DNA from: a virus
Lineage: Duplodnaviria; Heunggongvirae; Uroviricota; Caudoviricetes
Direction: 5' to 3' (one strand)
DNA: 7,971 nt
Virus record (IMG/VR): IMGVR_UViG_2600255005_000004
Location: 1-7,971 of that record
The translations under genes and the position numbers were made by a program. Below, piece by piece: positions 1 through 7,971 of the stretch. Below the pieces are notes generated by a model that saw only the letters and a program-made list of their open reading frames with translations, did not search any database and had not been told where the DNA came from. Numbering within the stretch: the stretch's first letter is position 1; the number at the start of each line of letters is the position of its first letter.

Positions 1-222
1 TTAACACTTCTGATAAATAATCCATTCAACACTCCCACAACAAAAAGCCACAGCAATCAAAAAATGAGCACGCAGAATCAAAATGCTCTCTAATCGTAAC
101 GCATTTTGAGATTTTTGATACGTTTTTTTGGGATTATGTAACGCCAAATGGTCATTTTGTGTCAGAAAAATAAATCTTAGTACCGAGAATATGTAGCTTC
201 CATCCTTCATCGTTCTATTCAT
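1..222 (-). CDS. hypothetical small protein (73 aa), possibly membrane-associated; coding status uncertain
   Basis: ORF whose ATG (220-222) overlaps the TGA (219-221) of the upstream gene in an ATGA arrangement suggesting translational coupling. Hydrophobic C-terminal stretch. Region is AT-rich, the peptide is not obviously protein-like, and the stop sits exactly at the window edge. Confidence 0.3.
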   Translation of the reverse strand: MNRTMKDGSYIFSVLRFIFLTQNDHLALHNPKKTYQKSQNALRLESILILRAHFLIAVAFCCGSVEWIIYQKC

Positions 223-650
223 CCCTGATCTCCAAGCCTCTCTCGAAAACCATTCTGATAAAACGCCAGCACACGCTGCATAACTTCACTCTTCCGGCAC
301 TCGCGACAGATTATGTTCAGACGCCTGTCGTAACGGCGTATTTCTCCGTCTGGTAATGACCAGATAAGGTCAGGATCAACCACAACCGGTTTCTTCACCT
401 TTGTCCTTGATAGTTTTTTGCGGGCGTTTTGCCAGTCTTTACGCGCCTGCTCAGACGGGAATAATCCGTAGCCTGAATTGTAAACATCACCACTGGCGAC
501 TAGTTCTCTGGCGAGAGTGCTTATGTAATACCTTGATGCACCGGTTTTAGCCTCCAGAGCCCGTAACGTCTCGCGACCGCTCAGAGGTACAAGTTCAACA
601 ACCTGTCCTTTAATTTTTTCTCGCTCTTCTGGTGTAAATACTTTTGCCAT
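219..650 (-). CDS. hypothetical prophage protein (143 aa) with a possible helix-turn-helix segment
   Basis: ATG at 650 preceded by a strong RBS (GGAGG, 5-nt spacer) 16 bp after the stop of the upstream gene. The track start at 665 is a TTG and less likely. Protein-like composition; same strand and operon as the replication genes. No family recognised. Confidence 0.6.
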   Translation of the reverse strand: MAKVFTPEEREKIKGQVVELVPLSGRETLRALEAKTGASRYYISTLARELVASGDVYNSGYGLFPSEQARKDWQNARKKLSRTKVKKPVVVDPDLIWSLPDGEIRRYDRRLNIICRECRKSEVMQRVLAFYQNGFRERLGDQG

Positions 651-665
651 AGGTGCCTCCGGCAA

Positions 666-1427
666 TCACTTTTCCGATGCAACATGGCGGGAAGAATCAG
701 TAATCTGTCGTACAATATCCCTGTGCTTGTTCAACTCACGCAGCGCGGCGCAGACACGCTCCCACTTCTGGAGATGATTTTTCGCCCGACGCAGTTCGCG
801 GTTTGCCATATGCAGTGATGGTAAAACCAGGTCATCCGCTCGCGTTTCAGTAAACGATGGCAGCGACTGCACAATGTCCGCCACAGTTTCTGTTTTAATA
901 TCTTCCTGTGTTGCAGCCTCCTGTACTGGTAACGCAACACCTGCGGTCTGAGGAAAGGCCTTACCATCAGTTTCCGCTACCGATGCTGCTTTCGGCTCTG
1001 CTGGTAAATTATCGCCCGGTATGCAGTAACGAAATTTACCGCCCTGATTTACGCGAATCAGACGACCTTTGCTGATTGCCATTGCCAGCGTTGAAGCCAC
1101 TTTGCGTGATGTGGTACCAAACAATGTAGCCAGCTCATCAGCCGTTTGTGGTCCTCGTTGTTCAATCGTCGCGGTTAAATCGCACTCTGAGATTTTCGCT
1201 ACTGTTGCTGTGGTGATTTCTTCCGGCAGTTCTGCCTGCGCTGGCTGTTCCTGCTGAATATTGTTATCAGCCACACGCCAGGTGTACGCGCTTTTATCAA
1301 CAAAACCAGCCTTTTTCAGTTCCCATAGTTCGTTCAGCACTTCTTCACGACTGATATCAAGTCGCGCAGCAAGTTCTATGGATGTGGCTTTTCCCATTGC
1401 TTTCAGTGCGTCAAAAACAGTCTCCAT
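666..1427 (-). CDS. hypothetical prophage protein (253 aa) with two winged-helix-like DNA-binding segments and an acidic linker
   Basis: Start chosen at ATG 1427 (METVFDALK...) with GGAG RBS 9 nt upstream. An alternative ATG at 1478 would overlap the DnaC-like gene by 29 nt. Two HTH-like segments ([30 protein letters not shown] and [35 protein letters not shown]) separated by an E/Q/A/T-rich linker. Family not recognised. Confidence 0.6.
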
Positions 1428-1449
1428 TAAATTTTTCTCCCGGTAAAAA

Positions 1450-2196
1450 TTACTTCGCAATTCCTGGCTGGACGACATTCGGACGCCAGCTCTCCCAGTT
1501 AAAATTCACCCATCGCCCGCCGTTCATGGTCATGCGATCCATAATCCGCTCGCCGAGCAATGTTTTCATGGCCTCATAGTTCAGGTTTGTCAGCATCCCC
1601 ACGCTGCGCATCGACGCTGTCCGGCGATCAACAATCTGGTGCAGTACCACCTGCTCGTTTTTCGTCTCGCGCTGAATGCCAATTTCATCAAGAACCAGCA
1701 GATCCACTTCGCATAGTTCCCGCAAAAATTTTTCGCCTGACTGCCCATCGTCATAGCTGGCGTGCAGGGCACTCATAACATCAGCCACGGTAACCACAAT
1801 CACTGTCTGACCGTCTTTCAGCAGGCGATTCCCGATAGCTGCCGCTAAGTGGTTCTTCCCGGTACCAGGTTTTCCGCTGAACGCAAAATTTGTACACCCG
1901 GTCATCAGTTCATCAGCGATGGATTTCGCCTGACTCAACGCGTATCGCTGCCCTTCGTTCTGCACCTGGTAATTCGAAAACGAGCATTTGCGGTGCAATG
2001 GCTGGATGCCAGAGCGATTCAGAATTTTTTCCACCCGCAACTGACGATTCTGACGGTTGATCTCCTCACAACGTTTCTGGCCTTCGGAAAGTTGCCACTC
2101 GCGCCACTCCGCTACCGTTTTGAATGGGGCGGTTACATGTGGCGGGGCCAGTCTGCGGATACGTTCAAGAATGCCGCCTGCCGCAATATTTTTCAT
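1450..2196 (-). CDS. DnaC/IstB-like AAA+ replicative helicase loader (YdaV-like prophage replication protein)
   Basis: Walker [16 protein letters not shown] and Walker B LLVLDEIG. 248 aa, close to the 246-aa YdaV of K-12 Rac as recalled. GGGGG RBS upstream of ATG 2196, 7 nt after the stop of the initiator gene. Confidence 0.9.
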
Positions 2197-2202
2197 GGTC
2201 AG

Positions 2203-2991
2203 TTACCCCCTGAAGCCTGGCGGGATCGCACTATCCGGTAACGAGACGGTGTTAACCTGTCGGAGTAACGTCTCAGGTCGAACACCTTTTGGCGCGAACA
2301 AGCCCTGGTATTCATTGGCGATGCTGTGTCGAATCACCTGCTCAGGTGAAAAACCCTGCTGGCGGAATTTTTCCAGCTCCCGTATCGCCCCGTTAGCGCC
2401 CTGCTCCGTTCGAATCGGTTTTCGCAATGCCTGCCTGAACTGAACCCACTCATGCCAGAGTGTTTCCGGCAACCAGTCAGGCAGCTCGATAGCCTCCGGT
2501 TCGAATTTTTTAGACGCTCGTTTTTGGCGAGGGGGATTTAGGGGGAGATAAGTATTTATATCTTCCTCTTTCTCTTCCTCTGGTAACGCTTTTTGATCCG
2601 TTTTTGTAACGCTGGCAGCGTTACCTTTTCGTTTCAGTTCTCGTATTTTTGTTACTCTCTCGTTTGTAACCGCCCGTTTTTTAGAGCTTTTCCCGTTATG
2701 GCGCTCAAAGTTAGGAAGCGACAACACACCATTAGTTTCGACCAGCCATCCAACCTGAATTAACGCATCAGCAAAACCAGCCATAAAAGTGATGCGATCT
2801 ATTGCACTTTTTGTAACGCCGCGAGCGTTACACTCTGCGTTACCGTCTATCATTTGTTGATCCGCCCATGCCCAGAAGCGAATGACTTTCCCTAATGCGG
2901 CATCTGGATCAATATTCAGAATCTCAGCAAGCCTGAATATTTCCGGCTTATCCGGCGTAATAACTTCGAGCTTTATCCAGTTTGAAGCCAT
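2203..2991 (-). CDS. prophage replication initiator, YdaU/lambda-O-like (262 aa)
   Basis: Sits immediately upstream of the DnaC-like loader, the O-then-P arrangement of lambdoid phages. AGGTGA RBS 6 nt before ATG 2991. K/E-rich central linker whose DNA carries GTAACGC palindromes and T tracts. Assignment is by synteny and architecture, not verified by search. Confidence 0.75.
   Translation of the reverse strand: MASNWIKLEVITPDKPEIFRLAEILNIDPDAALGKVIRFWAWADQQMIDGNAECNARGVTKSAIDRITFMAGFADALIQVGWLVETNGVLSLPNFERHNGKSSKKRAVTNERVTKIRELKRKGNAASVTKTDQKALPEEEKEEDINTYLPLNPPRQKRASKKFEPEAIELPDWLPETLWHEWVQFRQALRKPIRTEQGANGAIRELEKFRQQGFSPEQVIRHSIANEYQGLFAPKGVRPETLLRQVNTVSLPDSAIPPGFRG
2606..2624. repeat. 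19-bp palindrome GTAACGCTggcAGCGTTAC (copy 1, inside initiator coding sequence)
   Basis: Perfect 8-bp inverted arms read directly. Sits in a cluster of GTAAC/GTTAC half-sites with T tracts between 2583 and 2670. Confidence 0.7.
2813..2831. repeat. 19-bp palindrome GTAACGCcgcgaGCGTTAC (copy 2, inside initiator coding sequence)
   Basis: 7-bp perfect arms with flanking T...A; an extra GCGTTAC half-site lies at 2837-2843. Confidence 0.7.
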
Positions 2992-3004
2992 TTGTTTTCA
3001 CCTT

Positions 3005-3023
3005 GTAACGCTCGCAGCGTTAC
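3005..3023. repeat. 19-bp palindrome GTAACGCTcgcAGCGTTAC (copy 3, in the ydaT-ydaU intergenic region, 14 bp upstream of the initiator ATG)
   Basis: Perfect 8-bp arms, extendable to 9 bp (TGTAACGCT / AGCGTTACA). Same motif as copies 1 and 2 at roughly 200-bp spacing. Confidence 0.7.
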
Positions 3024-3033
3024 ATTTAACTGA

Positions 3034-3055
3034 TACCGAACAAAACAGTTCGGTA
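3034..3055. repeat. perfect palindrome TACCGAAC-aaaaca-GTTCGGTA between the ydaT-like stop and the initiator start
   Basis: 8-bp perfect inverted arms with 6-nt spacer read directly. No flanking U-tract in either orientation, so more likely a protein-binding site or attenuating hairpin than a canonical terminator. Confidence 0.5.
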
Positions 3056-3068
3056 CGATTAATTTCAA

Positions 3069-3491
3069 TCAATGCACTACGACAGAATCGCTAGGAGAAC
3101 CGCCGCCGCTGAAATGTGCTTTACGGTAAACGGCCTGGACTGCATCATCATGCGCATCAATTGCCGTACTCAGTGCATCCTGTGCCGCCAGTAATGCACG
3201 GCGTTCCAGGGTATCGAAGATGCAGAGTCGGTGACGCAGCTCGCGAGGAAGAATTGCCAGAACCGCAGGGATCAGTTTCTGAATTTTTTCCCTTTGCGCA
3301 TTCGTTTCACCTTTCAACCAACGATGATAGATATTCTGCTGATTGTTCCAGTCCTTGCCTGGTACCAGGGGCAATTCGCCGCCCCCCTGGCGCAGATATT
3401 CTTCAGTAATTGCGTTAGCGACCCACGCCTGCCCTTTTTCGGCTGCCAGGGCTAACAACACTGATTCGATGTGCTCATGCTTGATTTTCAT
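3069..3491 (-). CDS. YdaT-like protein (CII-analogous regulator / toxic-when-derepressed family), 140 aa
   Basis: 140 aa, the same length as K-12 YdaT, beginning MKIKHEHI. Directly downstream of the Cro-like gene with ATGA start/stop overlap (3488-3491). Position is equivalent to cII/ydaT in Rac and CP-933P-type immunity regions. Confidence 0.65.
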   Translation of the reverse strand: MKIKHEHIESVLLALAAEKGQAWVANAITEEYLRQGGGELPLVPGKDWNNQQNIYHRWLKGETNAQREKIQKLIPAVLAILPRELRHRLCIFDTLERRALLAAQDALSTAIDAHDDAVQAVYRKAHFSGGGSPSDSVVVH

Positions 3492-3742
3492 GAATCAACT
3501 CCCATCAGCTTTTTCGTAGTAGTTTTATTTCTGCCAATAGTTAAAATTGCATCGGCAGAAAATAATCCGTTTGATGCATGAGCGATTTTTTCAGCGTAAT
3601 TTGTTTCGCCGGTATATTCTGTGCGAGGCAATTTTCCGTTATCCATCCATTTGTAGATTGCTCTTTGGCTGACACCACAAACGTCGGCCACAACAGAAAC
3701 GCGAACAGTTTTGATTACATCTTCAAGTGTTTTCTGGTTCAT
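3488..3742 (-). CDS. Cro/YdaS-like helix-turn-helix regulator (84 aa)
   Basis: HTH segment VADVCGVSQRAIYKWMDNGKLP. Start placed at ATG 3742 (MNQKTLEDV...) with GAGGG RBS. The upstream ATG at 3814 adds a Cys-rich junk-like N-terminus and lies inside the operator region. Divergent from the repressor gene. Confidence 0.75.
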   Translation of the reverse strand: MNQKTLEDVIKTVRVSVVADVCGVSQRAIYKWMDNGKLPRTEYTGETNYAEKIAHASNGLFSADAILTIGRNKTTTKKLMGVDS

Positions 3743-3757
3743 ATCACCCTCACAATG

Positions 3758-3829
3758 TGAACTTTGAGTACATGCTATAACAGAACTGACAGTACATTCA
3801 AGAGCGAATATCATTGAACTTATGGTTCA
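3758..3829. promoter_or_regulatory. OR-like divergent promoter/operator region: three 15-bp operator-like sites plus candidate back-to-back promoters
   Basis: Sites TGAACTttgAGTACA (3758-3772), AGAACTgacAGTACA (3782-3796) and TGAACTtatGGTTCA (3815-3829, overlapping the repressor ATG). Candidate repressor promoter: -35 CTGACA 3786-3791, 17-bp spacer, -10 TATCAT 3809-3814, start near the ATG. Candidate cro-side promoter on - strand: -35 TTGAAT (3796-3801), 16-bp spacer, -10 TATAGC (3774-3779). Confidence 0.55.
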
Positions 3830-4241
3830 TGAAGATAAAGCGCGTAAAGAGTTCGCCAGTAGGCTTGCGCTAGCCTGTGAAAACGCTGGTTATGAACAAC
3901 ATGGAAGGCAGGCAGAAATTGCCCGTCGAATGAAATTAACACCAAAAGCGGTTAGCAAATGGTTTAATGGTGAAACAATTCCTCGCCGAGAGAAATTAAG
4001 GGAATTAGCAACACTCATTGGAACAACACCAACCTATCTTTTGGGAGAGGATACAGAAGAAAGTGGACAGATACGTTTCTATCAGGAGTTAAATCCAAGA
4101 CAAAAAATCATCATTGACCTTCTGGACGAGCTCCCTGACAGTGAGACAGATGAACTTTTAAAAACTCTTGAGGAGAAAAAACAGAAGTACAATGCAATTT
4201 ACGAAGAGTTAGCACGAAAGAAAAAACAAAAAGCCTCTTAA
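3822..4241 (+). CDS. XRE-family prophage repressor (RacR-like / CI-like), 139 aa, no S24 peptidase domain
   Basis: N-terminal Cro/CI-type HTH (RQAEIARRMKLTPKAVSKWFNGETIP) and K/E-rich helical C-terminus. Divergent from the Cro-like gene across a 79-bp region holding repeated operator motifs. No SD sequence before the ATG, so probably leaderless like lambda cI from PRM. Differs in length from K-12 RacR (158 aa as recalled), so likely a different immunity type. Confidence 0.8.
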   Translation: MVHEDKARKEFASRLALACENAGYEQHGRQAEIARRMKLTPKAVSKWFNGETIPRREKLRELATLIGTTPTYLLGEDTEESGQIRFYQELNPRQKIIIDLLDELPDSETDELLKTLEEKKQKYNAIYEELARKKKQKAS

Positions 4242-4317
4242 ACCAGCATAAATCCGGTAGCGTCCCCCTCCGGGTTTGTGCTTCACTTTATCCCGTCTCA
4301 TTTTTTTATACATAAAA

Positions 4318-4360
4318 TGTACTTAAAGTACTTTACAATGATGAACACAAAGTACATTAT
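4318..4360 (+). promoter_or_regulatory. OL/PL-like early-left promoter with two operator-like sites
   Basis: Sites TGTACTtaaAGTACT (4318-4332) and TGAACAcaaAGTACA (4342-4356) share the OR-region motif. Candidate -35 TTTACA (4332-4337), 17-bp spacer, -10 CATTAT (4355-4360), reading rightward into ydaG/ydaF. Confidence 0.5.
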
Positions 4361-4528
4361 ATACCTACCAACCCACCCCGCCCCACAGAACGCCGGGCAA
4401 TACTTCGAGTTACCAGGCAGTGGTCAGGGGTTAAGTAGCCAGCCCGAGGCGTATGAACATGACGGCGGGATTCAAATTTTGCAGTGCAGCAGTTAGTTCC
4501 GCCACCCGGCGTTAAGGGGATAGATAAG

Positions 4529-4663
4529 ATGGTGCATTACGAAGTAGTTCAGTATTTGATGGATTGTTGCGGTATCACTTACAACCAGGCTGTGCAGGCT
4601 TTACGCAGCAACGACTGGGATCTCTGGCAGGCAGAAGTCGCTATACGTAGCAACAAGATGTGA
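4529..4663 (+). CDS. ydaG: small protein YdaG-like (44 aa)
   Basis: Below the ORF-track size cutoff. AAGGGGA RBS 8 nt upstream of the ATG. Clean 44-aa protein-like sequence (MVHYEVVQYLMDCCGITYNQAVQALRSNDWDLWQAEVAIRSNKM). Size and position next to the repressor match ydaG of Rac. Confidence 0.6.
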   Translation: MVHYEVVQYLMDCCGITYNQAVQALRSNDWDLWQAEVAIRSNKM

Positions 4664-4673
4664 GATTCGCAAA

Positions 4674-4829
4674 ATGCAAAAAATCGACCTCGGCAACAAC
4701 GAATCCCTGGTGTGCGGCGTGTTCCCCAACCAGGATGGAACGTTCACTGCCATGACGTATACCAAAAGCAAAACATTTAAAACCGAAACTGGTGCGCGCC
4801 GATGGTTGGAGAAGCACACAGTAAGCTAA
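4674..4829 (+). CDS. ydaF: small protein YdaF-like (51 aa)
   Basis: Below the ORF-track cutoff. 51 aa (MQKIDLGNNESLVCGVFPNQDGTF...), 10 nt after the ydaG stop. Size and position match ydaF of Rac. Its 3' end overlaps the 3' end of convergent sieB by 4 bp. Confidence 0.6.
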   Translation: MQKIDLGNNESLVCGVFPNQDGTFTAMTYTKSKTFKTETGARRWLEKHTVS

Positions 4830-5314
4830 CGATTAAAACGTCTACTCCTGCTGTTCCAGAATAACTTCATAAAATGGGAGTATTTTTCGGTGACGAGATA
4901 ATAAGAACAGTTTGCGCTATCACTCTGATGTTGAATGATGCCCTTCCGTTCTAATTTTTTCATAACCGGGTTACGGCAAGGAGAAGTGATAATAAGATTT
5001 CCTGTTTTAAGGAAATCTTTAAATACAGCGATTTCTTTCTCAGATAAACGAAGCAATACTCGTTGCTCTGGTAGTAATGAATAATGCTTTTGAATATGTG
5101 CTCGCAATCTTGAGAAGGAAATGGCGACCACGAAAGAAAAGGCAAAAACGATAATCTGAAAGAGCCAAGGTATTTCAGTATAAGCATTGAATGCGACAGT
5201 AAACTCTTTCGGTATCAGCCAGAGAGTGAGACCAAAAATGATAATCGTATACATAAGTCTTTCGAGTGGCTCGTTAGCAAAAAGTTTCAACAATGGAGTA
5301 AATACATCCAACAT
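4826..5314 (-). CDS. sieB: superinfection exclusion protein B (SieB), 162 aa membrane protein
   Basis: Start at internal ATG 5314 (MLDVFTPLLKLF...) gives 162 aa, the length recalled for SieB. Two hydrophobic TM-like segments. Antisense to the early-left operon between ydaF and kilR, as in Rac. Confidence 0.75.
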   Translation of the reverse strand: MLDVFTPLLKLFANEPLERLMYTIIIFGLTLWLIPKEFTVAFNAYTEIPWLFQIIVFAFSFVVAISFSRLRAHIQKHYSLLPEQRVLLRLSEKEIAVFKDFLKTGNLIITSPCRNPVMKKLERKGIIQHQSDSANCSYYLVTEKYSHFMKLFWNSRSRRFNR

Positions 5315-5532
5315 ATCAATAACTCTCAACTGTAAGGGTATTGAAATGTTAACACAAGCTCTCGCTGTAGGGGTATAGCCGAGACCACCGAAGCCCGGAG
5401 GTGGTGAAATAAAACCGGGCACAACACGAAGGCGCATTTCCGATATCCATAAAGAGTCGGTCTTGTCTGTTAAATTTAAATGGTGGGAGTGCGCCTCCGG
5501 TTGTAAATAACGACATTGCTGTGTGTAGTCCT

Positions 5533-5580
5533 GGCGGCATCAGTTTTTTTCTTGAAGTTCGGCTGATGTCCGCCCTTTTT
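5533..5580 (+). terminator. candidate intrinsic terminator or attenuator in the sieB-kilR intergenic region
   Basis: GGCGGCATCAG (5533-5543) pairs with CTGATGTCCGCC (5563-5574), 11 bp with one bulge, followed by CTTTTT. The 19-nt loop is long for a classical terminator. Orientation fits the + strand early-left transcript upstream of kilR. Confidence 0.4.
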
Positions 5581-5755
5581 AAAGTGAATTTTGTGATGCG
5601 GTGAATGCGGCTAAGCGCACGTGGCACAGTTAAAAGTCATGTTAGTCCTTATTGGTTTGGGTGGGAAAGCCGACTGTAATTGTTAACTGGTTGCAGTCAC
5701 CTGGAGGCACCAGGCACCGCATCAACAAAGTTCATTTGTAAAAATGGAGATAATT

Positions 5756-5977
5756 ATGATTGCACATCACTTCGGAACTGATGAAATACCACGTCAGTGT
5801 GTGACTCCTGGTGACTATGTTCTTCATGAAGGCCGGACATATATTGCCTCGGCAAACAATATTAAAAAGCGAAAACTTTATATTCGTAACCTGACCACAA
5901 AAACATGCATTACTGACTGCATGATTAAAGTCTTCCTCGGTCGTAATGGTTTACCTGTAAAGGCGGAGTCATGGTGA
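5756..5977 (+). CDS. kilR: KilR-like cell-division inhibitor (73 aa)
   Basis: Start at ATG 5756 ([10 protein letters not shown]...) with GGAG RBS 7 nt upstream gives 73 aa, the recalled KilR length. Divergent from sieB and followed by ydaE and racC as in Rac. Confidence 0.7.
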
Positions 5978-6147
5978 TGACTAAGAAAATAAAATGTGCT
6001 TACCACCTTTGCAATAAAGAAATTGAAGAAAGCAAAAGTATTAAAAGACCACTTCATTTCATGCGTGGAGTTATCCAAACGACGGAAATGAAAAAATATT
6101 GTAGTGAAAGTTGTGCCGAAAAAGACCAGATGGCACACGAACTTTAA
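5977..6147 (+). CDS. ydaE: YdaE-like small zinc-ribbon protein (56 aa)
   Basis: Below the ORF-track cutoff. ATG overlaps the kilR stop (TGATG). Two Cys pairs, CAYHLC and CSESC, suggest a zinc ribbon. 56 aa matches recalled ydaE. Confidence 0.65.
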   Translation: MTKKIKCAYHLCNKEIEESKSIKRPLHFMRGVIQTTEMKKYCSESCAEKDQMAHEL

Positions 6148-6220
6148 TTAACTGACTATGCGAAACTGAATTTATGCCAGCAATGGCAGGGACTCGCTCA
6201 ACCTTAATTAAGGAGAAAAC

Positions 6221-6469
6221 ATGATTACCAGTTATGAGGCCACTGTTGTAACTACTGATGACATTGTTCACGAGGTTAATCTGGAAGGAAAGCGTATTGG
6301 CTACGTGATTAAAACAGAAAATAAAGAAACCCCATTCACTGTGGTTGATATCGACGGTCCATCAGGCAACGTTAAAACACTTCACGAAGGTGTCAAAAAA
6401 ATGTGCCTGGTGCATACCGGAAAGAATCTGCCCGCAAGAAAAAAAAAGCCGAATTTCTGGCAACTCTAA
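6221..6469 (+). CDS. racC: RacC-like protein; C-terminus altered at an A9 homopolymer (82 aa in zero frame)
   Basis: Strong RBS (AAGGAG) before ATG 6221. Position between ydaE and recE as in Rac. An A9 run (6439-6447) precedes a short PNFWQL stop tail, whereas the -1 frame continues as AEFLATLIAMKIKR to a stop at 6490-6492, giving about 90 aa. Confidence 0.7.
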   Translation: MITSYEATVVTTDDIVHEVNLEGKRIGYVIKTENKETPFTVVDIDGPSGNVKTLHEGVKKMCLVHTGKNLPARKKKPNFWQL

Positions 6470-6504
6470 TTGCAATGAAAATTAAAAGGTGAAATCTGAA
6501 AGAA

Positions 6505-6529
6505 ATAGCCTGCGTATGGCGCAGGCTAT
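6505..6529. other. perfect 10-bp stem, 5-nt loop hairpin ATAGCCTGCG-tatgg-CGCAGGCTAT between racC and recE
   Basis: Read directly. No U-tract on the + strand; the - strand flank is only weakly T-rich. Function unclear. Confidence 0.35.
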
Positions 6530-6600
6530 GAACAGTGTGTATCCGGCAAGATCATTCACTGAACAAAACGAATTTTAATCTGAGTTGAGGTTAAAAAACA

Positions 6601-7971
6601 ATGAGCACAAAACCACTCTTCCTGTTACGGAAAGCGAAAAAATCATCCGGTGAACCTGACGTCGTCCTGTGGGCAAGCGACGATTTTGAATCGACCTGTG
6701 CCACTCTGGACTACCTGATCGTTAAGTCAGGTAAAAAACTGAGCAACTATTTTAAAGCTGTTGCCACAAATTTTCCTGTCGTTAATGACCTTCCCCCTGA
6801 AGGTGAGATCGATTTTACCTGGAGTGAACGCTATCAACTCAGCAAAGACTCCATGACATGGGAACTAAAACCGGGAGCAGCGCCAGACGACGTTCACCAC
6901 CAGGATAATGCTCAAGAAACCAACGAACTGGCGGGAGGCCAGGAAGAAAACGCGCAGGCAGACGCCCACGAGGATTGCCAGGATTGCGAAGTCTCTGTAG
7001 CCACTTTGCGGTTCACACAGCGTCTTCTGCACATTTTTACGTATGCGGCCGGGGATCGGAAATACCTGCATCATGCCACCCGAGAACAACGCGAACACAT
7101 TACTGCTCTTGAGATGGATCAGGAAAACAGCTATGTCCAGAATCTGCTGTTGGCCATACGCGGCATGGCAGAACCGACAACTCTGGATAATGCCGCCCTG
7201 CTCCACCTGACTGATGCAATTAAGGCAGTTTTCTCTATCACTAAAAAACATCAGCCCTATGAATTTAAGAATTTCATTTCAGCCTGGCTGGATACCGAAC
7301 ACATTGATCGCGGTCTTCTGACAAAAGAATGGCGAAAAGGGAATCGTGTTTCACGCATCACTCGCACGGCTTCCGGTGCTAATGCTGGCGGCGGGAACCT
7401 CACAGATCGCGGCGAAGGTTTCGTCCACGATCTGACGTCACTGGCGCGCGATATAGCCACTGGCGTACTGGCCCGTTCAATGGACGTGGACATCTATAAC
7501 CTTCATCCGGCACACGCTAAACGCATTGAGGAAATTATCGCTGAAAATAAACCGCCCTTTTCTGTTTTCCGCGACAAATTCATCACCATGCCTGGCGGGC
7601 TGGATTATTCCCGCGCCATCGTGGTTGCGTCCGTGAAAGAAGCACCAATTGGGATCGAGGTCATCCCCGCTCACGTCACTGCATATCTGAACAAAGTACT
7701 GACTGAAACCGATCATGCCAACCCTGATCCGGAAATCGTGGATATTGCCTGCGGTCGCTCCTCTGCCCCGATGCCGCAGCGAGTAACAGAAGAAGGAAAA
7801 CAGGATGATGAAGAAAAACTGCAACCATCTGGAACAACGGCAGCGTTTTTATGCCTGGCGAATTGCCTGTTCAACCTCAAAGCGATTTGTCACTTTGCTG
7901 TCGATTTTCACGTAAGCCGAATGTTCTTCTTCTGCAATCAACACTTCTTTGACGCCAGCCGTTTCCAGTAA
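6601..7971 (+). pseudogene. recE: recE (exonuclease VIII) N-terminal fragment, disrupted after about codon 411; the remaining ORF is antisense read-through of a convergent gene
   Basis: N-terminus [26 protein letters not shown]... and the segment [38 protein letters not shown]... match RecE of Rac as recalled. After ...EEKLQPSG (about 7833) the translation turns Cys/Phe-rich and junk-like while the opposite strand encodes a clean protein C-terminus. The C-terminal nuclease domain of the roughly 866-aa RecE is absent. Confidence 0.7.
7849..7971 (-). CDS. 3' end (last 40 codons) of an unidentified convergent gene; the gene start lies beyond the window
   Basis: Minus-strand frame reads ...[40 protein letters not shown] with stop at 7849-7851. 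Soluble-protein-like composition, while the sense recE frame degenerates in the same interval. Confidence 0.45.

Follow-up and report, generated by a model that had tools for sequence, protein, structure and literature searches.

The ren gene of phage lambda is a classical determinant of resistance to Rex exclusion, and IetAS is a phage-defence system of the class of Gao et al. 2020. The ren gene has been described as "likely involved in DNA replication", and the Rex proteins interact with O and Ren (10.1101/2021.04.19.439022). IetAS combines a protease toxin with an ATPase antitoxin (PMC13069673), has been reported within prophages in E. coli (10.1101/2022.08.21.504612), and works as a two-gene system when cloned (10.1101/2022.08.21.504612; PMC13069673). 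Overexpression of the K-12 ydaW gene blocks the retron-Sen2 toxin RcaT (10.1101/2020.06.22.160242), and Kinch et al. 2009 (PMC2686095) assigned DUF977 to the winged helices.

We analyzed the left end (positions 1 to 1427) of a 7,971 nt stretch of viral DNA, here called the window, which is 100% identical to Rac prophage DNA of E. coli M18 and belongs to a Rac-type prophage. On the identical M18 sequence the PGAP gene order is DUF1627, DUF977, iteA and iteS. At its left end the window contains the last part of this prophage's early-right (replication) operon and, beyond it, the edge of a defence cassette that has been inserted there. Our confidence in this description is high, and it is one joint judgement on the identity of both genes, the junction, the leader, the accidental nature of a 73-codon open reading frame (ORF) and the cassette-borne GTAACGC half-sites (all below). 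The best explanation as a whole, identities and proposed roles together, we regard as probable.

Two genes at the end of the early operon

The features of the two right-hand genes are as follows:
666 to 1427, minus strand: YdaW-family gene, DUF1627, WP_000450658.1 (PF07789, phrog_630, PGAP, identity with K-12 YdaW)
1275 to 1418, minus strand: YdaW winged-helix segment 1, residues 4-51 (sub-threshold Pfam matches, AF2, Foldseek)
1029 to 1187, minus strand: YdaW winged-helix segment 2, residues 81-133 (FeoC-like match, AF2)
672 to 836, minus strand: predicted long C-terminal helix of YdaW, residues 198-252 (AF2, alignment A4)
219 to 650, minus strand: DUF977 / Ren-like gene, WP_001141107.1, called LygF in some phage records (PF06163, phrog_142, PGAP)
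459 to 632, minus strand: DUF977 winged-helix domain, residues 7-64 (AF2, Foldseek, Kinch et al. 2009)
255 to 323, minus strand: lambda Ren C-terminal motif, residues 110-132, ...NIICRECRKSEVMQRVLAFYQ (BLASTP, hhalign)

The three minus-strand ORFs of the initial annotation are present at 666-1427 (253 aa), 219-650 (143 aa) and 1-222 (73 aa), and its view that the genes extend the leftward early operon beyond the DnaC-like loader agrees with the PGAP order initiator, ydaV, ydaW, DUF977. Packing is tight, as had been noted: the 253-aa ORF starts (1427) 22 nt past the ydaV stop (1450), and the ATGA overlap was found at 219-222; the gap between the 253-aa stop and the 143-aa start is 15 nt (651-665) and not 16. 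The 253-aa start is the ATG used by PGAP; an upstream ATG at 1478 would yield 270 aa.

The statement that none of the proteins could be placed in a known family did not survive profile searches. The 253-aa protein matches PF07789 with 325.9 bits (gathering cut-off 28.1, E 4.4e-98; residues 88-242 on profile positions 1-155 of 155) and phrog_630 over its full length (6e-131), and the 143-aa protein matches PF06163 with 90.4 bits (cut-off 22.1, E 1.3e-25; residues 1-135 on 1-133 of 134) and phrog_142 (2.2e-43, positions 1-113 of 116); the 73-aa translation matches phrog_9743. We found 2533 relatives of YdaW and 884 of the DUF977 protein. NCBIfam and PADLOC scans of the three proteins gave nothing over cut-off, and a PDB sequence search with profiles of the YdaW and DUF977 families gave no match with E < 0.25. 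Of the searches that the initial annotation had suggested, those with profile HMMs did assign families, and the predicted-fold comparisons returned generic winged-helix matches, none of them significant.

The 253-aa protein is, judged by its sequence, the intact form of the truncated K-12 ydaW product. It is predicted to contain two winged-helix segments and linkers that are disordered, and to end in a long conserved helix. Two such segments in this protein, and a helix-turn-helix (HTH) in the 143-aa protein, had been suspected beforehand, and weak Pfam matches and predicted secondary structure back both. In segment 1, residues 4-46 have sub-threshold Pfam matches to HTH_20, HTH_Crp_2 and TrmB, the AF2 model is H-E-H-H-E (pLDDT about 75), and local Foldseek matches are to Zalpha and Csa3 winged HTH (wHTH) domains. 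In segment 2, residues 84-130 give a FeoC-like match of 20.9 bits (cut-off 21), and the model has three helices plus strands (pLDDT about 57). Residues 198-252 are modeled as a single helix (pLDDT about 80); this region contains the invariant columns of alignment A4, is the most conserved part of the YdaW family, and may mediate oligomerisation. The whole-chain model is poor (mean pLDDT 53.7, pTM 0.23), too poor for whole-chain comparison, and Foldseek against the PDB returned only generic winged-helix matches, none significant (best E 0.14). A link between the YdaW C-terminus and PerC was rejected (hhalign probability 0.4%). Short family members retain the C-terminal region together with one wHTH, and one long member has three wHTH domains. 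Among intact alleles the C-terminus is 64-99% conserved and the N-terminus 55-100%, and swaps of the N-terminus are independent of the loader and initiator genes.

In the DUF977 protein the winged-helix domain is modeled with pLDDT 85-89, and every good Foldseek match in the PDB is a wHTH (MntR/DtxR, GntR, IclR), the best of which (E 0.017) is not significant. Lambda Ren itself matches phrog_142 (1.6e-41, positions 11-110 of 116), which PHROGs lists under "moron, auxiliary metabolic gene and host takeover". BLASTP aligns the Ren motif with lambda Ren residues 73-92 (11 of 20 identical, E 1e-6), and hhalign aligns 23 columns with a probability of 83% (E 8.7e-6), in this case with a shallow A5 profile (Neff 1.26).

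The two genes recur in the neighbourhoods of Rac-like prophages; the 73-aa reading frame is not kept (below). YdaW lies directly 3' of the DnaC-like ydaV in the window and in eight other sampled loci, and directly 3' of a lambda-P-type loader in PP818812; DUF977 directly follows the replisome organizer in two loci (L007 and L020). In a small sample of about a dozen loci, nine have the order loader, DUF1627, DUF977 and variable cargo, with at least four initiator types. A Citrobacter prophage has a 138-aa wHTH+PerC protein at the YdaW position. DUF977 DNA is present in 3444 of 5426 E. coli genomes (about 63% of complete genomes), and about 78% of complete E. coli genomes have DNA that matches the region of YdaW and DUF977 in the window.

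The junction, the IetAS leader and the 73-codon frame

The features to the left of the Ren motif are as follows:
254/255, no strand: junction, with conserved prophage backbone to its right and the IetAS cassette to its left (megablast, DNA alignment, GC)
26 to 254, minus strand: cassette-specific sequence upstream of ietA (presence in E. coli genomes, Citrobacter MAG)
1 to 25, minus strand: first 25 nt of ietA (iteA in PGAP), ATG at 25-23, running off the left end (PGAP, PADLOC)
1 to 222, minus strand: 73-codon ORF in the ietAS leader, probably not a functional gene, overlapping at one end the DUF977 stop (ATGA) and at the other the ietA start
123 to 129, no strand: homopolymer, T7 on the plus strand and A7 on the coding strand, of differing length among isolates (L010-L013, P0246)

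The far left end had been described as AT-rich, and its GC content is indeed 0.387 in 1-300 versus about 0.49-0.51 farther right. The change is sharpest when positions 1-254 (0.36) are set against 255-1427 (0.49), so that GC is 36% to the left of the junction and 49% to its right. In megablast searches most sampled prophages that lack ietAS start to match at query position 254-257, and the remainder start between 236 and 274; the DNA alignments part directly past ...TTTTATCAG. The last codon of the Ren motif marks the recombination junction, and the protein tails diverge past AFYQ (alignment A5). Because this junction splits the first two genes from a different element, they do not form a three-gene module with the 73-codon ORF.

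The segment at 26-254 encodes the last 12 DUF977 residues and forms the 5' leader or promoter region of ietAS, in which a GGGAG Shine-Dalgarno sequence at 31-35 precedes ietA. Just 78 of 5426 E. coli genomes have it, each time with at least 99% identity and between DUF977 and iteA. A Citrobacter MAG, whose IetA is 91% identical, has positions 26 to about 147 conserved ahead of that gene. The window itself contains just the first 25 nt of ietA; the two genes to its left were read from contig L001, which is 100% identical to the window over their overlap; PADLOC identifies them as IetA (8.9e-143) and IetS (8.7e-302), an adjacent AAA-ATPase and S8 peptidase pair in agreement with the IetAS profile. 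The suggestion that this is where lambdoid phages carry accessory or moron cargo is therefore borne out, in that a known defence system begins here. In other prophages the cargo at the equivalent slot is GmrSD+TPR, toxin-antitoxin genes, a hydrolase or Ead/Ea22 genes.

A strand-specific scan of the coding strand of 1-330 found no sigma-70 consensus promoter and no terminator. A weak GACACA-19-CATAAT in this interval was discarded as a promoter candidate (it is not conserved in Citrobacter), as was an RNA element in the ietAS leader (Rfam on 1-330 gave one chance CRISPR-DR match with E 0.6, and the fold z-score was +0.7). The junction and the ietA start share a 10-nt identity, which is too short to tell from chance. 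Contig L009, where an ECF-sigma gene is fused to roughly the final 65 nt of the leader, was given no weight because this single 2.5-kb metagenome contig is possibly chimeric.

The 73-codon ORF, proposed earlier as a gene for a possible membrane peptide, is probably an accidental open frame and no functional gene. PGAP does not annotate it, and the frame is broken by natural variants and in the Citrobacter copy. The A7 homopolymer is A6 in 41 contigs and A8 in 7 contigs (A8 in L010-L013); both lengths frameshift the ORF and leave ietA and ietS intact. The P0246 tail, PKKRIKNLKMRYD*, is the A6 reading of the homopolymer DNA, read directly from the sequence. In Citrobacter the first part of the ORF is missing or unrelated; homology is confined to roughly the distal 120 nt, which contain a 1-nt indel, and there is a different 46-codon ORF instead. 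Thus, the reading frame failed a conservation test across other isolates and species, and only 7 relatives were found in 5.8 billion proteins, all within the IetAS cassette. Translation of the ORF is nonetheless possible because a plausible GGAG lies 7 nt upstream of its ATG, the ATG overlaps the upstream stop in ATGA, and the ORF is intact in most near-identical copies. A reading in which it encodes a real small protein, possibly a membrane protein, that is translationally coupled to DUF977 and ietA and acts as a third component or modulator of IetAS could draw on these signals, on the overlap of its end with the ietA start, on a hydrophobic stretch at its C-terminus, on its own PHROG (phrog_9743, 1.5e-55) and on its integrity in more than 1000 contigs. 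We give that reading little credence: the frameshifts spare ietA and ietS, cloned IetAS functions as a two-gene system, and the sole phage record that annotates the ORF calls it "kinase (fragment)". The ORF should not be propagated as a gene, as the "kinase" of that record illustrates.

The supposed module is therefore ordinary prophage content, because it consists of two catalogued Rac-prophage genes and the start of a known IetAS cassette whose leader has a chance 73-codon frame. RefSeq has identical entries for both the YdaW and the DUF977 protein, under named DUF families, and their neighbour is a known defence system. As originally posed the finding carries little weight. The boundary at 254/255, directly past the Ren motif, is still useful as a precise cargo-swap boundary in Rac-like prophages that helps to delimit defence islands.

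GTAACGC sites and possible roles of the two proteins

Three GTAACGC 7-mers lie in the region considered here:
96 to 102, plus strand: GTAACGC in the ietAS leader (exact match)
138 to 144, plus strand: GTAACGC in the ietAS leader (exact match)
929 to 935, plus strand: GTAACGC inside the YdaW gene, in the codons for VALPV (exact match, alignment A4)

The first two had been reported before and are exact occurrences, but the proposal that they are tied to the palindromes near the initiator fails, since they travel with the ietAS leader into prophages that have no palindromes. The 7-mer is strongly enriched in the window (11 copies versus 0.75 expected); 8 of the 11 are in or beside the initiator gene, and 6 of these form three perfect 19-bp palindromes of the form GTAACGC-N5-GCGTTAC. 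An imperfect inverted repeat around 96-102 was dismissed as too short to tell from chance. This enrichment and the DNA-binding-type domains of the 253-aa protein are what favour the model of the initial annotation, in which that protein binds the palindromes and the 96 and 138 sites and couples replication control to the downstream cargo. Nevertheless, the palindromes are restricted to loci that have the 262-aa initiator allele (window, L014 and L017) and do not follow the YdaW N-terminal type: they are absent in K-12 and JX2 Rac, whose YdaW N-terminal regions are 98-100% identical to that of the window, and present in 442/2, where this region is just 55% identical. The 96 and 138 sites are kept in L002, L008 and L010-13, all of them palindrome-free, and the 929 site, which is at the equivalent place in L002, L005, L006 and L014, encodes a peptide (VALPV) conserved in alignment A4. 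Binding of the palindrome by YdaW thus appears unlikely from these sequence comparisons, and the model as a whole is very improbable.

What might the two proteins do? We infer that YdaW and the Ren-like protein would be co-transcribed with the initiator and helicase loader after derepression, and that they are probably DNA-binding accessory factors of the replication module. YdaW would be an oligomeric multi-winged-helix protein whose variable N-terminal domains set target specificity, the Ren-like protein would act like lambda Ren, which contacts Rex proteins and gives the phage protection against Rex-type exclusion, and the slot behind the Ren motif would be a swap point for defence or accessory cargo among prophages. 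The mechanism as a whole (co-transcription, replication accessory roles and swap point) is tentative and less likely than not to hold. The functional hints for both families, retron-toxin blocking and Rex exclusion, suggest phage-host conflict, and they can be taken further: the two could be a counter-defence pair and not replication accessories, YdaW acting against retron-type abortive-infection toxins and the Ren-like protein against Rex-type exclusion, with the fast-changing YdaW N-terminal winged helices reflecting an arms race. Neutralisation of retron-type toxins by YdaW is suggested because the K-12 fragment, a validated-class blocker of retron-Sen2 RcaT toxicity, acts on overexpression (10.1101/2020.06.22.160242). 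The role of lambda ren in resistance to Rex exclusion and the interaction of Ren with Rex proteins (10.1101/2021.04.19.439022), the moron / host takeover class of phrog_142, and the independent swapping of the YdaW N-terminus are all consistent with such a pair. However, the retron result was obtained by overexpressing the truncated K-12 fragment in a screen, a scan of the proteins gave no PADLOC or anti-defence family match, and the strict replication-operon position is equally compatible with a replication role. We consider the counter-defence pair unlikely, and its extended form, in which the pair would be conserved where the lambdoid early-right operon ends and arms-race N-termini are combined with Ren C-terminal codons that serve as a recombination anchor for defence cassettes, a longer shot again; if true, prophages would exchange their own defence cassettes (IetAS, GmrSD, toxin-antitoxin genes) behind these codons.

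YdaW has also been catalogued as an uncharacterised MarR-family transcription factor (PMC4797297; PMC9308461), and as a conventional regulator of that type it would act on prophage or host promoters. Its residues 4-46 do have weak MarR and MarR_2 matches, but the MarR score of 16.9 bits is below the cut-off of 24.6 (14.9 versus 27 for MarR_2), so YdaW is outside the MarR family by Pfam criteria. In addition, its predicted plan (tandem wHTH, long disordered regions and a C-terminal helix) is unlike the MarR dimer fold; we find this identification quite improbable.

Comparison with known systems

The closest described relative of the 253-aa protein is K-12 YdaW (b1361, Rac), which is identical at 149 of 151 positions over residues 1-151, belongs to the same PF07789 family and is encoded directly after ydaV. 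It differs in being a truncated remnant of 186 aa, the C-terminal 35 of which have no relation to the window protein; the latter is intact and retains the conserved helix at the C-terminus, which defines most of DUF1627 and which K-12 YdaW lacks. The 143-aa protein resembles lambda Ren (NP_040633, 96 aa) in matching phrog_142 over nearly the whole length of that profile, in the C-terminal motif ...ECR.S..M.RVLA.Y common to both, and in being encoded directly after replication genes (O-P-ren in lambda; initiator, ydaV, ydaW, DUF977 here). It differs from Ren in length (143 versus 96 aa), direct pairwise similarity covers only 20-23 residues, and lambda Ren has no Pfam DUF977 match.

Nearer relatives of the 143-aa protein are the LygF / DUF977 proteins of Rac-SA53, mEp460 and the Stx phages 75/02 and POCJ13, all inducible or plaque-forming phages, which are 65-94% identical and in the equivalent position. 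They differ in the tail past AFYQ, which varies with the downstream cargo. In the window that cargo is IetAS, of which only the leader and the first 25 nt of ietA are inside the window; the cassette is outside the replication operon that the initial annotation described, and it is the source of the last 12 DUF977 codons.

Gene order at the left end of the window

The chromosome of E. coli M18 and ten further complete genomes share window positions 1-1500 at 100% identity, and in M18 the region lies inside a Rac-type prophage, between trkG and recET. Reading leftwards, the PGAP order in M18 is a racR-like repressor, ydaS-like, ydaT, a 262-aa initiator ("hypothetical protein"), ydaV (DnaC-like), "DUF1627 domain-containing protein", "DUF977 family protein", iteA and iteS (ietA and ietS below), then DUF1367/DUF1364/DUF1133 (nin/Q region) and the lysis genes. 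The three minus-strand ORFs that the initial annotation had grouped as a module are present, and the features discussed here are as follows:

666-1427, minus strand: 253-aa ORF, YdaW (DUF1627)
219-650, minus strand: 143-aa ORF, DUF977/Ren-like
1-222, minus strand: 73-codon ORF
26-254: ietAS leader, with the ietA ATG at base 25
254/255: junction of the prophage backbone (right) and the IetAS cassette (left)

Their tight packing stands, including the ATGA overlap at 219-222, except that 15 nt rather than the claimed 16 separate the 253-aa stop from the 143-aa start; 22 nt lie between the ydaV stop and the 253-aa ORF start. All nine sampled loci keep the order loader, DUF1627, DUF977 and variable cargo; their initiators are of four or more unrelated types, with lengths of 262, 285, 320 and about 360 aa. 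Two further loci have a 356-aa replisome organizer followed directly by DUF977, with neither a DnaC-like gene nor DUF1627, and one phage record has a lambda-P-type loader and then DUF1627 with no DUF977 after it. Each of the two genes is found in 24 phage records, among them those of the inducible or plaque-forming phages Rac-SA53, mEp460, Stx 75/02 and POCJ13.

Elsewhere in the window, a long plus-strand ORF (6601-7971) reaches the right end and is listed as a 456-aa frame with its stop at 7969-7971; in M18, whose sequence is identical, a 2601-nt recE (exodeoxyribonuclease VIII) is annotated from window 6599, with a different start and frame, and then recT. Sub-threshold Rfam matches to DicF (5520-5575, plus strand; 39.1 bits, gathering score 48, E 6.8e-6) and STnc100 (5577-5763, plus strand; 35.5 bits, gathering score 47) sit between sieB and kilR, and K-12 Rac has the sRNA kilS annotated at the equivalent site.

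The cassette junction and the ietAS leader

Of 5426 complete E. coli genomes, 3444 have DUF977-like DNA and only 78 have window 1-260, which in every case lies between DUF977 and iteA with an identity of at least 99%. In the sampled prophages that lack ietAS most matches begin at query position 254-257; the DNA alignments part directly past ...GCGTTTTATCAG, the codons for ...AFYQ, beyond which the DUF977 protein tails are different in each prophage. The GC content is 36% in 1-254, 40% in ietA plus ietS and 49% in 255-1427 (the AT-rich left end noted at the outset falls to 0.387 in 1-300), and PADLOC hits to IetA (8.9e-143) and IetS (8.7e-302) come from the pair of genes left of the window. IetAS is a known anti-phage system of protease toxin and ATPase antitoxin (PMC13069673) whose prophage location in E. 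coli has already been noted (10.1101/2022.08.21.504612). It follows from the junction, the GC content and the IetAS matches that a horizontally acquired defence cassette has its edge here, in the AT-rich left end; the guess of "moron cargo" was right in kind and there is no three-gene module as first described.

In other prophages the same slot holds a GmrSD type IV restriction enzyme with a TPR protein, small hypothetical genes with a Dcm methylase, a TumE-family toxin-antitoxin gene, an alpha/beta hydrolase, Ead/Ea22 genes or RelE/ParE, and a Citrobacter freundii MAG (QFQQ01000127.1, locus L008 2455-3001) has a 91%-identical IetA directly after a DUF977-type gene. The Citrobacter case suggests that cassettes land repeatedly at the end of the Ren-like gene. 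The Citrobacter prophage is otherwise different, with a 138-aa wHTH+PerC-like protein in place of YdaW. The Rac prophage of E. coli JX2 (locus L005 1046-2728) has GmrSD and the TPR protein where the window has IetAS; its DUF977–YdaW segment is 98% identical to the window's, and the DUF977 gene there is reduced to 125 aa. A direct repeat of 15 nt, with 87% identity and the plus-strand core TTCTGATAAA, lies at window 3-17 (the ietA start) and 248-262 (the junction); it could be microhomology for cassette acquisition, or chance.

Is the 73-codon ORF, once proposed as a gene for a possible membrane peptide, a gene at all? Speaking for it are GGAG 7 nt before its ATG and the ATGA overlap. PGAP does not call it, and ietA overlaps its end. 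Its relatives are seven among 5.8 billion proteins, every one from an IetAS cassette, and two of the seven read this DNA in a shifted frame because an A7 run (window 123-129) varies in length: an A8 variant (P0245, 7 contigs, including loci L010-L013, in which ietA and ietS are intact) and an A6 variant (P0246, 41 contigs, one a 5.4-Mb genome). Homology upstream of the Citrobacter ietA is limited to window 26 to about 147 with a 1-nt indel, and the leader ORF there is 46 codons with different ends. Given the missing PGAP call, the A6/A8 frameshifts and the Citrobacter indel, we consider a functional gene very improbable. The leader itself gave no Rfam match, a fold that is not unusual (z = +0.7) and no consensus promoter in a promoter scan. 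In the record of phage vB_EcoS-683R6 (ON470595.1, locus L002 6001-6222) the ORF is labelled "kinase (fragment)", ietA "cell division protein FtsH" and the DUF977 gene "LygF"; all three labels are misleading.

GTAACGC sites and the initiator palindromes

The window contains 11 copies of GTAACGC (0.75 expected; 11 was reached in none of 200 shuffles), including those at 96-102 and 138-144, between which, as GCGTTAC on the coding strand, the leader's A7 run lies. Six copies pair up as three perfect palindromes, GTAACGC-N5-GCGTTAC, at 2606, 2813 and 3005. The 262-aa initiator gene and the stretch just upstream of it contain:

2583-2624, 2813-2843 and 3005-3023: three perfect 19-bp palindromes and two single arms

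Among the sampled loci the palindromes occur in exactly the three with the 262-aa initiator allele (the window/M18, 442/2, which is L014, and L017), with conserved arms and changed N5 spacers in 442/2, and are absent from every other, K-12 and JX2 Rac included; they may serve this initiator as origin or operator sites. The leader had been tied to them through its half-sites, but it occurs with both half-sites in the palindrome-free phage 683R6 and Citrobacter. Palindrome-free K-12 and JX2 Rac have a YdaW N-terminal region 98-100% identical to the window's, and that of palindrome-bearing 442/2 is only 55% identical. This distribution assigns the half-sites to the cassette and the palindromes to the initiator allele, and makes YdaW an unlikely binder of either. 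The copy at 929 lies in the codons for VALPV, a conserved peptide of YdaW, and palindrome-free loci have it too.

YdaW and the Ren-like protein

Neither protein had been placed in a family. The 253-aa protein is an intact YdaW (PF07789, DUF1627, 4.4e-98; phrog_630, 6e-131) that shares 149 of 151 residues with the K-12 form, which is truncated past residue 151. The 143-aa protein is a DUF977/Ren-like protein (PF06163, 1.3e-25; phrog_142, "Ren-like exclusion protein", 2.2e-43 over nearly the whole profile). The winged-helix segments, acidic linker and possible HTH first noted from the sequence agree with the models:

Predicted domain plans (residues)
YdaW 4-51: wHTH 1 (AF2, pLDDT about 75)
YdaW 52-80: acidic linker, disordered (AF2)
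YdaW 81-133: wHTH 2 (AF2, pLDDT about 57)
YdaW 134-197: disordered region (AF2)
YdaW 198-252: single long helix (AF2, pLDDT about 80)
Ren-like 7-64: wHTH (confident model, pLDDT 85-89)
Ren-like 84-113: disordered stretch (model)
Ren-like C-terminal part: helix (model)

The YdaW model is poor as a whole (pLDDT 53.7), yet its plan is clear and is matched by sub-threshold Pfam hits (HTH_20/TrmB/MarR at 4-46, FeoC at 84-130). Foldseek returned only winged-helix domains for YdaW, none significant, and wHTH regulators for the Ren-like protein (best E 0.017); DUF977 was earlier classed as winged helix by Kinch et al. 2009 (PMC2686095). YdaW has 2533 relatives in a 90%-clustered collection, in which one to three wHTH units precede a common C-terminal helix; 1.84 billion proteins gave 198 cluster representatives (50% identity) at E 0.001, many of them fragments, and the family is therefore narrow. 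YdaW is catalogued as an uncharacterised MarR-type E. coli transcription factor (PMC9308461; PMC4797297); it scores 16.9 bits where the MarR profile requires 24.6. Between the window (666-1427) and loci L006, L014, L015, L018 and L019 the N-terminal winged-helix region is 55-100% identical, the adjacent loader 79-98% and the C-terminal helix 64-99% (intact alleles). The N-terminal region is swapped independently of loader and initiator, and the gene is thus a mosaic in itself.

The region is ordinary, already catalogued prophage content beside a known defence system, and what remains of value is the precisely placed cargo junction and these two very common proteins. Beyond the established identities, domain plans, operon position, junction and cargo variability, we tentatively propose, while doubting that it is correct in every part, that both proteins would be DNA-binding accessories co-expressed with the replication proteins after derepression, that the Ren-like protein would have the role of lambda Ren, and that YdaW would be an oligomer whose specificity is set by its variable wHTH units. 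The main rival, which we think unlikely, has the two proteins forming a counter-defence module directed at retron-type and Rex-type systems. For YdaW the sole functional datum found is that overexpressed K-12 ydaW blocks the retron-Sen2 toxin RcaT (10.1101/2020.06.22.160242); for lambda, Thomason et al. describe ren as "likely involved in DNA replication" and report that Rex interacts with both O and Ren (10.1101/2021.04.19.439022).

In lambda the order is O, P and then ren directly, and lambda Ren matches the phrog_142 profile at 1.6e-41. Aligned pairwise, the 143-aa protein and lambda Ren share the C-terminal motif alone, NIICRECRKSEVMQRVLAFY versus NLVFKECRQSAAMKRVLAVY (BLASTP E 1e-6; hhalign probability 83%, 23 columns).

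Follow-up and report, generated by a model that had tools for sequence, protein, structure and literature searches.

Dispersed palindromes in and upstream of a prophage replication-initiator gene: a candidate replication origin in a Rac-like prophage of Escherichia coli

The initiator locus and its repeated elements

The window analysed here, which is 7,971 nucleotides long and covers positions 1 to 7,971 of the IMG/VR virus record IMGVR_UViG_2600255005_000004, is a Rac-like lambdoid prophage of E. coli. Many E. coli chromosomes are 100% identical to it, and the isolated phages vB_EcoS-666R9, 673R7 and 613R10 show 99.5% identity over the window stretch; the module of initiator and palindromes described below works in these viable phages. 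The plus strand encodes a cI-like repressor (3822-4241). The minus strand encodes a cro-like gene (3488-3814), a ydaT/CII-like gene (3069-3491), a replication initiator of 262 amino acids (2203-2991) and, directly downstream of the latter, a ydaV-like helicase loader of the DnaC/IstB type (1450-2196), which is recognized by a match to PF01695 (E 9.4e-20) and by annotations. Genes for DUF1627 and DUF977 proteins are located on the same strand.

The ydaT-like and initiator genes are separated by a gap of 77 nt, in which no sigma-70-like promoter was found on the gene strand. Because of this absence, the label "promoter-proximal" that the first-pass annotation had given to the palindrome in the gap is unsupported. 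Early rightward-type transcription from a cro-side promoter would traverse the entire element of palindromes and purine tract, and may contribute as it does in lambda. The gap also holds a perfect 8-bp inverted repeat, TACCGAAC-N6-GTTCGGTA (3034-3055), that lies 10 nt from the palindrome named site C below and is degenerate in the Shigella and E. coli relatives L003 and L004. The leader RNA of the gap has a folding z-score of -3.6.

The initiator matches PHROG 2509, "replication initiation protein", over its full length (residues 1-262, E 4.7e-88). This annotation was assigned by inference, and we know of no experiment on the family. A search for Pfam domains gave no match even at E <= 10, no useful NCBIfam match was obtained, and no sequence relative was found in the PDB. 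The protein is composed of an N-domain (residues 1 to ~125), a disordered linker (~125-175) and a C-domain. In a BLASTP comparison with K-12 YdaU only residues 139-262 align, with 81% identity to YdaU residues 162-285 over 124 amino acids, and the N-domain therefore constitutes a family separate from DUF1376. Consistently, PF07120 (DUF1376) has no Pfam match in the N-domain and reaches an hhalign probability of 0.2%; PF04492 (Phage_rep_O) has no Pfam match there either, and the hhalign profile comparison with lambda O gives a probability of 0.5%. The earlier description of the protein as "YdaU/O-like" thus holds for its YdaU-like C-terminal half, but not for the N-domain, which belongs to a different, unannotated family. 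The predicted topology of the N-domain, two short helices followed by a beta hairpin, resembles a winged helix; fold searches were not significant, and Foldseek matches to the RepA_N initiators 4pta and 5kbj have E values of about 0.6-1. The C-domain varies with the loader type, being of the YdaU-C kind with a DnaC-like loader here and DnaT-like elsewhere.

Three exact copies of the 19-bp palindrome GTAACGC-N5-GCGTTAC are found in the whole window (2606-2624, 2813-2831 and 3005-3023), with no further match at up to two mismatches. The mean chance expectation is 0.01, and none of 200 dinucleotide-preserving shuffles reached three copies. The palindromes claimed by the first-pass annotation are therefore real, and its coordinates and reading-frame statements (NAASVT and NARGVT, both in frame) proved correct, as did its description of dispersed palindromes rather than tandem iterons: the sites are 207 and 192 bp apart. 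In the palindrome copies, the arms extend to 8 nt, TGTAACGC / GCGTTACA.

Site C (3005-3023; GTAACGC-TCGCA-GCGTTAC, extended as TGTAACGC..GCGTTACA at 3004-3024) is positioned in the non-coding gap between ydaT and the initiator gene, where it ends 13 nt before the initiator ATG and directly 5' of the Shine-Dalgarno sequence AGGTGA. Site A (2813-2831; GTAACGC-CGCGA-GCGTTAC) lies in DNA coding for the N-domain, at gene offset +160, and is read in frame as TGT AAC GCT CGC GGC GTT ACA, that is CNARGVT. Site B (2606-2624; GTAACGC-TGGCA-GCGTTAC) is found at gene offset +367 in the DNA coding for the linker between the N- and C-domains, and encodes in frame GNAASVT (residues 123-129), the beginning of the disordered linker. 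AlphaFold models place the peptide encoded by site A in a surface loop of low confidence that connects helices 29-46 and 61-68. According to these models, this loop and the start of the linker at site B are places where protein constraint should be weak.

The 7-mer half-site occurs 11 times in the whole window against 0.75 expected, and eight of these occurrences fall within 2583-3023, among them the orphan half-sites 2583-2589 and 2837-2843, whose presence had been claimed before. The half-site at 2837-2843 (GTAACGC on the gene strand, GGT AAC GCA) is spaced 12 nt, start to start, from the left arm of site A, and arose by a four-codon insertion (GNAE) specific to Enterobacterales. The half-site at 2583-2589 reads GCGTTAC on the gene strand and forms the GCG TTA CC of an "ALP" motif; it follows the right arm of site B by 23 nt and precedes a purine tract by 1 nt. 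Three further GTAACGC half-sites lie beyond the initiator region (96-102, 138-144 and 929-935). Two of them have the same orientation at a spacing of 42 nt and lie downstream of the DUF977 gene, where the DNA is AT-rich; one is inside the DUF1627 gene. GTAAC/GTTAC motifs had been described as clustering with T tracts at 2583-2670. The 5-mers at 2650-2671 were dropped as candidate sites: their codons are not conserved in homologues, as illustrated by the mixed codons of V113, and they are treated as chance.

The tract adjoining the last half-site is homopurine on the minus strand (2561-2581), with the sense sequence AGAGGAAGAGAAAGAGGAAGA (AGAGAAGAG...), and corresponds to a 21-nt pyrimidine run on the plus strand. 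It encodes the peptide EEEKEED and begins 1 nt after the half-site, in a region of 40% GC.

Conservation, codon usage and specificity classes

Homologues of the initiator were collected with an N-domain profile (A2), which was searched against bacterial contigs, one genome per species, and against viral contigs. The search yielded 64 loci in the bacterial set and more than 500 viral contigs. The hosts include Enterobacterales, Planctomycetes, Verrucomicrobia, Burkholderiales, Pseudomonas, Acidobacteria and others, and the named phages that carry the N-domain include TL-2011b, epsilon15, Xanthomonas CP2, Xylella Usme-like, Pseudomonas VW-6S, phiPSA1 and Ralstonia phages. At 40-55% protein identity, most non-verrucomicrobial loci have an exact GTAAC-N9-GTTAC at +148/151/160, equivalent to site A, together with a second palindrome at +334..+412, equivalent to site B. 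The distance between the two has a median of 213 bp and a range of 189-264 bp, and no other match to the palindrome was found in about 6 kb of flank of the homologue loci. A copy of site C, at -32 to -44, is present in homologues from E. coli/Shigella, Winslowiella, Serratia and Pantoea; it is confined to Enterobacterales and absent from more distant lineages. All three sites are present in 70 of 80 close viral relatives.

Some loci depart from this arrangement. The Verrucomicrobia homologues (L029-L053) have no full palindromes at positions A and B; they retain GTAACGC at -57 and GCGTTAC at +160 and +252, and carry variant palindromes, TAACGA-N5-TCGTTA, at +538 and +721. In Pantoea sp. BAV 3049 (L008), site C, within -60 to -15, duplicates some 45 nt of the site A context of the same gene (GACGGTAACGCAAATAGTAACGCTGCGAGCGTTACAAAAAGCG), which shows that sites spread via local duplication. 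As for use of the initiator by plasmids, only two circular records were found, both phage-like. A 41-kb circular "plasmid" record of Pusillimonas sp. T7-7 (L272; NC_015459) has a phage-like genome (terminase, NinB, CII-like) that carries an N-domain initiator and an adjacent ATP-binding loader; it may be a phage-plasmid that uses a palindrome origin.

Codon usage at the sites was analysed in 41 representatives with less than 80% identity and a gene GC content of 45-67%. The site A arm codons are nearly fixed: AAC in 32 of 32 cases (background fraction 0.64), GTT in 31 of 32 (0.34) and GGT in 26 of 32 (0.24). Serine within site A is encoded by AGC in 19 of 19 cases, against a background fraction of 0.27, and GGC is used in 13 of 15. 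The control columns, invariant Gly, Asn and Val residues elsewhere in the same proteins, have mixed codons. Site B is encoded in all three reading frames, 0, 1 and 2, as xNAxSVT, VTxxAL(P/Q) and xSRxxRD. The "ALP" motif ahead of the acidic tract, whose orphan half-site falls 11 or 23 nt after site B, is written GCG TTA CC in 21 of 22 lineages, against mixed Leu codons in a control "ALT" motif. The comparison of synonymous positions in homologous genes, which had been proposed as a check on the repeats, was thus strongly positive, and the codon patterns show selection on the sites at the nucleotide level, independent of the reading frame.

Within each gene, all copies and half-sites carry the same half-site variant. 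The variant GTCACGC-N5-GCGTGAC arose at least three times, in the clade of L055/56/59/60/62, in L028 and in L043. It occupies both A and B in L055, L056, L060 and L062, whereas the independent origins comprise site A plus a linker half-site in L028, and site B plus two half-sites in L043; the L028 and L043 proteins are nearer to those of the GTAAC class. Further variants are CTAACGC-N5-GCGTTAG at A and B of L046 and GTTACGC-N5-GCGTAAC in L025. On a distant branch, epsilon15 (L147) and phiPSA1 (L150) have GTCCGCA-N5-(A/T)GCGGAC twice inside the initiator gene, at +65 and +344 and at +65 and +365, respectively; in both phages a AGAGAAGAGAAG tract follows the palindromes. The two arms change in concert. 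Their pairing is AAC/GTT in 31 cases and CAC/GTG in six, with no crosses, so that the replacement of N by H (AAC to CAC) in one arm is matched in six of six cases by a synonymous change from GTT to GTG in the other. Taken together, these comparisons show that all copies in a gene switch specificity together. Two or three specificity classes each are found in E. coli/Salmonella and in Pseudomonas. Since different classes occur in phages of one host genus, the reader of the sites follows the phage gene and not the host.

The purine tract is conserved as well. In most lineages the homologous tracts read AGAGAAGAGAAGAGAAGAG... and start 0-2 or 13 nt past the last half-site. Arginine in the GA tract of homologues is always encoded by AGA. 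Of the 57 Arg codons in charged runs of the linker, 47 are AGA, and the ten exceptions are located in runs other than the GA tract; elsewhere in the initiator genes, AGA makes up 35 of 495. A purine run of 19 nt or longer is present in 23 of 43 genes, compared with 0.8% of codon-shuffled genes. Because the GA tract is common to classes with different palindromes, epsilon15 included, it represents a common element rather than a specificity element.

The probable reader of the sites and alternative explanations

The distribution of the palindromes relative to neighbouring genes points to the initiator. An arbitrary sample of 120 IMG/VR stretches with an exact palindrome contains 102 that encode the N-domain within 1.5 kb, and the same holds for all 52 of the 52 stretches with two or more palindromes. 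The palindrome is thus close to diagnostic of an N-domain initiator in viral DNA. A natural counterpart is provided by the Rac prophage of K-12, in which YdaT is 94% identical and the same initiator C-domain (81%) and loader are present, but the N-domain is DUF1376, the gap between ydaT and ydaU measures 12 bp, and no GTAACGC palindrome occurs even at three mismatches. The N-domain, the gap and the palindromes have therefore been exchanged together. Lambdoid phages are known to exchange their origin-specificity modules in this manner. Among 37 diverse loci with palindromes, each of the window's other DNA-binding proteins is encoded in 0-4 (YdaT in two, a cro-like protein in one, DUF1627 and DUF977 in none). 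The sites thus share their inheritance with the N-domain and not with any other gene. The most economical reader would be the initiator N-domain, acting as a dimer, and as the fold searches are not significant we infer this role rather than read it from a structure.

A different binder, YdaT/CII-like, Cro/CI-like, DUF1627, DUF977 or a host factor, would be conceivable given the several HTH proteins encoded nearby, and YdaT is reported to act in cis within Rac (PMC11014345), in a paper that mentions the published target of CP-933P YdaT only indirectly. The low counts among the 37 loci argue against each of these phage proteins, and the coexistence of different specificity classes in one host genus argues against a host factor; we regard such a binder as very unlikely. 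YdaT/CII-like was rejected as the reader given the K-12 Rac prophage, with its near-identical YdaT and no sites, and the DUF1627 and DUF977 HTH proteins given their absence from all 37 loci. The suggestion of the first-pass annotation that the palindromes could be operators for HTH proteins encoded downstream is not borne out by the same observations. The notion that the repeats are a by-product of the conserved peptide GNAxSVT, or arose by chance, finds some footing in the invariance of N51, V59 and T60 in the protein alignment. It conflicts with the locked synonymous positions, which invariant control residues do not share, with the three reading frames of site B and the non-coding location of site C and, as regards chance, with the expectation of 0.01; we regard it as refuted, with a negligible probability. 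The palindromes could also act in the early transcript as RNA hairpins, with a stem of 7-8 bp and a loop of 3-5 nt, through which the initiator mRNA would be regulated in its translation, processing or stability. Every site can indeed fold, the intergenic leader has the z-score of -3.6 given above, and changes at arm positions 1 and 3 preserve complementarity. However, arm positions 2 and 4-6 are invariant in about 40 lineages, where many compensatory pairs would be open to a site acting purely as a hairpin; the copies of a gene all adopt one new sequence when they change, which would not be required of independent hairpins; and the single mismatches are G-G, C-C, C-A and A-G, not G-U. The partnerless orphan half-sites are codon-locked too, and their locked TTA codon fits a reading of half-sites on DNA and not hairpins. 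Control by hairpins is accordingly given little credence.

More weight, though still well short of an even chance, is given to the possibility that the palindromes are autoregulatory operators or roadblocks of the initiator-loader operon, with the initiator bound to site C at the ribosome-binding region and to sites A and B within its own gene, and that the origin is elsewhere. In iteron plasmids, Rep dimers on inverted repeats act as operators. Site C is found directly 5' of the Shine-Dalgarno sequence in several Enterobacterales, and the evidence for binding by the N-domain applies equally to operators. On the other hand, no promoter-like site was found on the gene strand near site C, and this site is missing outside Enterobacterales while A and B are near-universal. 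The half-site and homopurine tract beside site B have the layout of an origin and not of an operator; operators would explain neither this layout nor the absence of site C outside Enterobacterales. The 6-kb homologue loci contain no other repeated element that we could see. Autoregulation coexisting with origin function is possible, especially at site C. A further explanation, which we judge about as improbable as pure operators, assigns initiation to the GA tract itself: the tract would be the actual initiation element of all specificity classes, epsilon15 included, in a transcription-coupled origin involving an R-loop or triplex, and the conserved peptides would be by-products of the DNA. 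Because of the sense-strand location of the tract, a purine-rich RNA would result from early transcription and would form an unusually stable R-loop, unless the tract forms a triplex. If this explanation were true, the origin would be RNA-primed or opened by an R-loop beside initiator-bound palindromes, and the motifs GNAxSVT, ALP and REEKRREE would be by-products of cis-acting DNA and not reflect protein function.

The proposed origin and its relation to known systems

We consider it likely, on the comparative evidence, that the three palindromes, the two half-sites and the purine tract together constitute a cis-acting replication origin located inside and just upstream of the initiator gene and bound by the N-domain of the initiator. 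The proposal of an initiator-bound, lambda-like origin in the first-pass annotation is supported by this evidence, in which binding by the initiator and firing of the origin are inferences. Dimers of the N-domain would recognize each 19-bp palindrome (C, A and B), and further protomers would occupy the orphan half-sites. Occupation of the sites, which are about 200 bp apart, would then build up a nucleoprotein complex, looped or wrapped, in which some 400 bp of DNA are bent or form a loop. The homopurine tract is proposed to be the duplex-opening or loading element, with the duplex opening at the GA-rich stretch beside site B. The YdaU-type C-domain would subsequently recruit the DnaC-like YdaV loader together with host DnaB. 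The roles given here to the tract and to loader recruitment are presumed, as are the other steps.

It is a classical principle that an origin falls within the gene of its initiator and has its dyad-symmetric sites in the DNA that codes for the linker. Lambda ori, located in the middle of O, contains 19-bp inverted-repeat iterons and an AT-rich tract (PMC7466680). Four tandem iterons are found in mid-O, and past iteron 4 the sense strand of O has a purine run of 18 nt within the AT-rich region. As in lambda, and in P22 gene 18 and O of Stx phages, the present origin candidate is placed inside the initiator gene, in DNA for the linker that joins an N-domain, here proposed to bind the origin, to a C-domain that would recruit the loader. 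A 19-bp inverted repeat is the binding unit in lambda (PMC7466680), to which site B corresponds; a purine run comes after the sites on the sense strand (21 nt here, 18 nt in lambda); and the N-domain and its sites form a single specificity module in exchanges (PMC7466680). Both systems thus agree in the order of their elements, in the linker-coding position and in the 19-bp dyad unit. By contrast, the N-domain has no detectable homology to that of lambda O, as the hhalign probability given above indicates, and the 4-6 tandem iterons of lambda are replaced at the linker by one palindrome and one half-site. The other palindromes lie 207 and 399 bp from site B, one of them about 210 bp upstream in DNA coding for the folded N-domain and the third, in Enterobacterales, before the gene. 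In addition, the purine tract is GA-rich and conserved at the nucleotide level across phyla, whereas that of lambda is A-rich, and AT-richness is only moderate here (40% GC).

The Rac prophage of K-12, with YdaU and oriJ, is of the same prophage type and has the same gene order of racR/cI-like, ydaS/cro-like, ydaT, initiator and ydaV. The C-terminal 124 residues of the initiator are 81% identical, and a ydaV-like (IstB/DnaC-like) loader gene comes next; the DUF1376 N-domain is unrelated, and GTAACGC palindromes are absent. K-12 Rac ydaU (L001, 2763-3063) has direct repeats of its own, GATGTTCAA(ACA), at 2763, 2848, 3007, 3042 and 3050, and these GATGTTCAA repeats are candidate iterons of the K-12 Rac origin.

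Similarities extend to two other kinds of replicons. The winged-helix Reps of iteron plasmids (RepA, pi, RepE) use palindromes for dimers and half-sites for monomers, and their gene adjoins or overlaps the sites. The present locus likewise combines palindromes suited to dimers with single half-sites suited to monomers, and its initiator gene adjoins and overlaps its own sites, but it has no tandem iteron array, and the RepA_N fold match is not significant. In Bacillus phage SPP1, the sites of the initiator G38P at oriL lie inside its own gene, and a second set of sites is distant. The location of sites inside the initiator's own gene, with a second set at a distance, is common to both systems, which differ in the unrelated protein, in the use of direct AB boxes by SPP1 and in the separation of the two SPP1 origins by tens of kb.

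A literature search that covered oriJ, ydaU, the palindrome itself, the GA tract and the origin of epsilon15 turned up no account of this candidate origin; neither the recognition sequence of the N-domain initiators nor the dispersed layout of two or three palindromes nor the phylum-spanning GA tract was found described. The present analysis offers a specific origin candidate, with a recognition sequence open to testing, for a widespread initiator family of phages and prophages that lacks a Pfam or NCBIfam model and a solved structure, and that spans Rac-like prophages of E. coli and Shigella, epsilon15, TL-2011b, and phages of Xanthomonas/Xylella and Pseudomonas/Ralstonia. It also provides a case in which cis-acting DNA dictates protein sequence, as one 19-bp site is written in three frames with codons locked across phyla. 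The natural switches between GTAAC, GTCAC, CTAAC and GTCCGC could serve to map the recognition residues of the protein. The combination of palindrome and GA tract could be used to annotate origins in thousands of prophages, and the family could yield orthogonal pairs of origin and initiator.

Follow-up and report, generated by a model that had tools for sequence, protein, structure and literature searches.

The closest described counterpart of the region analysed here is the immunity region of HK022 (X16093), whose annotated repressor sites are 15 bp long, follow the form TGWAC-N5-GTWCA and are set out as three oR sites (3057, 3033 and 3000, spaced by 24 and 33 bp) and two oL sites (2225 and 2201, 24 bp apart), with oR3 lying on the cI start codon. 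The HK022 repressor, CI, has a peptidase domain of the S24 family that includes an Ala-Gly site (SAGPG), and PMC8053113, citing Carlson & Little 1993, summarises its binding as cooperative and accompanied by looping between OL and OR. Repressors of a second kind, represented by DicA of the Qin prophage and by GfoR/GtgR of Gifsy (PMC10448788, PMC3121763), are short proteins of ~135-140 aa in which an HTH_3 domain is followed by a helical tail. The antirepressor that relieves DicA is Rem (PMC10448788); for the short Gifsy repressors, antirepressors under LexA control have this role (PMC3121763). Another related system is PaaR2/YdaS/YdaT of CP-933P from E. coli O157:H7 (PMC8630535, PMC9986795), where the palindrome TTGATT-N6-AATCAA at the cro/ydaT junction is the footprinted OM site of YdaT (PMC9986795). 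Finally, in the Rac prophage of K-12 the slot between ydaT and ydaG is occupied by the RacR/YdaS module.

The window, meaning the whole stretch of 7,971 bp that was analysed, contains a switch region of the following composition; the operators and promoters are predicted.

3069-3491, minus strand: ydaT, CII-analogue belonging to the Rac backbone (Pfam YdaT_toxin, E 6e-11)
3481-3498: YdaT palindrome TTGATTTTCATGAATCAA at the cro stop and ydaT start, with no mismatches to TTGATT-N6-AATCAA
3488-3742, minus strand: cro-type gene, 84 aa, first in the PR operon (62% identity to HK022 Cro, E 1e-34)
3758-3772: OR1-equivalent operator TGAACTTTGAGTACA, just downstream of the PR -10 and over the PR start region
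3775-3780, minus strand: PR -10 TATAGC with TGt in front (gap-free alignment with CATAAT in HK022 and TATAAT in locus L007)
3782-3796: OR2-equivalent operator AGAACTGACAGTACA, occupying the PR spacer, its central bases forming the PRM -35
3786-3791, plus strand: PRM -35 CTGACA, within the OR2 spacer (promoter scan)
3797-3802, minus strand (reverse complement): PR -35 TTGAAT, aligned with the annotated HK022 pR -35 TTGACT
3809-3814, plus strand: PRM -10 TATCAT (promoter scan), placing +1 at 3821/3822, the repressor ATG
3815-3829: OR3-equivalent operator TGAACTTATGGTTCA, over the PRM start and the first codon of the repressor gene
3822-4241, plus strand: repressor gene, 139 aa (HTH_3 at residues ~1-80, a linker, DicA-type helical tail at ~88-139)
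4245-4282, plus strand: stable hairpin after the repressor stop codon (-19.4 kcal/mol, z -4.95)
4318-4332: distal OL operator TGTACTTAAAGTACT, its last base being the first base of the pL -35
4332-4360, plus strand: pL, with -35 TTTACA (4332-4337), a 17-bp spacer and -10 CATTAT (4355-4360) (promoter scan)
4342-4356: proximal OL operator TGAACACAAAGTACA, inside the pL spacer, with a 2-bp overlap with the -10

Predicted operators and promoters of the switch

A scan of both strands of the 7971 bp with the symmetric pattern TGWACNNNNNGTWCA, allowing at most one mismatch, returned the five listed sites and no others, with 0.81 matches expected in the whole window. The first-pass annotation had reported five repeated 15-bp sites in a lambda-like layout, and both points were borne out: the sites are present at exactly the coordinates it gave, in two intergenic regions only and sharing ~140 bp of intergenic DNA, as three OR and two OL sites. 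The divergent region between cro and the repressor gene measures 79 bp (3743-3821). The consensus proposed earlier, TGAACT-N3-AGTACA, was over-specified, but the conserved pair of 5-bp half-sites within it stands. The operator is a palindrome of the form TGWAC-N5-GTWCA, in which G2, A4, C5, G11, T12 and C14 are invariant and positions 6-10 variable among 21 distinct sites from seven loci. With site centres at 3765, 3789 and 3822 in OR and at 4325 and 4349 in OL, the centre-to-centre spacing is 24 bp between OR1 and OR2, 33 bp between OR2 and OR3, and 24 bp within the OL pair.

These values are the ones annotated in HK022, and the correspondence extends to single sites. The OR1-equivalent matches the position of the HK022 oR site at 3057-3071, the OR3-equivalent is identical to both oR3 and oR1 of HK022, and the distal OL operator aligns with the oL site at 2225-2239. 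The pR, PRM and pL hexamers are placed alike in the two regions; the pL/oL DNA aligns base-for-base with that of HK022 up to the pL -10, where the similarity ends. The annotated HK022 pL has the same elements, with CATCAT as its -10, and the pL -35 TTTACA is invariant in six loci.

A shared recognition helix was predicted to go together with all three OR sites, at +24 and +33 bp, even where the backbone is unrelated. This arrangement was found in all such loci, which come from Raoultella, from Salmonella and from metagenomic contigs carrying genes of myovirus type. Where a leftward operon is present, the locus has a pair of OL sites 24 bp apart as well, even if morons part the repressor gene from OL. 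A genome-contig scan with a single protein yielded one near-identical Shigella locus, the diversity of the sample coming from a protein search and contig look-ups. Across seven divergent loci, invariant columns make up 26 of 30 positions in the half-sites, 7 of 15 in the spacers and 10 of 27 between sites, while in the near-identical variants from Tritos and Shigella all four within-site substitutions fall in spacers ((1/3)^4 = 0.012). Judged from sequence comparison, the five sites are real operators of the repressor and Cro. The first-pass annotation had further suggested a distinct, uncharacterised immunity specificity, which was not upheld: the operators, their spacing, Cro and the DNA-binding domain of the repressor are of the HK022 type (X16093), and by alignment the sites are the long-known HK022 operator set, with no new specificity.

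The sites overlap the -35 and -10 elements of all three predicted promoters, as had been described. PR was assigned by visual inspection and from its homology with the annotated HK022 pR; its -10 was missed by the consensus scan, position 6 being C, and the absence of the conserved final T counts against the interpretation preferred below. The same applies to the position of OR2, whose centre lies at about -33 of PRM, atop the PRM -35. In seven of seven loci the CTGA of the PRM -35 is kept, while the spacers of the other sites vary, and position 1 of OR2 is imperfect (A or G) in each of them. The -10-like hexamer abutting site 3, with the ATG 8 nt beyond it, is likewise in the same position in all seven, and an OR3-type site with the ATG inside its spacer (at 3822 here) was found in all related loci. 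Since no Shine-Dalgarno sequence was found before the repressor ATG and the -10-like hexamer is 8 nt from it, the repressor gene is probably leaderless, in line with the earlier suggestion.

None of 200 shuffles was as stable as the hairpin at 4245-4282, and the differences seen in Tritos are confined to its loop. A terminator scan gave no call there, and the U tract is weak; the hairpin probably terminates or insulates the PRM transcript. In K-12, the Rho terminator trac sits inside racR, a gene missing from the cassette, and it is therefore not applicable here. An Rfam search of positions 3400-4700 returned no family.

Cassette borders and repressor domains

As delimited by alignment, the whole unit is an 870-bp cassette (~3498-4368) with sharp mosaic joints, a feature overlooked in the first-pass annotation. 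The left joint is the perfect YdaT palindrome, where similarity to K-12 Rac begins, and the right joint is the start of pL. The cassette stands in for the RacR/YdaS module of K-12 Rac, in the same slot of the same prophage backbone, with flanks that on inspection of the alignments are ~95% identical on the ydaT side, ydaT itself having ~95% DNA identity to its K-12 counterpart, and ~99% identical on the ydaG side. YdaT also matched the PDB entries 8bt1 and 3c4r (E about 1e-6). The intergenic DNA is unrelated to that of K-12, and the repressor and Cro resemble RacR and YdaS at the helix-turn-helix level only, the difference from RacR having been noticed earlier; homology to either was rejected on this account. 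The segment 3400-4700 is present at 100% identity in the phage records vB_EcoS-666R9, -673R7 and -613R10, and in Tritos at 95.8% identity across 81% of its length. Of 5426 complete E. coli genomes, 1025 (~19%) match at least 80% of the 1301-bp cassette-spanning segment.

The cro gene is preceded by GAGGG 6-7 nt upstream of its ATG, and its product is 55-59% identical to the Cro proteins that accompany these operators in Raoultella and Salmonella. The RefSeq annotation agrees on an 84-aa product; the upstream start annotated in Tritos, giving 108 aa, was rejected because the alignment with HK022 Cro begins at the 84-aa ATG.

The repressor is more unusual. Pfam recognises HTH_3 in it and gave no Peptidase_S24 match, and in alignments the SAGPG segment and everything downstream of it are replaced, which agrees with the earlier remark that an S24 domain is missing. 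Residues 1-102 are 62-72% identical to repressors that do bear S24. The tail was matched by the NCBIfam DicA model (E 2.7e-15), by phrog_5736 (E 1.3e-16) and by DicA itself in BLASTP (E 8e-15); the alignment with the NCBIfam model (NF007257) covers residues 29-137 and scores 56.4 bits, under the curated cut-off of 101. A motif of this DicA-type tail is common to 38 cluster representatives, which are short repressors with diverse helix-turn-helix domains. The AF2 model (pLDDT 83) has helices at 79-88, 92-103 and 106-138. Sequence and fold searches of the PDB gave no significant match to the tail, returning nothing but generic HTH_3 proteins that carry helical extensions, SinR and SPbeta-type repressors among them. 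By these homologies the repressor is chimeric, joining a DNA-binding domain of HK022 type to a C-terminal tail of DicA type. This had also escaped notice before, and the repressor is the novel element of the locus: the S24 part, including the Ala-Gly site, has been exchanged for a tail of ~50 residues. Simple truncation of an S24 repressor was rejected in view of the conserved DicA-type tail. As the peptidase part is replaced, the repressor probably cannot cleave itself. No relevant mention of the repressor accession or of Tritos was found in the literature.

Proposed working of the switch and alternative readings

The interpretation that we hold to be very likely is that an HK022-type immunity cassette (~3498-4368) was recombined into a Rac-type prophage backbone, where it works as the following switch. 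Dimers of the 139-aa repressor would bind the five TGWAC-N5-GTWCA operators through the HK022-like helix-turn-helix domain, and each lytic promoter has a perfect site and an imperfect one, 24 bp apart, which would be filled cooperatively. Occupancy of OR1 and OR2 would block the spacer and start site of PR, and occupancy of the OL pair the -35, spacer and -10 of pL. OR3, covering the +1 and ATG of the putative leaderless PRM transcript, would provide negative autoregulation at high repressor levels. The HK022-type Cro, acting on the same sites, would turn PRM off first and damp PR and pL later, and YdaT, as the CII analogue, may prime repressor synthesis from the palindrome at the cro/ydaT junction. 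The DicA-type tail is expected to supply dimerisation and any contact between dimers, in place of the S24 autoprotease/oligomerisation domain.

In this model the repressor would not undergo RecA-stimulated self-cleavage, and derepression would have to be brought about by an antirepressor, as by Rem for DicA and GfoA for the Gifsy repressors, or alternatively by a stochastic or stress-driven flip of the bistable Cro/repressor switch. No homologue of Rem was detected by tblastn in the window, L001 or L017, and ~70 kb of the host prophage yielded neither a Rem homologue nor a LexA box (CTGT-N8-ACAG), which leaves the antirepressor route without a candidate gene; the prophage may encode another antirepressor family.

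Of the other readings, the one nearest to the first-pass annotation is that architecture is shared but specificity is not, the prophage being heteroimmune to HK022 because helix 2, the N-terminal helix or the preferred spacer differs in a way that prevents cross-repression. The DNA-binding domain is only 46.5% identical to that of HK022 CI (residues 4-102), and the 933W/phi24B repressors, with the related half-sites CGTAC/TGAAC and 51% identity, constitute a separate annotated immunity type. Moreover, HK022 has two accessory operators: OL3, separated from OL2 by 53 bp, with a candidate at 2278-2292, and OFR, directly following cro, with a candidate at 3324-3338. No equivalent of either was found in the window at up to two mismatches, which also counts against the preferred interpretation. 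On the other hand, the recognition helix TPKAVSKWFNGE is identical to that of HK022, TPKAISKWFNGE, at 11 of 12 positions, the remaining one being a conservative V/I exchange, site 3 is the same as HK022 oR1 and oR3, and every invariant half-site base is common to both. Heteroimmunity is a serious possibility that we nevertheless consider rather doubtful.

A second reading, that a truncated, non-functional S24-type CI persists in a cryptic prophage with the sites as relics, would suit the missing S24 domain and the position of the element at the Rac attachment locus, adjoining ttcA, K-12 Rac being cryptic. It is very improbable, given that the C-terminus is a conserved and confidently predicted helical domain, not a frameshifted stub, that Salmonella homologues with 62-65% identity retain both tail and operators, that the identical cassette occurs in phage records and at least 80% of its segment is matched in over a thousand genomes, and that substitutions have spared the half-sites; in the K-12 analogue, repressor loss is lethal (PMC5700373). 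That the repeats arose by chance, or simply reflect promoter hexamers and the AT-richness of intergenic DNA, might be suggested by the overlap of the sites with promoter elements and by one of 200 window shuffles that reached five matches, but the confinement of the sites to two short intergenic clusters with fixed 24/33/24 bp phasing, recurring in seven independent loci with diverged inter-site DNA, effectively refutes this.

It can be put forward tentatively, as a possibility somewhat on the unlikely side, that a non-self-cleaving repressor has captured HK022 specificity, making resident Rac-type prophages SOS-proof in their immunity to HK022-immunity phages. Co-resident prophages with S24 repressors of the same specificity would then stay repressed during DNA damage. 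Cross-immunity between cryptic Rac-type prophages and HK022-type phages is predicted on sequence grounds. The S24 fold and the DicA-type tail, C-terminal domains with no relation to each other, are found with an identical and rigidly conserved 24/33/24 bp geometry, which would imply, if the reading is true, that promoter layout and not the oligomerisation domain dictates site spacing. The same DNA-binding domain and operators, occurring here with a DicA-type tail and elsewhere with an SOS-cleavable S24 domain, represent a natural domain swap, usable to probe the contribution of the C-terminus to cooperativity, looping and inducibility. For an immunity module common in E. coli, annotated only as 'helix-turn-helix protein', a testable operator code and promoter map are obtained, together with a link to the biochemically studied HK022 switch.

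Comparison with known systems

Like the window repressor, members of the DicA class have no peptidase motif, share the tail motif LxPRxKxLLxLFxxLPxSE...EEL, are encoded next to a divergent Cro-like gene and control a leftward operon with DUF1391, DicF-like and cell-division-inhibitor genes. Unlike in DicA, the DNA-binding domain and operators of the window are of the HK022 type.

CP-933P resembles the locus in its Rac-like backbone, its peptidase-less repressor, leaderless as that of the window probably is, its OR and OL operator sets and its CII-analogue YdaT with the identical palindrome at the same gene junction. It differs in the PaaR2 operators, which are four 18-bp repeats with the half-site consensus GTTTAGTAA, in its Cro analogue, YdaS, which is unrelated to the HK022-type Cro of the window, and in the toxin-antitoxin pair that follows paaR2.

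Relative to HK022, the flanks also differ. YdaT and its palindrome are found in place of CII, and beyond pL the HK022 nun/put region gives way to the ydaG-ydaF-kilR leader of Rac, which is only marginally structured (z -1.9). A put/nutL RNA after pL was considered and rejected, because similarity to HK022 ends at the -10 and the leader is Rac backbone. Apart from its repressor, in which a DicA-type tail takes the place of the S24 domain of HK022 CI, the region is a conventional, ordinary lambdoid switch.

Operators and immunity type

The immunity region is built around two divergent genes, coding for an 84-aa Cro-type protein and a 139-aa HTH_3 repressor and separated by 79 bp. A search of the entire 7,971-bp window with the pattern TGWACNNNNNGTWCA, allowing at most one mismatch, returned five matches, of which three lie between the divergent genes and the other two some 80-115 bp 3' of the repressor stop codon, exactly where the first-pass annotation had placed its operators; the chance level is 0.81 matches per window, and five were reached in 1 of 200 shuffles. 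The features are the following:

3488-3742, minus strand, gene of the 84-aa Cro-type protein
3758-3772, 3782-3796 and 3815-3829, operators OR1, OR2 and OR3
3786-3791, plus strand, PRM -35 (CTGACA), inside the OR2 spacer
3809-3814, plus strand, PRM -10 (TATCAT), abutting OR3
divergent region, minus strand, PR -35 (TTGAAT) and -10 (TATAGC, with TGt ahead of it), homologous to pR annotated in HK022
3822-4241, plus strand, gene of the 139-aa HTH_3 protein (repressor)
4245-4282, strong hairpin 3' of the repressor gene (-19.4 kcal/mol, z -4.95)
4318-4332 and 4342-4356, distal and proximal OL operators
4332-4337, plus strand, pL -35 (TTTACA)
4355-4360, plus strand, pL -10 (CATTAT)

The assignment of the five sites as operators is strongly supported by sequence comparison. 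The consensus first proposed, TGAACT-N3-AGTACA, was too specific, as only two paired 5-bp half-sites are conserved, separated by a variable 5-bp spacer. Each lytic promoter has one perfect operator and one with a conserved imperfection (position 1 in OR2, position 15 in the distal OL site), which would fit cooperative, pairwise filling. HK022 CI is described in PMC8053113, citing Carlson & Little 1993, as binding cooperatively to adjacent operators, and it loops OL to OR in a loopometer assay (PMC8053113).

The immunity specificity, previously suggested to be distinct, is instead assigned to the HK022 type, which has been on record in GenBank since 1989 and is not new, as operators, spacing, Cro and the CI DNA-binding domain match record X16093. 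In that record three 15-bp oR "repressor binding sites" (3000-3014, 3033-3047 and 3057-3071) are spaced by 33 and 24 bp, the first overlying the cI start codon, and two oL sites (2201-2215 and 2225-2239), 24 bp apart, are interleaved with the -35 and -10 of pL. In window orientation, HK022 oR1 and oR3 are both TGAACTTATGGTTCA, identical to window 3815-3829, oR2 is GGAACTGATAGTACA, and the oL sites are TGTACTATTGGTACT and TGAACTTTAAGTACA. The window pL/oL DNA aligns base for base with HK022 as far as the -10; OL3 and OFR, two accessory operators of HK022, are absent from the window. The 84-aa protein shares 62% identity with HK022 Cro (E 1e-34), and the repressor shares 46.5% with HK022 CI over residues 4-102 (tblastn, phage collection), with the recognition helix TPKAVSKWFNGE against TPKAISKWFNGE in HK022. 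Residues 1-73 are 50.7% identical to CI of phi24B, the record of which calls its own immunity region similar to 933W.

Protein searches revealed short repressor relatives of 138-151 aa in Salmonella (62-65% identity) and S24-bearing relatives of 235-240 aa in Raoultella and metagenomes (62-72% identity over the first ~100 residues), with LTPKAVSKWFNGE invariant in all of them. The same operators were predicted beforehand for their loci and then looked up. Each of the loci carries three sites, at offsets 0, +24 and +33 bp, the last over the repressor ATG; where a leftward operon exists, a further pair of sites, 24 bp apart, accompanies a TTTACA -35. A gap-free alignment of seven loci shows no variation in 26 of the 30 half-site columns, compared with 7 of 15 spacer and 10 of 27 inter-site columns; G2, A4, C5, G11, T12 and C14 never vary among 21 distinct sites. 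Among near-identical variants (phage Tritos and one Shigella genome), all four in-site substitutions fall in spacers (probability (1/3)^4 = 0.012). At the Raoultella and Salmonella loci the operators are accompanied by an HK022-type Cro (55-58% identity), and the OL pair is retained there although other genes separate it from the repressor gene.

These intervening morons are a 480-aa AAA_15/AAA_21 ATPase in Raoultella (L005, 4808-6250) and HigB-HigA toxin-antitoxin pairs in Salmonella (L010, 4553-5220; L011, 4588-5255), analogous to lambda rexAB and CP-933P paaA2-parE2. Metagenomic contigs L007-L009 carry myovirus sheath and tail genes. At about 3440-4710 they encode an S24-type repressor (235 aa) in which the recognition helix is unchanged; its gene comes with the same set of three OR sites and runs divergently from one for a Q-type antiterminator. 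These contigs have no cro. An OL pair was not found in them, possibly owing to contig ends.

Promoters and the repressor transcript

As first proposed, the operators overlap elements of all three promoters. OR2 contains the PRM -35 and fills the PR spacer, OR1 covers the PR start, OR3 lies at the repressor start, and of the pL operators one lies within the spacer and one abuts the -35. The repressor ATG is 8 nt past the PRM -10 hexamer, and no Shine-Dalgarno sequence was found ahead of it. The other six loci have a -10-like hexamer at the identical place (TATGAT, TACAAT, TATAAT, TATACT or TATAGT), and CTGA in the OR2 spacer is conserved across all seven. Taken together, the -10 spacing, its conservation and the missing Shine-Dalgarno sequence support the earlier proposal of a leaderless repressor mRNA. 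Leaderless cI mRNA is proven for lambda. The same is proven for PaaR2 of CP-933P (PMC8630535).

Because the PRM -35 lies within its central spacer, OR2 has its centre near -33 of PRM, on top of the -35, an unusual geometry compared with lambda, where OR2 is centred at -42. Repressor and sigma region 4 would share one 15-bp stretch, and the sequence by itself does not account for PRM activity in a lysogen.

A chimeric repressor

The window repressor is collinear with its S24-type relatives and HK022 CI until about residue 100, beyond which some 40-50 residues stand in for both the Ala-Gly segment (SAGPG) and the entire peptidase domain, in agreement with the reported lack of S24. In an AlphaFold model (pLDDT 83), three more helices, at 79-88, 92-103 and 106-138, come after those of the canonical helix-turn-helix. 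The possibility that the tail is junk was rejected on its matches to phrog_5736 (E 1.3e-16), the NCBIfam DicA model (residues 29-137, E 2.7e-15, under the curated cut-off) and K-12 DicA (E 8e-15), and on a tail-only phmmer search of 1.84 billion representatives, where 38 proteins matched, the match ending 0-8 residues from the C-terminus in every one. An alignment of 13 of these proteins gives the tail motif LxPRxKiLLeLFxeLPdSEaDxLLkxLEEKK..YD..EEL, which follows N-terminal helix-turn-helix domains of diverse kinds. By these alignments the repressor is a chimera of an HK022-type DNA-binding domain and a DicA-type tail in place of the S24 autoprotease. DicA repression is lifted by the small antirepressor Rem (PMC10448788), and Gifsy repressors of the short type are inactivated by antirepressors under LexA control (PMC3121763); neither a Rem homologue nor a LexA box was found in ~70 kb of the host prophage.

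The cassette in its Rac backbone

Segment 3400-4700, spanning the cassette, is shared at 100% identity with many E. coli chromosomes. In one of them, that of strain 7/2, it is part of a Rac-type prophage adjoining ttcA with intR, xisR, recET, kilR, sieB, ydaF, ydaG, ydaT and ydaV. At least 80% of its 1,301 bp is matched in 1,025 of 5,426 complete E. coli genomes. Phage records vB_EcoS-666R9, -673R7 and -613R10 are 100% identical over the segment; Tritos, with 95.8% identity over 81% of it, has the two genes annotated as CI and Cro. Apart from the helix-turn-helix, neither the repressor nor Cro is related to K-12 RacR or YdaS, bearing out the earlier remark on RacR.

In strain 7/2 the prophage tail end adjoins Qin-associated pinQ, ydfK, ynfT and truncated ydfJ (NZ_CP023820.1, 1589650-1592860), which suggests a Rac-Qin rearrangement in this genome.

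Identity with K-12 Rac (~99%, by inspection) runs from 4369 onward, directly after the pL -10 and predicted start, and on the other side begins again with the palindrome TTGATTTTCATGAATCAA (3481-3498), where cro stops and ydaT starts. These boundaries delimit an exchanged unit of ~870 bp, comprising cro, OR, repressor, hairpin and OL/pL. The joints, at ~3498 and ~4368, are sharp, and their placement suggests that recombination occurred at conserved regulatory boundary sequences.

Downstream of pL, a G+C-rich leader of ~157 nt (4369-4525) extends to ydaG. It is ~99% identical to K-12 Rac (by inspection) and 86-90% identical to several other lambdoid phage records, sometimes mis-annotated there as "head-DNA stabilization protein D". 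Neither an Rfam match nor similarity to HK022 putL was found, and its folding is only slightly more stable than that of shuffled sequences (z -1.9); a nut-like role or Rho loading are among its possible functions. Between sieB and kilR, the region of sRNA KilS annotated in K-12 Rac, Rfam gives two matches below threshold, to DicF (5520-5575, plus strand, 39.1 bits against a gathering score of 48) and to STnc100 (5577-5763, plus strand, 35.5 against 47).

The novelty is modest: a widespread natural variant fusing an HK022-type DNA-binding domain to a DicA-type tail, set in a Rac backbone with YdaT as CII analogue. The palindrome TTGATT-N6-AATCAA matches without exception the OM site footprinted with YdaT in CP-933P, which lies in the PRE region with identical form and gene junction, whereas the K-12 Rac palindrome has one mismatch (ATGATT...).

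Follow-up and report, generated by a model that had tools for sequence, protein, structure and literature searches.

On comparison with its orthologues, the racC copy in the window (the whole stretch of DNA analysed, 7,971 nt) is best read as an ordinary disrupted copy of a known prophage gene at a known type of hot spot. Three single A's are inserted near its 3' end. They are probably sequencing or assembly errors, in which case the 82-aa ORF would misrepresent an intact 91-aa racC. Programmed recoding is not supported: a programmed frameshift is neither needed nor indicated, and its existence here is extremely improbable. In public genomes, equivalent alleles already carry a frameshift annotation. 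The features of the locus are as follows.

6210-6215, plus strand: racC ribosome-binding site AAGGAG, read from the sequence, 5 nt upstream of the ATG at 6221 and conserved in orthologues.
6221-6469, plus strand: zero-frame racC ORF of 82 aa ending in PNFWQL, with ATG at 6221 and stop TAA at 6467-6469.
6436-6437, plus strand: extra A number 1, GCAG in all relatives and GCAAG here, from pairwise comparison with JNEC-KY178 and E. ruysiae CABVLQ01.
6439-6447, plus strand: tract of nine A's, where the intact gene has A8, the additional base being extra A number 2; a known type of indel/slippage hot spot.
6442-6448, plus strand: A_AAA_AAG heptamer, zero-frame codons AGA AAA AAA AAG, phased for tandem -1 slippage.
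6448-6492, plus strand: 3' part of the ancestral racC coding sequence, here in the -1 frame, AEFLATLIAMKIKR, with stop TGA at 6490-6492.
6478-6481, plus strand: extra A number 3, ATGAAATTA in relatives and ATGAAAATTA here, from pairwise comparison; relatives read ATG AAA TTA.
6497-6499, plus strand: ancestral racC stop position (GGT GAA ATC TGA), from alignment with the K-12 racC CDS.

The 82-aa ORF ending in PNFWQL, the A9 run and the in-frame heptamer all lay where the preliminary description had placed them. The C-terminal sequence of the ORF is ...LPARKKKPNFWQL. The A9 run is the longest homopolymer of the window. In the -1 frame the continuation reads KKKAEFLATLIAMKIKR-stop and the product has 90 aa; the identical protein results whether the ribosome shifts by -1 or the mRNA gains one A. 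When one A was added at the A9 run, the reading became …RKKKAEFLATLIAMKIKR and the ancestral ORF was restored except for its last 5 residues, which are non-native because of the third inserted A.

Both products were scored with the NCBIfam RacC model NF007306 (91 positions, curated cutoff 171 bits). The zero-frame product (82 aa) matched profile positions 1-76 and, at 164.7 bits, stayed below the cutoff. The -1 frame product (90 aa) obtained 186.9 bits, above the cutoff, over positions 1-88, and regained positions 77-88. K-12 RacC (91 aa) obtained 206.1 bits over positions 1-91. The gain from 164.7 to 186.9 bits bears out the earlier claim that the -1 reading, ending at 6490-6492, is protein-like. 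Scoring with PHROG 4778 gave the same pattern. A Pfam search returned a sub-threshold DUF2969 match alone, which is uninformative. Judged by the profile scores, the locus is racC and the annotated ORF is a truncated member of the family. In protein alignments the locus is about 93% identical to JNEC-type RacC and 89% identical to K-12 RacC. As recorded, the window copy lacks the last 15 native residues and has 6 out-of-frame residues instead. The K-12 racC CDS has 276 nt and encodes 91 aa; the length of 91 aa, given in the preliminary description, was confirmed in this CDS and in the orthologues. RacC is reported to be the strongest blocker of the retron-Sen2 toxin RcaT, and the adjacent recE to be the trigger (Bobonis et al., bioRxiv 10.1101/2020.06.22.160242).

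The native part of the -1 tail, AEFLATLIAMK (6448-6480), is identical in orthologues and forms a hydrophobic stretch flanked by lysines. The agreement of the -1 tail with real RacC goes far beyond what chance would give. The tail had been described as a native amphipathic helix. Its native character stood over AEFLATLIAMK. Its IKR end is non-native, and the helical hydrophobic moment was not above that of shuffles, so that no amphipathicity was measurable.

The window is identical in sequence comparison to positions 3781-11751 of a 20-kb stretch from AEMF01000001.1. Two papers assign this accession to Escherichia sp. TW11588, a member of cryptic clade IV that is now classified in E. ruysiae. 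Among about 15 billion proteins, the 82-aa product had an exact match on one contig only, AEMF01000001.1 (GCA_000208585.2), in NCBI only. The TW11588 record is a 2011-era draft genome. The genome paper is that of Luo et al. (PNAS, 2011), and the assembly may be a 454 and/or hybrid one. The genes follow a Rac-like prophage order (ydaU/V/T/S, repressor, ydaF, sieB, kilR, ydaE, racC, recE). The order racR-ydaF-sieB-kilR-ydaE-racC-recE is the same in K-12 and JNEC-KY178, with racC between ydaE and recE. The spacer between the ribosome-binding site and the ATG (6216-6220) is GGAGAAAAC in the window and in JNEC-KY178, one A shorter than the GGAGAAAAAC found upstream of the racC ATG in K-12, strain 746 and APEC 102026. 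This difference in the A-run of the spacer is common to a finished genome and is presumably real. At the left end of the prophage (940-3805 of the 20-kb AEMF01000001.1 stretch), a Peptidase_S8 gene and an AAA ATPase gene are paired and adjoin a tRNA-synthetase class Ib gene; the pair may be a defence-type cargo module. At 4377-7843 the prophage segment has 99.9% identity with both E. coli JNEC-KY178 and the representative genome of E. ruysiae. The core DNA flanking the prophage is only about 92.5% identical to that of E. coli. A Rac-like prophage has therefore been shared between Escherichia species in the very recent past.

Positions 4377-7843 of the window (3,467 nt) were compared base by base with E. 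coli JNEC-KY178, and positions 4721-7843 (3,123 nt) with the E. ruysiae species-representative genome NZ_CABVLQ010000001.1. Over the 3,467 nt, the window differs from JNEC-KY178 by three inserted A's and one substitution, at 6673. The comparison with E. ruysiae over 3,123 nt gave these four changes and no others. The three single-A insertions all lie inside 42 nt at the racC 3' end, and each extends an existing A or A-run. In the four E. coli genomes aligned, the gene is read in a single frame from CCC GCA GAA AAA AAA GCC... to ATC TGA, with A8 in frame. The full 3' reading of the orthologues is GCC GAA TTT CTG GCA ACT CTA ATT GCA ATG AAA TTA AAA GGT GAA ATC TGA. Their 91-aa RacC reads ...AEKKAEFLATLIAMKLKGEI with no shift required, and the uninterrupted frame is …PAEKKAEFLATLIAMKLKGEI. 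Twenty further variants were drawn from the two 90%-identity clusters holding RacC; 19 of them end in …FLATLIAM…GEI, and the exception is a truncated 76-aa variant. On these alignments the -1 frame of the window is the ancestral RacC frame. The longer frame is thus the conserved one, a point on which the preliminary description had looked to orthologues, and it is at the A9 run that the gene is disrupted.

With the first two inserted A's (net +2), the native C-terminus falls into the -1 frame, and A_AAA_AAG comes into phase by accident. In the intact gene the tract is read gaA AAA AAA Gcc, with AAAAAAG out of phase; the phased heptamer is created only by the inserted A's. Since three A's are inserted, it is a -1 and not a +1 shift that restores the frame, and the end of the -1 product is non-native. 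Because of extra A number 3, the -1 frame ends in IKR where the native protein has LKGEI. Taken together, the three insertions (net +3) were also considered as a compensated frameshift. This was rejected, as the TAA at 6467-6469 in the shifted segment precedes the third insertion.

The tract was surveyed in 5,426 complete E. coli genomes, 1,659 of which carry the racC 3' segment. Query alleles of 89-92 nt were used, in which tract length alone was varied. One difference lowers the identity to at most 98.9%, so that the band at 99% or above counts exact matches. Metagenome and IMG/VR viral contigs were examined by a gapped-pattern scan. The counts per tract length were:

Complete E. coli genomes, exact matches: A7 18, A8 1,121, A9 38, A10 15 (1,192 exact of 1,659; the rest carry SNPs).
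Metagenome contigs (n = 64): A7 3, A8 60, A9 1, A10 0, other 0.
IMG/VR viral contigs (n = 119): A7 8, A8 105, A9 4, A10 0, interrupted 2 (GAAAATAAA).

The window allele was present in none of the 1,659 complete E. coli genomes carrying the segment. Nor was the exact allele found in the metagenome and viral collections, including the 183 scanned contigs. GCAAG, the form with extra A number 1, occurred in 0 of these 183 metagenome and viral contigs. The third site is AAA in all 170 contigs with GCAATG(A)nTTAAAAGG, and the other 13 of the 183 are divergent there or do not contain the segment. The complete-genome match closest to the window's 101 nt retains two gaps; of the three extra A's, at most one is therefore present in any complete E. 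coli genome.

The A9 allele occurs on two SNP backgrounds, and several apparently clonal isolates have it in common. Isolates from a common sequencing series are among those with A9 and A10 alleles. With A7 or A10, the tail would be PNFWQL, as in the window. The three A9 alleles inspected are annotated as frameshifted by PGAP (NCBI). Examples of racC copies annotated in this way in complete E. coli genomes are those of APEC 102026, WP4-S18-ESBL-07 and EC6563; they affect the same gene at the same tract by a change from A8 to A9. These alleles have the tract insertion alone, which leads to the +1 frame and the tail SRISGNSNCNEIKR, whereas the window has two further A's and hence PNFWQL. A second, divergent racC-like copy was seen in Shigella flexneri SFBU1023 and E. 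coli ECMA0423 (80% aa identity over residues 25-91). These second copies have GCAG and A7 at the same tract (about 1640-1660 of the compared stretches), one base short, with an apparent frameshift. On this distribution of alleles, the racC tract is a hot spot of recurrent indels or of sequencing noise, or of the two together.

These data bear directly on programmed recoding, that is, a dnaX-type -1 shift on A_AAA_AAG or programmed slippage on A9 with products of 82 and 90 aa. The heptamer is correctly phased, and the conserved C-terminus is encoded in the -1 frame. The A9 run is slippage-prone, having the length (at least 9) at which slippage is expected in many bacteria (PMC1088944). Against this, the relatives have A8 in frame and one 91-aa ORF, and the split-frame arrangement is therefore not conserved. 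A8 was found in 1,121 exact complete-genome matches, in 60/64 metagenome contigs and in 105/119 viral contigs, and AAAAAAG is out of phase in the intact gene. The heptamer occurs once in the window, fewer times than the 3.98 expected from dinucleotide shuffles; its occurrence is not beyond chance. The allele is unique to one draft assembly. An interruption of the A-run, which had been proposed as a point to look for in orthologues, was seen in 2/119 viral contigs (GAAAATAAA), which speaks against recoding; elsewhere A8 in frame was mostly found. Programmed slippage is recognized by conservation, among homologues, of both the run length and the disrupted-ORF arrangement (Baranov et al., 2005, PMC1088944). 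For racC, A8 in frame is the norm and the tract varies from A7 to A10.

Stimulators of the dnaX type were sought, namely a Shine-Dalgarno-like element about 10 nt 5' of the heptamer and/or a stable stem-loop or pseudoknot 5-8 nt 3' of it. The 20 nt upstream of the heptamer (aaagaatctgcccgcaagaa) contain no GGAGG- or AGGGAG-like Shine-Dalgarno element. RNA folding of the sequence 3' of the heptamer gave a weak 4+4 bp hairpin alone nearby and no stable one at the required distance. One further structure lies beyond the gene:

6505-6529, no strand assigned: perfect 11-bp hairpin between racC and recE, arms ATAGCCTGCGC…GCGCAGGCTAT, 56 nt beyond the heptamer.

This hairpin is conserved in all relatives aligned. 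It has a T-rich tail on the minus strand only and thus scores as terminator-like for the opposite strand. It was rejected as a frameshift stimulator, since it is 56 nt away and lies after both stop codons. The programmed -1 frameshift or transcriptional slippage put forward in the preliminary description was thus not upheld: orthologues read straight through A8, stimulators are absent and the allele belongs to a single assembly. The alternatives mentioned there, a frameshift mutation or a homopolymer error, are favoured by the evidence.

Error is probably the better explanation of the two. Homopolymer over-calls in a poorly covered AT-rich stretch would have added the three A's; TW11588 itself would have an intact racC, and nothing would be recoded. 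Several observations argue for this. Three additions of the same base, each beside the same base, within 42 nt are the signature of homopolymer over-calling. Only one SNP besides the insertions separates the window from a conspecific over 3.1 kb. The sites of extra A's 1 and 3 are short, non-hypermutable and invariant in the other sequences examined. The triple-insertion allele was found in a single draft assembly. Finally, the record resembles an unfinished pseudo-chromosome at two places. In the first, recE matches its relatives only to 7843, and from 7844 the sequence continues as the 3' end of the core gene yajR (minus strand), with no N spacer. This junction at 7843/7844 corresponds to 11623/11624 of the 20-kb AEMF01000001.1 stretch. 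With about 92.5% identity to E. coli, the yajR part is at the level expected of E. ruysiae core DNA. It follows from the junction that the '456-aa' recE ORF would be a chimera reading into antisense yajR. Either two contigs of a draft pseudo-chromosome were joined here without a mark, or the sequence was truly rearranged. In the second, ampG is cut beside an IS in the TW11588 record.

Two findings count against error. The 20-kb neighbourhood has no other broken genes, and about 3.4 kb around racC are without further indels. The assembly is thus not generally noisy, and an error must be given a local cause. In addition, the change from A8 to A9 is present in other public genomes (38 complete genomes), so that at least the tract change could be real. 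What was observed directly is that three A's are inserted, that they are unique to this record, that relatives have an intact frame and that stimulators are absent; that the insertions are errors and not mutations is a step that we infer.

Real mutations are a possible, though clearly less probable, explanation. racC would then be decaying in a cryptic Rac-like prophage and would have been hit first at A8. The lesion would possibly be leaky, and not programmed: transcriptional slippage adding one A, or low-level -1 ribosomal slippage, would give the 90-aa …PARKKKAEFLATLIAMKIKR. Naturally occurring alleles mark the tract as a hot spot (A7 18, A9 38 and A10 15 against A8 1,121), and Illumina-type metagenome contigs give a tract-length pattern of the same kind. 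The two SNP backgrounds of A9 and the PGAP annotation of the three inspected A9 alleles as frameshifted also fit mutation. 'Pseudo pseudogenes' resulting from a change of 8A to 9A are documented, and 9 nt is a length of significant slippage in many bacteria (PMC1088944). The +1 slippage product would recover NF007306 positions 77-88. However, three independent additions of A in 42 nt are very improbable, two of them being at the non-hypermutable sites of extra A's 1 and 3, and one SNP alone was accumulated over 3.1 kb in the same period. The allele is also confined to one assembly. As for rescue by leakiness, heptamers devoid of stimulators have shift rates in E. coli of only about 2-10 times the 0.055% background (PMC4066793).

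The variation in tract length also raises the question of a phase-variable switch, in which replication slippage on the racC poly-A would toggle RacC on (A8) or off (A7, A9, A10), the window being 'off'. Polymorphism between A7 and A10 of the kind that would switch the ORF on and off among strains is present, and part of it is perhaps sequencing error. It affects about 6% of the complete genomes matching one of the four tract alleles exactly, and length variants make up 6-10% of the metagenome and viral contigs. The function of RacC is also conditional and related to conflict (RcaT blocker, recE trigger; bioRxiv 10.1101/2020.06.22.160242). A switch is nevertheless very unlikely. A8 is short for a contingency tract, and alleles of 'off' length are a small minority. 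Homopolymer errors in long reads may account for much of the length variation. Selection on Rac, a cryptic prophage, is weak, and the two extra A's outside the tract are left unexplained. There is just as slim a chance that tract-length variation, with slippage on A9 and A10, would tune the dose of full-length RacC, the TW11588 allele being a 'dimmed' state.

Under the preferred reading of a disrupted copy, the biological weight of this racC is small: both the gene and the type of hot spot are known, and the copy comes from a single draft assembly. A caution follows for similar cases. A phased A_AAA_AAG and a protein-like -1 frame can come from one inserted homopolymer base, and a comparison with orthologues quickly settles such cases. 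If the lesion were true, it would be another '8A to 9A pseudo pseudogene' and might deserve a glance, given the anti-retron role of RacC. What is mildly interesting beyond this is the polymorphism of racC tract length across E. coli, in view of the recent description of this role.

The known systems closest to the window copy are the 'pseudo pseudogenes' (Baranov et al., 2005, Genome Biol 6:R25; PMC1088944). As in the window, their homologues have a single ORF with A8, and the gene is disrupted by A9. In these genes a single A added to the mRNA brings back the ancestral frame, and in the window copy it would do likewise. The window differs from them in its net +2 (one A in the tract and one just before it) and in a third A downstream, which blocks the full native end. 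E. coli dnaX has the identical heptamer A_AAA_AAG in the same phase as the window. dnaX has an upstream Shine-Dalgarno-like element and a downstream stem-loop, whereas the window is without stimulators at the required distances. In addition, the heptamer and the two-frame layout of the window are absent from its orthologues, and the shift in dnaX truncates the product while a shift in racC would extend it. Programmed transcriptional slippage on poly-A/T is represented by the A9 of Thermus thermophilus dnaX, by IS element orfAB and by the A11 of Citrobacter rodentium tssM1 (PMC4256274). As in these systems, the A9 of the window is in the sense strand and is soon followed by a premature stop, and the ORF that carries on from it encodes the conserved C-terminal part. 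In the programmed systems, the run and the split ORF are conserved and both products have been demonstrated, whereas the relatives of racC mostly have A8 in frame.

Follow-up and report, generated by a model that had tools for sequence, protein, structure and literature searches.

The recE-yajR junction in the Escherichia sp. TW11588 draft genome is most likely an assembly join

The stretch of viral DNA analysed here (the window, 7,971 nucleotides in all) ends with a prophage recE gene that stops making sense abruptly, right next to the 3' end of a gene on the opposite strand. The junction between the two exists in the deposited record, but we think it most likely that it is absent from the organism and was produced by assembly or concatenation, an estimate that also takes in a lesser variant, with contaminating E. 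coli DNA as the origin of the prophage piece. We favour this reading because the record holds three blunt, signature-free joins within 21 kb, because one of them truncates tyrS, because the sequence is a gap-free contig of near-whole-chromosome size, and because the junction is unique to this one record. The joins themselves were, we infer, made during assembly or during construction of a pseudo-molecule.

The window corresponds to positions 3401-11371 of a longer locus (L003, whose coordinates are given below wherever they are so marked), which in turn represents positions 1,964,907-1,986,277 of AEMF01000001.1 (GCA_000208585.2). This is a single 'contig' (4.46 Mb; 4,463,584 bp) from an old draft assembly of Escherichia sp. 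TW11588, and such a length from an early draft, taken together with the early accession, suggests a constructed pseudo-molecule. The AEMF accession is that of TW11588, a strain of cryptic clade IV (PMC7716201, Table A1), now named E. ruysiae. Clade IV shares about 92.5% average nucleotide identity (ANI) with E. coli, which accounts for the ~94% identity to E. coli that is met repeatedly below among the host genes. The features around the junction, in window coordinates, are as follows.

6601..7843, plus strand: 5' part of recE (1243 nt, codons 1-414 plus 1 nt), encoding the N-terminal Exonuc_VIII domain with some of the linker region, without the nuclease domain.
7843..7971, plus strand: tail of the chimeric ORF (42 codons plus stop), Cys/Phe-rich, an antisense read-through of yajR.
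7843..7844 (L003 11243/11244), no strand: blunt junction between recE and yajR-side DNA, placed by a three-way comparison involving intact recE and the yajQ-yajR spacer of both E. coli and the E. ruysiae type strain.
7844..7848, minus strand: AAACG as read on that strand, the 5 nt found after the yajR stop codon in the native arrangement; the E. ruysiae type strain (L007) aligns up to exactly this limit.
7849..7971, minus strand: 3' end of yajR (last 40 codons, from the C-terminal YAM domain, plus a TAA stop at 7851-7849), the gene running on past the window edge.

On the prophage side, the plus-strand ORF at 6601-7971 spans 456 codons and is derived from recE up to 7843, which includes the first base of codon 415. 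Indeed, 6601-7843 matches the recE of E. coli strain Yu5 (L001) at 100% identity, and megablast identity to E. coli Rac-type prophages stops at query base 1444, which is window position 7843, so that alignment to intact recE does map the breakpoint to a sharp limit. The original prediction had placed the loss of RecE sense near codon 411, at about 7833; the abruptness of that loss stands, but the exact limit is at codon 414 (7843), about 10 nt further on. With a slash marking the break, intact recE reads ...ACGGCAG/ATGAACAGGGAG... (TTADEQGE... in protein), whereas the window reads ...ACGGCAG/CGTTTTTATGCC..., and beyond this point the intact RecE protein continues as ...TTADEQGEAETMEPD..., unlike the tail of the window ORF. 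Since intact RecE carries on with other sequence, the 42-codon tail is not RecE, just as had been suspected, and it is simply the antisense of yajR. The protein that would result is chimeric, and an exact match to it was found in AEMF01000001.1 only.

The domain content tells the same story of an interrupted gene. A Pfam search of the window ORF returned PF06630 (N-terminal Exonuc_VIII) at residues 2-182 (E = 2.7e-68), and PF12684/DUF3799, the C-terminal PD-(D/E)XK nuclease, was absent from its 456 residues, whereas intact RecE from Yu5 has both, with PF12684 at residues 632-867. It is the PF12684/DUF3799 PD-(D/E)XK domain that carries the exonuclease activity of RecE, and the proposal that recE is left at the break without its nuclease domain was right. 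The partner gene recT is also missing after recE in L003, where yajR stands instead, while recT lies downstream of recE in E. coli Yu5, in M18 and in nine other places that extend past recE.

What, then, is the convergent gene? The minus strand from 7971 to 7852 encodes 40 residues, 39 of which are identical to the solved YAM domain of YajR (E = 2e-19; PDB 4q2l, 2ru9 and 3wdo), so the unrelated protein C-terminus that was read from the opposite strand is real. Annotation to the right of the window confirms that it has both homologues and an upstream coding continuation: yajR is complete in L003 (11249-12613), and its 454-residue product contains MFS_1 and YajR_YAM domains (PF07690 at residues 20-354; PF21987 at 94.4 bits). 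Of 5426 complete E. coli genomes, 5293 have a yajR match to the 128 nt past the junction, at ~94% identity. Moving rightwards from the junction, yajR is followed by cyoE-D-C-B-A and then by ampG, which is the native order, and the whole yajR-cyoEDCBA-ampG segment is collinear with E. coli (94.9% identity over 7754 nt). Against the E. ruysiae type strain, the yajR-side DNA is 99.986% identical over 7370 nt. Given this near-universal presence in E. coli, the native cyo-ampG neighbours and the species-level identity to E. ruysiae, the partner gene is, as judged from its sequence and context, the host's own core MFS transporter gene yajR, and not foreign, cargo or defence DNA.

This bears directly on one explanation of the junction, which holds that accessory DNA of foreign origin entered the prophage's recombination module at a deletion or insertion endpoint, and that the convergent gene is part of an island carrying cargo or defence functions. 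There are good reasons why such an idea might be entertained, since prophage early regions do carry defence cargo (the present prophage has iteA/iteS and sieB) and the recE nuclease domain is indeed lost at the break. It is nonetheless refuted as far as the partner is concerned by the identity of yajR and of its cyo-ampG neighbours, the gene sitting at its usual locus beside cyoE in those 5293 of 5426 E. coli genomes, and by the near-perfect match to the type strain; we give this explanation almost no weight. Between the junction and the next blunt join to the right, we found no accessory or defence genes.

At the level of single bases, the junction is as sharp as had been predicted, with a blunt break at 7843/7844. 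The close approach of recE to the convergent stop also proved correct, but the gap is 5 nt (7848-7844) and not the ~15 bp first proposed. Identity with the E. ruysiae type strain extends through window position 7844, 5 nt beyond the yajR stop; past this breakpoint the type strain continues with AGGCTAAATT, then a REP element and then convergent yajQ, whereas TW11588 continues with recE. Microhomology at the join amounts to 0 nt when measured against the conspecific type strain; with E. coli as the reference it is 1 nt. The flanks of the joins were also examined for repeats, direct or inverted, for target-site duplications and for att cores, and none was found, which disposes of the suggestion that att-like sequences or direct repeats might flank the junction.

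Several more specific origins for the break were considered and set aside. An att site or integration boundary does not fit, because no direct repeats flank the prophage piece of 10.7 kb, no integrase is present within L003, the integrase end of the prophage being missing, and the break falls inside recE, about 4.2 kb short of the position of intR/ttcA in intact relatives. An IS-mediated event was rejected because there is no IS near the recE-yajR join. We also asked whether known sequence boundaries coincide with the two sides of the break. A contig end at a mosaic or repeat boundary within recE is not supported, since over the stretch from -500 to +900 nt relative to this point eight intact recE alleles are uniformly 96-99% alike, and a contig end exactly at the REP repeat is an approximate fit only, since the yajR-side break lies ~9 nt outside the REP element and not within it.

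The junction was sought in four collections. None of 5426 complete E. coli genomes covers at least 80% of a 252-nt query spanning the recE-yajR junction, no exact match was found among 185,579 GTDB species representatives, and the junction was not found in IMG/VR or in JGI metagenome contigs. At the corresponding site, the E. ruysiae type strain has the native REP-yajQ arrangement. In addition, iteS and recE are whole and lie inside a Rac-type prophage in the 10 other places listed for one of the prophage proteins of the window, with two exceptions, namely one iteS with an IS1 insertion and one recE of 782 aa (L093).

Further evidence comes from the surroundings. L003 holds three blunt non-syntenic joins within 21.4 kb (569/570, 11243/11244 and 18991/18992), of which the recE-yajR junction is the middle one. 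The outer two are as follows, in L003 coordinates.

569/570: left join, from tyrS nt 942 of 1275 (codon 314 of 424) to the middle of iteS; blunt, no microhomology.
18991/18992: third join, from the middle of ampG to 72 nt of plasmid-like sequence preceding ISKpn26; blunt.

A chimeric ORF of 333 aa (tyrS/iteS) has been called across the left join, where iteS lacks the final 538 nt of its 3' end. Microhomology was assessed at this join and at recE-yajR, in each case relative to conspecific sequence, and there was none at either. The 21 kb of L003 contain no N characters, and no linker marks the joins. The 72 nt that follow the ampG join are found elsewhere beside ISKpn26 on plasmids. A complete ISKpn26 lies beyond them (L003 19065-20265, with inverted repeats at 19065-19079 and 20251-20265), followed by island DNA. 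The element itself was discarded as the maker of the ampG join, its inverted repeat starting 74 nt after the join.

At the left join the truncated gene is an essential one. No tyrosyl-tRNA synthetase gene other than tyrS exists, and the C-terminal ~110 residues of its product bind tRNA. No cell could live with a tyrS that ended at codon 314, and the left join therefore cannot represent a living genome as it is written. For the same reason, along with the presence of two more blunt non-syntenic joins in 21 kb, the original view of the recE break as a biological deletion or insertion endpoint is probably not correct.

We have of course weighed the alternative that TW11588 underwent a real, strain-specific illegitimate rearrangement, in which a Rac-type remnant of 10.7 kb was translocated, or was left behind by deletions or inversions, so that the interior of recE came to abut the yajR terminator region, with removal of the yajQ-side DNA, the nuclease domain, recT, ralR, xis and int. 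After all, a public record does contain the junction, within a long sequence where yajR-cyo-ampG lies in native order to its right; end joining or illegitimate recombination can yield blunt joins without microhomology; and defective Rac-type prophages with truncated or fused recE do occur in nature, as in the 782-aa recE mentioned above and in the locus P0108 (L087), to which we return below. The other halves of the interrupted genes were also not found in the record, albeit by indirect searches. Yet at least three independent illegitimate events would be needed within 21 kb, one of them truncating the essential tyrS, and together they would unite three loci (tyrS, Rac/ttcA and yajR) that are mutually distant in the E. 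coli chromosome and far apart in every genome compared. Searches of other genomes and of metagenomes did not turn up the junction, the E. ruysiae type strain keeps the native arrangement here, and the sequence comes from an old draft in which 4.46 Mb stand as one 'contig'. On balance we consider a real rearrangement unlikely. It is similarly unlikely that the junction marks a relocated 10.7-kb remnant living 5 nt from the yajR stop codon and bringing with it the IteAS and SieB defence genes, kilR and a racR/ydaS-T switch; were it real, the consequences would be a 456-aa RecE N-terminal protein devoid of nuclease and transcription running antisense into yajR.

How might the preferred assembly join have come about? 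We picture AEMF01000001.1 as a set of shorter assembled pieces that would have been strung end to end, with no gap characters and out of chromosomal order. One such piece would be a Rac-type prophage fragment of 10,674 bp that reaches from the interior of iteS to the interior of recE, and the next would be a host chromosome fragment of 7.7 kb, which would start 5 nt after the yajR stop codon and finish in the interior of ampG. The truncated RecE and its Cys/Phe-rich tail would then be nothing other than a reading frame that passes from one piece into the antisense strand of its neighbour. Our conclusion is that the recE-yajR junction is most likely no biological feature at all, and it is neither an att site, nor an IS boundary, nor a defence island.

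Some observations do sit awkwardly with an assembly join. Searches with the missing protein parts of tyrS, recE and iteS, an indirect route, returned nothing from AEMF01000001.1, so the displaced halves of these genes were not located in the same record. The pieces also end away from obvious repeat boundaries (in a conserved stretch of recE on one side, and ~9 nt short of the REP element on the other), and a simple repeat-induced contig end therefore fails to explain their exact positions. Furthermore, the joins carry no linker or run of N, and natural truncations and fusions of recE exist, P0108 being an example.

The prophage piece itself deserves some attention. It occupies 570-11243 of L003 and is 99.4-100% identical to E. 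coli Rac-type prophages, with 100.0% identity over 3531 nt to E. coli strains M1, M3, M18 and others. Near-identical prophages are found in E. coli strains from mice, humans and water, while identity to E. coli drops to ~94% in the host genes that flank the piece. This contrast, which is one of sequence identity, would indicate either a very recent transfer into clade IV or an origin of the piece outside TW11588. The second of these leads to a variant of the assembly explanation, in which the prophage piece came from contaminating E. coli DNA: assembly at low coverage would have left it as a short contig that ends arbitrarily, later to be strung together with contigs of the host. Both the identity contrast (with the recE part matching Yu5 perfectly) and the position of the ends of the piece, within genes and off repeats, speak for contamination, but the ready movement of Rac-type prophages between Escherichia lineages makes such near-identity unremarkable, and since the host pieces likewise end in mid-gene (tyrS, ampG), the prophage piece does not stand out by its arbitrary ends. 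We rate contamination as a quite improbable source of the piece.

Upstream of recE, the genes run in the order ydaV, ydaU-like, ydaT, ydaS-like, racR-like, ydaF, sieB, kilR, ydaE and racC-like. An IteA/IteS anti-phage pair (AAA ATPase and S8 peptidase, according to the annotation of E. coli relatives) lies at L003 560-3425, and window positions 1-25 are the 5' end of iteA. We also observed a palindrome, TGTAACGC-N4-GCGTTACA, that occurs three times at a spacing of ~200 nt (window 2601-2624, 2808-2831 and 3000-3023), with two copies inside a ydaU-like replication gene of 262 aa (2203-2991, minus strand) and the third a short way upstream of that gene; the Rac-type replication module may use these three sites as iterons or operators.

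Why should any of this matter beyond one odd reading frame? AEMF01000001.1 serves as a clade IV reference in comparative studies, and if it does consist of unordered pieces without gap markers, automated scans of it will bring up spurious truncations (of recE, iteS, tyrS and ampG), spurious chimeric ORFs (the 456-aa 'RecE' among them) and spurious synteny breaks or 'islands'. A genuine junction, for its part, would amount to a strain-specific scar of prophage decay beside a core transporter gene, and to no new mechanism.

Comparison with known systems puts the two sides of the junction, and the junction itself, into perspective. Relative to the RecE of E. coli Rac-type prophages, the first 1243 nt are those of Yu5 recE without a single difference and the upstream gene order is of Rac type, but here the gene ends at codon 414 of 883, and PF12684, recT, ralR, xisR, intR and the ttcA site are all lacking. 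The YajR side agrees with the characterised protein (PDB 3WDO, 4Q2L and 2RU9) in its YAM domain (39/40 residues), in its MFS_1 plus YajR_YAM architecture and in having cyoEDCBA-ampG next to it as in E. coli; it differs in that E. coli yajR is natively followed by a REP/BIME element and convergent yajQ, whereas here prophage DNA begins 5 nt past the stop. With the concatenation joins of draft records, the region shares blunt non-syntenic segments, genes cut in mid-frame, the lack of any recombination signature and the occurrence of several joins per 20 kb, but it differs from them in having no N run or linker and in piece ends that lie off clear repeat boundaries. A natural parallel is P0108, at L087 5736-7127 (Logan SRR25057515), in an E. 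coli Rac prophage at ttcA in which the 5' half of recE has been replaced: an ORF of 463 aa joins ~125 residues from the N-terminus of an MFS transporter to the nuclease domain of RecE, with a TehB-like gene upstream. Like the TW11588 junction, this MFS-RecE fusion shows abrupt partial loss of recE and an unrelated coding sequence fused in frame. P0108, however, keeps the nuclease half, its prophage remains at ttcA with recT-int intact, and its partner is accessory DNA within the prophage, whereas in TW11588 it is the N-terminal half of recE that is kept, next to a core gene whose native locus lies far away.
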